Source: Dehalococcoidia bacterium
GTDB lineage: Bacteria > Chloroflexota > Dehalococcoidia > Lucifugimonadales > UBA3495
DNA length: 64,000 bases
Direction of reading: 5' to 3'
Assembly: GCA_034423215.1 (NCBI GenBank)
Contig: DAOUIY010000067.1
Location: 52,265-116,264, forward strand
Shown: positions 1 to 64,000 of the stretch, piece by piece
Layout of the letters: each line of letters starts with the position of its first letter
How positions within the stretch are numbered: the first letter of the stretch is position 1
The notes under the pieces: generated by a model
Databases searched by the model: none
The model's input: only the letters and a program-made list of their open reading frames with translations
What the model was told of the DNA's origin: nothing
Position numbers and translations under genes: made by a program

Positions 1-57
1 ATGGCCATGCGCCCCTACGGTCTGACACGTTGGAAATGATGCCTGGACCGGCCCAAC

Positions 58-127
58 CCGTCGTTCCCGCGTAGGCGGGAACCTGGACAGGCTGGAGTTA
101 AGATTTCTGCCTTCGCAGGAATGACGG
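58..127. repeat. REP/MITE-like palindromic element, family A (double hairpin GTCRTTCCYGC..GCRGGAA)
   Basis: CCGTCGTTCCCGCGTAGGCGGGAACC...GATTTCTGCCTTCGCAGGAATGACGG; near-identical reverse-complement copy at 32125-32193. Confidence 0.8.
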
Positions 128-297
128 GTCAGGGTATTACCCATCATTTCATTTATGTTGACCTGCCAGGGCCAGGCATGGGCTTGATGCCGGGGATACC
201 AGGTATGCCGGGCTGCGGTCAAAACCCTCGGGGCAAACTGCCTTCCAGCCGGCTTTATGTTGCTGGCCGCCAGACGGGGCGCTGGCCCGTGTGGCTG

Positions 298-1692
298 CTA
301 CAGCCCCAGCTTTCCAGGGTTCATGATGTTGGCCGGGTCCAGGGTCTGCTTCAGCTCCCGCAAAAGGTCGTGGCCGACGCCCATTTCCCGGGCCAGCAGG
401 TGATTCAGCTTCATGCCCACGCCGTGGCAGTATTCCATGACGCCGCCCATGTCCTGGGCCAGGGTCAGCACCTCCTCAACGGCCTCAGCCAGGTTCCGGC
501 GGCACTCCTCCTCGTCCCCTGAAGTATCCTCGGGCACAACCATCATCGAAAACAGTTCAGGGCGGCTCCAGATGGCGTATTCCACGACCCGAACACCCCG
601 CCGCTCCAGTATGTCCTGGCACTGGGTTCGATAGTCCAGGACCCGGGAAACGGGCAATGCCATGTGAAGGTAGTCGAAACTGCGGCCCCACTGGCGGTTC
701 CAGCGTTCCTCCCTGGGACGCCCCAGGGCATTCCGAAGGTACCGGTAACCCGAATCGTGCCGGCCCTCCCAGTAGTCCAGGGTTGGCTCCGGCCCGATGT
801 CCCTGCCGCCGAACTGGGCACAGATGGACATGGCCCGACGGTGCCTGGCCTCAACTCCCTCCCGATAACCCTCGAAAAGAAGGAACATCCTTACCTCGCC
901 GTCCTCTTCCGTAAAGTCCAGCAGGGTGGGATGCAGGTCCAGGCTTTTCATCTCCACGGCCGCGTTGAAGCCCTGCTCAAAGGTATCGAAACCGGCGGTG
1001 GCGAAAACGCTGGCCTCCGGCTTTGGGAACACCTTTATCGTTGCCCTGGTGATGATGCCCAGGACTCCCTCGCCGCCTATGAACAGATAGTTCCAGTTGG
1101 GACCGGAGGAATACTTGGGAACAGAGCGGGTATCGAGAACTCTGCCGTCCGGCAGTACCGCCTGCAGCGAAACCACCTGCTGCCCCATGGGGCCGAAGGC
1201 GCTGGCGCGGTAGCCAACGCCATTGGTGGAAATGGTTCCCGCAACCGTGGCGATGGGTACGCTGTAGGGGTCATGGCCGATCATCAGCCCGTATTCCTCC
1301 AGGGCGTCGGCCAAGTCTTGCAGCACCACCCCCGGCTCCACCGTGGCAGTCATGTCCCGGAGGCTGATGTCCAGGATGCGGTTCAACCGCTTCACGTCAA
1401 CAACTATGCCGCCCCGGACCGGCAGCACCCCTCCCATCACGCCGGTGCCGCCCCCGTAGGGAACCAGGGGCACTCCCTCGCTGGTAGCCAGGGCAGCGAT
1501 GCTGGAAACCTCTTCAACCGAGCCCGGGCGAACTACCAGGTCCGCCAGTTGCTCAAAGGCGTAGCCGGCCCGGTAGGCGCGAAAGGGCGTCAGGGCATCG
1601 GCGGAGTAACGGTCCAGGTCGTAGGGAGAAGCAAGCACATTGTCCTCGCCAACGATCCGGGACAGGGATTCAACAATGGAAGATGCAATCAT
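298..1692 (-). CDS. FAD-binding oxidoreductase, VAO/GlcD-like (FAD_binding_4 + FAD-oxidase C)
   Basis: 464 aa; PYGGGTGVMGG FAD loop, TATVEPGV, GGEGVLGIIT, C-terminal CHGVG and LDPANIMNPGK motifs. Confidence 0.85.
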   Translation of the reverse strand: MIASSIVESLSRIVGEDNVLASPYDLDRYSADALTPFRAYRAGYAFEQLADLVVRPGSVEEVSSIAALATSEGVPLVPYGGGTGVMGGVLPVRGGIVVDVKRLNRILDISLRDMTATVEPGVVLQDLADALEEYGLMIGHDPYSVPIATVAGTISTNGVGYRASAFGPMGQQVVSLQAVLPDGRVLDTRSVPKYSSGPNWNYLFIGGEGVLGIITRATIKVFPKPEASVFATAGFDTFEQGFNAAVEMKSLDLHPTLLDFTEEDGEVRMFLLFEGYREGVEARHRRAMSICAQFGGRDIGPEPTLDYWEGRHDSGYRYLRNALGRPREERWNRQWGRSFDYLHMALPVSRVLDYRTQCQDILERRGVRVVEYAIWSRPELFSMMVVPEDTSGDEEECRRNLAEAVEEVLTLAQDMGGVMEYCHGVGMKLNHLLAREMGVGHDLLRELKQTLDPANIMNPGKLGL

Positions 1693-2015
1693 ATAAGCGC
1701 CGCTTTTCGTCGCAGGATTTCCGTGAATTGGTTGAGCCGCAAGGGGGCTGTACCGGTACGGGCATCCATTATGTCAAAGGGGAAATCAAAGGGCAACAAA
1801 CCCCGCGCCTGCAGGGCAATCGCATTATGAAAAGACGGCATGCTGAGGGAAGCCGAAGCACCCAAACTCCTGCCCGGCACGTTTGTATCGGGTTCCCAGC
1901 CACGACTGGGCATTAGGATTCCAGACCTTTCGGCAAGCCCAAGGCGACATGACCTTCCTCTGGGCCCTTTGCACGAATTCATAATGTGATTGCCCTATCC
2001 CAAACAAATATCTTA

Positions 2016-2044
2016 TTGACTTTGATAAATACCGGAAATACAAT
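2016..2044 (+). promoter_or_regulatory. Sigma70-type promoter of the DoxX gene
   Basis: TTGACT-17 nt-TACAAT in an AT-rich stretch; AAGGAGGT RBS before ATG 2106. Confidence 0.6.
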
Positions 2045-2105
2045 GGATAATGTTGCGCTTTAGTGACACAAGACACTCCAACCTACCGAAATAAGGAGGT
2101 ACTGG

Positions 2106-2576
2106 ATGGCTGAAATTACCGAAACCGTGAATGATTCATCAGGAGACGGCATTTTTGGTCAATTCCTGCCCAGATTCACCGATGAGTTCTATCTCATCTT
2201 CCGCCTCATCTTCGCCTTCCTGGTATTGCTGCATGGTATGCAGAAAGCCTTCCTGATGTGGGGCTTTCCCGCAGACCATCCCCTGGGAGCGCTGGTTGAC
2301 ATTGCGGGGTGGGTGGAATTCATCAGCGCCATTCTCATCGGGCTGGGCATCTTCACCCGGCTGGGCGCCGGCGCCCTGTGCGTGACCATGATTATCGCCT
2401 ACTTCCGGGTGCATGCGGGCAACGGAATCTGGCCCCACATTTTCCCTGAAGGGGGCTACGGCGCCAACGGCGGCGAGGTGGCTATCCTGTGGTTCGCCAT
2501 TGCCGGCATCATTGGCGTGCTGGGGAGCCGCAAGTACGGCGTAGAACGGTTGCTCTTCAAGAAGGAAATATTCTAG
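2106..2576 (+). CDS. DoxX family membrane protein
   Basis: 156 aa, about 4 TM; RLIFAFLVLLHGMQK, EFISAILIGLGIFTR, GGE, GSRKYGVE motifs. Confidence 0.85.
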   Translation: MAEITETVNDSSGDGIFGQFLPRFTDEFYLIFRLIFAFLVLLHGMQKAFLMWGFPADHPLGALVDIAGWVEFISAILIGLGIFTRLGAGALCVTMIIAYFRVHAGNGIWPHIFPEGGYGANGGEVAILWFAIAGIIGVLGSRKYGVERLLFKKEIF

Positions 2577-2612
2577 GCCGCTCCCACGGCACAGAGTCCG
2601 TATACAACAACA

Positions 2613-2639
2613 GCGGGGCCGGAAGTTATCCGGCCCCGC
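2613..2639. terminator. GC-rich hairpin between convergent doxX and cysS, probable bidirectional terminator
   Basis: GCGGGGCCGGA-AGTTA-TCCGGCCCCGC, 11 bp perfect stem; no strong U tract. Confidence 0.55.
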
Positions 2640-2671
2640 AGCTTCTCCGGCCAATTCTCCGGTGCGATGTC

Positions 2672-4066
2672 TCAAGAGGACTGACGCTGGTATTTCCAGA
2701 CGGTGCCCTGGGCCGAGTCTTCCAGCACAACGCCCTGGACCGCCAGTTCATCGCGGATGCGGTCCGCCAGGGCAAACTGCCGCGCCTGGCGCAACTCGGT
2801 GCGGGTGCTTACCAGCAGGTCTATGAAGGGCTTGGCCGCCAGTTCGTCGCTGCCGGCGGCCGGCTGCTCAAAAGTCAAGCCCAGAATCCCGCCCATTTCC
2901 CGCAGCGTTGCCTGGGCGGCCTCCACGCTGCGACCCTGCTCCCTCTCCCGGTTTATATCCCGGGCGAGGTCGAACAGAGAGGCCATGGCCTGGGGGGTAT
3001 TGAGGTCGTCCTCCATGGCGGCCATGAAACGCCGGCGAAAGAGTTCCGGGTCCAGAAACTCGCCGCCAGAGGCTACCGCTTCATCCTCAGCGTCCGGGCG
3101 CAAGGCGTGACGGAAACGGTCCATGCTCCGCTCCATGGCCGCCGACCCTTCGTCAGTGTACTGCAAGGGGCTGCGGTAGTGGGAGCTGAGGAAATAGGCG
3201 CGCAGGGCGTCGGCGCTGTATTTGGACAGCGCCTCTTCCACCGACACCAGGTTGCCCAGGGACTTGCTCATCTTGTCATCGCCCAACTGCAGCAAGCCAT
3301 TGTGGACCCAGTGGTGGGCGAAGGGAGTAATGCCGGTGTGCGCCTCGCTCTGGGCGATTTCGTTCTCATGATGGGGGAATATCAGGTCCTGGCCGCCCCC
3401 GTGAATATCCAGGGGAAAGTCCAGGTAGCGCAAGGACATGGCGGTACATTCAATGTGCCAGCCCGGGCGGCCCGGGCCCCAGGGACTGTCCCATGAAGGC
3501 TCGCCGGGCTTGGCCCCCTTCCAGAGGACGAAGTCCATGGGGTGTTCCTTGTCCCCATCCACCTGCACGCGGGCGCCGGCGATCATGCCCTCCAGGGTGC
3601 GATGGCTCAGTTTGCCGTAATCGTCCTTGCGGTTGACCCGAAAATACACGTCGCCGCTGGCGGGGTAGGCGTATCCCTTCTCCACCAGGCTCCCTATAGT
3701 TTCCAGTATAGACTCAATTTCCTGGGTTGCGCGGGGGTAGGTATCGGCGCGAAGTATGTTGAGGGCGTCCATGGTCCGGAAGAAGTCGTCAATATAGCGC
3801 TCGGTCAGTTCGTCCTCGCTGATGCCGGCTTCCTGCGCGCGCTGGATAATCTTGTCGTCCACGTCGGTAAAGTTCTGAATGTGCTTTACCTGGTAGCCCA
3901 GGTGCTCAAGATAACGGCGAAGGGTGTCGAAGACGACGTAACTGAGGGCGTGGCCCACGTGGGTGGAAGAGTAGGGCGTGACGCCGCAGACGTACATTTT
4001 TACGGTCTTGCCGTCGGCGGGGGCAAATTCCTTCTCCTCGCCGGTCAGCGTATTGTAAAGACGCAT
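2672..4066 (-). CDS. cysS: Cysteine--tRNA ligase
   Basis: MYVCGVTPY, HVGH, NFTDVDDKII, GRPGWHIEC, DIHGGGQDLIFPHHENE, KMSKS. Confidence 0.98.
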   Translation of the reverse strand: MRLYNTLTGEEKEFAPADGKTVKMYVCGVTPYSSTHVGHALSYVVFDTLRRYLEHLGYQVKHIQNFTDVDDKIIQRAQEAGISEDELTERYIDDFFRTMDALNILRADTYPRATQEIESILETIGSLVEKGYAYPASGDVYFRVNRKDDYGKLSHRTLEGMIAGARVQVDGDKEHPMDFVLWKGAKPGEPSWDSPWGPGRPGWHIECTAMSLRYLDFPLDIHGGGQDLIFPHHENEIAQSEAHTGITPFAHHWVHNGLLQLGDDKMSKSLGNLVSVEEALSKYSADALRAYFLSSHYRSPLQYTDEGSAAMERSMDRFRHALRPDAEDEAVASGGEFLDPELFRRRFMAAMEDDLNTPQAMASLFDLARDINREREQGRSVEAAQATLREMGGILGLTFEQPAAGSDELAAKPFIDLLVSTRTELRQARQFALADRIRDELAVQGVVLEDSAQGTVWKYQRQSS

Positions 4067-4151
4067 AACCTAGTTTCCCGTTCCGCCCGGCCCTGCTCCC
4101 CCGGGGCGGTGGAGAGGGTTGGGGCTTGGGAACGGAGCGCCCCATGAGCGC

Positions 4152-4643
4152 TCATTCCGCTCGATATATGGTGGCCACCGCCATGGCGGCGATGCCCTCT
4201 TCCCGACCAACGAAGCCCAGGAAGTCGGTGGTGGTGACCTTGATGCCAACACGGTCCTCGGGTATCTGGAGAGAGGCCGCCGTCCCGGCTTTCATTTCCG
4301 GGATAAAAGGCCCCAGGCGGGGCCTCTGAGCCAACATTGTAGCATCTACGTTAGATATGCGCCAAGCGTGCGCCTCCAACTGCTGCCCCACCCTTTCCAG
4401 GAGCAGAAGGCTGGAAATGTCCCGGTATTGTTCGTCGGACGAGGGAAAGTGCTGCCCCTTGTCGCCCAGGTTGGCCGCGCCCAGCAGGGCGTCCATGATA
4501 GCGTGAACCAGCACGTCCCCGTCGCTATGCCCCACCAGTCCCCGGTCGTGGGGCACCATCACGCCGCCCAACACCAGGAGCCGGTCGGGCCCCAGGGCGT
4601 GGGAGTCAAAGCCTATTCCGGTACGGATGTCGGGAATTGTCAT
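4152..4643 (-). CDS. ispF: 2-C-methyl-D-erythritol 2,4-cyclodiphosphate synthase
   Basis: RTGIGFDSH, GHSDGDVLVHAIMDALLGA, IKVTT, GREEGIAA. Confidence 0.97.
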   Translation of the reverse strand: MTIPDIRTGIGFDSHALGPDRLLVLGGVMVPHDRGLVGHSDGDVLVHAIMDALLGAANLGDKGQHFPSSDEQYRDISSLLLLERVGQQLEAHAWRISNVDATMLAQRPRLGPFIPEMKAGTAASLQIPEDRVGIKVTTTDFLGFVGREEGIAAMAVATIYRAE

Positions 4644-4675
4644 AGGGGCTCACGGCCATGGTTCGGCCCAACTGC

Positions 4676-5083
4676 TCAGGCAACCCATAGAGGCACACCT
4701 TCGGAAGCGGCGGCGTGGGCAAGGGCTCGGTCCAGGGTCGCTAATTCTGCGCCCTGCCGTTTGGCCAGTTCCAAGTATAATGCATCGTAGAACGACAACC
4801 CGTGCTTCCTCGCCAGGTCAAAGGCTGACGGATAGTTGGGATCTCCGTCGGTTTGAATGGGTAAGCCATTCAAGGCATCCAGGCGCTCGCCAATCTCCTC
4901 CGGAGAAATCCGCCCTCGCCGCCCCGCCGACAGCAAGGCATTGCGAATCTCCAGGAGCCAGAGTTGCGGTACAACTGCCCCATCTTCTTTGAGACGTTCC
5001 AGCGCCGCCTCGACTCGTGATTGGTCCTCGTCGTTGAAAATCCACGCCAGGGCCATCGAAGCATCAACAACCAATCCACTCAC
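4676..5083 (-). CDS. vapC: PIN-domain toxin (VapC family)
   Basis: VVDAS, LLEIRNAL, LSFYDALYLELA, LATLD acidic PIN motifs; 4-nt overlap with upstream antitoxin. Confidence 0.88.
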   Translation of the reverse strand: MSGLVVDASMALAWIFNDEDQSRVEAALERLKEDGAVVPQLWLLEIRNALLSAGRRGRISPEEIGERLDALNGLPIQTDGDPNYPSAFDLARKHGLSFYDALYLELAKRQGAELATLDRALAHAAASEGVPLWVA

Positions 5084-5331
5084 AGGCGGTGACCCTCATG
5101 GCGCAAGGCAAGTATCTCATCTGCCGTAAAGGAAACGGGATTCCACCTGGCACGGCGTTGACGGAACTGTTCGACCAACTTCTCTCGATTGACGCGGCCC
5201 TGATCCGCTGCGGGAACCAGGTGGGCAATCGGCTTGCCGTGCCGGGTGATGGCGATGGCCTCCCCACGCTCCACCACCCGAAGAAGTTCCGCCAGGCGAG
5301 CCTTGGCTTCTGTAGCTTGAACCTCGCGCAT
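5080..5331 (-). CDS. Phd/YefM-family antitoxin
   Basis: 83 aa; ATEAKARLAELLRVVERGEAIAITRHGKPIAHLVP. Confidence 0.9.
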   Translation of the reverse strand: MREVQATEAKARLAELLRVVERGEAIAITRHGKPIAHLVPAADQGRVNREKLVEQFRQRRARWNPVSFTADEILALRHEGHRL

Positions 5332-5503
5332 CTCAACCCCAACCGGTTATTTTGACCAGTTCAGATTACCAGTAGCTTTGCCGGTGGGCAAGGATTTTGC
5401 TGTGGGGGTTAAAGTCCGTGCGGGTGGGGATGTTGGGGTAATTTAGCATGGATGGACAGGAAAGGCAGGATCGCACCATCCTATCCCCTCCTTCCACGTC
5501 AAT

Positions 5504-6187
5504 TTATCCCCGCCCCCCCAGCACCGCCTCCATAACCGCCATATCCTCCGGCGTCGTCACTTTCAAGTTTTCGTAAGAGCCGGGGAACAGGGTTACCTGG
5601 AACCCAAGGGCCTCTACCATCATCGCGTCGTCGGTGGCGTCGCCGTGGAATTCAGTGTAGGCGCGGCACAGCAGGTCGTAGGCGAAAATTTGGGGGGTTT
5701 GGGCGGCCCAAAGGGTTTCGCGGGGCGGAGTGTCCGTAACGCGGCCATCGGGAGCGACAACCTTGATGGTGTCCTTGACCGGAACGCCGGCAATGGCAGC
5801 GCCATCGGGGGAGGCTGCCGTGGCCTCCATTCCCCGCCGCAGCAGGGCCCCGTCCAGACCGGGGCGGGCCCCGTCGTGGACCATGACCCATCGGCATGGT
5901 TGCAGCGCGTCGAGGCCGGCCTTCACCGAGTCCTGCCGCCGCACCCCGCCGGCACACACATGGGAGACTTTGCGGTAGCCCCGTTCCTGCACCAGGGAAC
6001 GGCCAAAATTGAGGGAGGCAGCGGCCAGGACCAGGACGATTTCCGAGACCTGGGGGCACTCTTCAAACCGGTCAAGGGTGTGGGTAATCAGGGGACTGCC
6101 CAGCAGCGGCGCAAAGGTCTTGTCCACCCCTTCCATGCGGGTGCTGCTGCCGGCGGCGACTACAATGGCTCCAACTCTGGCTTCCAA
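5504..6187 (-). CDS. ispD: 2-C-methyl-D-erythritol 4-phosphate cytidylyltransferase
   Basis: AAGSSTRM, RRQDSV, VHDGARP, VKDTIK, QTPQ, NLKVTTPED. Confidence 0.97.
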   Translation of the reverse strand: MEARVGAIVVAAGSSTRMEGVDKTFAPLLGSPLITHTLDRFEECPQVSEIVLVLAAASLNFGRSLVQERGYRKVSHVCAGGVRRQDSVKAGLDALQPCRWVMVHDGARPGLDGALLRRGMEATAASPDGAAIAGVPVKDTIKVVAPDGRVTDTPPRETLWAAQTPQIFAYDLLCRAYTEFHGDATDDAMMVEALGFQVTLFPGSYENLKVTTPEDMAVMEAVLGGRG

Positions 6188-6322
6188 AGCTTACAACCCT
6201 TCATCCTGATAAGACTCTTTTGACACGCGGGACACGCACGTAGGGCGCGGTTATGCGTGGAAGCTGCTCTCTGCATTCCACGATGGCCGCGCCCCGGTGG
6301 GTGCCAGCGCTTGTATTTCTTG

Positions 6323-7381
6323 CTAATTGTTCTTGGACTGGGCGAATATGATGCGGCCGGCGGCGGTCTGCAAGACCCGCGTTACGGTTACGTCGTGGAA
6401 GGCGTTGATGTAGCGCTTTCCGCCCTCGACCACCACCATGGTACCGTCATCCAGGTAGGCCACGCCCTGGCCCAGTTCCTTCCCTTCCTGGACGATGTTG
6501 ACCCGCATTTCCTCGCCCGGCAGGACGATGGACTTGAGGGCGTTGGCCAGTTCGTTGACGTTGAGGACCTGGACTCCCTGGAACTCGGCCACCCGGTTAA
6601 GGTTGTAGTCGGTGGTCAGGATGGGGCACTTCATGGAACGGGCCATCTGCACCAGCATGGAGTCAACCTCATCGCCGTTGCTGATGCCAACATCCATGAT
6701 GTCCAGGGTTATGCTGTCGTCGCGGCGGAGGCGTCCCAGCACTTCCAGTCCCCGGCGTCCCCGGTTGCGGCGCAGCGGGTCGCTGGAGTCGGCGATGTGG
6801 CGGAGTTCGTCGAGGATGAACCGGGGGACCACCAGGGTTCCCTCCAGGAAGCCGGTGCCGGTGAGGTCCGCTATGCGGCCGTCAATTATGACGCTGGTAT
6901 CAACGAGAATATTGCCATTGCGTCCCTCTTTCACCAGCCCGTTGGTGGGAGCGGCGCTCTCCAGGGAGGGGAATACGGCCTGCACGTCCTTGCCCCGCAT
7001 CCCGCCCAGCAGCAGGCCAACCATGCCCAGGGTCAGGCTGACCATTATCGGTATGCCCCAGCCCATCCAGCCGTTGATGTTATAGAAAGGAATGGATATC
7101 AGGGCCGCAAAAACCAGCCCAATCAGCGCGCCAAATGCGGCGGACAAAAGCGTTGAACCCGGAACGGCGTTGACGTAGCTGACGAGGTTTCGCCAGGGTC
7201 GAAGAAAAATGTAAGGAGTTACCAACGCGCCTACCGGAATCCCGACGAGAGCCAGAACTATGCCCCAGGGGATAATCTGCCTTCCGTCCGAAGGCAGGTC
7301 CGGTACATAGGGCCCCAGGCGCCAACCCAGGACGCCGAGCCCTCCGGCCCCAATGATTCGTAGAGTCCATACATCAAACAC
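6323..7381 (-). CDS. Membrane PIN/TRAM-domain protein (YacL-like)
   Basis: N-terminal TMs, LVDTSVIIDGRI, ELRHIADSSD..RRNRGRRGL, GVAYLDDGTMVVVE, QTAAGRIIFA; conserved position upstream of ispD. Confidence 0.92.
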   Translation of the reverse strand: MFDVWTLRIIGAGGLGVLGWRLGPYVPDLPSDGRQIIPWGIVLALVGIPVGALVTPYIFLRPWRNLVSYVNAVPGSTLLSAAFGALIGLVFAALISIPFYNINGWMGWGIPIMVSLTLGMVGLLLGGMRGKDVQAVFPSLESAAPTNGLVKEGRNGNILVDTSVIIDGRIADLTGTGFLEGTLVVPRFILDELRHIADSSDPLRRNRGRRGLEVLGRLRRDDSITLDIMDVGISNGDEVDSMLVQMARSMKCPILTTDYNLNRVAEFQGVQVLNVNELANALKSIVLPGEEMRVNIVQEGKELGQGVAYLDDGTMVVVEGGKRYINAFHDVTVTRVLQTAAGRIIFAQSKNN

Positions 7382-7945
7382 GAAAATCTACTCCCTTTCC
7401 AACGTGCGCCTCCCTCGGCCTGACCTGTTCATATTTCGAGTCTAATGTATCCTGTAAACTCCCCTCACCCTCCCCTGCAATTCAACAGGAAAAACAACAG
7501 TTCAGATGCCGTAGGGGCAAACGCCGGAGAAATAAATATTGAATATCGTGCAACCGTCCCGCCGCCGCCGCGATACTAAGTTAAGAAAGGACGTGGGCGC
7601 AGCCAGGAACAGGCAGCCGGCCCTATTTAGACGTACTTGGGCCGGCGTGAGCATAACATAAAGCATCAGCTTTAGGAAGATTTATCGCCTTGAATGGGAA
7701 ACATCCGGGCATTTGGTGGGAATATTCAGCCTTGACAAATGCCGTGAGCGGCATATTTCGACGGAAAATGGGACTATCAGCGCGGAACGGCAACGTGTTC
7801 AGGCGTCAACGCGCCGGAATGGATTGAACCGCCTAAAATGCCTCGAAACGGCGTGCCGAGGTAAGGCCTGCCCTGCGGATGTTGAGCAGGCCGCACTGCT
7901 CAGCAACCTAGCGGCTCAAATTACTCGAACTGATGGATAATGTTT

Positions 7946-8008
7946 CCGCTCACCCTGAGCTTGTCGAAGGGCCGCCCCCTCATGCTTCGACAGCCTCACC
8001 ACCAGCGG
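7946..8008. repeat. REP/MITE-like element, family B (CTGAGCTTGTCGAAG...CTTCGACAGCCTCA)
   Basis: Imperfect inverted repeat, same arms as 11043-11112, 43013-43075, 62429-62507. Confidence 0.7.
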
Positions 8009-8052
8009 ACTTCCGATTTGCCCACCGTTTCTCGGGTGCATCGTCAAATTCA

Positions 8053-8121
8053 CCGTAGTTCCCGCCTTTGCAGGAATCTCGACTACAGCCAGTCAAGGTT
8101 ACCGCCTTCGCAGGAACGACG
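8053..8121. repeat. REP/MITE-like element, family A (degenerate)
   Basis: GTAGTTCCCGCCTTTGCAGGAATC...CCGCCTTCGCAGGAACGACG followed by AAATGGGAC as at 32193. Confidence 0.7.
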
Positions 8122-8303
8122 AAATGGGACGTTCGCAAGCTTCAACTTTCAAGTTGGCGACGGGCCCCAGGGCGATGGACCACCGGATTTCATTCGGTGT
8201 CGGGTGGTTACGCAGGAATAATTCGCAAAATGAGACCGGCGGATTCGGTTCACTCCGCCGGTCTTGAAATGGGACGTGCCCTTTTGCCAAGGCAGTCAGG
8301 TTG

Positions 8304-8753
8304 TCAGTGGTGCGCCCCGGAGAAAATCTCCGCGGTTACGCTGGTGCTGGGGGTCGCCACGGCGACCGAACCATAGAGGGGTCAACGCCGCTTCCACTGG
8401 TCCACCAGGTACTGTCCCTGGTCGTCATCCAGCCCCCAGATCTGGAAGTGGACTTTTATGTCGTCATAAACGCTGACCGTGCCTTCGTCGGCAATAGAAG
8501 CCCGGTCGGGGTCCCGGTAGGCTTCGACACTAACGTCCATCCAGTTGACAGGAATTTCCTCGCCGCTGGCTATGCGCTCCACCATGTTAACGGCGCAAGC
8601 GGTAATGCCGGACAGGAAAAGTTCGCCGGCGCCAACCTCCTCGCCGCCGGAGCCGTCGGCCACCCAGTGGTGATTGCGAGTGTTGCAGATGGCACGCCCC
8701 GGGGTGCCGGTGCTGTAGCTGTGTACCCGATAAGCCAGGGTTAGTTCCGCCAT
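8304..8753 (-). CDS. OsmC/Ohr-family peroxidase, predicted selenoprotein (Sec at in-frame TGA 8382-8384, residue 124 of 149)
   Basis: First Cys motif LSGITACAVNM. Reading through TGA gives WKRR-U-PLYGSVAVATPSTSVTAEIF, restoring the second C-P motif and the final strand of the OsmC fold. Stem-loop right after the TGA. Confidence 0.8.
8352..8367 (-). promoter_or_regulatory. Putative bacterial SECIS hairpin of the OsmC gene
   Basis: mRNA GGUCGC-CGUG-GCGACC at +15..+30 after UGA; perfect 6 bp stem, GU in loop. Confidence 0.7.
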
Positions 8754-9109
8754 TTCTTCAACCTCCTTTTTCTCGTCCTTGCCGCTGATGGCTAATATTA
8801 GGGAACAATGCCAGGCAAAAGCAACCCCCTTCCGTCCAGGGAGGTTGCACTATAAACTGGTCGCAACTCGCGCAAGGCCCTCAGGTGGAAATGAATGTCG
8901 CCCTGAGCTTGCAGAGGGTTCAACATGACATTTTTCCACAATGCAATCGCAATGCCCTTTCGCCGAAACCGGATTCGTGACCTGGGCAGGCTCTCTTCAG
9001 GCTCCCTTGCTTCCTCCTTTCGGCTCTATCGCAGCTTCCTTGTGGTATATTTACGAACCGGAACCCATATCTGATATGGCGTCACTATCCCCCTTGCGGA
9101 GGACAAGAC

Positions 9110-10129
9110 ATGAAGCTGGTCACCTATAACACCGGAACCGGACCTCGCTGCGGCGTGCTGCAGGATGATTCGGTAATTGACGTAACCGCCCTGGTGGGCT
9201 GGTCCCAACCGCTGCGCGACGTGCAGGCCCTGCTGGAGACGGGCGACGATGCGCTGGAACGGGTACGCGCCGCCCTGCAGGACGGCAACTCCTCTGCGCC
9301 CGTTTTTGCCCTGGAAGACGTTCAACTCCAGTCCCCCATCCTGCGGCCGCCAACCATCCGGGACTTCATGATTTTCGAGGAGCACGCTACCCAGCAGGGC
9401 ACCCGCGAACGGGAAGAGGCCTGGTACCGGATGCCAATTTTCTATTTCTCCAACCCGCTTTGCGTTTACGGCCCCGGGGACACCGTGCCGCATCCCTCGG
9501 CCTCAAACATGCTGGACTATGAGCTGGAGATTGGCTGCGTAATCGGCAAAGAGGGTACCAACGTATCCGAAGCGGACGCGCTGGACTACATAGCGGGCTT
9601 CCTCATCTTCAACGACTGGAGCGCGCGCGACTTGCAGCGGGACGAGAGCGCGGTGGGCCTGGGCCCCGCCAAGGGCAAGGACGGCGCATCCTCCCTGGGC
9701 CCCTGCCTGGTAACCACCGACGAACTGGCCCCACTCATCCGCGACGGTCGCCTGCACGTCAAATGCACCGGGCGGGTCAACGGGGTCCCCTGGGTGGAGG
9801 ACAGCGACGGCAGCCTGTCATACCATACCTGGGGCGCCATGGTGGAGCGGGCCGCCAAGGACAGCCGCATCGCGGTGGGCGACGTGCTGGGCTGCGGCAC
9901 CGTGGGCGGCGGTTCCATCGGCGAGGCCATCCGCAAGGGCTACGAAGCTCGCTGGCTTCAGCCCGGCGATGTGGTGGAATTCGAGGTTGAAGGGCTCGGC
10001 ACCCTTAGCAACACCGTGGGCCCCAAGGTGAACGAAGACCCCGGCTACCGCTACGGGGTTGGCATCGAAATCGAGGCGCCCGTCCCCGGCGTGGCTACCG
10101 GCTACGTTTACGAATTGAAACCGCGTTAA
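9110..10129 (+). CDS. Fumarylacetoacetate hydrolase family protein
   Basis: IRDFMIFEEH, LDYELEIG, NDWSARDLQ, AKGKD, GDVLGCGT, LQPGDVVE. Confidence 0.92.
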   Translation: MKLVTYNTGTGPRCGVLQDDSVIDVTALVGWSQPLRDVQALLETGDDALERVRAALQDGNSSAPVFALEDVQLQSPILRPPTIRDFMIFEEHATQQGTREREEAWYRMPIFYFSNPLCVYGPGDTVPHPSASNMLDYELEIGCVIGKEGTNVSEADALDYIAGFLIFNDWSARDLQRDESAVGLGPAKGKDGASSLGPCLVTTDELAPLIRDGRLHVKCTGRVNGVPWVEDSDGSLSYHTWGAMVERAAKDSRIAVGDVLGCGTVGGGSIGEAIRKGYEARWLQPGDVVEFEVEGLGTLSNTVGPKVNEDPGYRYGVGIEIEAPVPGVATGYVYELKPR

Positions 10130-10219
10130 GGGGACAAGTCGGAAACTGGCGGGAAAAGGCCGGAACAAGCGAGTCCAACACCGCCCGGCGGCCGCCGGGC
10201 GCAACAAGGAGCAGACAAT

Positions 10220-10882
10220 ATGCCAAACAAGAAGGGCACCGGGTTGTTGATGGTATGGGCCGACGTGCCAGCGGACAAGGAGGAAGACTTCAACGCCTGG
10301 TACAACGAGGAACACATACCGGAGTTGCTGGCTATCCCCGGCATACTTAACGCCGCCCGCTACGAGGCGGTGAAGAGCGGGCCCAAGCATCTGGCCTGCT
10401 ACGAACTGGAGAGCCCGGCGGTGGTGGAGTCCGACGCTTTCAAGAACCGCCCGCCGCGCTCGGAGTGGGCCAATCGGGCCTCAGGGCCGGCCATTGCCAC
10501 CACCCTGATCAGCAATGTTTACCAGATGATCCACCCCACCGAGTTGACGGCTGAAATAGCCGGCAGCGACATGGCGCCGGCTCTGCAGATTGGCCGCATG
10601 GACGTGGCGCCTGCAAACGACGAAGAGTGGAACCAATGGTACAGCGGCATCTACGTGCCCAACTACGAAAAAGTGGCCGGGGTCATCCGGGGCCGCCGGT
10701 ACAAGTCCGTCAGGGGCACGCCCATGTACGCCACGGTCTATGAATTCGAGCACGAGTTGGTATCGGAAAGCGATGAGTGGGCGCGGCAGCGGGACATAGA
10801 TCCTTCCACCGAGCGCATTCGGCCCATGATGACCCACGCCACGGGTTCACCGGGGGTTTGGAAGAAGACCTTCCAGGTTTAG
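10220..10882 (+). CDS. Tandem dimeric alpha-beta-barrel (DUF4286/EthD-like) protein
   Basis: Two repeats: EEDFNAWYNEEHIPELLAIPG..AARY and DEEWNQWYSGIYVPNYEKVAG..GRRY. Confidence 0.7.
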   Translation: MPNKKGTGLLMVWADVPADKEEDFNAWYNEEHIPELLAIPGILNAARYEAVKSGPKHLACYELESPAVVESDAFKNRPPRSEWANRASGPAIATTLISNVYQMIHPTELTAEIAGSDMAPALQIGRMDVAPANDEEWNQWYSGIYVPNYEKVAGVIRGRRYKSVRGTPMYATVYEFEHELVSESDEWARQRDIDPSTERIRPMMTHATGSPGVWKKTFQV

Positions 10883-11042
10883 CGCAAGCCTGCCGGCCGG
10901 CAGCGCCCAAACCGGGAGCCAGGAATTGCCCGTGGGGCCGCTTGCGGATTGGTTCCTGCGCCAGCCCAATGGCGTACCCGCGAGGCCACCCGAACAGGTA
11001 CGCAGCCAGGATGGTGGCCAAGCCGGCAACAGTCAACCAACC

Positions 11043-11112
11043 CCGCTCATCCCGAGCCTGTCGAAGGCTATCTTAGTACCACGAAGTGGTTCGACAGGCT
11101 CACCATGAGCGG
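11043..11112. repeat. REP/MITE-like element, family B
   Basis: CCGCTCATCCCGAGCCTGTCGAAG...TTCGACAGGCTCACCATGAGCGG. Confidence 0.75.
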
Positions 11113-11174
11113 TTGCCGGAGTGCTCTGCAGCCGCCCCGGTGTAAGCCCCAGGGCAATCCCAGCATGTAGAATT

Positions 11175-11306
11175 GTCATGCTGAGCGTAGCCGAAGCATC
11201 TAACCTCCTACCCAGCAGCCTGGTTTTGGTCTCGGGGTTTTAGCTTCCGGGTCATCGTTTCCTGCCAGGATTTTTGGGCCCTTCAGCAAGCTCAGGGCGG
11301 CATGAC
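11175..11306. repeat. Longer family-B element (GTCATGCTGAGC..GAAGCATCT ... CCCTTC.GCAAGCTCAGGG..ATGAC)
   Basis: Shares arms and internal sequence (CTCCTACCC.GCAGCC; CCTGCCAGGA) with 43138-43252. Confidence 0.75.
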
Positions 11307-11553
11307 TTCCAGCTCAGATGTACAGCGTAACCTAATACGCAATCGCCCTGGTCAAAGCTGCATATTTCAACTCCGGCGTGAGCAGAATCTGTTAAACTTG
11401 ATGGTGCAGGTTTTGGTTTGGCGGTTCGACCTATTCGAAGCATGAATCTTGAAAGGTAACGCAAATACCGCCGCCGGTTCCGTTCCCGGATTTCCATTCT
11501 TGACCGCTGAATTTCTCGTGACAACCCGTGTCGAAGAGTGAAGGAAACCCCGC

Positions 11554-12135
11554 TTGTTAATCACCAGACTGCTCCCCTTTTTCCTCGTCGTAGCCGCGCC
11601 CATCCTGTTGCTTTCCAGCGCCGGACCCCTGTTTGCCCAGGACGGCGGACAGGGTGGGGACACCACGGGTCCGGTGCGGATAGACCGGCAAGTAACGGTG
11701 GGGGCGTACCAGATATTCGTGGAGGCCGAGGCATCCAATTTGTCGCTGGGCACGGCCCTGATCAGCGTGGCCGTGCTGGAAAGCGAAAGCGGCGAACCGG
11801 TACCGGGAGCCCACGTGGTGATACATACCCGCCACGCCACTACCGACGAGACGGGCTGGGCCACCGCCCTTCCCGTACCCGAGCGGCCCGAAATTTACCG
11901 GGCCCGCATGAAACTGGACCACCCGGGCCGGTGGGCGGTCAACGTCGAGGTTGACGGCTCCATGGGACGGGTGGAAACCAGAGTCGGTACGGTCACCATA
12001 CCGGAACCGCGCCAATACTGGGTAGGCTCGCTGGTGTTCGCCGGAATGTCCGTCATTCTCTTCTCCGGGGCGGCCTACGTTATCTGGAGCATTCGCCGGG
12101 CCCAGAAGCGGCGGGAGGCGGCTAATGCTGCCTGA
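11554..12135 (+). CDS. Exported YtkA/FixH-like Ig-fold protein with C-terminal TM anchor
   Basis: Signal peptide; EPVPGAHV, PERPEIYRARMKLDHPGRWAVNVEV typical of YtkA/FixH; upstream of ctaG. Confidence 0.55.
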   Translation: MLITRLLPFFLVVAAPILLLSSAGPLFAQDGGQGGDTTGPVRIDRQVTVGAYQIFVEAEASNLSLGTALISVAVLESESGEPVPGAHVVIHTRHATTDETGWATALPVPERPEIYRARMKLDHPGRWAVNVEVDGSMGRVETRVGTVTIPEPRQYWVGSLVFAGMSVILFSGAAYVIWSIRRAQKRREAANAA

Positions 12136-13261
12136 CCACACCCACGGCCGAGACCCAGCCCACCGCAGTGGTTCGGGTAACAGTAACAATAGAGATCCGG
12201 GTCGCAGCCCCGGCCGTGAGGGCGATGGCGCGGCGCGGGGCAGCGGCGGCTCAACTTCCAGGGCGCCTTTTCTTCAGAGCATGGGCCCCAAGGCGTGGAC
12301 GCTGGCGGTCCTCTTTGTCCTAGGAGCCTGGCAACTGATTGCGCAGCCGGCAACGGCCCACGCCCACGGAGGCGTCGCGCCGGGAGACAACATCTGGCTG
12401 GCCTGGAATACCAGCAATCCCCTGCCCACCCTCATCCTCTTCATTGTCGCTTTTCTTTACGTAAACGGCCTGGGCAAATGGGAGCGGCCCAGCCATCCCA
12501 TTACGGTCTGGCACAAGATTTCCTTCTTCTCCGGGCTGTTCGTCATTTTCCTCGCCCTGCAGTCGCCCATAGACCCCCTGGCCGAGCATTACTTTTTCAT
12601 TCACCAGGTCCAGCACCTGATGATACGGATGCTGGGTCCGATGCTGGTGCTGCTGGGGGCGCCGCTTACGCCCATGTTGCGGGGATTGCCCCTGTGGCTG
12701 CTGCAGGGCGTGGTCCGCGCCATGGCCGGAAATCCTGTCGTCAGGAGGGCCTACCACCACCTGACCAATCCGGTGGCTGCGGTGGCGATATTCATCGCGG
12801 CACTGTACCTCTGGCAAATCCCCTTCCTGCACGACACGGCGGTCCGCAACGGCTACGTTCACGAGTTAATGCACGGCACCATGCTGTTTTCGGGCTTCCT
12901 CTTCTGGTGGCTGGTAATAGACCCCAAGCCCCACCGGTCCCGCCTGCACTACGGTCTGCGAGTCCTGTACCTGGGGCTGATTGTTCTGCCCAACACGGTG
13001 TTGGGCGCGGGAATAACCTTCTCCCGGGGATTACTCTACCAGTCCTACGGCGAGGTGGAGCAGCCCTTCATCCTGAGCGGGCTCATTGACCAGCAGCTGG
13101 GAGGGCTGTTCCTGTGGGTGGTGGGGGATATGATGAGCATTATCGCCGCCGGTATCGTGATGATAATGTGGTACCAGCAGGAGCAGGAGAAAGAAAGGCT
13201 GGAAGCGGCTCAACGGGCAGCACAAAGGGCAGCCCAAAGTGAAGGCCAGGGCGACCCATGA
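12125..13261 (+). CDS. ctaG: Cytochrome c oxidase assembly factor, caa3_CtaG family
   Basis: SPIDPLAEHYFFIHQVQHLMI, LYLWQIPFLHD, HELMH, DQQLGGLFLWVVG; alternative start at 12281. Confidence 0.88.
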   Translation: MLPDHTHGRDPAHRSGSGNSNNRDPGRSPGREGDGAARGSGGSTSRAPFLQSMGPKAWTLAVLFVLGAWQLIAQPATAHAHGGVAPGDNIWLAWNTSNPLPTLILFIVAFLYVNGLGKWERPSHPITVWHKISFFSGLFVIFLALQSPIDPLAEHYFFIHQVQHLMIRMLGPMLVLLGAPLTPMLRGLPLWLLQGVVRAMAGNPVVRRAYHHLTNPVAAVAIFIAALYLWQIPFLHDTAVRNGYVHELMHGTMLFSGFLFWWLVIDPKPHRSRLHYGLRVLYLGLIVLPNTVLGAGITFSRGLLYQSYGEVEQPFILSGLIDQQLGGLFLWVVGDMMSIIAAGIVMIMWYQQEQEKERLEAAQRAAQRAAQSEGQGDP

Positions 13262-13530
13262 AGCTTGCCGGCCAGTCGGGCCGGCTTGACCTGGCGCCGG
13301 CCCGCCCCGCCCATTGGTGTGCTTCCAGGGTTAGCAGCGCTTCCGGGGCTGGCGCTAAGAGAAGAGACGGGCGCTGCCCTTACGTTAGGGGCCAGGACAT
13401 CACACCATAGAACCGGTGGGCAAAGTGCGCCGCGCCAACCACTTGACGCGGTACGCAATAATCTGTACACAAGTTCCCGTAAAACCACTGCCCCAAATCT
13501 GCAATCAGCCGGAAATTAATTGGGCTTTTG

Positions 13531-16500
13531 ATGAACTGGATCGGCTCCCTATTCTGGCTTCTGCCCAGGCGCCTGCGATGGTCGTGGGGCCTGCTGCTGG
13601 TGACCGGCTTCGGAGTGCTGGCGGCGGTGACCATCATGTCCGTTGGCGCCGTTTACACCCGTGCCCTGGCCGAAGCCGGGCTGCAGCACAGCCTGGCCTC
13701 CACCAACCCGGCCATACTCAACACCCACATCATCGCCCAGAACCGTCCCCTTGGCCCGGCGGACTATAGCTCGCTGCGGGACACCATGGATGAAATAGCC
13801 AGGCAGCGGCTGGGCTTCATGCTGCGGGACACCCAGCGATACGGACGGGCCCAACCCGACCTGCTCCTGGTCCAGGAACCCTTCCAGGCTTCCCAGGTGC
13901 TGGGCGCCCCGGCGGCGCGGCCCTTTTTCCTCACCGACTTTGAAGAGCACGTCCGGGTGGTCGAAGGCCGGTGGCCCACTCCCACGCCCGCCGAGGACGA
14001 GGGCAGGCTTTCCATTGAGGTAGCCGTGGGGCCGGACACTGCCAGCGTCATGTTCTGGGAAATTGGCTCGGAAGCGGTCATTCTCCCCTACCGTTCAGAC
14101 CTGGACGAGCAGATACACATGACGGTAGTCGGCATCATGGAACCGGTGGACACCACCGAAGAGTATTGGATGGGTTTCCGCGACTACTTCGGGCCGCAGG
14201 AAGTGGGGGAAGTGGTGCTGATGCCCATGTACCTGCCGGAGGAGCTTTTCTTTAACGGCCTGGGCGCCCGCTACCCGACCCTGGTGGGAGACTTCGGCTG
14301 GTACTTGTACCTGGATACCGACGTGCTGAACGCTGACCTGGTAGCCCCGACCCGCCAGGCCTTCAACCAACTGGAAACCGACATAAACAAGCAGGTGCCC
14401 CGTTCCCTCATCCTGACCAGGCTGGAAAACAGCCGCGATACCGGGCTCTTGGCCCAGTACCAGCGGTCCCTCACCCGCGCACGCGCTCCCATCTACCTCT
14501 ATATCTCCCTGGCCTTGGTGGTCATTCTCTACTTTTTGACCGTGGTGACGGGGCTGCTGGTAGCGACTCGCAGCGAGGAGGCGGGGTTGCTCCGGAGCCG
14601 GGGAGCCAGCATGCTCCAGGTCGGCGCCGTCATAACCCTGGCCGAGGCCCTTATCGTTGTCGTCTCAACCGTTGTGGGGCCTTTCCTGGCTCTGCTCCTG
14701 TTCCGGCTGCTGCTGTTTGACACCATAGACCCCAAGGGCGGCACCGAGGTACTGGAGATAGGGCTACGGGCCGACATGTTCATTTTCGGCGCCGTGGGCG
14801 GGCTGATGAGCCTGGCGGTGCTTCTGGCCGCCAACTTTAACCTGACCCGCCTCGGGTTGCTGGACTTTCTGAGGGAAAGGGCCAGACCGCCGGCCGTGCC
14901 TTTCCTGCAGCGTTATTATGTTGACCTGCTGGTGGTTGCCGCCCTGGGGCTGGTATGGTGGCAGGTGGAGCAGCGGGGGGGCTTTCTTGAACGAACTCTA
15001 ACCACCGGACGGGCCCAACTGGACCCGAGCCTCCTGCTGGCGCCGTCGCTGGCCCTGTTGACGGCGGCATTCCTGGTACTGCGGCTCCTTCCCCTGGTGG
15101 TAAGAGTCCTGGCGTGGCTGGCCCGCTGGGCGGCGCCGGCGTGGGCCGCCTTTGCCCTGGCCCGGGTGGCCCGGGACCCGCTTCCCTATGGTTCGCTGAT
15201 AGTTATTGTGATGCTGTCCGCGGCGCTGGGCGTTTTTGGCGCTTCCTTCCAGTCCACGCTGGAGCGCAGCCAGCGGGAGCAGGCCCTTTACCGCACCGGC
15301 GGCGACATGGTGGTAAGCGTGATAGCTCCCACGGGCGATACCCAGGCCAACATTGCCGCCCTGCCTGCGGTGCACTCCTTTACGCCGGTAGAGCGGGAGT
15401 CGGTGACTTTGCTGGACACCAGGCCCGGCTCTTCGGCCACCCTTCTCGCCATTGACCCGGTAACCCTGGTGGACGTTGCCTGGTATCGTGAGGACTTTTC
15501 GCCCACGGGCAAGACCCTGTCGGGCCTGTTGACGCCCCTGAGGCGGGGCCAGTCGCGGCTGCCCGACCTCAGCGGCAATCTGCCTACCGGTATTCCCATT
15601 CCTGAAGAGGCCGAGAGCATCGGCCTGTGGGTGAACACCGAGAGCATTGCCGACAGCGCAGTCCAGCAGAGCCTGAGCCTGTGGGTGCGGCTGGTAGATG
15701 CCGATGGCAGCCACTTCAACCTGGACATGGGGGACATCGAACTCTCCCCGGGAGGCTTGCGGAACCCCGTGCCAGGCGGCGCAACCCAACCGGCCCAGGC
15801 CGGGTCGGCCAACCCGGGCCAGGAGGACGGGGGCGAACCGGACACGGAAGGACAAGGCGCGGCAGAGTCAGACCCGGCGTGGCGCTATTTCGAGGCCCCC
15901 ATTCCGGTGGAAAAGTACTGGCTGGACCTCCCTCACAGCGTTGTAGCGGTCTTTTTTGTGGGTCGGTCCCTTTACCGTATGCCGCCAGGCTCCGTTGACG
16001 TGGACGATGTCACCGTCAAGCTGAAGTCACCCGGCTCCGCCGCCTCAGCGGAACCAGACTTGCAGGTAATCGAGGACTTCGAGGATATAGGCCGGTGGGT
16101 CGCCCTTCCTCACGACGGCGATACGTCGGACCGGGCGGGCGTCTCCCGCCGGGCGGGGCGGGGCGACGGGCAGGGCATGGAGTTCACCTGGCAGGACCCA
16201 CTGCTGCAGGCGCCCCGGGGCTTCTTCATTCCCCCCGGAGACTTTCCCCTGGCAGCCGTGGGCAGCCCTTCCCTGGCCGGACCGGGCGCCTTGAGGGTCA
16301 ACCTGGGCCGGCAATTGGTGCCGCTGCTGGTGCATGACACGGTCCTTCACTTTCCCACCATCTCCGAGAGAAACAAGCCCTTCCTGATAGTGTCGCTGGA
16401 GTCCCTCCAGGACTATACCAGCCGAATTCCCAGGGGCATCCCCATTCCCCCTCGGCAATACTGGCTGGCCCTGGAATCGGGCGCCGACCGGGAGCAGGCA

Positions 16501-17019
16501 GTCCGCTCCATTCGCGAGGCCACTTCCGTTTCGGCCAATATAATAGACCGGGCCGGCCTGGTGGACCGTGCGGAGAGAGACCCCCTGGCCGGCGGAGGAT
16601 GGAACGGGCTGACCCTCCTGGGCCTGGGTACTCTCACCATCGTGGTCACTCTTACCCTGGCTACCCACGCCCTGGTGGCCGTCCGGTCCGCCCGGGTTGA
16701 CCTTACGGTAGTCCGCGCCCTGGGGTTGTCCCAACGCCAGGTGCTGGGGATGCTGGTGCTGGAGCGGGTCCTGGTGGCGGTCCTGGGACTGGTTGCAGGG
16801 ACGGTGATAGGCTATTTCCTGGGCCGCTGGACCCTGGGGTTCCTGGAAATCTCCGCCAGCGGCATCCCGATAATTCCTCCCATGATACAGACGGCCCAGC
16901 CCTGGCTCATTGCCCTGATTATCGTGAACCTGGCAATCGCGACAGTCCTGGGCACGGTGGTGGCCGTGCTGGCGGCGGTAAGGCTAAAGCCCTCTGATAT
17001 ACTGCGAAACAGCGGGTAG
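13531..17019 (+). CDS. Large MacB/FtsX-type ABC permease (two FtsX modules)
   Basis: About 1160 aa; RSEEAGLLRSRGAS and RVDLTVVRALGLS FtsX signatures; large extracytoplasmic domains. Confidence 0.88.
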   Translation: MNWIGSLFWLLPRRLRWSWGLLLVTGFGVLAAVTIMSVGAVYTRALAEAGLQHSLASTNPAILNTHIIAQNRPLGPADYSSLRDTMDEIARQRLGFMLRDTQRYGRAQPDLLLVQEPFQASQVLGAPAARPFFLTDFEEHVRVVEGRWPTPTPAEDEGRLSIEVAVGPDTASVMFWEIGSEAVILPYRSDLDEQIHMTVVGIMEPVDTTEEYWMGFRDYFGPQEVGEVVLMPMYLPEELFFNGLGARYPTLVGDFGWYLYLDTDVLNADLVAPTRQAFNQLETDINKQVPRSLILTRLENSRDTGLLAQYQRSLTRARAPIYLYISLALVVILYFLTVVTGLLVATRSEEAGLLRSRGASMLQVGAVITLAEALIVVVSTVVGPFLALLLFRLLLFDTIDPKGGTEVLEIGLRADMFIFGAVGGLMSLAVLLAANFNLTRLGLLDFLRERARPPAVPFLQRYYVDLLVVAALGLVWWQVEQRGGFLERTLTTGRAQLDPSLLLAPSLALLTAAFLVLRLLPLVVRVLAWLARWAAPAWAAFALARVARDPLPYGSLIVIVMLSAALGVFGASFQSTLERSQREQALYRTGGDMVVSVIAPTGDTQANIAALPAVHSFTPVERESVTLLDTRPGSSATLLAIDPVTLVDVAWYREDFSPTGKTLSGLLTPLRRGQSRLPDLSGNLPTGIPIPEEAESIGLWVNTESIADSAVQQSLSLWVRLVDADGSHFNLDMGDIELSPGGLRNPVPGGATQPAQAGSANPGQEDGGEPDTEGQGAAESDPAWRYFEAPIPVEKYWLDLPHSVVAVFFVGRSLYRMPPGSVDVDDVTVKLKSPGSAASAEPDLQVIEDFEDIGRWVALPHDGDTSDRAGVSRRAGRGDGQGMEFTWQDPLLQAPRGFFIPPGDFPLAAVGSPSLAGPGALRVNLGRQLVPLLVHDTVLHFPTISERNKPFLIVSLESLQDYTSRIPRGIPIPPRQYWLALESGADREQAVRSIREATSVSANIIDRAGLVDRAERDPLAGGGWNGLTLLGLGTLTIVVTLTLATHALVAVRSARVDLTVVRALGLSQRQVLGMLVLERVLVAVLGLVAGTVIGYFLGRWTLGFLEISASGIPIIPPMIQTAQPWLIALIIVNLAIATVLGTVVAVLAAVRLKPSDILRNSG

Positions 17020-17043
17020 GGCGAGGAGAAGCGACCGGCAACC

Positions 17044-20000
17044 ATGTCATTTTTGCAGTTGGCATACGTCATGGCCCGCAGGAGAATTGCCACTGCATGG
17101 CGGCTGGAGCTTGTCCTTTTTCTCGGCATTCTCCTGTCGGTAGCCCTGCTGTCCAGCAGCGTGGTCTTTTCCGACCTGCTGGCCGAAGCGGCGCTGCGCC
17201 GTGCCCTGCGGGAGGCCGCCGCAGAAGACGTTAACTTCTGGGTCCGCATCTTCCAGAACCTGGAAGAGCCGGCCACCGCCGAGCGCCGCGCCTCGGTTTA
17301 CCAGACCAGCCAGGAATTCGTAGAAAGCCGCGTCACCAGTTCCTTTGAGCCCTACGTGGAGAACCACGCCCGCCTACTGGAAACCTCCACCTTTTTCTTC
17401 ACCGGAGACCCGCGCTTCAACGTGGAGCGGGACGCCAGGCCCAGGGGCCGCATCCAGTACATGACCGGCCTGTTTGAACCGGACCGCAGCCGGCTGTTGC
17501 AGGGAAGCTGGCCCGCGGACTCCCCGGCCATTTCCGACGCGCCTGTGCCGGTTGCCATAGAGCGCGTCGGGGCAGACCTGTTGGACTTCCGGCTGGGCCA
17601 ACGGTTCCAGGTGCATCCCGCCTCGGGCGACCGGGAAGAGGAACTGCTTGACGTAGAAATAGTCGGCATATTCGAGCGAAACGACCCCTCGAACGATTTC
17701 TGGTACGGGCGGGAGCATAACTTCAGCAACCACAACGGGGAATGGCCCACGGTGCCCCTGTTCGTCACCGAAGGGACCATTCTCCAGCGAGTGGCCACCG
17801 AGTACCCAGGCATCTACTCCAACGCCACCTGGCTTTACGACCTGGACCGCCAGGGGTTCGGTTTTGAAGAAGTGGAGGAAGTCCAGTACCGCATTCGCCT
17901 GATGCGGCATGAAGTGGCTACGGCCCTGGACAACTCCTCTGTTTCCATCAAGCTGGACCGGCTGCTGGAGGATTACTCCGAACAGTTGGTGCTGTCCCGA
18001 ATCCCGCTCTTTTTGATGGTGTTCCTGGTAGTGGGCATTCTCGCCTATTACCTGGCCCTGGTTTCGGCCCTCACCATACGGTCGCGCAGCGCCGAGATTG
18101 CCCTGCTGAAGAGCCGGGGAGCCACCACCCCGCAGGTGGGCCTGATGGTCTTCGTGGAGGGACTGCTGCTGGCCGCCCCGGCGGTGGCCATAGGCACCCT
18201 GCTGGCCGCCCCGGTAGCCGGCGTACTGGGCAGCCTTTTCTTCGACGTGGAAAGGGATGGCATCTTAATCGCGCTGTCCGACCGGGCATTTCTGCTGGGG
18301 GCGGCCGGGGCGCTGCTCTCCGTGGTTGTGCTCACCCTCTCCACGCTGGTGGCCGCCCGCCAGGGCATAGTAGAATTCCGCCAGACCGGGGCCAGGCCGG
18401 CCCGCGCTCCCCTGCTGCACCGCTACTACCTGGATTTCCTGCTCCTGGCCCTTATCGGCATCATCTGGTGGCAGATTCAGAGCCGGGACAGCTTTCTGTT
18501 GCGCCCCGTCGGGCGGGGCGCGCTGGAGATTGACTTCACGCTGTTGCTGGGGCCCGTCCTCGGGCTGCTGGCCCTGGGACTGGTGGTGCTTCGCTTCTTT
18601 CCCCTGGCAGTGGCGCTGCTGGCCCGCCTGGCAGAACCGGTGGGGCCCGTCTGGCTGGTGCAGGGTTTGCGCCGGGTGGGGCGGGACCCCATTGCGCCGG
18701 GCAGCCTGGTGGTCTTGTTGATGCTGGCCACTGCCCTGGGCGTCATCGGCAGCGCCTTCGGCTCCACCCTAGAGCGGAGCCAGGAGGACCGGGCCTGGTA
18801 CCAGGTAGGGGCGGATTTGCGGGTGGAACACAACGGGAACAGGAAACCGGTCACTTTCCAGGGGCTTGGCGAACAGCTTGAGGGCAGCGTGGCCGGCCTC
18901 CGGGTGGCAGAGGCTACCCGGCTGAACGGCAACCTGCTTACCCAGGGATTCAGCAGCGAACGGTTTGCCCTGCTGGCCGTTGACAGCAGGGAGTTCGGCC
19001 AGGTCGCCTGGTTCAGGCCGGATTTTGCCGATGGCAGGTCTCTTCCCTTCCTGATGCGCTCCATTGCCCCGCCGGCCCGCCTCTCGGAAGAGCGACAACT
19101 GGGCGAGGTGCAAATCCACGAGTCCCTGCTGGCCGGCGGCAGCCCGGGAATAGAACTGCCGCCCGATGCCACCGGCCTGGCGCTCTGGGTAAATCCCGGT
19201 CAACCGGGCGCGCGGCTGGCCATGGGAGCCCGGATTCGGGACGCCACGGGCTATACCTTTGACACTCTTATCGGCGAGCCGGGCGACTCTGGCTGGCAAC
19301 GCATATCCGGTGAACTCGCTTCCCGTCCCCGCCGGGGCGGCGGCGAACCCCATCCGGTTACGCCGCCCTTCACCCTGATAAACCTCCAGGTTACCAGCCG
19401 CCTGGGGCTGAACGACCCGGGGGTCATGTTCCTGGACGAACTCTCGGCCATTACCCCCGATGGTGAAGAGGTTGTGTCCGATTTCCAGGACCCGGAGGAC
19501 TGGCAGGTGGTCGAGGACTTTGCCCGGCCGGGTCTGTACGCCCTGGAAAGCAGCAGGGCGGTCACTCGGCAGGGACGGAGCGTGTCGCTGGCCTACAGTT
19601 GGGCGCCCGGCGGAACGGGCCTGCGGGGCTTGCGGCCGGGAGGGCCCACGGCGCCGGCGCCGGCCATCGTTTCGCCGGACGTCCTGGAACTGGCCGACAT
19701 TGAGGTGGGCGAGGTTATCAACATCAGCGCCACCAGCTTTGCCCTGCCCGTCCGGGTGGTGGCGGTGGCCGACTATTTCCCCACCCTTGACCCCAGGGAA
19801 CAGCCCTTCATGGTACTGGACCTGGAAACCTTCAACCTCTTCGCCGACCGCCAGGCCCGCCGGCCCGGCTCGGGCCCCAACGAGGTTTGGGCCGCCGCGC
19901 CGGATGCCGGAGCGGCGCTCACCGCAATAACGGCGGCGCTGGACCAGCTGGAATTGAACCGGGAAGAGAGCCTACTGGCCGAAGAGGAGGTGCGCCGGAG

Positions 20001-20454
20001 AGTGGAGCAGCCCCTGGCCAACGCCAGTTGGGGCGGTTTGCTGGCCCTGATGTTCCTTGCCCTGGTCCTGGCCAGCGCCTCCGGGGTGGTGCTCTATTCC
20101 TACGTGGATACGGGGGAGCGGCGCACCGAGTTCGCCCTGCTGCGCACCCTTGGCTCCTCGGCCGGCCAGTTGAACGGCATGGTATGGTTTAACCTGCTGT
20201 TGATGGTGGTCTGCGGCGTAGTCCTGGGCACGTGGGCCGGTCAGCAGATAGGTGCTACCCTGCTGCCCGTTTTGGAAGTCTCGGAAGGCGGGGTCAGGGT
20301 GACTCCGCCCATGACCCTGCAAGCCAACTGGATGACCCTGGCGGTGGCCTACCTGGCCCTGGCCGCGGTGGCGGTGGCCAACGTGGTGTGGCTGGCCTGG
20401 TTCACCTCCCGCCTCAATATTCAGCAGGTGCTGCGGGCCGGCGAGGGAGGGTAA
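17044..20454 (+). CDS. Large MacB/FtsX-type ABC permease, paralogue of upstream gene
   Basis: 1136 aa; RSAEIALLKSRGAT and RRTEFALLRTLG signatures. Confidence 0.88.
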   Translation: MSFLQLAYVMARRRIATAWRLELVLFLGILLSVALLSSSVVFSDLLAEAALRRALREAAAEDVNFWVRIFQNLEEPATAERRASVYQTSQEFVESRVTSSFEPYVENHARLLETSTFFFTGDPRFNVERDARPRGRIQYMTGLFEPDRSRLLQGSWPADSPAISDAPVPVAIERVGADLLDFRLGQRFQVHPASGDREEELLDVEIVGIFERNDPSNDFWYGREHNFSNHNGEWPTVPLFVTEGTILQRVATEYPGIYSNATWLYDLDRQGFGFEEVEEVQYRIRLMRHEVATALDNSSVSIKLDRLLEDYSEQLVLSRIPLFLMVFLVVGILAYYLALVSALTIRSRSAEIALLKSRGATTPQVGLMVFVEGLLLAAPAVAIGTLLAAPVAGVLGSLFFDVERDGILIALSDRAFLLGAAGALLSVVVLTLSTLVAARQGIVEFRQTGARPARAPLLHRYYLDFLLLALIGIIWWQIQSRDSFLLRPVGRGALEIDFTLLLGPVLGLLALGLVVLRFFPLAVALLARLAEPVGPVWLVQGLRRVGRDPIAPGSLVVLLMLATALGVIGSAFGSTLERSQEDRAWYQVGADLRVEHNGNRKPVTFQGLGEQLEGSVAGLRVAEATRLNGNLLTQGFSSERFALLAVDSREFGQVAWFRPDFADGRSLPFLMRSIAPPARLSEERQLGEVQIHESLLAGGSPGIELPPDATGLALWVNPGQPGARLAMGARIRDATGYTFDTLIGEPGDSGWQRISGELASRPRRGGGEPHPVTPPFTLINLQVTSRLGLNDPGVMFLDELSAITPDGEEVVSDFQDPEDWQVVEDFARPGLYALESSRAVTRQGRSVSLAYSWAPGGTGLRGLRPGGPTAPAPAIVSPDVLELADIEVGEVINISATSFALPVRVVAVADYFPTLDPREQPFMVLDLETFNLFADRQARRPGSGPNEVWAAAPDAGAALTAITAALDQLELNREESLLAEEEVRRRVEQPLANASWGGLLALMFLALVLASASGVVLYSYVDTGERRTEFALLRTLGSSAGQLNGMVWFNLLLMVVCGVVLGTWAGQQIGATLLPVLEVSEGGVRVTPPMTLQANWMTLAVAYLALAAVAVANVVWLAWFTSRLNIQQVLRAGEGG

Positions 20455-20492
20455 TCTATTCAACCCCGGGCGGGGCTGGAAGGATATCTCTG

Positions 20493-21680
20493 ATGACTAT
20501 TGATGGACAGCCGAATTCGACGCCGCAAGGCATGGCCGGCGCAGCATCTCCTGGTGCGTCACCTGCCGGGATGCCAATGACGGCCCCGGACGACCATGGC
20601 CGACCTTACGTGGAATGCCGCGACCTGTTCAAGATATTCAAGCTGGCCGACCTGGAAGTCGTGGCCCTTCGCGGCGTTGACCTGGAAATCCACACCGGAG
20701 AGGTTACGGCCATCGTGGGGGCCAGCGGCAGCGGCAAGACCACGCTGCTAAACATACTGGCCGGCCTCGAAAGGCCCTCGGCGGGACAGGTCCGGGTGGG
20801 CGAACGGGACCTGCTGAACATTTCCGACCACGAGTTGGTGCTCTATCGCCGGCAGGAGGTTGGGTTTGTCTGGCAGTCCACTTCCCGCAACCTGGTGCCC
20901 TACCTTAACGTGCGGGACAACCTGGAGCTGCCCATGGCCATCGCCCGCGTTCCCCGGGCCCAGAGGCGGGAAAGGAGCATGGAACTGCTGGCGGCCATGC
21001 AGATGGAGGACAAGGCCCGGCGTTTCCCCGACCAACTATCGGGCGGGGAACAGCAGCGCGTTTCCATCGGCGTGGCCCTGGCCAACCGCCCGCCCCTGCT
21101 GCTGGCCGACGAACCTACCGGCGAGCTGGACACCCAGATGGCCGACGAGATATTTGGGCTGCTCCGGCAGATGAACCGGGCCTTCGGAGTTACGGTGGTC
21201 GTGGTTACCCACTTTCCCGGCGTCGCCAGCCACACCAGCCGGGTGGTGCACATCAGGGACGGGCGCATCAGCGCAGAGAGTTTCATGCAGACCACCTTCC
21301 GCCGTGACGGTGACCGGGTGCAGCAGGAGTACCTGGTGGTGGACCGGGTGGGAAGGCTGCAACTGCCGCCCGACTACGTGGACAGGCTCAGAAGGAACGG
21401 ACTGGCCGGGCTGGCCGCCGCTGATTTCTCCGACGGGCAGATAACCATTCGTCCGGCGGGCCGGCCGGACACCATTCCCGCGCCAGTCCAGGGCCAGTAC
21501 GCCAACGAAACCGGGCCGGGACTTGAGGCGGAGCCAGACCAGGACTTTAGGCCGGACGCCTCCGGTGAGCTTGGGGCGCCGGCTGCGTCGGAAGCCCCGG
21601 AATCGGAAGCCCCGGAAAAGGCGGCTCAGGAAGCGCCGACTCCCGATCCCCACGCCATGTTCCGCCGCCCTGCCAACTGA
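20493..21680 (+). CDS. ABC ATP-binding protein (LolD/MacB type) with C-terminal AbrB-like extension
   Basis: GASGSGKTT, LSGGEQQRV, LADEPTGELD; then YLVVDRVGRLQLP. Confidence 0.9.
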   Translation: MTIDGQPNSTPQGMAGAASPGASPAGMPMTAPDDHGRPYVECRDLFKIFKLADLEVVALRGVDLEIHTGEVTAIVGASGSGKTTLLNILAGLERPSAGQVRVGERDLLNISDHELVLYRRQEVGFVWQSTSRNLVPYLNVRDNLELPMAIARVPRAQRRERSMELLAAMQMEDKARRFPDQLSGGEQQRVSIGVALANRPPLLLADEPTGELDTQMADEIFGLLRQMNRAFGVTVVVVTHFPGVASHTSRVVHIRDGRISAESFMQTTFRRDGDRVQQEYLVVDRVGRLQLPPDYVDRLRRNGLAGLAAADFSDGQITIRPAGRPDTIPAPVQGQYANETGPGLEAEPDQDFRPDASGELGAPAASEAPESEAPEKAAQEAPTPDPHAMFRRPAN

Positions 21681-21906
21681 GAAGAACGGCAATAAGAAAC
21701 TATCTCAAGAGTCCCTCCCCCCTTGCTGGCCTCGTCCTATCAAAGGGGGTGACGGATGGCGCAATGCTACTACCAGTACCAAATACGAAGTCCGATAACC
21801 TTTTAGGGATAGTCTCTAAGGCCGGGCAATGCCGGGCCCGGGAGGGCGGCGATGCTCAACTTCCGCCATACCCGGACCAAAGCAAACCAACAGGAACAGT
21901 GCAGCC

Positions 21907-22686
21907 ATGACAACACAGCCGCCCACGCCAGGGAGCCAGTCGCCATTGGGCCAGTCGCCATCGGGCCAAACCGGGGTTGCCGCAGCGGCTCCGATTCCCG
22001 CTTCCAGCATTATTTCCGCCAGGGGCTTGAGTAAGGTGTTCGGCGCAGGAGACCAGGCAGTAACCGCCGTAAATTCCGTGGACATGGACATAAGGCCCGG
22101 GGAGTTCCTGGCAATAACCGGCCGGTCGGGGTCGGGCAAGACAACGCTGCTCAACCTGCTGGCCGGCCTGGACCAGCCCACCGACGGGCGGGTGGTGTTC
22201 GAGGGCCGCAACCTGAATGAGTTTACGGAAAGGCAGTTGGTGGAGTTGCGCCGGACCCGCATTGCCTTCGTGTTTCAGTCCTTTGGGCTGATACCCCTCC
22301 TGTCGGCCTACGAAAACGTGGAACTCCCCCTGCACATCGGCGGGGCCAACTGGCGGGAACGCCGTCAACGGGCGGCGGAATCGCTGGAGTTGGTAGGACT
22401 GGGCTCCCGGACCGGCCACCGTCCCTATGAGCTGTCCGGCGGCGAACAGCAGCGAGTGGCTATAGCGCGAGCCCTGGTTACCGGGCCGTCAGTGCTGTTT
22501 GCCGATGAACCTACCGGAGAACTGGACAGCGTCACCGGCATATCCATTTCCACCATCCTGCGGGACATCGCCCGGGACCGGGGCGTCACGGTAATCACAG
22601 CCACCCACGACCTGACCCTGGCCGGCATGTGTACCCGGAGGCTGGCCATGGCCGACGGCATGTTCACCGCCGCCGCCAACGATTAA
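21907..22686 (+). CDS. ABC ATP-binding protein (LolD/MacB type)
   Basis: GRSGSGKTT, LSGGEQQRV, FADEPTGELD. Confidence 0.92.
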   Translation: MTTQPPTPGSQSPLGQSPSGQTGVAAAAPIPASSIISARGLSKVFGAGDQAVTAVNSVDMDIRPGEFLAITGRSGSGKTTLLNLLAGLDQPTDGRVVFEGRNLNEFTERQLVELRRTRIAFVFQSFGLIPLLSAYENVELPLHIGGANWRERRQRAAESLELVGLGSRTGHRPYELSGGEQQRVAIARALVTGPSVLFADEPTGELDSVTGISISTILRDIARDRGVTVITATHDLTLAGMCTRRLAMADGMFTAAAND

Positions 22687-22810
22687 TGGACTGCAGGATG
22701 GAGCCGGGGGCAAGACTCATGGGAGGAATATCGGGTACTGCCGGAACTTTGCTTTCGCCGTTAAGGGCAGGTTGACGGTTCAGAAATGGAGGGAATGAAA
22801 AGCCCAAGGA

Positions 22811-22840
22811 CCGTCATTCCCGCCTGCGCGGGAACGACGG
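22811..22840. repeat. Single-hairpin family-A element
   Basis: CCGTCATTCCCGCCTGCGCGGGAACGACGG. Confidence 0.7.
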
Positions 22841-22935
22841 TAATGGGAGCAACCTGACCTCTTCAACTGTGAACTGTTACCGGGCAGACAGGGCAATCGC
22901 GTTTTAACGAATCATCCTCCTGAGCGGCCAAAACT

Positions 22936-23048
22936 GTCATTCTGAACGGAGTGAAGAATCCAAAAACCTTCCCAAAGCCCGGTTACGGACCCGAAAGTTG
23001 GCTTGGGGGCAGGATTTTAGGCCCTTCGGCAAGCTCAGGGCGACATGA
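22936..23048. repeat. Family-B-related element
   Basis: GTCATTCTGAACGGAGTGAAGAATC ... CCCTTCGGCAAGCTCAGGGCGACATGAC. Confidence 0.65.
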
Positions 23049-23179
23049 CCTCCCGCTTGGACGTATAGCCTAGCCCAAAACGCGATTGCCCTGACCGGGC
23101 AGATGGTTTTGTTGCCTGTACCCGGTCTGTGTGTTAAATTATCGGCAATAACACCCTTCGGAAGGCAAAGGAGAGTCGA

Positions 23180-23365
23180 ATGGCATTTGTAACTCCTAGA
23201 GAAGGCGAGAGCCCGGAAAGCCTGGTAAACCGGTTTCGTGCCTCCGTGCAGCACGCGGGCATTCTGCGTGAACTGAAGGACCGGCGCTTCTTCAGGTCCA
23301 AGGCCCAGAAGGAACGGTTGGCCGCCCAGCGCGCCGCCCGCCGCCGTCGCCGCCAGCGCCGCTAG
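23180..23365 (+). CDS. rpsU: 30S ribosomal protein bS21
   Basis: 61 aa; REGESPESLVNRF, GILRELKDRRFF, Arg-rich tail. Confidence 0.9.
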   Translation: MAFVTPREGESPESLVNRFRASVQHAGILRELKDRRFFRSKAQKERLAAQRAARRRRRQRR

Positions 23366-23400
23366 AATATCCGGCAGGACATTTCATCAGTGAAACCGAT

Positions 23401-23427
23401 GGCCCGTTTGACGGGCCTTTCTATTTT
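23401..23427 (+). terminator. Intrinsic terminator after rpsU
   Basis: GGCCCGT-TTG-ACGGGCC followed by TTTCTATTTT. Confidence 0.65.
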
Positions 23428-23487
23428 CCGGCGCCCCCACCAACCCGGCGCCCGGCGCAACGTATGGGGCCAACAGGAGCAACCGCA

Positions 23488-24705
23488 ATGACCGACCGGC
23501 AGCGTCCCAACAGGGATATCCTTAATGCCTTTTGCCAGGACGACGATGTCCACCTGCCCGGCGGGGAGGGGCCGCTGGCCGGGCTGACCTTTGCGTCCAA
23601 GGACATTTTCGACGTCGCCGGCCACGTAACAGGGGGCGGCAATCCCGCCTGGAAGGCCACCCATGGCCCCGCCGAAGCCCACGCCTGGGTGGTCCAGCAA
23701 CTGGTGGACGCGGGCGCCGAGCTAGTTGGCAAGACCATCACCGACGAACTCACCCGGGGCATTTTCGGCGAAAACGTGCATTACGGAACCCCGGTCAACC
23801 CCCGCGCTACGGGAAGGGTGCCGGGCGGTTCATCCAGCGGGTCCGCCTCCGCGGTGGCCGGCGAAGTTGTGGATTTTGCCCTGGGCTCCGATACGGGCGG
23901 TTCGGTGCGGGTCCCTGCCAGCTTCTGCGGGCTATACGGGCTGCGGCCCACCCATGGCCGCATTCCCAGGGGCGGGATGCTGCTCCAGGCTCCCAGCTAC
24001 GATACCATTGGCTGGTTCGCCAGGGACCCGGAGACCTTTGAACGGGTGGGTCGCGTTCTGCTGAAGTCCGGCGGCTCCGCCACCCTGCCCCGCAACCTGG
24101 CAATCGCCGAAGACGCCTTCGATCTGGCCGAGACGGCAACGAGGGAAGCCCTTAGGGCGGCAGCGGCTAGGGTGGGTTCCCTCTTTGACTCCGTTGCCAC
24201 CGTGCGGCTGTCGCCCACCAGCCTGACCGACTGGTCCAACCAGCAGCAGATTCTGCAGAGCCGGGAAGCCTGGGAGGCGGTCAGGGAGTGGATTGACCGG
24301 GTGAATCCTGCGTTCAGCTTCGAGGTATCCGACCGGTATGCCCTGGCCAGGGCGGTAACCGACGAGCAAGTGGCAGCGGCCCAGGCCGGCCGGGAAGCCA
24401 TAGTGGCCCGCATGAACCAGGTCTTTGAAGGTGGGGAAACCGTGGTATGCCTGCCCACCACAATCGGGCCGGCCCCGCCCACCGGGCAACCGGTATCCCA
24501 GCGGCACGAGTTGCGCCTGCGCAACAGCGCATTGACGTCCATCGCCGGCAACACGGGCAGGCCGCAGATTTCCCTGCCCCTGGTCGAGGTAGATGGGTTG
24601 CCCGTCGGTTTTTCCCTTCTCGGCGACCGGGGCGCCGACGAGTCCCTGATGACGTTGGCCGCCAGGGCCGCCGAGGTCTTCTCGGCCAGGCGTCAAGAGG
24701 GCTGA
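23488..24705 (+). CDS. Amidase signature family protein
   Basis: SKDIFDV (Lys), PGGSSSGSA, LGSDTGGSVRVPASFCG; lacks N-terminal helical domain. Confidence 0.92.
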   Translation: MTDRQRPNRDILNAFCQDDDVHLPGGEGPLAGLTFASKDIFDVAGHVTGGGNPAWKATHGPAEAHAWVVQQLVDAGAELVGKTITDELTRGIFGENVHYGTPVNPRATGRVPGGSSSGSASAVAGEVVDFALGSDTGGSVRVPASFCGLYGLRPTHGRIPRGGMLLQAPSYDTIGWFARDPETFERVGRVLLKSGGSATLPRNLAIAEDAFDLAETATREALRAAAARVGSLFDSVATVRLSPTSLTDWSNQQQILQSREAWEAVREWIDRVNPAFSFEVSDRYALARAVTDEQVAAAQAGREAIVARMNQVFEGGETVVCLPTTIGPAPPTGQPVSQRHELRLRNSALTSIAGNTGRPQISLPLVEVDGLPVGFSLLGDRGADESLMTLAARAAEVFSARRQEG

Positions 24706-24745
24706 AACAGCAGAGCGATTTAGCACGATAATGTTGATTTGCGGC

Positions 24746-24795
24746 ATTGGCGAGCCAATTGCCACATTGACACTTGGTCAGACCAATGATAGATT
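24746..24795 (+). promoter_or_regulatory. Sigma70 promoter with two FadR/GntR-type palindromes
   Basis: TTGACA(24767)-17-TAGATT(24790); TTGGTCAGACCAA at 24774-24786 and ATTGGCGAGCCAAT at 24746-24759. Confidence 0.55.
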
Positions 24796-24884
24796 GTTCG
24801 TGAAAGTATTAACAAACTGAATGATTGCGCAGATCATTGGCCGGCTGTTGTTGGCCGGGCGCAGTTTTCCTCGGGAGGACTAAA

Positions 24885-25202
24885 TTGCCCCGCTACGATT
24901 ACCAGTGCACCAGTTGCGATCACCGTTTTGAATTGGTCCAGACCTTCAAGGAAGCCGGTTCCGGCGCCTGTCCCGACTGCGGCGGCGAGGGTCGCCGCGT
25001 TTTCCACGCCGTTCCGGTCATCTACAAGGGATCGGGCTTTTACACAACCGATTATGGCCGCCCCAAGTCGCCCCCCTCGGACAGCAAGGAGAAGGAGACT
25101 TCCTCCGGCTCCGAATCAAAGTCTTCCGACTCTTCCGGCGGCTCTTCTTCCGAGTCCACCAGCGATTCTTCGTCCAAGGCCACGTCGGAAGCTACAGTCT
25201 AG
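24885..25202 (+). CDS. FmdB family zinc-ribbon protein
   Basis: TTG start after GGAGG; MPRYDYQCTSC..CPDCGG, YKGSGFYTTDY, Ser-rich tail. Confidence 0.9.
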   Translation: MPRYDYQCTSCDHRFELVQTFKEAGSGACPDCGGEGRRVFHAVPVIYKGSGFYTTDYGRPKSPPSDSKEKETSSGSESKSSDSSGGSSSESTSDSSSKATSEATV

Positions 25203-25338
25203 CCCGCTCTAGTCCCAGAAATTCAACTGCCGCAGGCCCGTTAAGGGTTCCTGCGGCTTTTTAACCCGGAATTTGGCCGGCGACCAGGGAATGTTGCAGG
25301 GAACGGGATAACCGGGCCCGCGTTTCAGGGGGAGGTCA

Positions 25339-25800
25339 TTGAGGGCGTTAATCCAGAGAGTTGCCGGGGCTTCGGTTACGGTGGGCGGCAGCCCGGTGGG
25401 CCAGATAGGGCCCGGCCTGGTGGTCTTGCTGGGAGTCTCGGAGGAAGATACGGAGGCCGACGCACAGTACCTGGTGGACAAGACTGTCAACCTGCGCATC
25501 TTTGCCGACGAGCAGAACCGCTTCAACCGATCGGCCCTGGATACCGGGGCGGAGTTGCTCCTGGTCAGCCAGTTCACCCTCTACGCCGACACCCGGAAGG
25601 GGCGGCGGCCCGATTTCACCAGGGCCGCGCCTCCCGAACAGGCGGAACGACTCTACCAGCATTCCGTTGAGTTGTTCCGCGCCGCCGGCCTGAAGGTATC
25701 CACCGGCATTTTCCAGGAATACATGCAGGTCTCCCTGCAGAACGACGGCCCGGTTACGCTTATGCTGGACAGCGCCGACCGCCATCGGCCCAGAAGATAG
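25339..25800 (+). CDS. dtd: D-aminoacyl-tRNA deacylase
   Basis: MRALIQRV, LLVSQFTL, KGRRPDF, NDGPVT. Confidence 0.97.
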   Translation: MRALIQRVAGASVTVGGSPVGQIGPGLVVLLGVSEEDTEADAQYLVDKTVNLRIFADEQNRFNRSALDTGAELLLVSQFTLYADTRKGRRPDFTRAAPPEQAERLYQHSVELFRAAGLKVSTGIFQEYMQVSLQNDGPVTLMLDSADRHRPRR

Positions 25801-25921
25801 CGGCCTTCCGGCGGCCGGCCACAAACCCGGTTTCGATACTCACCTGGGACGGCCCTGATGCCGGCGCCCAGGCAGACGCAATGCGGCGTCGGTAAGCTGG
25901 CGGCCCCAACCCCATGCGCCT

Positions 25922-26452
25922 CTACCGCGGATACCACCCCATGCCCTGGTAGAAGCCCCGCAAGTAGGCAATCTGCCCGCCATGAGCTACGTTGTCCCAG
26001 GTGCGCTGCCCCAGCGCGGACCCCACCGTCCTGGGCTCGGTAAAGGGCGGAATTACTACCTGCCTTTCCAGGTCATCCAGGGTAAGGCCCTCCAGATAAT
26101 CGGCGGCCAGGCGCTTTACTGCTTCGTAGTAGCCCAGCTGAACCTCCACCGCCGGAGGCTGCCATTCGGCAACCTGCCCCGCGGTCCAGCCCACGCCCCG
26201 CTCATCCGGGTCCGCTGCCATGCCGTACTTGTCGTGCCAGCCGTCCCGAATCCACAGCTGGGGCTGCTCGGTAAGCCAGACATTAATCAGGGCGTCCCAT
26301 ACCCGGTTCATGTGCCAGAGTATCCACGACACGGAGTTGGAAGAGTCGTTGGGACGGCGGGCCATTGTCTCGTAGTCCATGCCCTCCAGGGCGCGGTCAA
26401 CCATGTCCCAGTTTCGTTCCAGGGCGGTGGCTATTCCGTCGGTTACGGGCAT
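25922..26452 (-). CDS. DinB family protein
   Basis: NSVSWILWHM, DNVAHGGQIAYLRG. Confidence 0.85.
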   Translation of the reverse strand: MPVTDGIATALERNWDMVDRALEGMDYETMARRPNDSSNSVSWILWHMNRVWDALINVWLTEQPQLWIRDGWHDKYGMAADPDERGVGWTAGQVAEWQPPAVEVQLGYYEAVKRLAADYLEGLTLDDLERQVVIPPFTEPRTVGSALGQRTWDNVAHGGQIAYLRGFYQGMGWYPR

Positions 26453-26464
26453 TAGCGGACTCCT

Positions 26465-27013
26465 TTAATCAACAATTTCCGCCTTGGCGCCATCGGGCAG
26501 TTCCACCTCAAAGGCCGTCAGAATCTGCCCGACCAGGAGGTAGTGCCCGATGAGTCCGGTTATGTCCACCGTGTTCTGGGTGCCGAACCGCTCCATCACC
26601 GCGTTGAAGGTGCCGTCGCTGATTTTCCGGTTCTGGAGAAGTTCCTGAACGTAGCGGACAACCAGCTCCTCGTCGCCGGAGAGACCCTGGGGAGCCGTGC
26701 CCCGGGCGATGGCACCGATGGTCTCCTCGGTTACGCCGTGGCCCCTGGCCAAGCGGGCGTGAGCGGCAAACTCGTACTGGTTCCGAATCTCCCGGGCGGT
26801 GGCGATGATGATGACTTCCTTCAGGGCCTCGGGAATGTCAAAGTCAAAGCGCACGTAGGTGCCGGTGTGGGCGACCCTGGCCGCCAGCTTCGGGCTGTGG
26901 AGCAGCACGCCGTAGGGGCCCCTCACACTGCCCCGGCTGCCAACAATCTCGTCAAAAAAATGCTGGTCCTCTGCGGACAGTTCCTCTCTGGTTACATTGG
27001 GTAGTCGTGCCAT
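26465..27013 (-). CDS. Carboxymuconolactone decarboxylase (AhpD-like) family protein
   Basis: GPYGVLLHSP, KEVIIIATAR, YEFAAHARLA, TGLIGHY; no CxxC. Confidence 0.85.
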   Translation of the reverse strand: MARLPNVTREELSAEDQHFFDEIVGSRGSVRGPYGVLLHSPKLAARVAHTGTYVRFDFDIPEALKEVIIIATAREIRNQYEFAAHARLARGHGVTEETIGAIARGTAPQGLSGDEELVVRYVQELLQNRKISDGTFNAVMERFGTQNTVDITGLIGHYLLVGQILTAFEVELPDGAKAEIVD

Positions 27014-27156
27014 GTTTGCCCTCTCCTTTAAGCTGAACGGGTTGAATGGTGCCGGGGTTGTGCCGGGTTGATTCTGCTAACTGGCCTCTCGGGTATGAAC
27101 CGGCCCTTCGGGGCGCGCAGCCCGAAATGTCCCAATTTACGCTGATATGTTACCGC

Positions 27157-28011
27157 CTATGGGAACTCCAGGTCGAGGCTGATGTCCAGGGCCCTGGTGG
27201 AGTGGGTCAGGCCGCCGATGGAAATCAGGTGAACCCCCGTTTCCGCCACCGCCCGGACCGTTTCCATGTTGATGCCCCCGGAGGCTTCCACCACGGCCTT
27301 TTCTCCAATAATATCCATCGCCGCCTGCATCATGGGAACGGGCATATTATCCAGCATAATGATGTGGGCGCCTGCTTCCAGGGCCTGGCTGACTCCCTCC
27401 AGGGACTCCACCTCCACTTCTACCTTGATGGTGTGGGAAGCCCTCTCGACGGCCAGGCGAATCACGTCTTCCAGGCCCATTTCCCGGGAGGCCAGGGCTT
27501 CGATGTGGTTGTCCTTAATCAGGATGCCGTCGGCCAGGTTCAGGCGATGGTTGTGGCCGCCGCCCATGCGGACCGAGTATTTGTCCAGGTAACGATGGCC
27601 CGGGGCCGTCTTGCGGGTATCCACAATGCGGGCGCGGCAGCCTTCGATGGCCCGGACGTAGCGGTTGGTGTCGCTGGCAATGCCGCTCATCCGCTGCATG
27701 AAATTCAAGGCTATGCGCTCCGCTTTCAGGATGCTGGCCGCTGAACCCTCCACCGTGGCGATGTCATCGCCGGGGCTTAGGGAATTGCCGTCGGCCAGCA
27801 GCGGCGCAAAGGCCAATTGGCTGTCAACCCGGTGAAACACAGCGCCGGCCACGTCCAGGCCGGCCAGCACTCCCACGTCCTTGGCCCGGAGCATTCCGAC
27901 TCCCCTTATGTCGGGGGGTATCAGCAGCCCCGTGGTGGGGTCGTTGAAAGTCTCGTCCTCAGACAGCGCGGCGTCTATAAGATTGTAAACTTCCGGCGGA
28001 AGTTGGGTCAT
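27157..28011 (-). CDS. nadC: Nicotinate-nucleotide diphosphorylase (quinolinate phosphoribosyltransferase)
   Basis: ERIALNF, DTRKTAPG, NHRLNLAD, IKDNH, EVEV, IMLDN, EASGG; start at ATG overlapping nadB stop. Confidence 0.96.
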   Translation of the reverse strand: MTQLPPEVYNLIDAALSEDETFNDPTTGLLIPPDIRGVGMLRAKDVGVLAGLDVAGAVFHRVDSQLAFAPLLADGNSLSPGDDIATVEGSAASILKAERIALNFMQRMSGIASDTNRYVRAIEGCRARIVDTRKTAPGHRYLDKYSVRMGGGHNHRLNLADGILIKDNHIEALASREMGLEDVIRLAVERASHTIKVEVEVESLEGVSQALEAGAHIIMLDNMPVPMMQAAMDIIGEKAVVEASGGINMETVRAVAETGVHLISIGGLTHSTRALDISLDLEFP

Positions 28012-29615
28012 GCAACCACCTCCTCCTGGGTCAGCACAATGTGCTTTTCCCACTCGGCCCGCGTTTCGGGAAAGTCCTCCCGGAAATGGGAACCCCGGCT
28101 CTCCTGCCGCAGCAAGGCAGACTCCACCACCAGGCGCGCCAGCAGCGCCATGTTGCTCAACTCCCACGACGCCCGGTCGGTTGGCGCAGGCATCATGCGC
28201 TGCCACACATTGAGGATTCGGGCGGTCAACAGCAGGCGCGACCCGTTGCGGTTTATGCCGGCATTGCGCCAGGTCAGGTCCTGGAGGTTTTCCAGTCCCG
28301 GCGAGGGCATGGTGGCGCAGACGGGCGCGCGTTCCGGCACACGCCTCAATATGAAGCCGCCGGCGCCGTCGGGGCTCTCGAAGCCATGAGAATGGTCGGA
28401 ACTTTCGCCGTGTTCCGGCGCATCCTCCGGCGCCCGGCCCAGGCTGCTATTGACCAGGCGGCGGGCAAAAACCAGCGTATCCAGCAGCGAGTTGCTGGCC
28501 AGGCGATTGGCCCCGTGGACGGCGGAACAGGCCGCCTCGCCGCAGCCGTAAAGGCCCTGGACATTGGTGCGGCCCCAGGTGTCTATCTTTATCCCCCCCA
28601 TCATGTAGTGGGCGGCGGGAGCGACCGGGGCCGGTTCCCGGGTTATGTCCAGGCCATAGTTGAGGCAGAAGTGATAGATAGTGGGAAAACGGCTCTGCAC
28701 CACGTTGCTGGGCAGGTGGGAAATATCCAGGTACGCGGTCTCCCCGTCGGCCCTTTCCATTTCGGACGCAATGGCCCTGGACACCACGTCCCTGGGCGCC
28801 AGGTCGCCCATGGGGTGGTATTCAGCCATGAAGGCCCGGCCGTTCCGGTCCCTGAGCACCGCTCCTTCGCCCCGCATGGCCTCCGACAAGAGAAAGGTGG
28901 GCGCTCCTTTCAGCCGCAGCGCGGTGGGATGAAACTGGTAAAACTCCATGTCCATCACCCGGGCGCCGGCCGCAAAGCCCAGGGCTACTCCATCGCCGGT
29001 AGCGACCTCCGGGTTGGTGGTGTATTTGTAGAGCTGGCCGGCCCCTCCCGTGCCAATGACTATGTGCCTGCCGCTGAAGGTCTCGGGTTTGCCGGTCTCC
29101 GAGTTGAGCGTCTCGACTGCCACAACCCGCCCCTGCTCCACCACCAGGCGGGTAGCCAGGGTGTATTCCAAGACCTTGATGTCAGACTCGGCAACCAGGG
29201 CCGCCAGGGCCAACTCTATGTGCTGGCCGGTGGCATCGCCCCCGGCGTGAAGAATGCGCGGGCGGCTGTGGGCCCCTTCCATGCCCAGGGAAATTTCGCC
29301 GTGCATGGTGTCGAAGGGCACTCCCCACTGAATCAGGTTGGCGACCCGCTGCGGCCCCTCCCTGGTCAGCACTTCCACGGCATCCCGGTCGCACAGTCCG
29401 GCCCCGGCCGACAGGGTGTCCTGCATGTGGAGGGTAGGCGTGTCGCCCGCGCCGATGGCGGCGGCAATGCCACCCTGGGCGTATCGCGTGTTGCAGTCGT
29501 CAACCCGGCCCTTGGTCAAAATCAGGGTCGAGCCGTGCTCGCGCGCCAGCAAGGCGGTATTCAGACCGGCTATGCCGCTCCCAATGATTATGTAGTCGTA
29601 ATCAACCTTTGGCAT
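28008..29615 (-). CDS. nadB: L-aspartate oxidase
   Basis: GSGIAGL, YAQGGIAA, EGAHSRPRILH, QFHPT, AAHYMMGG, HGANRLASNSLL, ESRGSH. Confidence 0.95.
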   Translation of the reverse strand: MPKVDYDYIIIGSGIAGLNTALLAREHGSTLILTKGRVDDCNTRYAQGGIAAAIGAGDTPTLHMQDTLSAGAGLCDRDAVEVLTREGPQRVANLIQWGVPFDTMHGEISLGMEGAHSRPRILHAGGDATGQHIELALAALVAESDIKVLEYTLATRLVVEQGRVVAVETLNSETGKPETFSGRHIVIGTGGAGQLYKYTTNPEVATGDGVALGFAAGARVMDMEFYQFHPTALRLKGAPTFLLSEAMRGEGAVLRDRNGRAFMAEYHPMGDLAPRDVVSRAIASEMERADGETAYLDISHLPSNVVQSRFPTIYHFCLNYGLDITREPAPVAPAAHYMMGGIKIDTWGRTNVQGLYGCGEAACSAVHGANRLASNSLLDTLVFARRLVNSSLGRAPEDAPEHGESSDHSHGFESPDGAGGFILRRVPERAPVCATMPSPGLENLQDLTWRNAGINRNGSRLLLTARILNVWQRMMPAPTDRASWELSNMALLARLVVESALLRQESRGSHFREDFPETRAEWEKHIVLTQEEVVA

Positions 29616-29981
29616 GTGTGTTATTTGACGGCGGACTGCCTTCCGCGGCTAAGGCAGGGCGGAAAAGAACAGCCCCGGCCAAGATTTCGCCATACTATAC
29701 TGCCCAGCTAGCCCGTTGCCAAGCTGTCCGGCGGGGCCAGCTCGGCTACGCACTTACGGGCTTTGCAGACTTTGGGGGTTAGAGGGTAGTGATTTCCCAA
29801 GGAAGTTGGTTCGCAGAGCGCCTGGTTCCCCGGGCGTTTTGTGGCATGGCGCCGGGGCTTCCCGCCAATACGCCCCCATTGCGCGGAACGGCGCGAAAAT
29901 TGCCGTGGCCAAAGCGAAGGGCCCGGTATTTGATACCGGGCCCTTGGGAAATTGACATTCTTTAGGACGCAGGAGGCCTCT

Positions 29982-30872
29982 TCAGTTTTCCTCCGTCCGG
30001 TCAAAGTCCTGGTTCAAGTCCCTGAGAAATTCCTCGATGTTGGCCGAAAGGGGCGGGGGCGGCGGTTCCTTCTCCCTGCGCTCCCTGTCGTAGTGCTCTT
30101 CCAGTTGCTGGAGCAGCGACGTGATGTCCTCACCTTCCCCGCTCACTATGTCGGCGACGGAGTCATACTGCTCACGACCCCGTTCCGGCTGTATCAGGCG
30201 CTCCGGCAGGTTGTAGAAGGAGCAGAGGATTTCCGTCAGGCGCGCCGTGCCCATCAGGTCCTCGTCCACCTGGAAATACTGGGGCAAATGTACTACGTAG
30301 GTACGGGTTTCCACGCCCTTGCGGGCGGCCTCCTGGGGTATCAGGTAGGTAATGGTGGTGGGGCCCTCGTAATCGCTGTTCTGCACGTCCACCCGCCGCT
30401 GTTCCTCCGCCAGTTCGCCGCCAACGCCGGAACCGGACACCAGCAGCGGCCTGGTGTGGGGCACCATGTCGTACATGGCGCCAACCAGGGAATAACGCTT
30501 TACGCCCAGCCGGTCCAGCAGATCAAGCATGGCATCGGTATAGTCCTCGCCGTACAGGTGCGGCTCCAGCAGGTGGGCCAGCAGCAAGTCCGGACCCTGT
30601 TCCCTCTCCGCATACCGGATTATGGTGTTGGGAATAGATACCTCGCGCCGTCCCTCGTTGAAATAGGACCGGGGCCGATAGCGGGTGAAGTCGTAGAACA
30701 GGCCGGGGCGGTGCAGCCTGCCCAGTTCCTTGGCTCGCAGGTGCCGCTCCAGCCGGTTAAGGCTGAGGCTGCCCACGCGTCCCACGTCAATCCAGGGGCG
30801 CAGCACGGCCAGAAAATGGGGGTCCTTCAGTTCAGGCAGGGGTTCGTTGAGTTCAAATTCACCAAATTTCAT
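29982..30872 (-). CDS. PAC2 family (proteasome assembly chaperone-like) protein
   Basis: WIDVG, FYDFTRYRP, LEPH, MYDMVPHTRP, SDYEGPTTI, VHLPQY. Confidence 0.85.
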   Translation of the reverse strand: MKFGEFELNEPLPELKDPHFLAVLRPWIDVGRVGSLSLNRLERHLRAKELGRLHRPGLFYDFTRYRPRSYFNEGRREVSIPNTIIRYAEREQGPDLLLAHLLEPHLYGEDYTDAMLDLLDRLGVKRYSLVGAMYDMVPHTRPLLVSGSGVGGELAEEQRRVDVQNSDYEGPTTITYLIPQEAARKGVETRTYVVHLPQYFQVDEDLMGTARLTEILCSFYNLPERLIQPERGREQYDSVADIVSGEGEDITSLLQQLEEHYDRERREKEPPPPPLSANIEEFLRDLNQDFDRTEEN

Positions 30873-31050
30873 GCCTATAGTGTGACAGCGACGGAACCCA
30901 TTTACAAGACCCGGCCCGGGGGCGCGCCCTCCCCCACAATAGGAGGCTCAAAGCGGCGTCGTTTCACCGCCGCAGATGTATTAATCGGAACGGTTGCTGA
31001 ATGGAAAAGGGAATGGGATACTGTAGCCCTTTACGAAAAGGAGTTACAGC

Positions 31051-32052
31051 ATGAAAGTAATAGACATTCACAGCCATATTGTGCCGCCCTGCTTCTGGGA
31101 AGCCAACGAGAGGGAAGGCAACTGGTACGGCGCAAGCCTGTTCCTGCGTGACGGCATCCGGTACATCAACGCCATGAACCGGGTGGCCGGGCCCATTGAC
31201 GAGAAGTGGGAGTTCACCCCGGAAGAGCGCATCGCCTTCATGGACGGGCAGGGTGTGGATGTTCACGTCCTGTCCGTGGCCCCCTATTTGACCAACTACC
31301 ACCTGGAGCCCAAGGAGGGCCTGGCCTCGGCCCGGGAACTGAACGACGGAATCGCCCAGGTGGCCCGGGCCCATCCCGACCGGTTCGTAGGTCTGGGCAC
31401 GGTGCCCATGCAGGATACCTCAGCCGCCATCGAAGAGCTGGAGCGAGTGATGCAGGACCTGGGCCTGGCGGGGGTGGAGCTTAACACCAACATGGAAGGC
31501 CGCAACTGGGACGAGGAACGGTTCCTGCCCTGGTTCCAGGCGGCGGAGCGGCTGGGAGCCTTCGTCTTTTTCCATCCCCACAATCCCGCCGGTTCCGACC
31601 GGGCCAGCCGCTACTACCTGTCCAACCTGATCAGCTTTCCCCTGGACACAACCATCGCCATCGCTTCCTTCATTTTTGGAGGGGTGCTGGACAAGTGCCC
31701 CGACCTGAAGCTGTGCTTTGCCCATGGCGGCGGTTACGCCTGCTTCGGCATCGGCCGGATGGACTTTGGCGCGGGGGTGCGGCCTGAGCCGAAGGTCAAC
31801 TCGATAAAGGGAATGCCCAGCGACTACCTGCAGCATCTTTACTACGACTCCATCACCCACAGCGAAGAGGCCCTGAAGTACCTGGTTGACCGGGTGGGCG
31901 CCGACCGGGTAATGCTGGGCGACGATTTCCCCTTTGATATGGGCCCCACCGACCCGGTGGGCTGGATCAACTCGCTGAAGTACCTGAACGACTTCGAAAA
32001 GCGCCGAATCCTGGGGGAAAACGCCCAGGGAGTACTGGGGGTTGAGGGGTAG
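31051..32052 (+). CDS. Amidohydrolase_2 family (ACMSD-like decarboxylase/hydrolase)
   Basis: IDIHSH, FFHP, AHGGG, LYYDSITH, LGDDFPFDMG. Confidence 0.88.
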   Translation: MKVIDIHSHIVPPCFWEANEREGNWYGASLFLRDGIRYINAMNRVAGPIDEKWEFTPEERIAFMDGQGVDVHVLSVAPYLTNYHLEPKEGLASARELNDGIAQVARAHPDRFVGLGTVPMQDTSAAIEELERVMQDLGLAGVELNTNMEGRNWDEERFLPWFQAAERLGAFVFFHPHNPAGSDRASRYYLSNLISFPLDTTIAIASFIFGGVLDKCPDLKLCFAHGGGYACFGIGRMDFGAGVRPEPKVNSIKGMPSDYLQHLYYDSITHSEEALKYLVDRVGADRVMLGDDFPFDMGPTDPVGWINSLKYLNDFEKRRILGENAQGVLGVEG

Positions 32053-32124
32053 ATTGGAACTATCAGCGGAAAACAAGATGGGCTGTTGGCCCATCAGCAT
32101 TGGAGTGATGATTAGCGAATTAGA

Positions 32125-32193
32125 CCGTCATTCCTGCGAAGGCAGGAATCTTAACTTCGGCCTGTCCAGGTTCCCGCCTTCGCGGGAACGACG
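32125..32193. repeat. REP/MITE-like element, family A
   Basis: Reverse complement of 58-127 with few substitutions. Confidence 0.8.
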
Positions 32194-32395
32194 AAATGGG
32201 ACACCAGGAGACTCTTACTTTCAATTTGACGACACCGCTGGTAGGCCTTCCTGCAAGGTAAAGGGCGACCAAGCTTTCACTTCATGGCCGCCCCCAAAGT
32301 TAGCCCCCGCTACGCAATAACCAACTCTGTAATCCATCGTAACATACTTCTCAAAATTATTGAGCAATGCAGAAGAGCATTGCCACTCTACTACA

Positions 32396-34615
32396 TCACT
32401 CCCCCGCCCGATATATGGACGTCTCGGGGTAGAAGGAATACCAGCCAAACCAGTAGGCATTGTGGCTGGGTATGCGCTCCGGGCGCAGGGTGGGGTCTTC
32501 CACGTTAACCAGGGCGGTCTCTTCCACCCTCCACAACCGGCCTTCGCTGTCGGTGAGAACCGTCGTGTCGGGGGCCTCGCCCTCCTCCAGGATAAACGTC
32601 CGCTCGCCCCGGTGGTAAGCCCTGCTGCCCAGGTGGCCTATCGTGACCATCACCAGCGGCTGCCCCCCCAGTTCGTCGTTGACCACCCGCTGCTTCCTGA
32701 GCGTTTCCAGCGGGTACGCCCTGGCCTCGCCGTTAATGCGCAGTCCTATCACCTGGCCCTTGGTGGTAAGGGCATCGCTTGACCGCCAGACGGGGAACAT
32801 GGTCTGGGGGCTCTCCCGGTAATTGAAGTAGATGGACCGGCTGTCCCACTCCGACTGGTAAAATTGGCCCGGATAAAGTCCGGTTTCCTGGTCCAGCACC
32901 GTGGTATCGGGATGGGCCGTTATCCATTCCTTCCAGGTTGTGGTCACCACCGGAAGCAACTCCAGCCGGGCGCCGGTTCCCACCAACGGACCCGCGGCAG
33001 GCACGCCCGTGAACTGGTTCCAGAGGGTGTGGGTCTTACGGTCGTACATCAGCTTGTTGCTGCGGTATAGCATCCCGGACGTGCCAAATTCTACCCTTTC
33101 CCCGTCGATGTTGGTGGAATACACGATTCCCGCTCCGCAGAGGGTTCAATATGCCAGCGCGAAGGGCACGCCGCCCACCACGTCGTTGGCCATTTCGTGG
33201 GCGTTTACAATGCGGTGGGGGTAGGCACGGTGCTCGCCGTTGAAGGATACGCCGAAGACCCGGTCCTCCGGGTCCAGGTAGTCGGCATCGGCCCCGGCAA
33301 TGACCGGGGCGTCGGTCAAGTCGGGAATCTGGTCCTTTCCCACACCGCCCCAGACTATTTCCTCAACCCGGATGTTGGCGGGCATGCCCTCGTAGAGGAA
33401 GGCGCCAGTTTCCACGTTGACCAACTCGGAAAAGAGGGTGCCCTTCCAACCGGTAAAACCTGGGGGAGGCCATACATCCGGGCGCTGGCCTATCCATACA
33501 ACCCAACGGAACCACTCATCCGGCTCCCGTTCCGCCTCAACCGCCGCTATGGAAGGATTCCGGGCGGCAATCCGGTCCAGCGAGTCAAAAATGGCTAACT
33601 CTACGGACCGGTCCCTGAGCCACCAGGGAAACCGCATCAACTCTACCAGTACGGGAATGAAGGCCGGGTCGCCCGTCTCCCCCATCTTCTCAATGTCCCA
33701 GGGGTCTCCCAGCAGCGCAGAGTCCAGGGCATCGTACATCAGCCTGTTTGCCGAGCTTCTTTCCGTACCGGGGTTGGGTCCGGGGACATGCCACCGGGAC
33801 AGGTTACGAGTTGCATCGGCGCAGGATACCAGCCTCAAGTCCCGGCGCAGGTGGGAAGGCCCGCCGGCCGGCTCACCCTCGCCGGGGGCTACAGTCAGGC
33901 ACACTTCTCGGTCCGCAGTGCGCAGTGAGCCGTCGGCGCCGTGAACAAACTGCTGGTTAGGGCTGTCGCTGCACGGACGGGTATATACCAACTCCCCCTC
34001 GGCCTCCATGCAGAGGTCGTGGGCGGCCATGTAAAGGCGCCCTGCAATGGGCGCGTTAACGGTGAAAAGTTCGTCATTGGCGCCCGGCTTGCAGGTGTGG
34101 GCCTGCAGGGGCCGGTCCACCCCCAGGTTGTTGCCAAACCCGGGAATGTCCACGCAGTAAAACTCGGGTTCGTCCAGCGGGTCAATAAGCTGGATGAGGG
34201 TTTCAACCACCTCGGGGGACTCTGTGGCAGGCTGGGGGTCAGGCGCACCGTTCTGTGCAGACTCAGGAGCAGCGTCTTGCGAAGTTGCGGACGCTGTTGA
34301 GGGTCCCGACTGACCGGCCTCGGAGGTTGAGTCCGTCGAGGGGCCAGGCGATGTGGCAGTGGAGCCGGAGTCCTTTGCAGCCACCCCGGCCTCGGCAAGG
34401 GCAATGGCCGCCGACCCGGAAGAGGACTCGTCCTGCCCACCTGCCGGGGCAACCGACACCGATGAACCGCTTTCGATTCCCGCGCTGCTGGTCGGCGTGG
34501 TGAGTTCCGTGCCATCTCTGCTGTCCGAATTTTCCGAGCCACAGGCAATCGGAAACGCCAGCAGCGTCAGCAAGGCCGCAACGGCCAAAAGAGTCCTGAA
34601 ATGGAGGCCTAGCAA
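32396..34615 (-). CDS. DUF3179-family lipoprotein with ricin-type lectin domain, predicted selenoprotein (Sec at in-frame TGA 33146-33148, residue 490 of 739)
   Basis: ORFs 33146..34615 and 32396..33124 are in the same frame, 7 codons apart. Join reads HEMANDVVGGVPFALAY-U-TLCGAG, the family YCxxC motif, then EFGTSGMLYRSNKLMYD and AYWFGW. Lipobox PIAC. Confidence 0.85.
33116..33130 (-). promoter_or_regulatory. Putative bacterial SECIS hairpin of the DUF3179 gene
   Basis: mRNA GGAAU-CGUGU-AUUCC at +16..+30 after UGA; possible outer pairing ACCCU(+1)/AGGGU(+49). Confidence 0.6.
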
Positions 34616-35790
34616 GGCCCCATCTCGGTCAACTTGCCTTCGCGCCAGGCCACCGCTCCGTTGCGGACCGTCAAAAAGGTGTCCAGCCGCACCTTGCCCT
34701 CTACCTTGTTTCGAGCCATGTCGTGCCAGACGAACCTCCCTTCCCGGAGGTCATAAACGGCGGCGTCGCCGGACATGCCCGGGGCGAGGGAACCCAGTTC
34801 ATTCTCCATACCCAGCACCTGGGCCGGGCGGGACGTGCTGGCCGCCACCGCGTCCTCAAGGGACATTCCCAGCGCATGGAACTTGCTTATCAGGTCATTC
34901 ATCAAGTAAACCCTACGACCGGGCGGCGGCAGGTGGATGTCCGTGCTGATGGTATCCGGCGGCAGGCCCTGCTGCATGGCCGCCCTGGCCACCTCAACGT
35001 CGCAGTGGACGCCGGCGTGTCCCAGGTCCATTATGACGCCCCGCTCCGAAGCAGCCCGCACCTCCGGGCGCAGCCGGTCCTGCCTGTCGAGGATGCCCTC
35101 ATGGTTGCCGTTGAAGGCATGGGTGGCAATGTCCCCGGGCCCCAGAAATTCCAGCACCTGGGGCAGGGGAATAGGCGTGCCGCTCACATGGACCATGAGT
35201 TTGCCGCCCGACTGGTCGGCGGCGGCGCGGGCCCGGCGCATGGCCTCCGGAGCGTCCCAGTAGGTCACCGCATTCAGCTCCATGCGGACTTTTACCCCGA
35301 ACAGGAACCCGGGGTTGTTCTTTACGGCGTCCGACGTCTGGTCCACGTCAATTATTCTCAGGTCCTGCAGGCCGCCGCCCAGCACTCGGTTGGCGGCCAG
35401 GCCCACCGAGCCAATGTGAAGGAAAGCCAGGAGACGGGTGCGGTGGGCCGGGAAGACATAGTCCCGCATGGCGCCCATGTTCAGGCAACCGGCGCTGCCC
35501 GCATCCACGCCGGTGGTAACGCCGGCGGAAAGGCAGTTCTGGTCGGCGTGGACGGCGCTGCCGGTGCCCCCATGATAAAAGTGGCCGTGCAGGTCAATAA
35601 GCCCCGGCGTTACCACCTTGCCGGCAATGTCCACCACGTTCAGGGCAGAGTCCGGCGATATGCGCTCGGCAACGGCGGCCACCCTTCCGCCCTGAAAGGC
35701 GACATCCCTGCGGTCATGTATGCCCTGGGCCGGGTCCAGCAGCGTTCCACCTTTTAGCAGCAGGTCATAACTGGCGGGCGCGGTGGTCAT
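34609..35790 (-). CDS. Amidohydrolase/deacetylase-family metallohydrolase (dihydroorotase-like)
   Basis: PGLIDLHGH, GVTTGVDAG, GVKVR, MVH, THAFNG, ISTDIH. Confidence 0.85.
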   Translation of the reverse strand: MTTAPASYDLLLKGGTLLDPAQGIHDRRDVAFQGGRVAAVAERISPDSALNVVDIAGKVVTPGLIDLHGHFYHGGTGSAVHADQNCLSAGVTTGVDAGSAGCLNMGAMRDYVFPAHRTRLLAFLHIGSVGLAANRVLGGGLQDLRIIDVDQTSDAVKNNPGFLFGVKVRMELNAVTYWDAPEAMRRARAAADQSGGKLMVHVSGTPIPLPQVLEFLGPGDIATHAFNGNHEGILDRQDRLRPEVRAASERGVIMDLGHAGVHCDVEVARAAMQQGLPPDTISTDIHLPPPGRRVYLMNDLISKFHALGMSLEDAVAASTSRPAQVLGMENELGSLAPGMSGDAAVYDLREGRFVWHDMARNKVEGKVRLDTFLTVRNGAVAWREGKLTEMGPC

Positions 35791-35973
35791 TCTCTCCTCC
35801 TCAACGTCAACAGGAAGGTCAACGGGAAAGCGGTCTTGCTGGCAGAAGCACCTGGAAATCCGGTTGAGGAAATTCGGTTGTCGCCACTCGGCCCCGGTAA
35901 TTCCTGTTTGGGAGTTCTGCTTTCAGGAACGGTTTTGGGTACTATTTGGAGGTGCTATTCGGGGGTACGGCTT

Positions 35974-36417
35974 CTACTCTTCCTCCGGGTCGCTGAACTG
36001 CATCCGGCGAAGCCTGGGATAAACCCGCTCCCTGGGGTTCAGAAAGTCTGCGTCGGATATTTCCGCCGACTCGACCAGCGGCCGGGCCTGCCACTTCTCC
36101 ACGGCCTGCTGCACCAGGCGGTTGACTATCTGGGGCGAGCGGCCCTCCAGCCGTCCCACCTGGTAGGCCAGCGTCACCGCCAGTTGGGCGCCGGTAATCA
36201 ATTCGAAAGCCGCCGGGTTGGACGGATCTTCAGGCATGGCGCCGCACTGGTCCAGGAAGTCGTCCAGCACCTGGCCCATGATGTCGGTGAGGCCGCCCAG
36301 TTCAATTTCCGTCATGTACTGGGTCAGTTGGTCGGTCAGGTCCTCAACCCCGTCGGCAGGGAGCACCAGCCCCTGTACCTCCGGTTCCTCGCCATTGGAT
36401 TGGTGGTCGGTAGCCAT
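35974..36417 (-). CDS. Hypothetical acidic alpha-helical protein
   Basis: 147 aa from ATG 36417; protein-like composition; divergent from ybeY. Confidence 0.55.
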   Translation of the reverse strand: MATDHQSNGEEPEVQGLVLPADGVEDLTDQLTQYMTEIELGGLTDIMGQVLDDFLDQCGAMPEDPSNPAAFELITGAQLAVTLAYQVGRLEGRSPQIVNRLVQQAVEKWQARPLVESAEISDADFLNPRERVYPRLRRMQFSDPEEE

Positions 36418-36588
36418 GCGCGCGCTCCGTTTACGGGCGCTCCATACCCGGCCCGGTTTGGCGGTAATTGTAGCACGTTGCCGGGGCAACTTTGACCTTG
36501 ACGCCCGGTTTTGACCTCGTGCTAGTATGAACTCTCACTTCAAACCCTTTCCGGCGACCATAGCCTGACGGCAGGAGTTGGCCCACCC

Positions 36589-37194
36589 TTGATTTCTCAC
36601 GCAGAACGGCAAGTCCTGGTTACCGTTGCCGACGAATTTCGCCGGGAAGTCTCCGAGGCATGGCTGGAAGGGGTAACCCAGGCCGCCCTGGCCGTGGCCC
36701 TGGCGGCGGACGAACCGGGCCAGGTGAGCCTGCTGGTCACTGATGACGCTACAATTAAAGAACTGAACCGCTCCTACCGGGGCCTGGACGAGATTACCGA
36801 CGTGCTATCCTTTTCCGCCGTTCACCAGGGGCACTGGCAGGGAGAAATTGCCGACCCATACAATCCCGAACCCGAACCCGAACCCGAACCCGAAACCGGT
36901 CTCGCTCTCGACCCTGTGCTGGGCGCGGGAGAGGGGGAAACGTGGCCCGACTTTGTCCTGCCGCCCGGCGAGCTTCCGCCCCTGGGTGAGGTAATTATCT
37001 CCTACCCCCAGACCTGCCGGCAGGTGGAGGGCCTGGAACGTACGGCCGCCGAAGAACTGGCCCTGCTGGTGGTCCACGGCATCCTTCACCTGGTGGGCCA
37101 CGACCATGCCGAACCCGATGAAACCGCCCGGATGCAGGCCCTGGAAAGGGCGGCGCTGGAGCGGTTCTTCGGCGACGGGGAGGATGAGACATGA
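36589..37194 (+). CDS. ybeY: rRNA maturation endoribonuclease YbeY
   Basis: LNRSYRG, TDVLSF, LGEVIIS, HGILHLVGHDH. Confidence 0.95.
   Translation: MISHAERQVLVTVADEFRREVSEAWLEGVTQAALAVALAADEPGQVSLLVTDDATIKELNRSYRGLDEITDVLSFSAVHQGHWQGEIADPYNPEPEPEPEPETGLALDPVLGAGEGETWPDFVLPPGELPPLGEVIISYPQTCRQVEGLERTAAEELALLVVHGILHLVGHDHAEPDETARMQALERAALERFFGDGEDET
36865..36894 (+). repeat. (CCCGAA)5 in-frame microsatellite in ybeY
   Basis: Encodes PEPEPEPEPE. Confidence 0.9.
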
Positions 37195-38936
37195 CCTCCC
37201 AGGTCTATTACCGCAAATGGCGTCCCGGCTGTTTTGAAGACCTGGTGGGTCAGGAGCACGTGGCCACCACCCTGCGCCAGGCCATCAGGCTGGGCCGGGT
37301 GTCCCACTCCTACCTCTTCTGCGGCCCCCGGGGCACGGGCAAGACGACCACGGCCCGCATTCTGGCCAAGGCGGTCAACTGCCTGGACCCGCAGGACGGC
37401 GACCCCTGCAATCAGTGTTCCGTCTGCCAGTCTTTCAACGAAGAGCGGTTCCTGGACACCATTGAGATGGACGCCGCCAGCAACCGGGGCATCGAGGACA
37501 TCCGGGAAGTGCGGGACAAGGTGAACTTCGCCCCGGTGGAGGGACGCCGCAAGGTATATATCATTGACGAAGCCCACATGCTCACCGACCAGGCTTCCAA
37601 TGCCTTCCTCAAGACCCTGGAGGAGCCCCCGGCCCACGTCATATTCATTCTGTGCACCACCGAAGCTAACCGGATTCTGCCCACCATTGTCTCCCGCTGT
37701 CAGCGGTTCGACTTCCGGCGCCTGCCCTCGGAGCGCATCTATGGCCGCCTGGCTGAAATTACCGAGGGCGAGGGCGTGGCCGTGGCCGCCGACGCCCTGC
37801 GGCTGGTAGCCCGTTACGCCGCCGGAAGCCTTCGGGACGCGGAGAACCTCCTGGAGCAGTTGGTAGTTTCCTACGGGGACGGGGTGACCCTGGCCCAGGT
37901 GGAGGAGCTTCTGGGCCTGGGCCACGGCGACCGCTGGCTGGACCTGGTCAAGTACCTGCTGATGGGCAATACCACCGCTTCCCTGGAAATTATCAACCAG
38001 GCGGCCTGGGACGGCGTTGACTTGCGGCAGATGCACCGGCAAACCCTGGAGTTGCTGCGGGCGGCCATGCTGCTGGAATGGAGCGCCGCCGATGCCCTGG
38101 AACTGCCGGAGCACGTCAGCGCCCAATTGAAGGAACTCTCCGGCTCCCTGCCCAACTGGCGGATAGTCAAGGCGCTGCGCATCTGGGGCGAGGTCAACAT
38201 GCGCTACGACGCGCCTTCCACCCTGCCGCTGGAGTTGGCGGTGGTGGAAATCTGCAACGATGACGTTGCTCCCCCGGTTGAGGCAGCCAGAACGGAGCCG
38301 GCGGCCCGGCCCATGACGGCCCCACAGCAACGCAGGCCGGCAGCCAACCCCTCGCCATCGCCCGCAACGGCGAGAGCCGGGACCGGTGACAGAGCGGACG
38401 CCGCCGCTCCATCGGGCACGGGCGGGCCAACCGGGGCGCCCGCACCGGCCCGGGCAGCGGAGGGTCCACGCACGGCCCCGGTACGCCCCCAGGCAGCAGG
38501 CCAGGGGGATGTTCCGGCAACGGGCCCCTCATCAGCTCCAGCAGCAACTCCCGGCGGCGGTGGCGACGACGTGCCCGGCATGTGGATGGCTACCGTAAAG
38601 GCCTTGGGGCGGGCCACGGGCAAGCGGTACAATCTGGGCGCCCTGCTGCGCGACTGCAAGCCCAACACCATCACTCTTGAAGGTGATACACTGTTAATAC
38701 CCTTCGTGCATCGTCCCAACATGGAACGGATGCAGGAGGAGTTGGAGGACCCCAACGCCAGGAACCTGGTGACCGAGGCGGTAACCCGCTACTTTGGAAC
38801 GCCTTACCAATTCAGGATTACCCTGGCGGGGGAGTCGGAAGAAGGCGCTCAAGCCAACCGGCCCAACCAGCACAGCCCGCTGGTGCGGACCGCGTTGAAC
38901 TTGGGAGCCAGAATCGTGGAGGACACCATCGAATGA
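37191..38936 (+). CDS. dnaX: DNA polymerase III subunit gamma/tau
   Basis: YRKWRP, GPRGTGKTT, EMDAASNRG, DEAHML, KTLEEPP, SRCQRF. Confidence 0.97.
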   Translation: MTSQVYYRKWRPGCFEDLVGQEHVATTLRQAIRLGRVSHSYLFCGPRGTGKTTTARILAKAVNCLDPQDGDPCNQCSVCQSFNEERFLDTIEMDAASNRGIEDIREVRDKVNFAPVEGRRKVYIIDEAHMLTDQASNAFLKTLEEPPAHVIFILCTTEANRILPTIVSRCQRFDFRRLPSERIYGRLAEITEGEGVAVAADALRLVARYAAGSLRDAENLLEQLVVSYGDGVTLAQVEELLGLGHGDRWLDLVKYLLMGNTTASLEIINQAAWDGVDLRQMHRQTLELLRAAMLLEWSAADALELPEHVSAQLKELSGSLPNWRIVKALRIWGEVNMRYDAPSTLPLELAVVEICNDDVAPPVEAARTEPAARPMTAPQQRRPAANPSPSPATARAGTGDRADAAAPSGTGGPTGAPAPARAAEGPRTAPVRPQAAGQGDVPATGPSSAPAATPGGGGDDVPGMWMATVKALGRATGKRYNLGALLRDCKPNTITLEGDTLLIPFVHRPNMERMQEELEDPNARNLVTEAVTRYFGTPYQFRITLAGESEEGAQANRPNQHSPLVRTALNLGARIVEDTIE

Positions 38937-39232
38937 ACCGGAACATGATGCGCCAGGCCCAGCGTATGCAGGCCCAGTTGCAGAAGATTCAAGAAGAACT
39001 GGAAACGGCCACCGTCGAAGGAAGCGCCGGTGGCGGCGTGGTAAAGGTGGTAATGACCGGCAAACAGATGGTGGAGTCGGTGACCATCGAACCGGAAGCG
39101 GCCGAAGACGTGGAGTTGCTGCAGGACCTGGTCGCCGCCGCCTTCAATGACGCCACCAACAAGACCCAGGAAATGGCAGCCAGCAAGATGAGCGCCATTA
39201 CCGGGGGCATGAACATCCCCGGGTTGACCTGA
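38933..39232 (+). CDS. ebfC: YbaB/EbfC nucleoid-associated protein
   Basis: GSAGGGVVKV, ELLQDLVAAAFN; dnaX-ybaB-recR synteny. Confidence 0.93.
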   Translation: MNRNMMRQAQRMQAQLQKIQEELETATVEGSAGGGVVKVVMTGKQMVESVTIEPEAAEDVELLQDLVAAAFNDATNKTQEMAASKMSAITGGMNIPGLT

Positions 39233-39338
39233 TAGCCTGCCCGTACCGGATTTCCGTCCCTGCGCCCGGCGCGGGGTCACCCGTCTCTATTCTCCGGTGG
39301 CCGCCCTTCTGGGCCGGCCCCGCCTGTAACGGACTGAC

Positions 39339-39956
39339 ATGACCCTGGAGCACCTGCCATCCGCCGCACCTTCCCTGGCGCGGCTAATCCAGGAACTCAA
39401 CAAGCTGCCCGGCATTGGCCCCAAGAGCGCCCAGCGGCTGGCTTACTTCATCATTCGCCTGCCCGACGAGGAAGCCTACGACCTCGCCAACGCCATCAGC
39501 GCAGTCAAGCAGAGCATCATGTTCTGCAGCCAGTGCCAGAACCTCACCGACGCCAGCCCCTGTGCCGTTTGCGCCAATGACCGCCGCAACCGGGAGCAGA
39601 TTTGTGTTGTGGAAGAGCCCATGGACGTGCTGGCCCTGGAGAGGACCCACTGCTACCGGGGCCTGTACCACGTTCTTCACGGCGTCTTGTCCCCCCTGAA
39701 CGGGGTGGGGCCGGACCAGTTGAAACTGCGGGAGTTGTTTGCCCGCCTCTCCGACGGGGCAGTCAAGGAAGTGGTCATTGCCACCAACCCCACGCTGGAG
39801 GGCGAGGCTACCGCCATGTACATCTCCCGCCATCTGACCGGTACCGACGTAAAGGTGACCCACCTCGCCCGGGGCCTGCCCGTGGGCGGTTCCCTGGAAT
39901 ACACCGACGAACTGACGTTAAGCCGAGCCTTCCAGGGTCGGCAAGCGGTAGAGTAG
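39339..39956 (+). CDS. recR: Recombination mediator RecR
   Basis: LPGIGPKSAQR, C4 zinc finger, ICVVEEP, YHVLHG, EGEATA, GSLEYTD. Confidence 0.97.
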   Translation: MTLEHLPSAAPSLARLIQELNKLPGIGPKSAQRLAYFIIRLPDEEAYDLANAISAVKQSIMFCSQCQNLTDASPCAVCANDRRNREQICVVEEPMDVLALERTHCYRGLYHVLHGVLSPLNGVGPDQLKLRELFARLSDGAVKEVVIATNPTLEGEATAMYISRHLTGTDVKVTHLARGLPVGGSLEYTDELTLSRAFQGRQAVE

Positions 39957-40105
39957 GACGCTCCTGGAGAATCTCTGCTGCCCTGAAGGGAAAAGGGCCG
40001 GGGCTGAATTGAAAGAACCGCCCGCTCGCGATTCAGCAGAAGCTCCGGAGCGGCTAAATACCTTCGGGGAAACCAAACACACGAACGAGAGGCAAGCCGC
40101 CAGCA

Positions 40106-40885
40106 ATGCCACCGCCCCGAACATACCGCGCCGAGGCCCTGGTGCTGAAGAGCGTTCCCCTGGGAGAGGCCGACTGCCTCGTGACCCTGTTCACCCGGGA
40201 AACCGGCAAGGTCCGGGCAGTGGCCAAGGGAGCGCGCCGCTCTACCGCCAAGCTGGTGGGCCACGTTGAACCCCTTACCGCCACCCGACTCTCTCTTTCC
40301 AGGGGCAGGAGCCTGGACGTCATAAACCAGGCCGAGACCCTGGAGAACTTCACCCCGCTCAAGACCAACCTGACGGCGGTAACCAGGGGATTGCAGGTTG
40401 CCGAACTGGTGGACGGGTTTGCTTCCGAGGCCAGCGCCAACGAGCCGCTTTACTACCTGGCCCTGGCCACCCTGGCAGCCATCGGGGCGGCCCCCGATGA
40501 TGAGCTGCCTCTGCTTCACTTCAAGCTGCATCTGCTGTCGGTTTCTGGACTGATGCCGGAGCTGCAGGACTGTGTCGGCTGCCGTAACGAAATCGAGCCT
40601 GACCGCCACCGTTACAGCGCCGATGGCGGCGGCGTCTTCTGCCCCGACTGTACGCCTGACCACGCCGGAGTGCGGCCCCTCTCTTTGCGCGCCCTCAAGG
40701 TCATGCGGCTGCTGGCTCGCAACCGGGTAACCGAGTTGCCCACCTTGCGCCTGGACGCCGCCCTGACCCAGGAGTTGAAGTCCCTCCTCACCGGCACGGT
40801 CCAATACTGGCTGGACCGGGAAATTCGTACCGACAACTTCCTCAACCACCTGGCAAGGAAGGAGGGATACCGGGCATTTTCCTAG
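40106..40885 (+). CDS. recO: DNA repair protein RecO
   Basis: GEADCLVTLFTRETGKVRAVAKG, CVGC..CPDC zinc site. Confidence 0.93.
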   Translation: MPPPRTYRAEALVLKSVPLGEADCLVTLFTRETGKVRAVAKGARRSTAKLVGHVEPLTATRLSLSRGRSLDVINQAETLENFTPLKTNLTAVTRGLQVAELVDGFASEASANEPLYYLALATLAAIGAAPDDELPLLHFKLHLLSVSGLMPELQDCVGCRNEIEPDRHRYSADGGGVFCPDCTPDHAGVRPLSLRALKVMRLLARNRVTELPTLRLDAALTQELKSLLTGTVQYWLDREIRTDNFLNHLARKEGYRAFS

Positions 40886-40913
40886 CCGACGACTTTCAAG
40901 CCTCAAGTGTACA

Positions 40914-41201
40914 ATGTTTGAACCCTATATTATTGTGGGTGGCAGAGTAAGAAGGCTTACCCCACACGTTGCATTGAGAATGAGACAACGCCAAGCTGAT
41001 CTAAGCTGGATAATCCAAGTCATTGAGAATCCAGTCGTAGTAGTGGATGATGAAGAAAAGCTCTCGATAAACTATTATGGGTTTATCGCCGGAAAAAACC
41101 CTTTATTGAAGGTAGCGGTCTCCAAGCTGGACGATGAACCTATAGTGACGGTGCATTTTGATAGCGGGGCAACGAGAAGACATTTGCGAGGTGAGCTATG
41201 A
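40914..41201 (+). CDS. Small DUF4258-like (RelE/BrnT-fold) putative toxin
   Basis: 95 aa; LTPHVALRMRQR, VTVHFD; ATGA overlap with downstream DUF2283-like gene. Confidence 0.6.
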   Translation: MFEPYIIVGGRVRRLTPHVALRMRQRQADLSWIIQVIENPVVVVDDEEKLSINYYGFIAGKNPLLKVAVSKLDDEPIVTVHFDSGATRRHLRGEL

Positions 41202-41443
41202 ATCTCGATCAGGCCGACAGTCCTTACTTGAAAGTTTGGTATGACGAGGAGTTGGATATTTTGAACGCGTTGATACCAGGACGGGAAATAGCCACTTCCA
41301 GCGAAGTAACTTCTCCCCTTATCATTGATTTTGGCAGCGAGGAAGACGGCTTCGACGTTGTTGGTTTCGAGCTTCACGGCGCTTCCAAGTATTTGGGGCC
41401 AATGCTGAAGCGCCTCAATTCTGCACCGGTCAGCCATGATTAA
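41198..41443 (+). CDS. DUF2283-like putative antitoxin
   Basis: KVWYDEELDIL...DVVGFELHGAS, acidic 81 aa. Confidence 0.7.
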   Translation: MNLDQADSPYLKVWYDEELDILNALIPGREIATSSEVTSPLIIDFGSEEDGFDVVGFELHGASKYLGPMLKRLNSAPVSHD

Positions 41444-41554
41444 AGAAGAGCATCTCTTCCCGTCGCAAAAGCAAGTCTGATAAACTCGATACTGCAAGGG
41501 TAGATTATCTGGAAAGACCGGCCTGCCAAACTTTAGGGAGAACCAACTGAACCC

Positions 41555-42007
41555 GTGCCCACCTACCGTTTAAGAGTCGGCGAAAATTGGTACACCGTAG
41601 AGGTGGGCGACGTTGGCCGGTCGCCTGTGGAGGTCAACGTCGAGGGACAGACCTACTACGTGGAGGTGGAGGCGGACGAGGCGGAGACCCCGGCCGTCCC
41701 GCCCCGTGGCCGTCGGGGTAGAAGGCCGCCCAGCCGGCTTGCGCCCCCCACACTGCCCCGGGTTGGAGGGGCAGTACCCGCCTTTGACCCGTCGGACAAG
41801 GTCCTGCGCGCGCCCATGCCCGGCCGGGTAATTGCCATTCGCGTGCGTCCCGGAGACCGCGTTGCCTCGGGCGATGAGGTCTGCGTGGTGGAAGCCATGA
41901 AGATGGAACAGAGCATCCGCGCCGCCCAGGACGGCGTGGTGAAGGAAATCTTCGTCCAGCCAATGGACTCCGTTGGGGCCAACGACGCCCTTATCGAACT
42001 GGAGTAG
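41555..42007 (+). CDS. Biotin/lipoyl carrier protein
   Basis: APMPGRV, VVEAMKME biotinylation motif, Pro-rich linker. Confidence 0.9.
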   Translation: MPTYRLRVGENWYTVEVGDVGRSPVEVNVEGQTYYVEVEADEAETPAVPPRGRRGRRPPSRLAPPTLPRVGGAVPAFDPSDKVLRAPMPGRVIAIRVRPGDRVASGDEVCVVEAMKMEQSIRAAQDGVVKEIFVQPMDSVGANDALIELE

Positions 42008-42015
42008 GTTTTGCC

Positions 42016-42810
42016 GTGTCCCTGGAATGGCTCCACTTGGGCGTTCCCTACGGGTGGCTGGTAGTACCCCTGGCCATCACGACCATTTCCGCAGTTGCCC
42101 AGGTCCTGGCCAAACTCCGGGCGCGCAAAGTTCTCAACCGGCTGCGGGCAGACCTGGAATACGCCCGGCTGCGCCACCGTTCCCTGCTGACCGAGTATTT
42201 TCTGCGCCAGCATTTTCTCTGCCGCCAGCTGGACCTGCCCCCGCCCGACCGTCCCGAATCCACCCGGCCCCTGGGGCCGGCGGAAAAGGAAACTGAAGAG
42301 ACCCGGTGGTCGCGCTGGCAGCGGCAGCTCCCGTGGCGCAAACCCAAGACTACCCTGACCGAGGGCTCCACCGGCTCCGCCAGGGCCATCGTTGGCCGGC
42401 ACTCTTTCAGCGTCGGGTGGTCTTTCGTGTGGCGGACCACCGGTTCCAACATGATGCGAGTCGCCCAGCCGGTGGGAAGCCGGCTGGTTTCCTTTGCCCC
42501 GCGGCTGGTAACTTTCGGAGGCGGCGCCGCTTCCACCGGAGGCTCCCTGGCCGCTTCTACCACAATCCGCGCCGTAATCGGGACCGTTTCGGTGGTAGGC
42601 TGGGTTATCGGCCCCGCCCTGGCCGCCTGGACGGTGTTCAGCGAGTCGCGCAAGATTAACAAGGCCCGCCAGCAGTTACGGATTTTGCTGGCCCAGCAGG
42701 GCACCGAACTGGCCTCATTCAGGGTCCGCAACCGCAGGCTGGAAGGCCTTTATGCCGAAGCTACCCTACCGGCTAACGAAAATCGGGACCTGTTAGCTGC
42801 CTCCCACTAA
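42016..42810 (+). CDS. Hypothetical membrane protein
   Basis: 264 aa, 8 nt after carrier-protein stop; N-terminal TM, Gly/Ala-rich hydrophobic segment, basic coiled coils. Confidence 0.55.
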   Translation: MSLEWLHLGVPYGWLVVPLAITTISAVAQVLAKLRARKVLNRLRADLEYARLRHRSLLTEYFLRQHFLCRQLDLPPPDRPESTRPLGPAEKETEETRWSRWQRQLPWRKPKTTLTEGSTGSARAIVGRHSFSVGWSFVWRTTGSNMMRVAQPVGSRLVSFAPRLVTFGGGAASTGGSLAASTTIRAVIGTVSVVGWVIGPALAAWTVFSESRKINKARQQLRILLAQQGTELASFRVRNRRLEGLYAEATLPANENRDLLAASH

Positions 42811-42849
42811 TGGTTCAACAGCTTTGAAATGCTGGCTAATGCACTACAT

Positions 42850-42918
42850 CGTCATTCCTGCCTTCGCAGGAATCTGAACTCCAGCCGGTCGAGGTTCCCC
42901 CGTAGTCGAGAACGACGG
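42850..42918. repeat. REP/MITE-like element, family A (degenerate second hairpin)
   Basis: CGTCATTCCTGCCTTCGCAGGAATC...GAGAACGACGG. Confidence 0.7.
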
Positions 42919-43012
42919 GTTGGGCTGGTTCGATCATCGTTTCAAATTTGTCAGGCCTTGGGAAAGCATGGCCATGGGCCCCTGTATTGCATCAACGAGT
43001 AAACCCGGAAGT

Positions 43013-43075
43013 TCGCTCATGGGGAGCCTGTCGAACCACGAATGGGCGGACCCTCGACAACCTGAGGGCGAGCGG
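43013..43075. repeat. REP/MITE-like element, family B
   Basis: CGCTCATGGGGAGCCTGTCGAACC...CCTCGACAACCTGAGGGCGAGCGG. Confidence 0.65.
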
Positions 43076-43137
43076 CAATACTAACCAGCCTTGCTGGGGG
43101 AATGCCCGCGTGAACGGGGCAAATACATTATGGAGAA

Positions 43138-43252
43138 ATGTCATGCTGAGCTTGCCGAAGCATCTAAACTCCTACCCGGCAGCCAGGCTGCGGTTTCCGG
43201 GCCCTAGTTCCCTGCCAGGACTTCAGACCCTTCGGCAAGCTCAGGGTGACAT
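43138..43252. repeat. Longer family-B element
   Basis: ATGTCATGCTGAGCTTGCCGAAGCATCT...CCCTTCGGCAAGCTCAGGGTGACAT; paralogue of 11175-11306. Confidence 0.75.
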
Positions 43253-43400
43253 TGATTTCCAGTTGAAGTACCTTGCCCAAGGTACGACAACCTTATAGTC
43301 TAATCGCCCTGCCGTCGAAAGTCCCTGCGTGGATAAACGAAGCGGGCAGGTGTTAAAATCAGCCTTGAATTCTGACTTGTTCCGTAGAGGATGTTGGCCT

Positions 43401-46400
43401 ATGCCTCAGGACTTTATCCACGTAAAGGGCGCCCGGGAGCACAACCTCAAGAATGTTGAGGTAACAATTCCCCGGGACAAGCTGGTGGTAATAACGGGCG
43501 TTTCCGGGTCGGGTAAAAGCTCCCTGGCCTTCGACACCATCTACGCCGAAGGGCAGCGCCGCTACGTGGAGTCCCTGTCCGCCTACGCCCGCCAGTTCCT
43601 GGGGCGCATGGACAAGCCCGACGTGGACTACATCGAGGGACTCTCACCGGCCATCTCCATTGACCAGAAGGGCGTCTCCCACAACCCCCGTTCCACGGTG
43701 GGTACCGTTACCGAAATCTACGACTATCTCAGGCTGCTCTTTGCCCGGGTCGGCAAACCCCACTGCCCCAAATGCGGGCGGCCCGTGGAGCGGCAGACCA
43801 TCCAGCAAATTGTGGACGCCATCCTATCCCTGCCCGAAGACAGCCGCATCACCCTGCTGGCGCCCAAGGTGCGCCGCAAGAAGGGCGAGCACAAGGACGT
43901 TTTCGAGGCCGCCCGCCGCGCCGGCTTTGTCCGCATCCGGGTCAACGGCGAAATCCTCATGCTGGACGAGATGGAAAGCCCCAATCTCGACAAGCAGAAG
44001 TGGCACTACATTGAACTGGTGGTGGACCGCATCATCATCCGGCCCGATACGGAACTGAGCCGGGTCTCCGAGTCGGTGGAGACGGCCCTGCGCGAAGGTG
44101 AGGGCGTCCTGCAGATACTCAGGCAGCCCAGCGAAGAGGGAGCCAAAGAGGAGGAGATGGTCTTTTCCGAACAGTTCGCCTGCGTTCGTTGCGGAATCAG
44201 CCTGCCGGAAATAGAGCCCCGCACCTTTAGCTTCAACAGCCCGCACGGGGCCTGCTCCCAGTGCACCGGCCTGGGCTTCAAGCTGGAAGTGGACCCCAAC
44301 CTGGTCATGCCCAACAAGAACCTGTCCCTGCTGGAAGGCGCGGTGGTGGCCTGGAACCGCACCGGGGCCTCTTCGGGCTGGTACATGAGCATGATGGAAT
44401 CGGTGGCCCGCGCCCATGGCTTTTCTCCCCAGGTTCCGGTCAAGGACCTGGACGAGGAGCACCTGAAGGTCATTCTCTACGGCGTCAAGGGCAAGAAGGT
44501 CACCATCCGGCACCGCACTCACAACGGCCGCACCTACAGCTGGGACACCCGCTTCGAGGGGGTAATTCCCAACCTGGAGCGGCGGTACCGCGAAACCGAG
44601 TCCGACCACACCCGCCAGGAAATCGAGCGGTACATGACCGCCCGCCCCTGCCAGGCCTGCAAGGGTCAAAGGCTGAAGCCCGAAGCCCTGGGCGTCAAGG
44701 TCTGCGGCCTCAGCATCATGGACGTTACCGCCATGAACATTGGCCAGGGCGTGGAGTGGGTAAGGGACATAGACCCGGATGCCGACGGTAAGCACGCCGG
44801 AGAAGTCCTGTCCCGCCGCGACAAGTCCATCGCCAACCAGATTCTCAAGGAGATTGACGGCCGGCTGAGGTTCCTGGACGGCATAGGCCTGGACTACGTG
44901 ACCATGAGCCGCACCGCCCGCACCTTGTCCGGGGGAGAAGCCCAGCGGGTCAGGCTGGCAACCCAGATTGGCTCCGGCCTCACCGGGGTCCTCTATGTGT
45001 GCGACGAGCCCACCGTGGGCCTGCACCCCCACGACGACCACCGCCTCATCAACACTCTCACCCGGCTGCGCGACATGGGCAACACGGTGATAGTGGTAGA
45101 ACACGACGAGGCCATGATGCGGGCCGCGGACTACATTGTTGACCTGGGGCCCGGCGCCGGTGAACACGGCGGCCACGTGGTAGCCACCGGCCGGATAGAC
45201 GAGGTTATGGCGAACTCCGGCTCCCTGACCGGCCAGTACCTGAGCGGTGTCAAGGAGATACCCCTTCCCGGGAGCCGCCGCCCTGGCAACGGCCTCCACA
45301 TTACGGTAACCGGGGCGAGGGAAAACAACCTCAAGAACGTGGACGTATCCATACCGCTGGGAATGCTTACCTGCGTTACCGGCGTGTCCGGTTCCGGCAA
45401 AAGCACCCTCACCTATGACATTCTCTACAAACGGCTGGCGCAGGTAATTAACAAGGCCCGGGACTACCCCGGCGACCACGACGACGTTACGGGCGTGGAG
45501 AACATAGACAAGGTGGTCAATATTGACCAGTCTCCCATTGGCCGGACGCCCCGCAGCAATCCCGCCACCTACACTGGGGCCTTTACCCCCATCCGGGAGT
45601 TATTCGCTTCCTTGCCCGAGGCCAGGATTCGCGGCTACAAGCCCGGCCGCTTTTCCTTCAACGTCAAGGGTGGCCGCTGCGAAGCCTGCCAGGGCGAGGG
45701 CTATAACCAGATTGAAATGCAGTTCCTGCCCGACGTAACCGTCCCCTGCGACATCTGCAACGGGCGCCGCTACAACCGGGAGGCCATGGAAGTAACGCTC
45801 AGGGACAAGAGCATCGCCGACGTACTGGAAATGACGGTGGACACGGCCCTGGAGTTTTTCTACAACTTCCCCCGCATCCGTCCCAAACTGGAAACCCTGC
45901 GGGACGTGGGATTGGGCTACATCCGGTTGGGGCAGCCGGCAACCACCCTGTCCGGCGGCGAAGCCCAGCGGGTAAAGCTGGCCACGGAACTGGCCAAGCG
46001 GGCTACCGGCAAGACCCTGTATCTCATGGACGAACCCACCACCGGCCTCTCTTTTGACGACTGCGCCGCCCTGCTGCGGGTACTGCACCGCCTGGTGGAC
46101 AACCGCAACACCATCGTCCTCATCGAACACAACCTGGACCTGATTAAGAACGCCGACTGGATTATTGACCTGGGCCCAGGCGCCGGCGACCGGGGCGGCG
46201 AGTTGATTGCCACCGGCACCCCTGAAATGCTTGCCCGGCACCCCACGTCCCACACGGGCCGCTACCTCAAACCCCTGCTGGAGGCCAACGGCCACGCGCC
46301 GTTAACCGTGGCGGCAGCGCCGGAAGTTGTTGAAGAGGAAGAACCGGCGCCCCCAAAGAAGAAAGCCGCCAGAAAAACCCCACGCAAGCGCGTCAAGGAA

Positions 46401-46424
46401 CCGGTGGCGGTGGGGGACGATTAA
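43401..46424 (+). CDS. uvrA: Excinuclease ABC subunit A
   Basis: [36 protein letters not shown] twice, zinc fingers. Confidence 0.98.
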
Positions 46425-46473
46425 TCACTACAATACCGCTGGCGCCGTTACCACCATTTGAGGGTTAAATTGG

Positions 46474-46725
46474 ATGGATACCCAACAGGAACTTCTAGCG
46501 CGTATAACCGCCAGGCAGGACGTGTTTGGGGGCAAGCCGATCATCCGCGATATGCGTATTTCGGTGAGGCTTATCCTCAGTTTACTGAGCCAAGGAGTAT
46601 CCCAGGAGGATATCCTGGACGATTATCCGGAACTGGAACCGGATGACATTCGCGCCTGCATTGCCTATGCCTGCGCCGTAGTATCCGGTGACACCTTGGC
46701 GTCCATATCGGTTGACGGCGTTTGA
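46474..46725 (+). CDS. DUF433 family antitoxin
   Basis: FGGKPIIRDMRISV, ILDDYPELEPDDIRACIAYA. Confidence 0.92.
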   Translation: MDTQQELLARITARQDVFGGKPIIRDMRISVRLILSLLSQGVSQEDILDDYPELEPDDIRACIAYACAVVSGDTLASISVDGV

Positions 46726-47102
46726 GGTTCATGACAGACCGGTGCGCCGGGCGTCGTCTGGCCGAGTGGTTAAGGACCAACGGGCACGACGTTCTTGAAG
46801 CGCAAAGCCTCGGCCCGGACCCGGGAGACCAGGCGTTGCTGGAATATGCGGCGGCAGAAAGACGCATATTCATCACAATAGACAAGGACTACGGTGAGCT
46901 TATATTTATGCGCCTTGCTGCCCACAGCGGGCTGATACGGCTGCCCGACCTGGAGATGTCCCGGAGAATGACATTGGTTGAAAGATTGATTAGGAGTTAC
47001 AGGCAGGAATTGGAAGAGGGCGCCGTAATCACCATAAACGCCGGACGGATTCGAACTTCATACTCCCCCAACTTTCCGCGGGGATGTAACGGTGATTACT
47101 AG
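46722..47102 (+). CDS. DUF5615 family PIN-like toxin
   Basis: MRFMTD, GHDV, DPGDQALLEYA, FITIDKDYGEL. Confidence 0.9.
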   Translation: MRFMTDRCAGRRLAEWLRTNGHDVLEAQSLGPDPGDQALLEYAAAERRIFITIDKDYGELIFMRLAAHSGLIRLPDLEMSRRMTLVERLIRSYRQELEEGAVITINAGRIRTSYSPNFPRGCNGDY

Positions 47103-47132
47103 ATAACCAAGACAGTTGAGGGGCAAACACCC

Positions 47133-48644
47133 ATGACCCAAACCAAGACTATGCAATACGACCTGCTGATTGACGGCGAGTGGCAACCTGCCGCCAGCGG
47201 AGACTATTTTGACGTAGAAAACCCGGCTACGGGCCAAACGGTGGCCCGCATGGCCAACGCCGGCGAGGCCGACGTGGCCGCAGCGGTAGCCAGCGCCGAG
47301 CGGGCCTTCAAGCACGGCCCCTGGTCCACCATGCCCGACTCGGAACGGGGCAAGATTCTCTGGCGCATGGCCGACATAGTGGAAGAGCGGCGCATGGAAC
47401 TGGGCCGGATGGAGTCAATCTCCAACGGCCGGCCCATTTCAGAGACCTCTTCCCAGATGCTGGTGGTCGCCAGCTATTTCCGCTACTTTGCCGGCTTTTG
47501 CGATAAAATCCAGGGTTCCACCGTCCCCACCGACCGGGGCCACCTGAACTACACGGTGCGGGTTCCCCTTGGCGTGGTGGGGCAACTGACCCCCTGGAAT
47601 CACCCCCTGATGATCGCCTCCAAGAAGCTGGCCCCGGCCCTGGCCGCCGGCTGCGTGGTAGTCTTGAAACCGTCGGAATGGGCGCCATTGACTCCCACCG
47701 AGATCGGCAACATCGCATTGGAGGCAGGATTGCCGCCGGGCGTCCTGAACATCGTCAACGGCTTTGGACCCACCGCCGGCAAGGCCCTGGCCGGAGACCG
47801 TCGCCTGGGCAAGCTGGACCTGACCGGCGGCACCGAGACGGGCCGCGCCGTGGGCGAAGTGGTGGGCCGCAACCTCACTCCCTTCCAGGCGGAACTGGGC
47901 GGCAAGGCGCCGGTCATCGTGTTCCCTGACGCCAACCTGGACGAAGCGGTCAACGGTTGCGCCTTTGCCTCCTTCGTCGCCTCGGGCCAGACCTGCATCC
48001 AGGGCTCGCGGGCCCTGGTCCACAGCTCCATCTACGACCGGTTCGTGGAGCAACTGTCGGCCAAGGTATCGCAAATCCGGCTGGGCGACCCCACCGAGTT
48101 TGAAACCCAGATGGGGCCGGTGGTCTCAAGACCTTCATACGATCGCATACTGGACTACGTGAAGGGGGCCAGGGAGCAGGGGGCCAGGATTGCCCACGGC
48201 GGCAAACACGCCGACGGGGCGCAGTTCGCCAACGGATACTTCATCGAGCCGACGGTGCTGGCTGATGTGCGTCCCAATATGACAGTGGCGCAGGAGGAGA
48301 TATTCGGCCCGGTGGTCTGCGTAATCCCCTTTGACACCGAGGAGGAGGCCGTGGCCATCGCCAACGACATACCCTACGGGCTGGGGTGCTCGATCTGGAC
48401 CAGGGACGTGGCCCGCGCCCACCGGGTGGCCGGCGAGGTTGAGGCGGGTATTGTCTGGATTAACGACCATCACCGGCTTCACCCGGGCATACCCTGGGGC
48501 GGCTTCAAGGACAGCGGCTACGGGCGCGAGGGGAGCTTCGACTTCATCCACGAGTACACGGCTCCCAAGTACGTCTGCGTCCGCGTAGAATCCCAGGGGT
48601 TTGACTGGTACGCCGTTAGCGGCCCGGGCCAGCGTTTGAACTAG
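47133..48644 (+). CDS. Aldehyde dehydrogenase family protein
   Basis: LTPWNHP, KPSE, TGGTETG, ELGGKAP, GQTC, EEIFGPV, PWGGFKDSGYGRE. Confidence 0.95.
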   Translation: MTQTKTMQYDLLIDGEWQPAASGDYFDVENPATGQTVARMANAGEADVAAAVASAERAFKHGPWSTMPDSERGKILWRMADIVEERRMELGRMESISNGRPISETSSQMLVVASYFRYFAGFCDKIQGSTVPTDRGHLNYTVRVPLGVVGQLTPWNHPLMIASKKLAPALAAGCVVVLKPSEWAPLTPTEIGNIALEAGLPPGVLNIVNGFGPTAGKALAGDRRLGKLDLTGGTETGRAVGEVVGRNLTPFQAELGGKAPVIVFPDANLDEAVNGCAFASFVASGQTCIQGSRALVHSSIYDRFVEQLSAKVSQIRLGDPTEFETQMGPVVSRPSYDRILDYVKGAREQGARIAHGGKHADGAQFANGYFIEPTVLADVRPNMTVAQEEIFGPVVCVIPFDTEEEAVAIANDIPYGLGCSIWTRDVARAHRVAGEVEAGIVWINDHHRLHPGIPWGGFKDSGYGREGSFDFIHEYTAPKYVCVRVESQGFDWYAVSGPGQRLN

Positions 48645-49069
48645 AGGTGGGATCCTTGATTCTCCAAGAGACTGTCATCAGTGAAAGTGTCCACCGAAAC
48701 AATGATGTCCTCGGTTTCCCCAATGACATAGTGCAGCTTTTCGACCCCAATCACTTTGCCGGTGGTGTCCTTGATTAGTACCACATCGTGGACGGGTTCG
48801 TTGCGCTTACACTCCTTATCGGGATTGTCAAACCACACGGTTAGGGATTTCCTCGCCCGGTCATGGTGTACCTTAACCTTTAAGTCCGAAGGAGCATCGA
48901 GAGGGTAAACGTAGTCCTCAAAGGCAATAGCTTGCTCGTTAACGTCAAGGCTGACAATAGCGCTGACATCATCGTCAATGTCTGTGCAAATGTCCTCTTT
49001 CTTGGGGTCGTCCCAGCCGGCCCACAAAACGCCGTAGGGATGCGCATAGGAAACCCTTATTTCGGCCAT
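48641..49069 (-). CDS. DUF2283-like protein, apparently two tandem domains
   Basis: C-half HDRARKSLTVWFDNP..VVLIKDTTGKVIGVEK; N-half YGVLWAGWDDP..IVSLDVNEQAIAFE. Confidence 0.6.
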   Translation of the reverse strand: MAEIRVSYAHPYGVLWAGWDDPKKEDICTDIDDDVSAIVSLDVNEQAIAFEDYVYPLDAPSDLKVKVHHDRARKSLTVWFDNPDKECKRNEPVHDVVLIKDTTGKVIGVEKLHYVIGETEDIIVSVDTFTDDSLLENQGSHL

Positions 49070-49371
49070 ACTTTCACCCTGGCCTTTATATAATCGGTTG
49101 GATAGGCGTTAATCAAGAATCCGCCTCCGGGTTCGTTTCTGACCACAACCCGTAGATATCGGCGGCTTCCCTCCACTCGGTAGAATTCGTACATTTCCGG
49201 GTCTGTAAGACTCTGCCATACCTCGTCAGGGTTCATCAGGGTATCAGTAACATCATCCAGTCGCTCTGCCATGTCCGGGTGTTTTGTCAAAATGTACCGC
49301 CAGTAGTTACTGGGTGTATGGACGCCGAACCCCAATGGAGTAGGCACGTCAAATAAAATGGTACTTTGCAT
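49057..49371 (-). CDS. DUF4258-like putative toxin
   Basis: WRYILTKHPDM, TLMNPDEV, YLRVVV, GFLINAYPT. Confidence 0.65.
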   Translation of the reverse strand: MQSTILFDVPTPLGFGVHTPSNYWRYILTKHPDMAERLDDVTDTLMNPDEVWQSLTDPEMYEFYRVEGSRRYLRVVVRNEPGGGFLINAYPTDYIKARVKVWPK

Positions 49372-49465
49372 GTCCCTTTCACGTCTTCGAATTGTAGCAT
49401 ATCAGGACGGTGCATAATTTGTTAGAATAACCACACCACACCCCAATCTCCCGGGAGGAAATGCT

Positions 49466-50110
49466 ATGGACTTGCACTACGACGGCGAGGTGAAAATCGC
49501 CAAGATCAACATGGGTCCCTACGATAACAACGGCTACATTGTAGTCTGCCCCGAAACCAACGAGGGCATCATTATAGATACACCTGCCGAGCCCGAAAAG
49601 CTGATAGACCAGGTTGGCGACGTGCAGATTAAAGCCATCCTGATTACCCACAAGCACCAGGACCACCTGAATGGTTTCCACGAAATTACCGGCGCCATCG
49701 GCGCGCCCGTGGCAGTTCACGCCAACGACGTGGACGGCATCCCCCGCACCCCGGAAACGGTCTTGAACGATGGCGACACCATTTCCTTCGGCAACCAGAC
49801 AGCCCAAGCCATCTATACCCCCGGGCATACCGAAGGCGCCACCTGTTTCCTGGTAGGCAAGCACCTCTTTTCCGGGGACACCCTGTTCCCCGGCGGACCC
49901 GGCAAGTCCCGCAGTCCCGAACTCCTGCAGCAAATTCTGAGCAGCATCAGCAGCAAGCTGCTCACCCTGCCCGATGAAGTGGCCGTTTATGCCGGACACG
50001 GGCCGGTGGACACAACCATTGGCGAGGCCCGCCGTCGTTACCAGGTTTTCACGTCCAAGAGTCACTCCCCTGACCTGTTCGGCGACGTGGACTGGCTGGA
50101 AACCGAGTAA
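49466..50110 (+). CDS. Metallo-beta-lactamase fold hydrolase (glyoxalase II-like)
   Basis: THKHQDH, TPGHT, FSGDTLF, YAGHG. Confidence 0.92.
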   Translation: MDLHYDGEVKIAKINMGPYDNNGYIVVCPETNEGIIIDTPAEPEKLIDQVGDVQIKAILITHKHQDHLNGFHEITGAIGAPVAVHANDVDGIPRTPETVLNDGDTISFGNQTAQAIYTPGHTEGATCFLVGKHLFSGDTLFPGGPGKSRSPELLQQILSSISSKLLTLPDEVAVYAGHGPVDTTIGEARRRYQVFTSKSHSPDLFGDVDWLETE

Positions 50111-50316
50111 GCATTAGCAGGGCGTGAACGTATCAGGCTGTCGCCCTTCTGCCAGCCCGCTCACCTGATATTATCGCTTGCCCGACCATTTGGAGGACGT
50201 GGCAGGACTACCCAAAAGTGGGGAGCACCGATAATGTCGAATTGAGCGGGCATACTCTTGGGTCGCATCAGGGTCCGGGAAATGCGCGGAAGTGGCGTAT
50301 CAACTAGGTACAATCG

Positions 50317-50345
50317 TTGACACGCTACCCGATTCTTGGTAGACT
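50317..50345 (+). promoter_or_regulatory. Sigma70-type promoter
   Basis: TTGACA-17 nt-TAGACT. Confidence 0.6.
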
Positions 50346-50415
50346 TCAAGGTCATGATAGCAAGTATCATATTGCTGGTCAGCATATACAAAATTACAAA
50401 AAGGTGAGGCTATCC

Positions 50416-50622
50416 ATGTCAGAATTCACCGCATACAGTTTCAAAGCACGGCGTCAGGTTCCGGTCAAAGACGTTAAGTTGGTGCGCTACAAGAACGGTC
50501 GTTACGGCATTCAGGGTCAGGCCGCCGAAGGGCCCGAAGGCGTGGTATCCAAGATGATAAGCACCGCGCAGGCCGAGGAAATGCAGAAGGCCGGTTACTC
50601 CGTTAACGACATGTCGGGTTAA
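50416..50622 (+). CDS. Small basic DUF5679-like protein lacking cysteines
   Basis: 68 aa after AAGGTGAGG RBS; AYSFKARR..YKNGRYGIQG resembles the AYCxKC..KNGR..G pattern. Confidence 0.6.
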   Translation: MSEFTAYSFKARRQVPVKDVKLVRYKNGRYGIQGQAAEGPEGVVSKMISTAQAEEMQKAGYSVNDMSG

Positions 50623-50720
50623 GTACACCCTCGGAAAGCAGCGAAACTTCGCTGGGCTTCCTTCTCGTTAACCCCTTATGGGCCGGGAGCGAGCTTCGCC
50701 AAAACCTTATTGAGGCAAAA

Positions 50721-51995
50721 ATGTTCCAACGCACCGTTCTGGACAACCAACTGAGAATCCTTACCTCCGCCATGCCCCACTCCACGTCGGTGTCAATGAC
50801 AATAAGCGTAGGGGCCGGCTCCCGCTACGAGCCTCAAGAGTTGGCCGGCCTTTCCCACTTCCTGGAACATTTGCCCTTCAAGGGCACCGAAAACTGGCCC
50901 ACGGCTCGCCACGTCAGCGAGGCCGTTGAGGGTGTGGGCGGCATCATGAACGCCAGCACCGACCGGGAACTGACCGTTTTCTGGTGCAAGGTAGCCAGGC
51001 TGCACTTCAAGCAGGCCTTCGCCGTGCTGCTGGACCTGGTGCTGAACCCTCTGCTGGACCCGGTTGAAATGGAAAAGGAACGGGAGGTCATCCAGGAAGA
51101 ACTACGCATGACCTATGATTACCCGTCCCAGCGGGTGGACTTGCTCATAGACGAACTGTTGTGGCCCGAACAGGCCATGGGCCGGGACGTGGGCGGCACG
51201 CTGGAGTCCGTGGACCGCATCACCCTGGAAAACGTCCGGGACTACATGATTCAACAGTACAACCCGGCCAACACGGTTATAGCCGTGGCCGGCAACATTG
51301 ACCATGCCGAAGTGGTGGATATGGTGAACGAAGCCACCGCCGGATGGCTGCCGCGCCCGGGCCTGGACTGGGAGCCGGTGGTGGACCATTACGCGGATGC
51401 GGGCATGGGCCCGGTGGCGAAGGTGGAGCAGCGGCAGGCAGACCAGGCCCACATTTGCCTGGGCCTGCCGGGAATCTCATTGACCGATCCAGACCGCTAC
51501 TCCCTGGCCATATTGAACGGAGTCCTGGGCGACGGCATGAGCAGCCGCCTCTTTCTGAACCTGAGGGAAGAGCAGGGACTGGCCTATGATGTCGCCAGTT
51601 CCCTCAATCACTTCCGCGATTGCGGCTCCCTGGTGGTCTATTGCGGGGTTGAACCCAGGAAGACGGCGGAAGCGGTGCGGGCGGTGATGAAGGACCTTTC
51701 CGGCATGCGCCAGCCCGTGCCGGAAGCCGAGTTGAAAAAGGCGAAAGAATACTCCAAGGGCCGCCTGATGCTTCGCATGGAAGATACCCGCTCGGTGGCG
51801 GCGTGGCTTGGCGGGCAGGAACTGCTGTTGGGACAAATCGCTACCCTGGACGAGACCATCGCCAAAATAGACGAGGTTGGCGCCGAGGACGTGGCAAGAA
51901 TTGCGGAGCGGGTGCTGGACCCGGACAAGCTGCGCCTGGCAGTGGTGGGGCCCAATGAAGGAGGAAAGGAACTTCAGGAGTTACTGCGGTTTTAG
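50721..51995 (+). CDS. M16 family zinc peptidase (pitrilysin-like)
   Basis: GSRYE, HFLEHLPFKGT inverted HxxEH, MNAST, GDGMSSRLF. Confidence 0.95.
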   Translation: MFQRTVLDNQLRILTSAMPHSTSVSMTISVGAGSRYEPQELAGLSHFLEHLPFKGTENWPTARHVSEAVEGVGGIMNASTDRELTVFWCKVARLHFKQAFAVLLDLVLNPLLDPVEMEKEREVIQEELRMTYDYPSQRVDLLIDELLWPEQAMGRDVGGTLESVDRITLENVRDYMIQQYNPANTVIAVAGNIDHAEVVDMVNEATAGWLPRPGLDWEPVVDHYADAGMGPVAKVEQRQADQAHICLGLPGISLTDPDRYSLAILNGVLGDGMSSRLFLNLREEQGLAYDVASSLNHFRDCGSLVVYCGVEPRKTAEAVRAVMKDLSGMRQPVPEAELKKAKEYSKGRLMLRMEDTRSVAAWLGGQELLLGQIATLDETIAKIDEVGAEDVARIAERVLDPDKLRLAVVGPNEGGKELQELLRF

Positions 51996-52026
51996 GTACG
52001 CAGTTTTCTAATTTTCACCGCAGGGC

Positions 52027-52380
52027 TTATTCTCCCTTCTCGTCATCCGGACCGTCAGGGGGAGGTTCGTCAAAGGGCGAACCGGACCGAAGCGCTGCCT
52101 GTTGCCGCCGGTACCATGCCATCCATTCTTCTTGCAACTCTCTCTTCCCTTGATTCTTCAACTGCCTTATTCTGCGGGGAATTAGTAGAACCATATAACC
52201 TATTCCCTCCGATACAACTGCGACAAACAAGGCTATGCCTATGGAAGCCCCGGCAATAGCAGCCAAAAGATAGACATAGTTTTCAACAGTGAAGCTGCGC
52301 CAGTTCAACGCCACTAATGTGATGACCGAAACGAAGTAAACCAGGTAATAAACTACCCAGTAGTCCCGCACACCTCTCAT
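52027..52380 (-). CDS. Small two-TM hypothetical protein, FDEPPP family
   Basis: Two TMs then WMAWYRRQQAALRSGSPFDEPPP; paralogues at 56898 and 57112. Confidence 0.65.
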   Translation of the reverse strand: MRGVRDYWVVYYLVYFVSVITLVALNWRSFTVENYVYLLAAIAGASIGIALFVAVVSEGIGYMVLLIPRRIRQLKNQGKRELQEEWMAWYRRQQAALRSGSPFDEPPPDGPDDEKGE

Positions 52381-52513
52381 TATATCGCCGTTGTAACCCC
52401 TTTGTACTCCAGCTTCTTCTCAAAATGGCAGGGATTCCGCCCCGGTACTAACTTGGACCAACCAGGCAAGCGGAATCCCCATTCCGTTCTAAAGTCGTCA
52501 AGACCTCCTGACC

Positions 52514-53554
52514 CTACTTGAACACCGCCAGGCACTTGGGAGCGTTGAAGCTCCAGCACTCCGCCCACTCCAGATAGTCGGCTCGCCGGTCCAATTCGGC
52601 CATGGCGCCCACCAGGCACTGCCAGTTCAGCGTCTCCTGCTGGCCAGATTCCTCTACCTGGTGCAATGTCCAGTTCTTCCAGGTGTCGTACTCGCCCTTG
52701 CGTAGCGCGTCCAGCAGCACTCGGTCGGCCTCCAGGTCCGGATAGACCCAGCTATTCTTCTCGGTCAGGAATGCGTGGGACCAGCTGGATGATGCCATCA
52801 AGACGACCCGGTAGGGACTGTCAATCAGGGCCCTGGCCGTTGCCTGCCCAATCTCGAAGCAGCGGCGCGGCGTGGGCGAAGGCGGGTCAAGCTCTTCCTC
52901 GAAAACTTCGGCGCCGCCCCGCATCCGGACCACGTTGCTGCCGTAGCAGTTCACCGCCATGGGCAGCACGGGATAATTAAACCCCTTGCGGTCCAGGTCC
53001 AGGAACAGCAACGTGTTGGCAAAGGCATGGCCCAGCCCGGCCTTCTCGTGCAGGGGCTTGTAGGCATAGGCCATGTCAACGCCCTGCTCAATCAGCCGAC
53101 GCGTGAGGTAGCGACCGGCTTCCCGGTGGCCGGGGACGCTGAAAACCTTGTCCCTGGGCTCGTCCCACACGTTGGGCCGGTCACCAATGCGATGGTAGGG
53201 CTGAAAGTCAATCTGGTCATAGGCCAGCACACAGAAGGGAGGAATGATGTCCTCGCGGAAGTTCTCGTACTGGTCGTCGCCCCACAACAGGATAAAGTCA
53301 GGGTTAAAGGCGTCTATCTCTTCCCGTATCTTTCGGAAGGCGTTAAACACCTGGGCCCGATGCGCCTTGTGGGAGGTGATTCCCTCGTCGTCTCCCCACT
53401 CGGCCTGCATTTCCGCGGGCCAATTGGACGGGTCCTTCATGTGATCGGGAATGCGGTTGGTCTTGAGCATGCGGGTCAGGGGCCAGGGCTTGTATTCGTC
53501 GGGCACCAGCCCGGGGGGATAGTGAGTAGCGCCTACGCCAAGTATTTCTCCCAT
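52514..53554 (-). CDS. Class III extradiol dioxygenase-like (LigB/GalA family) protein
   Basis: GVGATHYP, WGDDQYENF, GLGHAF, MASSSWSHAF, ESGQQETLNW. Confidence 0.8.
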   Translation of the reverse strand: MGEILGVGATHYPPGLVPDEYKPWPLTRMLKTNRIPDHMKDPSNWPAEMQAEWGDDEGITSHKAHRAQVFNAFRKIREEIDAFNPDFILLWGDDQYENFREDIIPPFCVLAYDQIDFQPYHRIGDRPNVWDEPRDKVFSVPGHREAGRYLTRRLIEQGVDMAYAYKPLHEKAGLGHAFANTLLFLDLDRKGFNYPVLPMAVNCYGSNVVRMRGGAEVFEEELDPPSPTPRRCFEIGQATARALIDSPYRVVLMASSSWSHAFLTEKNSWVYPDLEADRVLLDALRKGEYDTWKNWTLHQVEESGQQETLNWQCLVGAMAELDRRADYLEWAECWSFNAPKCLAVFK

Positions 53555-53697
53555 CAGTACCTCCGCTCAGGTATGCAATTCAGGCATGTATTCGCCCGCC
53601 AGTGCGAGTTTCCACCTGTATTAAACGTGGCTGGAATTATAGGAGCGTCCCGCCGGCATAGTCAACGAACAGAAAATATCCGGTCTTCTTCGGGTCC

Positions 53698-54096
53698 CTA
53701 CACCTTCTCTTCAGTTGAAACCAACTCCTCGGCCCGGGGACGGTCCTCAGGCAGGGTAGAAAGCGCAATCGTGGCAAACCCTTCCGTGCGGTCCAGGATA
53801 TGTACACTTCGGATGTTAATGCCGGCATCGCCGAATCGCTGCGCCACCCTGGCCAGGGCCCCGGGCTCGTCCTTCAGGCGGATAAGCAGCGCATCATCGG
53901 TGACTGCGGAATAACCGGCTTCCGCCAGCGCCACCAGCGCCCGGTCGGTGTCGTCAGTGCTGATGATGATAGTGCCGTGTTCCCCATTTACTTGGGTGTT
54001 AATGGATTCCAGGTTTACGTTGGCCTGGGCCAGGACGCCGGTGACATCCGACAGGACGCCAACTTCATCCCGGGCCATGATGACAATACGCTCCAA
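53698..54096 (-). CDS. Tandem ACT-domain protein
   Basis: RDEVGVLSDVTGVLAQANVNLESI and KDEPGALARVAQRFGDAGINIRS. Confidence 0.88.
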   Translation of the reverse strand: MERIVIMARDEVGVLSDVTGVLAQANVNLESINTQVNGEHGTIIISTDDTDRALVALAEAGYSAVTDDALLIRLKDEPGALARVAQRFGDAGINIRSVHILDRTEGFATIALSTLPEDRPRAEELVSTEEKV

Positions 54097-54125
54097 GAGA
54101 CTCCTCCGGTTGGAAACTTCGAAAA

Positions 54126-55259
54126 CTAACCCGCGACCCGCAACTCGAACCCTGCCAGGCAGTCGTCAACCAGTCTGTCCACCATTTCCCGGGTCACATG
54201 GGGCATGGTAATCAGATGGGCCAGATTGCGGTGGGGCGCAAGCTGCCACTTGCTAATCACTTCCTGGGGCGGCCTGGGGAACAGCACCGTAACCGAGTTC
54301 GGGTTGCGCCAGGCCGGCACGCCGCTGTCGTTGAGCCGATTCTCGGCGTATTCGGCCACCTCCAGCATGCCTTTAACCAGGTCCCTCAATCCCTCTTCCC
54401 CATAGCGCTCCAGGGCATACCATAGCAGCAGCGGGGTCCAGGCGTTGCGGGAGCCGGGAATGGTGGTATCCAGCACCCCCACGTATTCGACGGAGCGGGA
54501 TATGCGGGACACATACTCCTTCCGGGTCAGCACTACGCCACAGGGAATGGGAGAGCCTATCAACTTGTGCCCGCTGACCGCCAGGCTGTCCGCTCCGGCG
54601 TCAAAGCCAAAGGGCTGCGGGTCGGGCACAAAGGGCAGGATCATCCCGCTGAGGGCGGCGTCCGAATGAATGTATGAGCGGGTGATGGCGAGTTCCCCCA
54701 GGATTTCCCGCACCTTGTCCAGGTTGTCCACCGCGCCCTTCATGGTGGTGCCTATATTGGCCATAAAGATAACCGGCACGTCCCGGTTTATCCGAATGGT
54801 CTCATGGAGGTCGTCGTAGTCTATTTCCCCGTTTTCCTGGCTCCGAATCATTATGTTGCGCATGTTCAGCACCTGCAGAATCTTCAGGATGCTGTAGTGG
54901 GTGTCCTGGGAGAAATAGACCACTCCGTTGGGGTGCAGTTCTCGGGCCATGTACAGGCCGTACATGTTTCCTTCGGTGCCGCCGGTGGTTACGTAGCCCC
55001 AGGCGTGCTCGGGGTTGAGGCGCGCCAGCGAGGCGAACTTGGCGATTACTTCCCGCTCAAACTCGTGGCAGTTGACCCGGTAGTTGGTGCCATGAAATGG
55101 GTCGCCCACATTATTGGCGTTGTAATTCAGGAAAGGCAGCAGGTCGCTATAGTCGAAATCCAGGTTGGCCGGATAGCCCATCATGTGCGCCGATGCTTCT
55201 TCAAAGGACTCCTGGAGCGCGGCCAGGCGTTGCTTCGCTGCCTGATTCAGTTCTTTCAA
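54126..55259 (-). CDS. PLP-dependent group II decarboxylase, histidine/serine decarboxylase family
   Basis: GYP.NLDFDY, WGYVTTGGTEGN, THYS, GTTMKGAVD, HSDAA, SGHKLIGSPIPCG. Confidence 0.88.
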   Translation of the reverse strand: MKELNQAAKQRLAALQESFEEASAHMMGYPANLDFDYSDLLPFLNYNANNVGDPFHGTNYRVNCHEFEREVIAKFASLARLNPEHAWGYVTTGGTEGNMYGLYMARELHPNGVVYFSQDTHYSILKILQVLNMRNIMIRSQENGEIDYDDLHETIRINRDVPVIFMANIGTTMKGAVDNLDKVREILGELAITRSYIHSDAALSGMILPFVPDPQPFGFDAGADSLAVSGHKLIGSPIPCGVVLTRKEYVSRISRSVEYVGVLDTTIPGSRNAWTPLLLWYALERYGEEGLRDLVKGMLEVAEYAENRLNDSGVPAWRNPNSVTVLFPRPPQEVISKWQLAPHRNLAHLITMPHVTREMVDRLVDDCLAGFELRVAG

Positions 55260-55392
55260 ATTGATTGACCCCTGGGTATAGGGATTGAGAGTATGCGGCT
55301 GGGCGAGGGTTCTCTCTCAGCAAATTATAGCATCGCAATCAGACAAGCCTTGATTCTGCTACCCTCGCTTCCCCGGAAACCGGGTCGGCGGC

Positions 55393-55425
55393 AAAAAAAA
55401 GAGGGGCGAGCTCGTTACCCGCCCC
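55393..55425 (-). terminator. Intrinsic terminator on minus strand
   Basis: GGGGCGGG-TAACGAG-CTCGCCCC-TC-T8 on minus strand. Confidence 0.75.
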
Positions 55426-55573
55426 GATGCAGACAAAACCGGTTGGCAATATCTACCCAAATATCTCAATGCTATCAGCGAACGTCCGGTGTGTACCGTC
55501 AGTATGATGTGGCAGCATTCACGCCCATCGTTGCCTTCCCTCGTTAATGGGGCAGGGACTATTGAGATAATTA

Positions 55574-56788
55574 CTAAATAGTCAGCTCCAGGATATACAG
55601 TCCTCCCTTCAGCCGGTCAACTACGTACATGATCCCGTTCTCGTCCACGTAAACGTCGTTGATGCCGTTGGAAGGCGCGCCGTCGGGAATCTCCGGCACA
55701 AAGTACGCCACCTCTTCAGGGCGGAAGGGATCGCTGGTGTCGTAAACCCGCACGCCGGCGTTGAACAGGGTGGCGAATATCAGGGTGTCAGAGAAGAAGC
55801 ACGTGGCCCCGGGCTGGTTCTCGTAAACATTGTGGGCGCCGAACCGTCCCGGTCGGTTAAAGAAGTCCTCAGTATCGGGCATGGGCAGCGTGCTGATGAT
55901 GATGGGGTTGGTTTCGTCCCGAATGTCCATCATCCACATCAACTTGGGATAGTCCTCTCCGTTGAGCCGCACGGCCTCCTGGGTCACCAGCATTAGGTCA
56001 CGATCAAAGAGGGGCAGTACCGTGTGGGTAAAGCCGGGGAAGGGGGGCGCGTAGTTGATATGGCTGACCATCCTGGGGTTAGCCTTGTCCTCAATGTCCA
56101 GGATGACCACACCCGAATCCATGTAGGCGCAGTAGGCCCGGTCGGGACGTTCGGGATAGACATTGCCGTTATGCAGCCGGTGGCCGGCGTCAAACTGGGG
56201 GTGCCTGGCCGGCATGGGGTCCGAGTCCCCTTCCCTGGTGCCGGGGAACCACCAGCGGCCGGCTTCCCGGGGAGCAGTGGGGTCCGAAACGTCCACAATC
56301 ATGTAAAACTGGTCGTCCTTCTGGTTGCGGGGCTGGAAGTCCGCCGCACCGGTGGACAGATGGGCGTAATTCCCTTCCACCCACCAAAGGCAATGGCAAC
56401 CCCGGGAGTACTCGCCGCCCAGGTCCATGAAGCCGATTTGCTGGGGTTCTTCCGGGTTGCTGATGTTATACACACCCATTCCTGTGCCCGGCTGGCCGGG
56501 TTCCAGCGACTGGTAGGCCACCAGCATGGTATCGTCCACGATGGAGAGGGAATTGGACCGCAGGTGACCGTAGGCCAACTCGGTCTGCGCCAACAGCCTG
56601 GGGTTGGCAATGTCGGTGACGTCAACGCTGGTTATGTCCTTGGGGGCGCTTTCGTGGGCCAAGTAAAGCACCCGCCGCCCGTCCCTGGTCTGGTGCAGGT
56701 GAACTCCCTCGCCTATGTTGCCATAGCCGTTAAGGTCGTGGTGGGAGACCAAGCGCATGTTTCTGATTTCCTGCGTTTGCGTTGCCAT
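55574..56788 (-). CDS. LVIVD-repeat beta-propeller protein
   Basis: Repeated VDVTD/IVDVSDP/VILDIED/VYDTSDP units; His-rich motifs GCH, RLHN, FTHT, GAHN. Confidence 0.85.
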   Translation of the reverse strand: MATQTQEIRNMRLVSHHDLNGYGNIGEGVHLHQTRDGRRVLYLAHESAPKDITSVDVTDIANPRLLAQTELAYGHLRSNSLSIVDDTMLVAYQSLEPGQPGTGMGVYNISNPEEPQQIGFMDLGGEYSRGCHCLWWVEGNYAHLSTGAADFQPRNQKDDQFYMIVDVSDPTAPREAGRWWFPGTREGDSDPMPARHPQFDAGHRLHNGNVYPERPDRAYCAYMDSGVVILDIEDKANPRMVSHINYAPPFPGFTHTVLPLFDRDLMLVTQEAVRLNGEDYPKLMWMMDIRDETNPIIISTLPMPDTEDFFNRPGRFGAHNVYENQPGATCFFSDTLIFATLFNAGVRVYDTSDPFRPEEVAYFVPEIPDGAPSNGINDVYVDENGIMYVVDRLKGGLYILELTI

Positions 56789-56897
56789 ATTTCCTCCATG
56801 TATTTCTTGCCCAAGCTAGCAACCGAAAGACCGGTTCAGGGTTCTTCGAAGCCAAAAGGCGGAGGGCCATCTTTACCCGCCTCCACCAATGGTGTCC

Positions 56898-57098
56898 TCA
56901 GGTGGATTCGCCAGGGTAATTGCTATTTTCTGTATATAAGAAGGGCGGCGGCTCATCGAAGGACAGACCGGAGCGTAGGGCTTCCTGCTGACGCCGGTAC
57001 CAATCACGCCGAGCCAGTTGAACCTCTGCCCGGCCTTCCTCTCGGCCTATCTCCCGCTCTCGCTTTTTGAATTTCTCGACCAATATTTCCGCCCACAT
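56898..57098 (-). CDS. Truncated FDEPPP-family paralogue (no TM)
   Basis: 66 aa from ATG 57098 after AGAGGG; duplicates the C-half of 57112..57633. Confidence 0.5.
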   Translation of the reverse strand: MWAEILVEKFKKREREIGREEGRAEVQLARRDWYRRQQEALRSGLSFDEPPPFLYTENSNYPGEST

Positions 57099-57111
57099 GA
57101 GAGCGTCCCTC

Positions 57112-57633
57112 TTAGCTCGATGCGCCAGGGTGATTGTTATCCTCCGAGTCAGACCCGGGCGGCGGCTCATCAAAGGGCACACCAGAGCGTAGAGCTTCCT
57201 GCTGCCGCCGGTGCCAAGCACGCCAAGCCAGTTGATTCTCTGCCCGGCCTTCTTCCCGGCCTTCTTCCCGACCTTTTGCCCGGCCTTCCTCCCGACCTTC
57301 CTCCCGGCCAATGGCCCGTTCCCGCTTTTTGAACTTCTCAACTATCAGCTCTGCCAGCATAAAGGCCACTCCTTTTGCCAGGTTAATCAGTTTCTCCGCC
57401 AGGTAAACGACGCCGCCAGCGACACCCAAGCCGCCCAACCCGACTGCCAGCATGGTCAGGCCGCTGGTACGGGCATCGGCCGGGGCAACTGACAGGCTCA
57501 GCAGGGCAATGGCCGCGCCTATGCCGATTACAATGGCAAAGGCAGCGGTGTAAATGATTATTCGGACGGTTTGTATTGTATCATCTCCCGCTTGCTTCTC
57601 CCGACGGGCGACCGGGCGTCTCGGGTTCGTCAA
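57112..57633 (-). CDS. Two-TM FDEPPP-family protein with (G)REEG repeats
   Basis: Two TMs, REEGREEGRAKGREEGREEG, WRAWHRRQQEALRSGVPFDEPPP. Confidence 0.7.
   Translation of the reverse strand: MTNPRRPVARREKQAGDDTIQTVRIIIYTAAFAIVIGIGAAIALLSLSVAPADARTSGLTMLAVGLGGLGVAGGVVYLAEKLINLAKGVAFMLAELIVEKFKKRERAIGREEGREEGRAKGREEGREEGRAENQLAWRAWHRRQQEALRSGVPFDEPPPGSDSEDNNHPGASS
57243..57309. repeat. 12-bp tandem repeat, about 5.5 units (CCCGRCCTTYYK)
   Basis: Encodes GREE repeats on minus strand. Confidence 0.85.
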
Positions 57634-57661
57634 TGGTTGCTGCCCGGCCCGTGGAATAGAC

Positions 57662-57688
57662 GGCCTCCCGTGAGATTCACGGGAGGCC
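57662..57688. terminator. Hairpin downstream of the solute-binding protein gene
   Basis: GGCCTCCCGTGA-GAT-TCACGGGAGGCC, 12 bp stem. Confidence 0.6.
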
Positions 57689-57739
57689 GCAAGTGTCAGG
57701 CATCTGCCCTGCTTGACAGGGCGGTAATGGCGATAGAGC

Positions 57740-59617
57740 TTACTGCGCAGCCTTGAGCAGGTTCCAGTGGCTGGTCTTCGAACCGGCGGTACCGGGGAAG
57801 GTCCAGCTCTCCACCACCTCGGGGTTGAACGTTACCTGCAAGGTGAACCAGAAGAAAGGTATGTCGGCAAAATTGTAGTACTTGTCGTTACCCATCTCCA
57901 GCAGCAGTTCGTGAATACGGTCATTGTCCACGGTGTCCATGGCCTGGAACTCCGCATAATTCCGCTCAATCACGTCAGAGTAGTAGCCGGAGCCGCCCAC
58001 ACCCTGTGCGGATGACCAACTGCGAAGCCGGTTGGTCAGGGAGCGCATGGTAATTACGTTGCCCCAGCCGCCCTTCTTGATGAAGTCCGTCCGTTCGCGG
58101 TAATTCTTACGGACGGTGCCCCACTCGCTGTCCAGCAGAGTAACTTCAATACCGATGGGCTGCCAGTAGTTAATCAGGGCTTCCAGCATAACGGCCGTTT
58201 CCGGCTCATCGGAGGAGAAATAGTTATAGGAGGTGAAAGGCATGGGGTTCTCGGGCGTGTACCCGGCCTGCGCCATCAACTCCCGGGCAGCATCCGGGTC
58301 GTAGCCATAGAGTTCTTCCCAGTCGTTCTCCCATTCATCGTTCCACACGCCCAGCACTGGGTGGAACTGGGTCAGCAGCATCAGGCTGCCCTGACCCTTG
58401 AGGACGTGCTGGAGCATCTCTTCCCGGTCAATAGCCTTGTTCATAGCCTGCCGGATAATCTTGCCGTTATCGGGGCTGGCCCAGGGCACGGCGGGATCAT
58501 AGTCTTCCTGGTAGGCGCCATAGTACTGTCCACCCAGGAACATGGTGAGGTAGTGCGTGGGCGCGCCGGCCTCGGCATTTACCATGCCGTTGCGGGCAGC
58601 TTCCAGCTGCAATTCCCGGGACAGGGCAGCGATATGAATTTCGCCGGTCAGCAGAGCGGCCAGCCGGGTAAGGTCTTCACGAACCCAGCGCAGTTCCACT
58701 TCCTGGAAATCCGGGTTCTCTCCCCGCCAGTGGGGCTGTGGAGCCTTTTCGAACCAGATGTTCTGGCCCACTGTCCTGCCGCCATACACATAGGAACCGG
58801 TGCCGGCGGGCTTCTCATCAAAGCCTTCTACTCCAACTTCATCAAACTGGCGCTTGCTCAGCATCATGATCTCGCCGCCGCCAAAGCCGCGGGAAAGGAT
58901 GGCCGGCGTATCAAGCGCCAGGGAGGGAAAGGTGACCTTCACCGTATAGTCATCCACGGCATCATAGGTCGCGCCATCGAAGAAGGAGGCCGCCGAAACC
59001 TGGGAATCTTCTCCCAGGATGCGGTCAAAGGACGCTATCACGTCAGCGGAGGTAAACTCACCCCAGTCGAAGTGGAAGGGCACTCCCTCTTCCAGGTACA
59101 ACGTCCATTCTCGACCGTCAGGGCTCGACTCCCAGCTCTTGGCCAGGCGGGGAATACGAGCGTTGGTTACTTCGTGTATCCCTATCAGGGTTTCCGAATA
59201 AGGGTCGAACTGGTAGTAAGAAGGACGACCCACGGTCCAGTGCCGGTTGGTTTCCTGAACCTCGCCCAAGGCGTAGATTACGCGGTCAACCTTGGCCTCC
59301 ACCTCTTCCATCATCGCCGGAATGGGGGTGGGCGTGGCGATTACCGTCCTCTCAACGACGGTTTCCCTGGGTACTTCCTTCAGTACCTCTACTTCTTGTA
59401 CGACCTGTACTTCCCTTTCTACTACCTTTTCAACTTCAACGGGAACCTGTACCTCCCTCTCAACCTCCCTGACCACCTCAACAGGTACTTCCCTGACCAC
59501 TTCCACTTCCCTTTCAATAACCTCGGGAGCGGCGCTGCCACACGCCACCACGAGGGCCAGAAGTCCAATGAGAGAGAAAGCGAAAAGAATTCGGCATTTG
59601 CTTAACCAGAAACTCAT
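57740..59617 (-). CDS. ABC transporter substrate-binding lipoprotein, family 5 (DppA/OppA-like)
   Basis: Lipobox VVACG, EV/VV repeat linker, LAKSWESSPDGREWTLYL, PAGTGSY, IRQAMNKAIDRE. Confidence 0.9.
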   Translation of the reverse strand: MSFWLSKCRILFAFSLIGLLALVVACGSAAPEVIEREVEVVREVPVEVVREVEREVQVPVEVEKVVEREVQVVQEVEVLKEVPRETVVERTVIATPTPIPAMMEEVEAKVDRVIYALGEVQETNRHWTVGRPSYYQFDPYSETLIGIHEVTNARIPRLAKSWESSPDGREWTLYLEEGVPFHFDWGEFTSADVIASFDRILGEDSQVSAASFFDGATYDAVDDYTVKVTFPSLALDTPAILSRGFGGGEIMMLSKRQFDEVGVEGFDEKPAGTGSYVYGGRTVGQNIWFEKAPQPHWRGENPDFQEVELRWVREDLTRLAALLTGEIHIAALSRELQLEAARNGMVNAEAGAPTHYLTMFLGGQYYGAYQEDYDPAVPWASPDNGKIIRQAMNKAIDREEMLQHVLKGQGSLMLLTQFHPVLGVWNDEWENDWEELYGYDPDAARELMAQAGYTPENPMPFTSYNYFSSDEPETAVMLEALINYWQPIGIEVTLLDSEWGTVRKNYRERTDFIKKGGWGNVITMRSLTNRLRSWSSAQGVGGSGYYSDVIERNYAEFQAMDTVDNDRIHELLLEMGNDKYYNFADIPFFWFTLQVTFNPEVVESWTFPGTAGSKTSHWNLLKAAQ

Positions 59618-60119
59618 CGGCAGCAACCTCCTGCATGCAAAAACTAGGCGTCCGTGTTCCAGCCATTTGGTTGATTTTGGCGATACCCGGAAAACTGACA
59701 GAGTATAGGCTTGTAGTATTTTGGGTGTCAATACTTGCCGGCGTATTTCGCTTTTCGTCGCCCATAGGCAATGCATGGCACTTTGCGGCAATAGACTGGG
59801 TGTTTTGTTTCTTTTAACGGGCCGGCGATTCCAGCGACAAGACCGATAGGTCAAAGGCTTCCGGTCTCGCCAGGAGGCTCAGTCTCCATTCCCACTTTAT
59901 TTTTGCCCTGTTCCTGCCCCGGAACGTCCAGAATAAAGCGCGCGGCGGCTTGACGCATGTGGATTTCTCTTTAACCGGCATCGTATCCTTTCCGATGGCT
60001 TGCGACGGGTTGGTATAAAAGGCGGAAGAGTTAGTGCAGTCCTGCGTGTGCGCCCTGCCTCCCAGAGAAACCATCCATCCTGCACCTAACCTCTAAAGCT
60101 GCTGCGGCGCGGCCAAGTA

Positions 60120-60148
60120 TTGACATGCAATTTTACCTAGAATATATT
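60120..60148 (+). promoter_or_regulatory. Sigma70-type promoter for permease genes
   Basis: TTGACA-17 nt-TATATT. Confidence 0.55.
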
Positions 60149-60323
60149 GCCTAATCATTTCGTAGCGGTTCCACACGCTGTTGCCTCACAACGTCTGCCA
60201 GGCATATAGTGCGGGCCCCGGGAACCAGACAAGACCAGAAAAGCTGCTCGAAAACCAACCCCAAATGACAGCAACGATAGGACGCCGGTCGAAAATCGTC
60301 TTTCAGGGGCCAGGACAAGCTAT

Positions 60324-61247
60324 ATGCAGAGATTCATACTGATCCGGCTTTTTCACTCTGTAATCGCCCTGGTGGCGGTTAGCATGATTGTGTTCGGTCT
60401 GGGCAGGCTCTCCGGAGACCCCCTGGACACGCTGCTGGACGTGGACGCAACGGCTGATGACTACGCAAGGGTGCGGGCCTACTGGGGGCTGGACAAGCCC
60501 CTCCACATTCAGTACCTCACCTATATTGGCAACTTTGCCACCGGCAAGTTTGGTGAATCCATCCGTTTCCCCGGCCAGGACGCCCGCGAGCTACTCTGGC
60601 AGCGGTTGCCCGCCACCCTGGAATTGGCGGCCATTGCCCTGATAGTCAGCGCTGTCATTGCCGTGCCACTGGGGGCGATAGTGGCCGTCAAGAAGGACAC
60701 AGGGATAGATTTTGCCGGCAAGATTGTGGCCCTACTGGGGCAGTCCCTGCCCAATTTCTGGATTGCCCTGATGCTTATGTGGGTGCTGGCCGTTCAACTT
60801 GAGTGGCTGCCCACCTCGGGACGTGGAACCTGGAAACACATCCTGATGCCCGGCATTGCCCTGGGCTATTTCCAGGTGGCGGCTCTTATGCGTTTGACTC
60901 GTTCCTCCATGCTGGAGGTGCTGGACACCGAGTATGTCAAGCTGGCTCGCATCAAGGGCTTACGCGAAAGCGCCGTCATCTGGAAGCATTGCCTGCGGAA
61001 CGCGCTTATCGCCCCCATAACCTACTTCGGCCTCATCCTTGGCGGCGCCATGACCGGCTCGGTGGTTATCGAGTCCATTTTCACCTGGCCCGGAGTGGGC
61101 CTGCTAGCCATTGACGCCTTGCGCGCCAAGGACTTTTCAGTGGTGCAATCGGTGGTGATTTTCTTCGCCGCAATATATATTGGCGCCAACCTGCTGGTTG
61201 ACGTCGCCTACGCCTACTTGGACCCGCGCATCCGCTACACCCATTAG
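60324..61247 (+). CDS. Peptide/nickel ABC permease, DppB-like
   Basis: GLDKPLHIQY, RLPATLEL, YVKLARIKGL, IESIFTWPGVG. Confidence 0.93.
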   Translation: MQRFILIRLFHSVIALVAVSMIVFGLGRLSGDPLDTLLDVDATADDYARVRAYWGLDKPLHIQYLTYIGNFATGKFGESIRFPGQDARELLWQRLPATLELAAIALIVSAVIAVPLGAIVAVKKDTGIDFAGKIVALLGQSLPNFWIALMLMWVLAVQLEWLPTSGRGTWKHILMPGIALGYFQVAALMRLTRSSMLEVLDTEYVKLARIKGLRESAVIWKHCLRNALIAPITYFGLILGGAMTGSVVIESIFTWPGVGLLAIDALRAKDFSVVQSVVIFFAAIYIGANLLVDVAYAYLDPRIRYTH

Positions 61248-61279
61248 ACCTGGAATGAAAGCGGAGGAGATTAATTTTT

Positions 61280-62212
61280 ATGGCCAACGTGGCAATACCC
61301 GGCAGCATACCGGGTTCAAGCACCGCAAACCGAGTCTGGCGAGCCCTGGGAACGGCCCGCAGGTATCCGATCTTCCCCGTGTCTATTCTCTTGCTTGTCC
61401 TGGTGTTGCCGGCTATTTTCGCTGACTGGGTTGCTCCGCACGACCCGGTGGTGGGGAGCCTAAGCGGACGCCTGGCCCCGCCTTTCTGGGTAGAAGCCGA
61501 GGGTGAGGGTGTGTTTGCTACCCTGGGGGGCTCAACCGAGAACCTGCTGGGGACCGACAAGCAGGGCAGGGACATTCTGAGCCGCATAATTTACGGAGCG
61601 CGTATTTCCCTTACCGTGGCCGCCATCTCCATCTTGCTGGCCGGTACCATCGGCACCACCCTGGGCCTGATGGCCGGGTACTTCGGCGGCAACCTGGACC
61701 ACCTGGTGATGCGGGCGGTGGACATCTGCCTTTCTATGCCGGCCATACTCTTCGCCCTGGTGCTGGCCGTGGTGCTGGGGCCCAGTTTCCAGACGGTTAT
61801 TATCGTCATCGTTTCCATTTTCTGGTCCCGCTATGCGCGCCTGGTGCGGGGCGAGACTCTGAGCATCAAGTCCCAGGACTTTGTAGCCCGGGCCCGGGTA
61901 GCCGGGGCCTCCAACTTTCGCATTATTTCCCGCCACGTCTTCCCGAATGTGGTCAACACCATCATCGTGCTGGCGACCCTGGAAGTTGGACAGGTTATCC
62001 TGCTGGAGTCCACGCTCAGCTTCCTGGGGGCCGGACTGCCCCGTCCCACGCCGGCCTGGGGTCTGATGGTTGCCGATGGGCGGGAATTGCTGGTTACTTC
62101 GTGGTGGCTGACCGTCTGGCCCGGCGCGGCCATCCTGCTTTCCGTGCTGTCCATGAACTTGCTGGGCGACTGGCTGCGCGACCGCCTGGACCCCAAGCTG
62201 CGCAACGTGTAA
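61280..62212 (+). CDS. Peptide/nickel ABC permease, DppC-like
   Basis: [46 protein letters not shown]. Confidence 0.93.
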
Positions 62213-62428
62213 TCGTAAAACCGGAATTAGTCATTGAAAACGCCCCCTCTGTGAGTTCAGCAGCACCACGGTGGGGGCCTTCTTTTGGGCTTGGAGACGA
62301 AATTCTCGACAAGACCGGCCCCGGTTTCCAACATCCGGACATATTGGTCCATCAGCATAGGAATTTTGGATAAGCTGAGACTACGCTCGTGTTGAAAGCG
62401 GGAGTCCGTTCACGGTGAACGCGGGAGT

Positions 62429-62507
62429 CCGCTCATGGTGAGCCTGTCGAACCATCAACCTGCCAAACTGTTAAAGGGCGGCCCTTCGACAAGCTCAGGG
62501 TGAGCGG
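62429..62507. repeat. REP/MITE-like element, family B
   Basis: CCGCTCATGGTGAGCCTGTCGAACC...CCCTTCGACAAGCTCAGGGTGAGCGG. Confidence 0.75.
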
Positions 62508-62586
62508 AAAAAATATCCCTCATTTCAAATAAGTTGAACCACTATTAGCCCAACAACTTTGAAATGATAGGTGAAATTTCTTCTCT

Positions 62587-62684
62587 CCGTCGTTCCGGCG
62601 AAGGCCGGAACCCAGGAGTCCTGAAGGTAAGGAACCAGGTCCGGCGCTAACAACCCTGGATTCTGGCCTGCGCCAGAATGACGG
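62587..62684. repeat. REP/MITE-like element, family A (longer spacer)
   Basis: CCGTCGTTCCGGCGAAGGCCGGAACCC...GGATTCTGGCCTGCGCCAGAATGACGG. Confidence 0.7.
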
Positions 62685-62885
62685 GTAACTATCGAAACCC
62701 GTCATTCCAAATAGGTCAAAACCCCAGCCGTGAGGGCAATTTTCAACGGAGCAGGGGCCAAAACCTGGGCATGGAAAACCTTCCCCGCCGCTGCGTCGTA
62801 ACAGATAAAGGACTTGCTTGGCTGGCCCCCCTGTCAGGCCCCCTGTCAGGCTCCCCTGTCCAAATCCCTTTAAGGTACCGATGAC

Positions 62886-64000
62886 ATGAGCAAATCCAGC
62901 CGCAACATTCTGGCTCACTTCACCCCGCTACTGTTGCTGGTCCTGCTCTGGGCCGCGGCGGCCGGCTGCTTCCCGGCGACGGATGTAAGTACCCAGCCGG
63001 CCCAGAACACGGTTGCGGACTCCCCCGCCAACTCCCCGGCAGTCTCGGGACAGGCCAGCCCCAGTGGGACGGGTGACCAGCCTGCGGAGACGTTGCCGCC
63101 TCCAACCGTCCGCGACATTCCCACCGCTCCCCCCGCTGCCGAGCCAACCACCAGGCCGCTGGCCGGCTCCGAGGAGGGTTCAAATTCCCAGGCCGCAGCG
63201 GACGCTTCCGCTCCGAATTCCGGTACACCGGACGCTGGCACGCCCCAGGAAGCCGCCACGGAAGAAGCCGCCACGGAAGAAGCCGCCACGGAATCCCTGT
63301 CGCCGGGCTCGGTGCCGGCCATATTCGAAGAGCTTGACCTGTTGGAGGACTCGGCCTTTGGCTACCTGAAGGAACTGGCCGAAGGGCTGGGCCCCAGGAC
63401 CAGCAGCACCGACCTGGAGAAGGAAGCCGCCGAATACCTGATGCAGCGGTTCGAAGACCTGGGCTACAGTCCCCGGCTGCAGGAGTTCTCGCGGGCGTCA
63501 ACCAGGGCAACCGTATCCGTGACCACCCCTTCCCTGGGAGAACTGGAAAGCAATACTCTGGACGGCGCCGCTCCGGGGGAAGCCACCGACCGGCTGGCGT
63601 TCGTGGGACTGGGCAAACCCGGGGACATTCCCGAGGAGGGCCTGGCAGGAAAGATTGCGTTCATCGAGAGGGGCGAAGTCACTTTTGGCAGCAAGGTTGC
63701 CCAGGTTGAGCGGGCCGGAGCAGTCGCAGCCATAATCTTCAATAACGTTGACGGGAACTTCCGCGGGACCCTCGGTGGCAACAGCCGCATACCGGTGGTG
63801 TCCCTTTCCCGGGCCCATGGCCTCCGCCTGCTGGAGTCCCTTAACGAGGGAACCGCGGTGGAAGGGACCGTGGTCGTGGCAGAAGACGCGCTGCCCTCCC
63901 GCAACGTCATCGCGGAACTGGCCGGCGCCGGCGAGGGTGTAGTGGTGGTAGGCGCCCACTTCGACACCGTGCCCGATTCCGTGGGCGCTTCCGATAATGC
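62886..64000 (+). CDS. M28 family aminopeptidase with PA domain, lipoprotein (partial, runs off window)
   Basis: Read manually: lipobox AAAGC, low-complexity linker, KIAFIERGEVTFGSK PA domain, VVVGAHFDTVPDSVGASDN. Confidence 0.9.
   Translation, partial: MSKSSRNILAHFTPLLLLVLLWAAAAGCFPATDVSTQPAQNTVADSPANSPAVSGQASPSGTGDQPAETLPPPTVRDIPTAPPAAEPTTRPLAGSEEGSNSQAAADASAPNSGTPDAGTPQEAATEEAATEEAATESLSPGSVPAIFEELDLLEDSAFGYLKELAEGLGPRTSSTDLEKEAAEYLMQRFEDLGYSPRLQEFSRASTRATVSVTTPSLGELESNTLDGAAPGEATDRLAFVGLGKPGDIPEEGLAGKIAFIERGEVTFGSKVAQVERAGAVAAIIFNNVDGNFRGTLGGNSRIPVVSLSRAHGLRLLESLNEGTAVEGTVVVAEDALPSRNVIAELAGAGEGVVVVGAHFDTVPDSVGASDN
63249..63293 (+). repeat. 15-bp tandem repeat x3 (GAAGCCGCCACGGAA)
   Basis: Encodes EAATE x3 in the peptidase linker. 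Confidence 0.9.

Follow-up and report, generated by a model that had tools for sequence, protein, structure and literature searches.

In the Ohr protein of Xylella fastidiosa the two active-site cysteines are Cys61 (Cp) and Cys125 (Cr), joined in a direct disulfide and accompanied by Arg19 and Glu51, and the OsmC superfamily to which it belongs also includes subfamilies of unknown activity such as YhfA (PMC5962072). An OsmC-like selenoprotein with the motif UxxT was described from the Sargasso Sea by Zhang, Fomenko and Gladyshev (2005), and NCBIfam holds a model, NF041052, named 'OsmC-related (seleno)protein'. For the bacterial SECIS element (bSECIS), PMC13188914 summarises the criteria set out by Zhang and Gladyshev, under which the spacing to the loop may be 16-37 nt.

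Here we describe a gene from a 64,000-nucleotide stretch of Dehalococcoidia DNA (contig DAOUIY010000067.1; this whole stretch is called the window) that a sequence-only reading had proposed as a hidden selenoprotein of the OsmC family. The pattern formed by its in-frame TGA, the open extension behind it and the hairpin that follows is far beyond chance. The most far-reaching interpretation, to which we assign a probability of roughly 0.4, is that the gene represents an uncatalogued OsmC/Ohr-fold selenoprotein subfamily of marine and sponge SAR202/Dehalococcoidia, in which selenocysteine (Sec) would act at the resolving step, speeding resolution and recycling, and in which a short and near-invariant SECIS would dictate the local peptide VAVAT.

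Organization of the locus

The gene lies on the minus strand. Gene callers report an ORF of 123 codons (8385..8753) that begins with the ATG at 8753..8751 and ends in ...QWKRR, directly before a TGA at 8384..8382. The frame then stays open for 25 codons (8307..8381, PLYGSVAVATPSTSVTAEIFSGAHH) up to the true stop codon at 8304..8306, which is TGA here and TAG, TAA or TGA in the orthologues; both the end of the short ORF and the open frame behind it are in the sequence as first described. The full putative selenoprotein ORF (8304..8753) has 149 codons, the UGA for Sec being codon 124 (8382..8384), followed by the terminal TGA, so that the read-through product has 123 + 1 + 25 = 149 residues. The first cysteine, C53, is encoded by TGC at 8597..8595 within ...SGITACAVNM..., and R20, C23, E44 and C53 are invariant columns of the N-terminal part in the homologue alignments.

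Upstream, a ribosome binding site AGGAGG (8762..8767, minus strand) is located 8 nt before the ATG and is invariant in the 21/21 aligned upstream regions. A candidate promoter (8795..8824, same strand) consists of a -35-like TTGCTT (8824..8819), an 18-nt spacer and the -10 element TAATAT (8800..8795), and it was missed by the consensus scan because of its weak -35. When the upstream regions of the window and 20 relatives were aligned, GGTTGC and TAATAT were the sole blocks that proved to be conserved. A 'terminator-like' site at 8843..8825, within the 5' leader, was rejected, being unconserved in the relatives and overlapping the conserved promoter-like block instead. On the other side of the gene, nucleotide similarity to the relatives stops at 8300-8326. 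A putative terminator could be read from the sequence at 8227..8264 of the minus strand (11-bp stem AGACCGGCGGA/TCCGCCGGTCT, 10-nt loop, then CATTTTG); the scan did not report it because its loop limit was 8 nt. The spacer of ~900 nt at 7400-8300 gave no Rfam match at E <= 1, contained no repeats and had no counterpart in the relatives.

The in-frame TGA and the extension behind it

The alignment of homologues places the TGA in the column of the second, resolving-position cysteine of Ohr/OsmC, the one in the CP motif, as had been claimed. In this column we found either Cys or TGA, and a conserved end elsewhere was never seen. The same TGA is present in 81/81 orthologues (80 fetched Dehalococcoidia/SAR202 loci plus the window), and also in two more divergent members that come from other 50%-identity clusters. 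The full-length homologues read WKRR-C-PLYGSVATAT, with Cys (TGT or TGC) exactly at the TGA column, while all the short ones end in WKxR; column 124 is Cys in 51/54 of the representatives that read through. The full-length Cys homologues could be aligned end to end with the read-through product. One Cys homologue, the 67%-identical P0010, has TGC at the column and an intact hairpin behind it, and several Cys forms have TGA forms as their nearest relatives, which suggests that the position may have switched between Sec and Cys. A variant code (UGA as Trp or Gly) was considered and discarded since TGA ends 18/56 of the long ORFs in the window and the OsmC gene itself, as well as 19/81 of the orthologues; a sequencing error or a pseudogene was discarded given that the identical TGA appears in 81 independent assemblies.

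All 81 TGA loci continue after the TGA with an in-frame PLYG[ST]VAVATP and stay open for 24-31 codons, and the two divergent members behave likewise. Variability in this extension was 0.076, 0.079 and 0.349 by codon position, and beyond the real stop the values were 0.67, 0.66 and 0.64; this three-base periodicity, absent after the stop, argues for selection on the extension at the protein level. With the extension included, the score against the Pfam OsmC profile (PF02566, cut-off 27.5) rises from 30.0 bits for the short form to 41.3 bits over residues 39-133, and the end of the match moves from position 79 to position 94 of the 100 in the profile. In the structural model of P0010 the corresponding part forms a helix (121-129) and a strand (133-140), with block-mean pLDDT of ~89-95; these would be the helix and the beta-strand with which the OsmC fold ends.

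If the TGA were a real stop, the product would have 123 residues and the conservation downstream would belong to an RNA element, either a terminator or a regulator. Gene callers and NCBI do annotate proteins of 123 and 119 residues, the latter as 'OsmC family protein' entries (the truncation that had been anticipated for genes of this type), and the window showed no Sec machinery. Judging from the P0010 model, such a product would nevertheless lack a helix, the final strand of the fold and the second of its active-site residues, and a stop here fits poorly with a tail that equals the C-terminus of the Cys homologues residue for residue, with third-position variation that extends over 24-31 codons, well past the hairpin, and with a Pfam score that increases on read-through. 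Furthermore, the internal codon is TGA in 81/81, whereas the stop that follows it can be any of the three (TAG 44, TGA 19, TAA 18). We give a real stop next to no probability. The OsmC gene is very probably a genuine Sec-decoded gene in which the UGA at codon 124 stands for selenocysteine.

The SECIS hairpin

The perfect 6-bp hairpin that had been noticed at +15..+30 from the TGA is indeed present as GGTCGC-CGTG-GCGACC (8367..8352, minus strand), that is, a stem GGUCGC/GCGACC and a 4-nt loop CGUG at 8361..8358, and it agrees with the published bSECIS consensus on all four of its points. Across 67 distinct sequences the 7/7 pairs are maintained in every case (469/469 cells, 100%). Compensatory double changes numbered 40 against 8.8 expected, a value reached by 0/500 shuffles, and the signal collapsed in the slid controls. 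The covarying pairs (18-33, 21-30 and 24-27) each fall at third, synonymous, codon positions, the apical G25-U26 never varies, and positions 1 and 4 of the loop co-vary. The hairpin has an energy of -10.2 kcal/mol; the 66-nt stretch around it folds with an energy that is ordinary for its composition (z = 0.58), so the support for the element comes from covariation and not from stability.

Among the homologues with a Cys codon, three distinct ones have 2-3 pairs broken and lack the GU apex, and P0010 keeps the hairpin. The peptide encoded by this region is always VAVAT in the TGA forms, and 27/29 of the Cys forms differ from it, mostly having VATAT. It would appear that the SECIS forces the local peptide to be VAVAT.

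Selenocysteine machinery and other selenoprotein genes

We have searched for selA, selB, selC and selD in the 64-kb window, in an extra 10 kb to its right and in the fetched flanks of the relatives, and none of them was found. ARAGORN detected not a single tRNA in the window, and its scan of 60 loci (L001-L060) gave three ordinary tRNAs but no tRNA-Sec; the Rfam search for Sec machinery returned nothing, and a tblastn search with an approximate E. coli SelD query, a rough probe, had no match in the window or in 86 loci. The COG table of Slaby et al. gives SelA=2, SelB=1 and SelD=1 for the SAR202 bin22 (MPMM). This bin is a syntenic relative of the window (locus L003) and carries the same TGA gene, so that the Sec machinery (SelA, SelB, SelD) is documented for the syntenic relative and not for the window's own genome. 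The supplementary tables of Peng et al. (2016) also list Sec machinery in Dehalogenimonas and many other Chloroflexi; OsmC, BtuF and Chloroflexi do not come up in their main text.

A scan of the window for TGA followed by a hairpin within coding-like flanks found the OsmC site alone. Another in-frame TGA, at 36537..36535, was rejected as a selenoprotein site, its upstream part not being protein-like. In 33 related loci there is a second TGA gene, BtuF-like with a CxxU motif, 2.5-3 kb away from the OsmC gene; its TGA is conserved in 33/33 and is accompanied by its own hairpin with a G-containing apical loop. It matches the BtuF-like (cd01144) CxxU selenoprotein of a 2026 catalogue and occurs in the same Dehalococcoidia genomes as the OsmC gene; its fold is unrelated (Peripla_BP_2) and it is absent from the window. 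From its sequence this gene can be taken as independent evidence for Sec decoding in the lineage, and its relevance is limited to that.

The UGA might also be recoded through the SECIS and SelB with insertion of cysteine, delivered by a Cys-charged tRNA(Sec)-like tRNA; Mukai et al. (2016) reportedly described tRNA(Sec)-like tRNAs of Cys identity in some bacteria. The position does tolerate cysteine, the Cys forms being common and P0010 combining TGC with an intact hairpin. However, the SAR202 bins of the lineage have SelA and SelD besides SelB, and SelA and SelD are needed only for making Sec. We know of no Cys-charged tRNA(Sec)-like tRNA in the SAR202/Dehalococcoidia lineage, and we regard cysteine insertion as very improbable.

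Fold and active site

The P0010 model has an OsmC/Ohr fold (pLDDT 78, pTM 0.77), and in a Foldseek search with it the top ~40 PDB matches were all OsmC/Ohr, with probability ~1.0 and TM of 0.45-0.6. On the strength of this model, the window protein is predicted to have the OsmC/Ohr fold. C53, E44 and column 124 align with Cp, Glu and Cr of Ohr; the two-cysteine arrangement first proposed, with one Cys in ITACAV (C53) and the other at a C-P motif, matches that of Ohr/OsmC. The C53 position is Cys in 128/130 representatives. R20 is invariant and lies in a flexible N-terminal loop, adjoining a low-confidence segment of the model (21-40), and the Arg loop could not be aligned to that of Ohr. C23 is a third cysteine, invariant in the close subfamily.

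Characterised OsmC/Ohr proteins are only weakly similar to the window protein (PDB matches with E ~1e-3 and 12-24% identity), and for this reason a peroxidase activity is an extrapolation. The gene might instead encode a genuine selenoprotein with another task, such as the handling of protein disulfides or persulfides, the binding of metal or selenium, or redox sensing. The family is remote from Ohr/OsmC (12.9 bits with the Ohr model TIGR03561, for which the cut-off is 88.85), it has the invariant C23 in the close subfamily, none of its neighbours in the window is a redox gene, and the superfamily has members without a known activity, YhfA among them (PMC5962072). Against this, the Glu-Cys...Cys arrangement of Ohr is retained, and some members of the family have glutaredoxin, DsbA, rhodanese, rubrerythrin or LplA as neighbours, although this is anecdotal. 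We find a function other than peroxidase unlikely, and the window protein probably acts as a hydroperoxide reductase.

Proposed mechanism

By analogy with the known bacterial mechanism, the UGA at codon 124 would not be read as a stop and Sec would be inserted. The hairpin located 15-30 nt downstream, with its G-U apex, would recruit SelB carrying Sec-tRNA(Sec), and translation would go on for 25 codons, completing the fold with its final helix and beta-strand. The most likely chemistry for the product may be an Ohr-like cycle. In this cycle C53 (or the selenolate itself) would reduce the hydroperoxide, Sec124 at the 'resolving' position would then form an intramolecular selenenylsulfide with C53, and a thiol or dithiol partner, a lipoylated protein or one of thioredoxin type, would reduce the selenenylsulfide.

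The chances are about even that Sec is the resolving residue rather than the one that attacks the peroxide first. With the roles swapped relative to Ohr/OsmC, Sec124 would attack the peroxide, giving a selenenic acid, and C53 would resolve it. At physiological pH most of a selenol is deprotonated, and it is a stronger nucleophile than a thiol; in the majority of peroxidase-type selenoproteins it is Sec that reacts with the peroxide. The OsmC-like selenoprotein already published has its Sec at the peroxidatic position. In addition, the Cys pair of Ohr forms a direct disulfide (PMC5962072), so either residue could reach the substrate. On the other hand, E44 and the helix context that activate the first Cys in Ohr are invariant around C53, and C53 itself is almost always a cysteine, neither of which is decisive. 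Attack by Sec124 is a possibility that we hold with some doubt. Were Sec to be the resolving residue, as we propose, selenium would speed the formation and reduction of the Se-S bond and shield Cp from over-oxidation, rather than serve in the first attack on peroxide.

Distribution and significance

Among the top 150 representatives, ~47 of the 102 that could be classified are of the TGA type, and 90/120 of the closest protein clusters consist of models truncated at codon 119-124. By sequence comparison the subfamily appears to be widespread and routinely truncated by annotation. Public gene models of Dehalococcoidia/SAR202 that are truncated at codon 119-124 would number in the hundreds. At present they are rescued by no curated model; a dedicated HMM with a Sec column would do so. 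SAR202 is an abundant lineage of the deep ocean and of sponge symbionts. An investment of selenium in an Ohr-like enzyme, next to another selenoprotein gene close by, would inform on the oxidative chemistry and trace-element demand of this lineage. Furthermore, both Sec and Cys occur naturally at the resolving position, and one TGC variant even keeps its SECIS intact. With this ready-made test system one could ask what a peroxidase gains from selenium that does not act as its primary nucleophile.

Comparison with known systems

OsmC-like selenoproteins are indeed on record, as the sequence-only reading stated, but in that family Sec occupies the first Cys position (U-L-L-T), and the window gene falls outside it. 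With the NF041052 protein it shares the PF02566 fold, the two active-site Cys/Sec positions and the marine origin, and it would share the SECIS-dependent recoding of UGA. In the published protein (AACY01145085) Sec is found in ...GIGF-U-LLT..., at the first Cys, and the second site is an ordinary Cys; the window protein has Cys at the first site (C-A-V-N) and, as predicted, Sec at the second (U-P-L-Y). With a cut-off of 95, NF041052 gave 157.4 bits for the published Sargasso sequence, 27.2 for the window protein and at most 45.9 for ten divergent members of its family. The assignment of Sec to the second site agrees with probing by point mutants, in which N56T gained 2.7 bits in NF041052 and Y127T gained nothing; hhalign pairs the published U with C53, weakly (E = 0.05). 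Given Sec at the second Cys and scores below the NF041052 cut-off, the window gene is best regarded, from its sequence, as a distinct variant with Sec at the other active-site Cys and not as another copy of the known family.

Like the Ohr/OsmC thiol peroxidases, the window protein has the predicted fold, a first Cys in the central helix preceded by a conserved Glu, and a second active-site position in a C-P motif that starts the penultimate helix; unlike them, it would have Sec as the resolving-position residue and has the subfamily-specific third Cys, C23. The hairpin resembles the canonical bacterial SECIS of the E. coli fdhF type in being a stem-loop within the coding region directly after the UGA, with a spacing to the loop of 20 nt, a stem of 6 bp, a loop of 4 nt, an apical G followed by U and flanking loop bases able to pair. 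It differs in being short, with no evident lower stem or bulged U, and in the near-fixed GUCGCC-GUG-GCGAC that is kept even across members with < 50% protein identity. The finding is no new kind of system; it extends the known principles of UGA recoding and of OsmC-fold redox proteins.

The OsmC gene and its surroundings

On the minus strand the OsmC gene starts at an ATG (8753..8751) and after 123 codons reaches an in-frame TGA directly following ...QWKRR (8384..8382; sequence and ORF list). The frame then continues through PLYGSVAVATPSTSVTAEIFSGAHH to a second TGA, the terminal stop (8306..8304), and a perfect 6-bp hairpin, GGTCGC-CGTG-GCGACC, is found on the same strand at 8367..8352 (+15..+30 relative to the first TGA). 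These features are exactly as described in the sequence-only reading, which had proposed a hidden OsmC-family selenoprotein. In an alignment of the window with 20 relatives, the only blocks conserved upstream of the gene were GGTTGC (-35-like, 8824..8819), TAATAT (-10, 8800..8795) and the ribosome binding site AGGAGG (8767..8762), all on the minus strand. The promoter-like pair (8795-8824) was missed by the consensus promoter scan, yet it is conserved; a "terminator-like" site that the scan placed upstream of the gene (8843..8825) is not conserved in relatives and was discarded. With these blocks 5' and an 11-bp hairpin followed by CATTTTG (8264..8227, minus strand) 3' of the second stop, the gene looks monocistronic.

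None of its neighbours is redox-related: a divergently transcribed FAA-hydrolase gene (9110..10129), a DUF4286-like gene (10220..10882) and a PIN/TRAM gene (7381..6323, minus strand). The spacer between the OsmC and PIN/TRAM genes (7400-8300, ~900 nt) lacks a convincing ORF, repeats and any Rfam match (E <= 1). Its counterpart in syntenic relatives is ~400 nt long and has nothing in common with it except for an 84-nt match elsewhere in one fetched locus (L013), and the spacer differs by 29 nt between two contigs whose OsmC proteins are identical.

Conservation of the TGA column and the extension

Against the Pfam OsmC model (PF02566) the short form scores 30.0 bits over profile positions 4-79 (of 100) and the read-through form 41.3 bits over positions 5-94, so the tail is homologous to the C-terminal segment of the domain that the short form lacks. 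Homologues retrieved from 5.8 billion proteins fall into two length classes, one of 145-152 aa with ...WKRR-C-PLYGSV(A/V)TAT... and the other of 119/123 aa, every one stopping at ...WKxR. Among the best 120 clusters, 90 are cut at the TGA column and 29 carry Cys there, bearing out the suspicion that standard annotation truncates the gene. Species-representative genomes yielded 281 relatives, of which the best 80 were analysed, all of them from Dehalococcoidia, SAR202 or Chloroflexota MAGs and many of sponge or open-ocean origin. All 80 loci and the window had TGA as this codon, and the frame went on with P(L/I)YG(S/T)VAVATP... over 24-31 codons; Cys or TGA is what homologues have at this column. 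Since the terminal stops of the same genes are TAG (44), TGA (19) and TAA (18), a stop-codon preference does not account for the internal TGA being invariant. Variability at the three codon positions was 0.076, 0.079 and 0.349 in the extension, 0.146, 0.088 and 0.302 for the 20 codons preceding the TGA, and 0.67, 0.66 and 0.64 beyond the terminal stop, a pattern of protein-level purifying selection on the extension. Furthermore, nucleotide similarity with syntenic relatives stops at 8300-8326.

In a census, 1.84 billion cluster representatives were searched with a Cys-form profile, and the family proved small (383 clusters at E <= 1e-3). In the top 150, 47 end exactly at the TGA column and 55 read through (51 with Cys), the remaining 48 being fragments or not classifiable. 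Of 130 census representatives, 128 carry Cys at the first Cys column. TGA is again the codon in two cut-off members belonging to other 50%-identity clusters, followed by PMYGTVAVAT or PLYGSVAVAT and the same hairpin. Twelve census proteins of 370-714 aa (P0135, P0158, P0159, P0174, P0199, P0201, P0207, P0208, P0218, P0222, P0244 and P0256) contain 1-2 stretches matching the subfamily profile and are fusions or tandem domains.

The hairpin as a SECIS element

We examined covariation in 67 distinct 48-nt sequences, each beginning at the TGA. Columns 18-24 paired with 27-33 (seven pairs) in 469 of 469 cells (100%). The variable pairs, 18-33 (GC 62, CG 4, GU 1), 21-30 (CG 49, UA 18) and 24-27 (CG 49, AU 10, GC 8), changed by compensatory substitution only, always at third codon positions. 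Double-change cells numbered 40 against 8.8 expected, a figure reached in none of 500 shuffles, and sliding the partner columns as a control lowered pairing to 29-80% and left covariation almost nil. The apical G25 and U26 were invariant across the set.

The hairpin also falls within every published bacterial SECIS consensus criterion (PMC13188914): the stem is 6 bp (allowed 4-16), the loop 4 nt (3-9), the UGA-to-loop spacing 20 nt (16-37) and the stability -10.2 kcal/mol (<= -7.5). The consensus requires a loop G at position 1 or 2, usually followed by G or U, with flanking bases pairing; here G is at position 2, followed by U, and positions 1 and 4 co-vary. In three distinct homologues with a Cys codon (TGT/TGC; six loci) 2-3 of the seven pairs are broken and the GU apex is absent. 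TGA forms have the peptide VAVAT without exception, its Val codon GUN being the source of the apical G-U, and 27 of 29 Cys forms differ from it, mostly having VATAT; the SECIS thus constrains the peptide sequence. The 66-nt region folded no better than its shuffles (z = 0.58). We consider the hairpin a SECIS, the support being evolutionary and not thermodynamic.

Most Cys forms (24 of 29) fall in one clade. Others (P0010, P0017/P0021, P0056 and P0062) are each nearest to TGA forms, a scattering that indicates repeated Sec/Cys switching. In the P0010 gene (L087:560-700, from a single 1.5-kb metagenome contig) the codon is TGC, one nucleotide from TGA, and both the SECIS hairpin GGTCGCCGTGGCGACC and the peptide VAVAT are preserved in full. 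Here a single nucleotide change, apparently recent, seems to have turned Sec into Cys, or the contig may represent a population variant.

Sec decoding

A reassigned genetic code was excluded because TGA works as an ordinary stop in the window (61% G+C), where it ends 18 of 56 long ORFs, among them clear genes with GC3 near 0.8. A window-wide scan for a TGA with a hairpin and coding-like flanks returned the OsmC site only.

Neither a tRNA nor an Rfam family was found in the window, which matches a 215-kb metagenome scaffold (ENA ERZ23495173, NGUY21-1 scaffold_182). No selD homologue was found in the window or the fetched flanks (tblastn, approximate E. coli SelD query), no sel genes in the 10 kb further right of the window, and no tRNA-Sec by ARAGORN in 60 related loci, which contain three ordinary tRNAs. 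The syntenic locus L003 (MPMM01000002.1) carries an OsmC gene whose product is 89% identical to the window read-through protein, with TGA and the same hairpin. Its contig belongs to "bin22, Chloroflexi; SAR202 clade, MPMM00000000" (Slaby et al. 2017), for which Table S4 of that work lists SelA (COG1921) = 2, SelB (COG3276) = 1 and SelD (COG0709) = 1, all three being present in the other four SAR202 bins too. SelD, SelA and SelB also appear for Dehalogenimonas and many other Chloroflexi in the lists of Peng et al. 2016.

In addition, 33 of 80 related loci have a second selenoprotein-type gene 2.5-3 kb from the TGA-OsmC gene (L020, L022, L024, L026, L027, L029, L040, L043-L046, L048-L051, L053, L054, L058, L060, L061, L065-L068, L070-L074, L076 and L078-L080), with an in-frame TGA in 33 of 33; it is absent from the window. 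The TGA lies in ...AIC-E-V-U-A(I/V)SS... (CxxU), with the hairpin CUCGGC-AGGUN-GCCGAG at +16. An example is L066:7761-8699 (+), with the TGA at 8049. The product is BtuF-like, ~310 aa long and apparently cytoplasmic, with a single Peripla_BP_2 domain across the TGA (residues 9-265, 74.7 bits). No NCBIfam model reached its cut-off; the gene matches the selenoprotein catalogue entry "Cobalamin-binding protein BtuF, CxxU". The bin22 sel genes and this second TGA gene are indirect evidence for Sec decoding in this lineage. Taken as a whole, the finding is real and the selenoprotein interpretation is supported; we put the probability that the window OsmC gene is Sec-decoded at roughly 90%.

Active site and inferred chemistry

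Profile alignment to solved Ohr structures places the invariant E44 on the catalytic Glu of Ohr (NPEQLF), C53 on the first Cys (GYAAC) and the TGA column on the second Cys (HQVCPY), in agreement with the earlier assignment of the TGA to the second catalytic Cys. In Xylella Ohr, Cys61 is peroxidatic, activated by Arg19 and Glu51, and Cys125 is resolving, the resulting disulfide being reduced by lipoylated proteins (PMC5962072). By analogy, the enzyme would carry out Ohr-like hydroperoxide reduction via a C53-Sec124 selenenylsulfide. A model of P0010, the closest natural Cys form (67% identical), has the OsmC/Ohr fold (pLDDT 78, pTM 0.77), with a helix (121-129) and a terminal strand (133-140) after the Cys/Sec column at block-mean pLDDT ~89-95; the truncated protein would be without both.

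A third Cys, C23 (8685-8687, minus strand; G-R-A-I-C-N-A-R), is invariant throughout the close subfamily, in TGA and Cys forms alike, but among broader representatives only 44 of 116 have it. It falls in a low-confidence loop (model residues 21-40) beside the invariant R20, which may correspond to the mobile Arg loop of Ohr.

A divergent TGA-type member (L094:1-1575; GCA_009391275.1, VEXF01000007.1) lies between rubrerythrin/VIT1 and lipoate-protein ligase (LplA-B) genes, an arrangement that is suggestive, since lipoylated proteins recycle Ohr enzymes. Cys forms neighbour glutaredoxin and glyoxalase (L083) or rhodanese, DsbA and Usp (L085) genes. In a 5.3-Mb genome (L081:3614-6234 and L082) the Cys-form gene adjoins ZorA-like, OmpA-like and EH_Signature proteins in what looks like a Zorya-type anti-phage defence locus, and has neighbours with PSCyt/DUF1501 domains.

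Comparison with known OsmC-like selenoproteins

OsmC-like selenoproteins had already been reported, as the sequence-only reading noted: the sole OsmC entry in selenoprotein catalogues is "OsmC-like protein, UxxT", described from 3 Sargasso, 5 GOS and 3 Olavius-symbiont sequences. One of them, printed in a 2005 supplement (...VAGIGF-U-LLTQLKRY...AKQG-C-FAENLV...), reaches 157 bits, against a cut-off of 95, with the NCBIfam model NF041052 ("OsmC-related (seleno)protein"), and its Sec aligns with C53 of the window protein (hhalign, weak, E = 0.05). Probing NF041052 with point mutants of the window protein points in the same direction, to a published Sec at the first site (C53A -7.9 bits; C-x-x-T at the first site +2.7; T at the second site 0.0). 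The window protein itself scores 27 bits on this model, and ten divergent members of its family score <= 46. These low scores and the position of Sec place it in a separate OsmC-fold subfamily, covered by no curated model. The finding is not categorically new, as both UGA recoding and OsmC-like selenoproteins have precedents. What is new is a distinct subfamily that is common across SAR202/Dehalococcoidia yet systematically truncated in public annotation, and in which Sec would occupy the resolving-position Cys, whereas the UxxT protein has it at the first Cys.

Follow-up and report, generated by a model that had tools for sequence, protein, structure and literature searches.

A DUF3179 gene from a SAR202-type bacterium, called as two ORFs at an in-frame TGA, probably encodes a single selenoprotein

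DUF3179 (PF11376) is a large and widespread family with thousands of homologues, and two reviews include it among the selenoprotein families, with UxxC/T as its motif (PMC9312934, PMC13188914). Both credit the selenocysteine (Sec) form of DUF3179 to Zhang & Gladyshev 2007 (Olavius symbiont metagenome, PMC1976440); among the family names used in that study, the DUF3179 counterpart is either OS_HP1 or OS_HP2. The original prediction for the locus described here, which proposed one selenoprotein gene where two open reading frames (ORFs) are called, had stated that Sec forms are known in this family, and the two reviews bear this out. The gene is a further case of the DUF3179 selenoproteins already catalogued, and it opens no new category because the Sec form of DUF3179 has been catalogued before.

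We analysed this gene in a 64-kb stretch of DNA (the window). On the minus strand, positions 34615..32396 form a single open frame whose sole internal stop is a TGA at 33148..33146. The first ORF (33146..34615, 489 aa) has a TTG start and ends at this TGA, and the second (32396..33124, 242 aa) shares its frame at an offset of 750 nt, with exactly 7 sense codons (T-L-C-G-A-G-I) separating the TGA from the GTG at 33124. The junction reads GGVPFALAY-TGA-TLCGAGIVYS in a 740-codon frame without any other stop. The original prediction had described two minus-strand ORFs in one frame with the TGA and 7 codons between them, joined as VPFALAY-U-TLCGAGIVYS, and it was exact in both coordinates and reading. 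Given the TTG at 34615 as start, the lengths sum to 739 aa (489 + 1 + 249), and the complete DUF3179 selenoprotein gene would occupy 32396..34615 on the minus strand, with 739 codons and a terminal TGA at 32396-32398. The putative start codon of the DUF3179 gene is the TTG at 34613-34615, which gives a 7-nt overlap with the end of the amidohydrolase gene upstream; gene callers on near-identical contigs made the N-terminal part 480 or 500 aa long. TGA is the ordinary stop of 17 other genes of the 64-kb window.

When the 739-aa protein was aligned with the DUF3179 profile across the junction, as had been suggested in the original prediction, Pfam returned one match (residues 427-732; 32420..33337, minus strand) that spans the TGA and runs over all 292 profile positions (1-292 of 292), with a score of 253.6 bits against a cut-off of 27 (E = 3.5e-75). 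Because this single match crosses residue 490, the junction of the two ORFs is more than a product of chance. Internally, the domain is built from a duplicated NGExRAYP...ND..GG.P unit, the repeats of which align with each other in BLASTP (E 2e-08), and UxxC is present only in the first copy. The in-frame TGA (33146..33148, minus strand) specifies residue 490, the U of the UxxC motif in Y-U-T-L-C-G. Its counterpart in about 115 of the best 120 full-length homologues, a set taken from the thousands available, is the first Cys of an invariant YCTLCG; the YCxxC motif that had been attributed to DUF3179 proteins was found.

The TGA might instead stem from faulty sequencing or assembly, or be an inactivating nonsense mutation of recent date, in which case the gene would be a pseudogene. 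Such an origin would agree with the splitting of the gene in two by every caller and with the TGG that one relative (L002) carries in place of the TGA. However, the same TGA was kept in four independent strain-level assemblies (98.5-100% nucleotide identity, 0-34 substitutions) and in an orthologue from a species with 75% nucleotide identity (L001), all of them called as two ORFs; the compared loci with this TGA are L001 and L003-L007. Contigs of ENA samples ERZ23495173, ERZ23495066 and ERZ23495034 and of run SRR13587050 match the window. When one genome per GTDB species was scanned for the motif, at least 120 loci had TGA at the UxxC codon, with about 0.1 chance matches estimated, and nearly all TGA loci among the matches listed were from Dehalococcoidia/SAR202. 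About 240-270 codons were open downstream in these loci where the contig allowed. The scan pattern required T-L-C-G after the TGA, and T-L-C-G conservation among the at least 120 loci is therefore circular and was discounted as evidence of translation. The 249 codons downstream of the TGA in the window are stop-free, and dN/dS in close orthologues was 0.10-0.14 downstream of the TGA compared with 0.09-0.14 upstream, suggesting, since the values are equal on either side, that the downstream part is translated. Because the TGA is conserved across species, an error or a pseudogene is effectively refuted, and we consider its chance negligible.

A truly split gene was also considered, with termination at the TGA, a new start at the GTG at 33124 and two chains that together build one DUF3179 domain. 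This GTG lies only 7 codons past the TGA, has a GGAG at a Shine-Dalgarno distance (8 nt upstream) in the window, and was present in 93 of 94 GIVYS-type loci. However, the GTG is a Val codon within the loop of the hairpin described below, and the GGAG is not conserved, as most relatives have GGC-ACC there. A restart at this codon would lose the invariant second Cys of CxxC, and other Sec-form subfamilies would start up to 33 codons downstream, losing invariant residues; no restart codon was conserved after the TGA in the non-GIVYS Sec-form subfamilies. Full-length Cys homologues are single chains, and the interrupting stop was TGA in the window gene, L001 and L003-L007, a result that was checked independently of the scan pattern. 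With this evidence, we regard a split gene as highly improbable.

A SECIS-like hairpin, with the core GGAAU-CGUGU-AUUCC (33116..33130, minus strand), starts 15 nt past the TGA; it has a 5-bp stem and a 5-nt loop and encodes G-I-V-Y-S. Minimum free energy folds of the region past the TGA contained this GGAAU/AUUCC hairpin. The identical 15-mer was found in 84 of 99 GIVY-type Sec forms, where about 0.2% would be expected from the product of the window's codon-usage frequencies. Codons +6 to +10 were 89-98% fixed on GGA-AUC-GUG-UAU-UCC, in contrast to 37-76% at other conserved Gly/Thr/Ser codons, and two of the codons fixed in the hairpin, GGA and UAU, are minor codons. In Sec forms the closing pair 18-34 covaried (C-G 63, U-A 20, these pair counts being taken with a named structure), pairing was 83% in register compared with 28-58% when the partner was slid, and the covariation score was reached by 0 of 500 shuffles. 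Because codons +6 to +10 are frozen and the pairing is register-specific, the hairpin appears to be constrained as RNA. Cys forms, which have TGC or TGT instead of TGA, were without the GGAAU/AUUCC hairpin even when they encode the G-I-V-Y peptide: it was absent from the six Cys forms with this peptide, which is rare among Cys forms (6 matches in the metagenome collection), and from one Cys paralogue.

Among the hairpins of the family, that of the window is one of the weakest: its stem has 5 bp, its core dG is only -4.3 kcal/mol, and the covarying closing pair is a G.A mismatch. The 91 nt past the TGA folded no better than shuffles (z = +1.5), and because 76% of synonymous recodings hold an equally long stem (at least 5 bp somewhere in 48 nt), the window's hairpin alone proves nothing. 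A lower helix that pairs ACCCU with AGGGU further 3' may exist in addition, and the 45 nt past the TGA (33101..33145, minus strand) would hold both it and the hairpin; it was seen in some relatives only and has no statistical support. Rfam gave no match at gathering thresholds in the whole window. A SECIS-type stem-loop appears to lie directly 3' of the UGA, with the window's single copy weak and with no consensus structure returned by RNAalifold for a 60-sequence alignment (A1) that contained a mis-registered L001 row and extra gap columns.

The UGA might also be read through with an amino acid other than Sec, e.g. Trp or Cys by a near-cognate tRNA, independently of the Sec pathway. The weakness of the window's hairpin and the Trp encoded at the UGA position in L002 are consistent with such read-through, as is the outcome of the search for Sec machinery: no selA, selB, selD or tRNA-Sec was found in the 64-kb window, the 10 kb adjoining it on the right or the compared loci. 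For this search, about 55 window ORFs and the adjoining 10 kb were annotated with Pfam, and ARAGORN found no tRNA in the window; the compared loci contained only ordinary tRNAs, none of them a tRNA-Sec. On the other hand, SelA, SelB and SelD are present in related sponge SAR202 genomes, as COGs of all three were reported for SAR202 bin22 and four other sponge SAR202 bins (Slaby et al. 2017, Table S4, PMC5649159), and bin22 (MPMM) is the genome of a syntenic TGA orthologue of the window gene (L034). Non-Sec read-through is further opposed by the hairpin, which is conserved, covarying, specific to Sec forms and placed at bacterial SECIS distance, and by the replacement of the Cys of CxxC, a classic Sec/Cys pair, in a family already catalogued as selenoproteins. 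Moreover, if Trp replaced the invariant Cys, the motif would probably be inactive. We judge this read-through to be very unlikely.

Our preferred reading, to which we assign a probability of roughly 0.88, is that 34615..32396 (minus strand) is a single gene for an exported, probably lipid-anchored protein of about 739 aa, in which the UGA is read as Sec by means of the SECIS hairpin. The original prediction of one 739-aa UxxC selenoprotein gene, rather than two ORFs, is upheld by the Cys alignment, the TGA in at least 120 species, the constrained frame and the Sec-specific hairpin. According to this model, translation would not stop at the UGA (33148..33146); the hairpin GGAAUCGUGUAUUCC, 15 nt past the UGA, would work as a bacterial SECIS and bring in SelB with Sec-tRNA(Sec), and selenocysteine would become the first residue of U-T-L-C, which is C-T-L-C in most relatives. 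The Sec/Cys pair is predicted to lie in the first of two beta-rich repeats, beside invariant His, Glu, Asn and Asp, and would most likely be the reactive centre of the domain, either as a selenenylsulfide redox couple or as a Se/S metal ligand pair.

The protein is predicted to consist, in order, of a signal peptide, a low-complexity linker, a ricin-B-like module, a helical region and the DUF3179 domain, and would be exported and lipidated. By direct reading of the sequence, the signal peptide (34541..34615, minus strand) consists of MLGLHFR, TLLAVAALLTLLAF and a lipobox-like end, P-I-A-C25. The lipobox, F-P-I-A-C, has a Pro at -3 that is atypical relative to the [LVI][ASTVI][GAS]C pattern; in 88 of 110 Sec-form orthologues, the same place holds an n-region and an h-region followed by a relaxed lipobox, [LVI][AS][AG]C, mostly in classic forms such as VAAC, LLGC and AVAC. 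These features, together with the lipoprotein signal in the orthologues, favor the extracytoplasmic, lipid-anchored location that had been proposed for the protein. The signal is followed in the translation by a linker rich in Ser, Thr, Ala, Pro and Gly (residues about 26-140; 34196..34540, minus strand), for which disorder is predicted (pLDDT below 50) in the corresponding part of a Cys homologue (P0002). The ricin-B-type lectin-like module (residues 153-246; 33878..34159, minus strand) contains six Cys and is a borderline Pfam match (PF00652; E 1.1e-06, 29.3 bits against a cut-off of 29) over about three quarters of the profile; the PF00652 match is likewise weak in orthologues. No NCBIfam model matched the 739-aa protein.

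Around the TGA loci no conserved partner gene was evident, because no neighbour family recurred in more than 13 of the 119 loci (120 copies) whose neighbourhoods were compared. A scan of the 64-kb window for in-frame TGA gave no other convincing selenoprotein; an OsmC-like ORF (8382-8753) was tried as a second case and rejected, its match to the OsmC_like_Se model being sub-threshold only.

In every public assembly examined, this locus is called as an ORF of 480-500 aa and another of 242-252 aa, and well over a hundred species genomes of Dehalococcoidia/SAR202 probably contain Sec-form DUF3179 genes miscalled in this way. The presence of a Sec-form DUF3179 gene would imply that its SAR202-type, apparently sponge-associated host uses selenium and exports a selenoprotein to the cell surface. 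A conserved Sec at the CxxC motif would mark this motif as the reactive centre of DUF3179 and give studies of DUF3179 function a clear residue to probe. A bolder reading, which we put forward as speculative and rather unlikely, is that the Sec-form DUF3179 proteins of SAR202/Dehalococcoidia are an extracytoplasmic selenoenzyme found throughout the lineage, in some cases in several copies. Its Sec and Cys, with invariant His, Glu and Asp residues of a duplicated beta fold resembling Rieske proteins, would then build a Se-ligated metal or redox centre of a new kind. This reading also holds that the SECIS may have shaped the protein sequence, because many Sec forms have the peptide G-I-V-Y-S and few Cys forms do.

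We compared the protein with known folds by means of an AlphaFold model of the Cys homologue P0002 (pLDDT 86.6), whose DUF3179 part is mostly beta. A PDB sequence search found no relative, and Foldseek against the PDB gave no match for the P0002 model at E <= 0.001; no solved oxidoreductase was matched, and the oxidoreductase role suggested in the original prediction is hypothetical. A thioredoxin fold around the CxxC motif, the common setting of redox CxxC/UxxC motifs, was considered, and none was evident among the top 50 Foldseek matches listed for this model. The sole local resemblances were to the Rieske-type ferredoxin / NirD beta fold (3gce, probability 0.63, TM 0.48, 86 columns; also 2jo6 and 3d89), all with E above 0.4. 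The H-x16-C-x-x-C spacing of DUF3179 recalls the second half of the Rieske motif; unlike a Rieske site, however, DUF3179 is without the first Cys-x-His. We treat the Rieske likeness, suggested by a predicted model, as a lead only and make no claim of membership.

In canonical bacterial SECIS elements (E. coli fdhF and the bSECISearch consensus), the apical loop is usually about 16-37 nt from the UGA. The stem-loop of the window gene resembles these elements in lying directly 3' of the UGA within the coding sequence, with its apical loop 20 nt away and G/U in the loop, but it is much shorter and weaker (5 bp, -4.3 kcal/mol), and no bulged U or long lower helix was demonstrable. The Cys forms P0002 and P0003, also from Chloroflexota (52-55% identity), have the same architecture as the window protein from the helical region to the C-terminus and share with it the invariant motifs HEMxND, YCTLCG, SNKLMYDR and WFxW; they also carry a lipoprotein signal (VAAAC and VAAC, respectively). 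The long N-terminal extension of the window protein (signal, linker, ricin-B-like module and helical region) is absent from the review descriptions of Sec-form DUF3179, and the catalogued protein comes from a deltaproteobacterial worm symbiont, whereas the window gene is from an apparently sponge-associated SAR202/Dehalococcoidia bacterium (Chloroflexota). The two nevertheless have the same domain, Sec at the first position of C-x-x-C, a majority of Cys homologues and a stem-loop right after the UGA.

Translation of the minus strand from 34615 to 32396 gave a 740-codon frame with one internal and one terminal stop, the internal stop being a TGA at 33148..33146 (-). ORF calling divided this frame into a 489-aa ORF with a TTG start (33146..34615, minus strand) and a 242-aa ORF with a GTG start (32396..33124, minus strand) in frame with the first, and exactly seven sense codons (T-L-C-G-A-G-I) lie between the TGA and the GTG. 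The directly translated junction, GGVPFALAY-TGA-TLCGAGIVYS, agrees with the reading in the original prediction. TGA is an ordinary stop in the source genome, where it ends 17 other predicted genes of the window. The proposed TTG start overlaps the end of the upstream amidohydrolase gene (34609-35790) by 7 nt (34609-34615, -), and three different starts have been called on near-identical contigs, giving N-terminal parts of 480, 489 and 500 aa. The original prediction held that the two ORFs are one UxxC selenoprotein gene; the domain match across the TGA, the pairing with Cys, the conservation of the TGA and a Sec-specific hairpin all favored this, and we consider it very probable (about 0.88) that the locus is one Sec-decoding gene.

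When the TGA was replaced by Cys in the translation, a Pfam search returned a single DUF3179 (PF11376) match (E 3.5e-75; 253.6 bits against a cut-off of 27) to residues 427-732, which covered the whole profile (1-292 of 292) and ran across residue 490. The TGA therefore cuts one domain, and the profile alignment across the junction that had been proposed as a check yielded a full-length match. The DUF3179 domain (window 32420-33337, -) consists of a duplicated unit, V-x-G-[VL]-x-x-N-G-E-x-R-A-Y-P...N-D-x-x-G-G-x-P, whose two halves align at E 2e-08 (BLASTP); UxxC is found only in the first repeat, and T-I-G-H-L-G stands at the equivalent place of the second. The gene tests as a DUF3179 family member by profile and, on bioinformatic criteria, as a bacterial selenoprotein gene.

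More than 7,000 homologues were found in a collection of 5.8 billion proteins, and about 115 of the best 120 were full-length with an invariant ...HEMxND-x11-Y-C-T-L-C-G... that places Cys at the TGA position. Three clusters were fragments: P0010, an N-terminal part that is 96% identical and ends ...FALAY, and P0015 and P0022, C-terminal parts that begin MYS... (79% and 69% identical). In a 47-sequence alignment the residues invariant near the site were H187, E188, N191, D192, C204 (the Sec position), T205, L206, C207, G208 and H282.

The window locus has been independently assembled from several samples (identity to the window 100% in L007, 98.8% in L005, and 98.5% in L003/L006 and L004), and all of these assemblies kept the TGA and were called as two ORFs. 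L001, an orthologue with 75% nucleotide identity and a matching gene neighborhood, also has the TGA. We searched a single genome from each GTDB species using a DNA pattern for H-E-x-x-N-[DE]-(34 nt)-TGA-T-L-C-G, for which we estimated about 0.1 chance matches, and found at least 120 loci; as the pattern dictates T-L-C-G after the TGA, its conservation in these loci was not counted as evidence. The matched loci listed were nearly all from Dehalococcoidia, SAR202 or other Chloroflexota MAGs, with a few from Methylomirabilota/Rokubacteria, Nitrospinota, Limnocylindria and one Actinomycetes. In almost all listed loci that were not cut by a contig end, the frame stayed open for 240-270 codons past the TGA and for 250-500 ahead of it; three loci (L080, L091, L103) appeared broken. 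Relative to the window, dN/dS for five close orthologues (L001, L030, L034, L060, L109) was 0.10-0.14 past the TGA, against 0.09-0.14 over the 200 codons ahead of it, indicating that the 3' part is translated and under the same constraint as the 5' part. The independent assemblies, L001, the at least 120 species loci and the downstream dN/dS together make a sequencing or assembly error or a pseudogene very unlikely. Two copies of the Sec-form DUF3179 gene are present in some Dehalococcoidia genomes, either in tandem or at distinct loci (L023, with TGA at oriented offsets 1860 and 3778; L039 and L066, both on OZ253584.1), so the Sec form has expanded through duplication.

Translation could instead stop at the TGA and resume at the GTG seven codons later, which in the window has a GGAG upstream. 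We consider such a restart unlikely, as this GGAG is not conserved among relatives, the GTG is a plain Val codon of G-I-V-Y-S, and other Sec-form subfamilies offer no possible start until as many as 33 codons past the TGA.

Sec decoding is further suggested by a hairpin, GGAAU-CGUGU-AUUCC (33130..33116, minus strand), with a 5-bp stem and a 5-nt loop, 15 nt after the UGA. As a single sequence it is weak: its core folds at -4.3 kcal/mol in the window, the 91-nt fold after the TGA was not better than shuffles (z = +1.5), and 76% of synonymous recodings of the region's peptide contain some stem of equal length; these particular five pairs have a probability of about 4%, given the peptide and window codon usage. 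Comparison among relatives, in contrast, gives strong evidence. The identical 15-mer was present in 84 of the 99 Sec forms whose peptide here is G-I-V-Y, where multiplying window codon usage (GGA 13%, ATC 39%, GTG 42%, TAT 28%, TCC 37%) gives an expectation of about 0.2%. Codons +6 to +10 were 89-98% fixed on one codon, other conserved Gly/Thr/Ser codons of the alignment were at 37-76%, and Tyr elsewhere prefers TAC. The next outward pair (columns 18-34) covaries (C-G 63, U-A 20, G-C 2, U-G 1), and most relatives have stems of 6-9 bp; a G.A mismatch at this pair leaves the window's stem at 5 bp, placing it among the 10 of 99 that are this short. In a 60-sequence alignment, in-register pairing was seen in 83% of cells versus 28-58% with the partner slid by 1-3 columns, and none of 500 shuffles reached the observed covariation score. 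RNAalifold gave no consensus structure on the hairpin alignment, and Rfam gave no match. Where a subfamily has another peptide, this position holds a hairpin of different sequence, for example GGCGUC-CUGUAC-GACGCC for G-V-L-Y-D-A.

When the metagenome collection was scanned by pattern, C-T-L-C-G-x-G-I-V-Y turned up in only six Cys-form genes, and all six lacked the hairpin, using other codons such as GGC/GGG AUC GUC UAC; it was likewise absent from a Cys paralogue in L119. G-I-V-Y follows CxxCGx in 99 of 119 Sec forms (L008-L127), against these six matches (L128-L133) for Cys forms across the entire metagenome collection. The amino acid sequence encoded by the hairpin thus seems to be constrained by the RNA. 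We conclude that the RNA hairpin is conserved, specific to Sec forms and at SECIS distance, and it may be bound by SelB. A 55%-identical homologue (P0001) has TGG (Trp) at the Sec codon (L002:10571-10573) with the GGAATCGTGTATTCC hairpin kept; its contig name, ctg350188_2x_l, suggests 2x coverage, and the TGG might reflect either an error in sequencing or the recent loss of Sec to Trp.

No selA, selB, selD or tRNA-Sec was found in the window, in the 10 kb adjoining it on the right, or in the orthologous DUF3179 loci examined. Slaby et al. 2017 reported SelA together with SelB in most bins of sponge symbionts (PMC5649159). Their Table S4 lists two SelA, one SelB and one SelD for bin22 (MPMM00000000, 'Chloroflexi; SAR202 clade') and non-zero SelA/SelB/SelD values for the other four SAR202 bins. 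Bin22 is the genome of L034 (MPMM01000002.1), which bears a syntenic TGA orthologue, and this machinery lends indirect support to Sec decoding here. In one clade (peptide ...EPISLVY-U-TLCGTGIVYSGIVNG; L022, L055, L061, L063, L067, L093, L095, L099, L100, L125) a tRNA-Ser(GGA) gene, not a tRNA-Sec, is located no more than about 1-2 kb from the Sec-form gene, and the adjacency looks like plain synteny.

The N-terminus reads as a signal peptide with a lipobox-like end (MLGLHFR / TLLAVAALLTLLAF / P-I-A-C25, with an unusual Pro at -3), and in 88 of 110 Sec-form orthologues a positively charged n-region and a hydrophobic core lead up to a lipobox, for example VAAC, AVAC or LLGC. These signals make it plausible that the protein is exported and lipid-anchored, as originally proposed. 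A Ser/Thr/Ala/Pro-rich linker follows, and residues 153-246 form a six-Cys ricin-B-like module (borderline Pfam ricin-B lectin match). The AlphaFold model of the Cys homologue P0002 (pLDDT 86.6, pTM 0.80) has a helical region and then a mostly beta DUF3179 domain. No solved structure was related by sequence in a PDB search or significantly by fold to this model, whose sole local resemblances, to Rieske-type ferredoxins and NirD (probability at most 0.63, E above 0.4), are a possible lead only. No neighboring gene family occurred in more than 13 of 119 loci, giving no conserved partner; the neighbors in the window's clade are two amidohydrolases. Judging only by the Sec/Cys pair, UxxC may be a reactive redox or metal-binding center outside the cell.

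Elsewhere in the window, an OsmC-like ORF (8382-8753, -; Pfam OsmC E 7e-07) ends in TGA and has a sub-threshold NCBIfam 'OsmC-related (seleno)protein' match (20.6 bits versus 95); its 25-codon in-frame extension is not coding-like, which leaves no sign of a second selenoprotein. The CMD-family gene (26465-27013, -; 182 aa) is an uninterrupted ORF, and a DNA_binding_1 gene (methylated-DNA-protein-cysteine methyltransferase type) lies just outside the window (L134:20874-20933); both families have Sec forms elsewhere (PMC9312934, PMC13188914). Two very large paralogues of 1163 and 1136 aa (13528-17019 and 17044-20454, +) have FtsX-type permease domains at their C-termini only, with most of each lacking a Pfam match, and are followed by an ABC ATPase gene (21829-22686, +). 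Toxin-antitoxin-like modules (4676-5083, -; 6323-7381, -; 46474-47102, +), including a PIN gene, a PIN-TRAM gene and a small ORF overlapping a DUF5615/Mut7-C gene, fit the toxin-antitoxin enrichment in sponge symbionts (PMC5649159).

The Sec-form DUF3179 gene offers no new mechanism; its value is that a systematic gene miscall is corrected and the reactive center of a large domain of unknown function is flagged. 'DUF3179 domain-containing protein, pfam11376, UxxC/T' appears as a prokaryotic selenoprotein family in two reviews (PMC9312934, PMC13188914), which cite Zhang & Gladyshev 2007; that study described new families from Olavius symbionts in which Sec pairs with Cys and a stem-loop follows the UGA (PMC1976440). 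Our literature search turned up no publication that connects SAR202 with the DUF3179 family. That the Sec form is so widespread in Dehalococcoidia, and that its 15-nt SECIS core is nearly invariant, may be previously undescribed, yet both follow an established pattern; the window gene differs from the catalogued family in its SAR202/Dehalococcoidia lineage and its long N-terminal extension.

Follow-up and report, generated by a model that had tools for sequence, protein, structure and literature searches.

Predicted SECIS hairpins after the in-frame UGA codons of a DUF3179 gene and an OsmC-like gene from a Dehalococcoidia bacterium

Two genes, each interrupted by one UGA

The window analysed here, a stretch of 64,000 nucleotides, comes from a SAR202/Dehalococcoidia (Chloroflexota) bacterium and carries on its minus strand two genes in which an in-frame UGA is predicted to be read as selenocysteine (Sec). 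Distances marked + are counted from the first nucleotide after the UGA. The features of the two loci are the following:

32396-34615 (-): predicted DUF3179 selenoprotein gene, a single frame with the TGA at 33146-33148 as its sole interruption
33146-33148 (-): putative Sec UGA codon of the DUF3179 gene, residue 490
33116-33130 (-): predicted DUF3179 SECIS core hairpin, +16 to +30, GGAAU-CGUGU-AUUCC
8304-8753 (-): predicted OsmC-like selenoprotein gene, 149 codons, motif R-U-P-L-Y-G
8382-8384 (-): putative Sec UGA codon of the OsmC-like gene, residue 124
8352-8367 (-): predicted OsmC-like SECIS hairpin, +15 to +30, GGUCGC-CGUG-GCGACC, with its loop at 8358-8361

The start codon of the DUF3179 gene is uncertain, the first possible one being the TTG at 34615. 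Its product shows a lipoprotein-like signal, an S/T/P-rich linker, a Ricin-B lectin domain (Pfam Ricin_B_lectin, 1.1e-06) and a DUF3179 domain, and the Pfam match to the latter (residues 427-732, 3.5e-75) runs across the UGA, where the frame reads ...VPFALAY-U-TLCGAGIVYSTNIDG... and gives the motif Y-U-T-L-C-G (UxxC). A protein search with DUF3179 returned full-length homologues at 50-60% identity together with about 45 fragments of about 240-250 amino acids (mostly 242) which start just past the UGA; they represent Sec genes that gene callers have divided. Scanning the species-representative genomes of GTDB for relatives yielded 80 loci, all labelled Dehalococcoidia, Chloroflexota/Chloroflexi or SAR202 except for one Actinomycetes. 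A TGA occupies the aligned codon in 83 relatives and in the window gene, that is, in 84 of 84 Sec genes of the Dehalococcoidia clade, and the same loci also hold five paralogues with TGC at this codon. The Sec genes are under purifying selection on both sides of the UGA, with protein identities going down to about 50%, and homologues carrying TGC at the UGA position align the UGA with a redox Cys. Taken together, these comparisons indicate that the UGA is probably the selenocysteine codon of a real gene.

The OsmC-like gene presents a comparable picture. Its true stop is the TGA at 8304-8306, the frame around the internal UGA reads ...LVDQWKRR-U-PLYGSVAVATPSTSV..., and the Pfam OsmC match (residues 39-133, 2.1e-10) extends across the UGA. 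Among database homologues, the Sec forms end at the UGA (119-123 amino acids) and the Cys forms, which read WK[RQ]RCPLYGSVATAT, have 145-152 amino acids. A metagenome scan for relatives gave 80 loci, and the aligned codon is TGA in 67 genes (66 relatives and the window gene) and TGC or TGT in 12 homologues. Purifying selection acts here too on both flanks of the UGA, among Sec genes with protein identities down to about 61%, so that this UGA is likewise best read as the selenocysteine codon of a real gene.

UGA is otherwise an ordinary stop in the window: of the 13 TGA-ended frames only these two go on as coding sequence, and the 11 other genes do not extend as coding past their TGA. A model of codon usage derived from the window favours the frame downstream of both Sec UGAs; under this model the DUF3179 TGA is the only in-frame TGA of the window flanked on either side by strong coding signal, and a scan of the window brought up no candidate beyond the two. 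The window and related loci totalling about 2.1 Mb yielded neither tRNA-Sec nor selA, selB or selD. No tRNA-Sec came out of tRNA scans covering the window and 104 loci, the window itself containing no tRNA gene, and an Rfam scan of it returned no match. This organism presumably has a Sec machinery. Full Sec machinery is described for Dehalogenimonas (PMC4918011), and SelA and SelB are present in most sponge-symbiont bins of the study which yielded the SAR202 bin22 (PMC5649159). On a 502-kb contig of this bin the two genes lie about 24 kb apart in a syntenic arrangement, compared with about 25 kb in the window.

Hairpins written into the codons

The 30 nucleotides following the UGA are ACCCTCTGCGGAGCGGGAATCGTGTATTCC in the DUF3179 gene (33145-33116, minus strand) and CCCCTCTATGGTTCGGTCGCCGTGGCGACC in the OsmC-like gene (8381-8352, minus strand). 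In the former, five base pairs (+16 to +20 with +26 to +30) close the loop CGUGU at 33121-33125, of which the bases G22 (33124) and U23 (33123) are invariant in the 84 sequences. Third codon positions within this segment (+18, +21, +24, +27 and +30) are 93-100% fixed among the 84 Sec genes; at +3, +6, +12 and +15 the leading base has a share of just 46-71% in the same genes, and past +30 most third positions stand at 40-76%, with higher values at +42 (90%) and +60 (83%). Pairing at the five core pairs is kept in about 99.7% of cases; A-U to G-U, G-C to G-U and one mismatch are the sole departures. A sixth pair can form between +15 and +31, as C-G in 31 distinct sequences and as U-A in 26. RNAalifold predicted this helix independently.

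The Cys forms of the DUF3179 family are informative for separating the protein from the RNA. In three distinct Cys genes the peptide is unchanged, C-T-L-C-G-[AS]-G-I-V-Y, but the codons TAC, GGC or GTC are used and the hairpin is lost. The codon UAU is present in all 84 Sec genes and never in the Cys forms with the same peptide, which have TAC, and the Cys paralogues (QCVLCGSGV[VI]YS) lack the hairpin as well. The rare codons GGA, UAU and UCG are frozen only in the Sec forms, and there only at paired sites.

The OsmC-like hairpin consists of six base pairs (+15 to +20 with +25 to +30) and the loop CGUG. In an alignment of 66 Sec sequences the pairing of its helix is complete (100%), against 17-83% for controls slid along the alignment, and compensatory changes occur at two of its six pairs, one from G-C to A-U through G-U intermediates and the other from C-G to U-A; none of 500 shuffles reached the covariation score. 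RNAalifold gave the same helix. Third positions are 91-97% fixed within +15 to +30 versus 48-71% at +3 to +12, and the loop bases G22 and U23 are invariant in the 66 sequences, with the loop itself varying to AGUU in two sequences and to GGUC in the divergent Sec gene of locus L108. The Sec forms read V-A-V-A-T and the Cys forms V-A-T-A-T, with variable third positions in the latter; the Cys forms encode Thr where the Sec forms have Val (GUG), and therefore the loop GU is absent from them.

Each in-frame UGA is followed, from 14-15 nucleotides onward, by a stem of 5-6 base pairs and a loop of 4-5 nucleotides with G-U as its second and third bases. In the mechanism that we propose on the model of E. 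coli and Moorella, SelB would attach to this loop with its C-terminal domain at the moment when the UGA occupies the ribosomal A site, and the loop-bound SelB would deliver Sec-tRNA(Sec) to the UGA. Both hairpins are built out of codons: the loop GU is formed by the first two bases of the Val codon GUG in each, the DUF3179 stem consists of Gly-Ile/Tyr-Ser codons and that of the OsmC-like gene of Ser-Val-Ala/Ala-Thr codons. With hairpins made in this way, selection on the RNA becomes visible as frozen third positions and as the Thr-to-Val difference of the OsmC-like family.

[quoted passage not shown] Both elements lie in the coding region with stems beginning at the distance given above, and their dimensions (4 nucleotides and 6 base pairs in the OsmC-like gene, 5 nucleotides and 5-6 base pairs in the DUF3179 gene), their loops CGUG and CGUGU, where G at the second base is followed by U, and their spacing of 20 nucleotides to the loop all fall within this model. 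The OsmC-like element also agrees in energy, with -13.2 kcal/mol for a 49-nucleotide segment and -11.1 kcal/mol for the RNAalifold consensus. For DUF3179 the 49-nucleotide segment folds at -10.1 kcal/mol, non-conserved lower pairs included, and the conserved core alone (the RNAalifold consensus) at -4.8 kcal/mol, so that its agreement with the energy limit depends on whether those lower pairs are counted; its sole departure from the model is this short and weak conserved core, with no conserved lower stem detected up to +48. The energies do not distinguish these short elements from shuffled sequence, segments of 49-62 nucleotides being in neither gene more stable than shuffles (z from +0.95 to -0.53), and the support for the hairpins comes from the comparison with relatives and not from folding energy.

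The SECIS of E. coli fdhF presents its loop GU at about +20/+21 after the UGA, versus +22/+23 in the DUF3179 and OsmC-like genes. The fdhF loop carries GGUC/GGUCU, as do the OsmC-like variant of L108 and the UGSC genes of Dehalococcoidia described below. Compared with fdhF and fdnG, the hairpins of the window lack a conserved bulged U in the 5' arm, and their stem is much shorter. We found no SECIS work specific to SAR202 or Chloroflexi in the literature.

Thirty similar nucleotides and the probable coding origin of their first half

An earlier note on this DNA had put the two post-UGA segments side by side and proposed UGA-NCCCUCU-NN-GG-NN-CGG-NNNN-CGUG-NNNN-CC as a candidate SECIS consensus of the lineage, with which its whole selenoproteome could be mined. 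The observations behind it hold: both segments are on the minus strand as quoted, they are identical at 17 of 30 positions (+2 to +7, 10, 11, 14-16, 21-24, 29 and 30), and each forms a stem under a CGUG(U) loop. The note was also right in taking the differing blocks for stem arms, each gene having a conserved hairpin whose loop begins at +21 with G22-U23, and the covariation across relatives that it had suggested looking for is found in the compensatory pairs of the OsmC-like helix and in the C-G/U-A sixth pair of DUF3179. An identity of 17/30 is unusual, though the pair was chosen after the fact: random in-frame pairs of 30 nucleotides from the window genes gave on average 8.8 matches, with P(>=17) of about 0.002, and for the first 15 nucleotides, where 10 are identical, the same kind of pairs gave P(>=10) of about 0.004. 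The 33-nucleotide pattern matches only these two sites in the window, which is true by construction, and it follows none of the 11 true TGA stops.

The nature of the shared positions points to the protein for the first half of the pattern. Among the 17, +3, +6 and +15 are third codon positions which are free in at least one of the two families, and seven further shared positions between +1 and +14 belong to the first two bases of the codons for P/T, L, Y/C, G and S/A. In both families L-x-G is also present in the Cys forms, where there is no SECIS, and those of the OsmC-like family have the whole of P-L-Y-G-S. Because of these free third positions and of the residues kept where there is no SECIS, the upstream half CCCUCU..GG..CGG is to be read as shared coding (U-x-L-x-G) that apparently carries no RNA signal, which bears out the caveat on shared coding (x-L-x-G) expressed in the earlier note; we attribute the identity of the first 15 nucleotides to a chance similarity of peptides (U-P-L-Y-G-S versus U-T-L-C-G-A). 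Constraint at the RNA level is limited to +15/16 to +30, where third positions are 91-100% fixed. Within that segment G16, C29 and C30 match between the families but pair with different partners, and the only shared RNA-level feature is C21-G22-U23-G24.

A scan of 161 sequences (2.1 Mb) for in-frame TGAs which lie between coding flanks, and at whose codon other loci also have TGA or Cys, recovered further selenoprotein genes on the same contigs of relatives. One of them, a BtuF-like periplasmic binding protein (ICEV-U, Pfam Peripla_BP_2), is present on 18 OsmC-like contigs, directly downstream of the OsmC-like gene on several of them and 1-3 kb away on others. UGSC (PF24696) shares contigs with DUF3179 in two Dehalococcoidia loci (L050 and L068) and with the OsmC-like gene on three metagenome contigs, and GrdB or GrdB-like genes were recovered as well. 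The predicted hairpins of these genes are:

BtuF-like: CUCGGC-AGGUK-GCCGAG, loop from +17, GU at +19/20
UGSC (Dehalococcoidia): loop GGUCU, GU at +20/21
UGSC, second type (L120, L147 and L153): loop UGUAG, GU at +20/21
GrdB-like (L129): loop CGU, GU at +19/20

Where a hairpin is clear, the GU of the BtuF-like, UGSC and GrdB-like genes sits 2-3 nucleotides nearer to the UGA than in the OsmC-like and DUF3179 genes, and across all these Sec families the loop starts are spread over +17 to +21. For the GrdB-like genes reading TSTUPVC and for GrdB proper the hairpin is ambiguous, since alternative folds compete in sequences which are few and too similar.

We also searched 1.58 Mb of Dehalococcoidia DNA for hairpins with a stem of at least 5 base pairs and a CGUG(N) loop at +19 to +23 after a TGA. 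The output comprised the DUF3179 genes, the OsmC-like gene of the window and about 11 other matches, while control triplets gave 4-31. Ten of the other matches were translated and rejected as lying in non-coding frames; the match at window position 39855, which has the same sequence as one of these ten, appears to be out of frame and was rejected too. A look-alike, TGAACCCTCCTCGGAGCCGG at 63182 (-), was discarded because its frame, antisense to a plus-strand gene, is non-coding. In the 1.58 Mb no credible hairpin of this type was found beyond DUF3179 and OsmC-like genes.

Weighing the readings, and the place of the two genes among known families

The reading that we prefer, with a probability of about 0.85, is that the window holds members of two known selenoprotein families, each with its own canonical bacterial SECIS, and that the likeness upstream of the hairpins is a coincidence of coding. 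That the UGAs are not Sec codons at all but true stops, pseudogene lesions or sites of ordinary read-through, the conservation reflecting only protein or codon-usage constraint, could be argued from the lack of Sec machinery genes in the window and the related loci and from one orthologue (L166), in which TGG replaces TGA. The contig of L166, however, has a coverage of only 2x, and a UGA retained in 84 and 67 genes between flanks under purifying selection, in alignment with the redox Cys of homologues, makes this alternative extremely improbable, as do the rare codons frozen only in Sec forms where they are paired, the compensatory changes and the fact that both are established selenoprotein families. 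The proposal that the complete 30-nucleotide pattern is an extended consensus required by the SelB of the lineage, capable of finding all its selenoprotein genes, draws on the presence of the pattern at both Sec UGAs of the window, on its absence after true stops and on the low probability of the 17/30 identity among random coding pairs. We consider it very unlikely: 150 orthologues show no constraint on the third positions of the upstream block, the full pattern fits without mismatch only 6 of the 84 DUF3179 and 16 of the 67 OsmC-like Sec genes, the peptides of the upstream block persist in Cys forms, and the CGUG-loop search brought only these two families above background. Moreover, the BtuF-like, UGSC and GrdB-like genes on relatives' contigs differ from the pattern at 9-14 of its 20 fixed bases, so that other selenoprotein genes lacking the motif, the finding which the earlier note itself had named as contradicting its proposal, do occur in close relatives and on the same contigs. 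What stands of that proposal is the pair of UGA-linked SECIS hairpins; the 30-nucleotide sequence as a lineage-specific consensus for mining is not supported, its loop and spacing being common to these two families only.

A narrower version would retain only the loop, with CGUG exactly at +21 as a site preferred by SelB in SAR202/Dehalococcoidia on which the two families converged, other loops being tolerated. The same loop does occur at the same distance in two unrelated families (78 of the 84 and 65 of the 67 genes), as well as in a divergent DUF3179 paralogue of L023. Nevertheless, the GU is supplied by a Val codon at a position where the DUF3179 Cys paralogues have Val or Ile and the closer Cys forms Val, and the OsmC-like family includes the AGUU and GGUC variants; the persistence of the loop across the 66 OsmC-like Sec relatives, on many separate metagenome contigs, suggests that it may travel with the gene family. 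Sec genes of the same genomes use AGGUK, GGUCU, UGUAG and CGU with the GU at +19 to +21, and a loop of four nucleotides common to two of about six families is a weak argument, noticed post hoc. We therefore regard such a preference as unlikely. It is similarly improbable that the SelB of this lineage has an unusually sequence-specific optimum, a very short stem bearing the loop CGUG exactly 20 nucleotides past the UGA; if true, this would explain both the convergence of two unrelated genes and the freezing of a 15-nucleotide DUF3179 element across 84 genes with identities down to about 50%.

Under the preferred reading of two known families with canonical elements, the genes are ordinary: further members of catalogued families which fit the general bacterial SECIS model. 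Their importance beyond annotation is slight. Standard gene callers split or truncate both, hence the 242-amino-acid and 119-123-amino-acid fragments in databases, and flagging them as selenoproteins would repair the annotation across a large clade of uncultured Dehalococcoidia from the sea, from sponges and from other environments. They also offer a clean case of a SECIS apparently written into codons, with frozen third positions, rare codons restricted to Sec forms and a Thr-to-Val change that gives the loop its GU, and they advise caution, in that coding constraint has to be subtracted before the likeness of two SECIS regions is read as an RNA consensus.

DUF3179 (UxxC/T), OsmC-like, UGSC, BtuF (CxxU) and GrdB are all listed selenoprotein families (PMC9312934, PMC13188914). 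The genes of the window share their Pfam domains with the DUF3179 (PF11376) and OsmC-like (PF02566) selenoproteins of the Sargasso Sea and GOS surveys, and have Sec likewise at the redox Cys. Two differences can be noted: compared with the surveyed family, the DUF3179 protein of the window has in addition the N-terminal lipoprotein signal, the linker and the Ricin-B lectin domain, and the OsmC-like motif is U-P-L-Y here versus the UxxT listed in reviews.

Further copies and variants of the Sec-containing DUF3179 gene

In some genomes there are two DUF3179 paralogues with Sec, separated by about 6 kb, and a divergent one was found in another genome, where the stem of the SECIS hairpin differs and CGUG is again located at +21..+24 after the Sec-UGA. 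In a further orthologue, the codon that is TGA in 84 others is TGG (Trp), and the SECIS hairpin GGAATCGTGTATTCC is still intact. Since the coverage of this contig is only 2x, the TGG may stem from an error in sequencing, or else Sec may have changed to Trp very recently.

L058, L061, L078, near 16450-16590: second Sec-DUF3179 copy
L023:4630: divergent Sec-DUF3179 paralogue, motif ITY-U-PLCNTAFVF
L166:1571-1621 (ENA contig ctg350188_2x): DUF3179 orthologue with TGG codon
Window 33149-34615 (-): N-terminal half of the DUF3179 selenoprotein

In the window's protein, the N-terminal half combines a Ricin-B lectin domain with a lipoprotein-like signal (..LAFPIAC) and a linker that is long and rich in S/T/P/A, and these features suggest a surface-exposed, sugar-binding selenoprotein.

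Neighboring selenoprotein genes in relatives

In several genomes of Dehalococcoidia, genes of the UGSC family and GrdB-like selenoprotein genes lie at most 10 kb from the gene for Sec-DUF3179, which suggests that selenoprotein genes are loosely clustered there. On 18 contigs with the OsmC-like gene we found a BtuF-like periplasmic binding protein gene (motif I-C-E-V-U) with its own conserved SECIS, CUCGGC-AGGUK-GCCGAG; it is directly downstream of the OsmC-like gene on several contigs and 1-3 kb off on others. This gene is absent from the window, where a gene-poor stretch takes its place.

L050 offset 1874, L068 offset 8676 (-): UGSC-family/GrdB-like genes
L043:16212, L051:16652, L067:18608, L077:12440: UGSC-family/GrdB-like genes
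L155:10498-11433, plus 17 further OsmC-like contigs (e.g., L090, L112, L150, L160): BtuF-like gene

Other elements of the window

Recoding was rejected for the TGA of a ybeY-like gene (HLVGHDH motif; window 37188-37194 (+)): this stop overlaps the dnaX start in an ordinary gene overlap, an arrangement kept in 17 relatives.

Window 8233-8262 (-): GC-rich inverted repeat gaccggcgg...ccgccggtc, then T-containing tract
Window 7947-7972 (+) and 62481-62506 (-): 26-nt repeat CGCTCACCCTGAGCTTGTCGAAGGGC

The OsmC-like gene has its true stop about 40 nt before the inverted repeat, which is probably the terminator of that gene. The two copies of the 26-nt repeat are exact, inverted in orientation and 54 kb apart, and may constitute a dispersed repeat element; the first is found just downstream of the OsmC-like gene, inside a stretch with few genes that spans about 900 bp (7400-8300).
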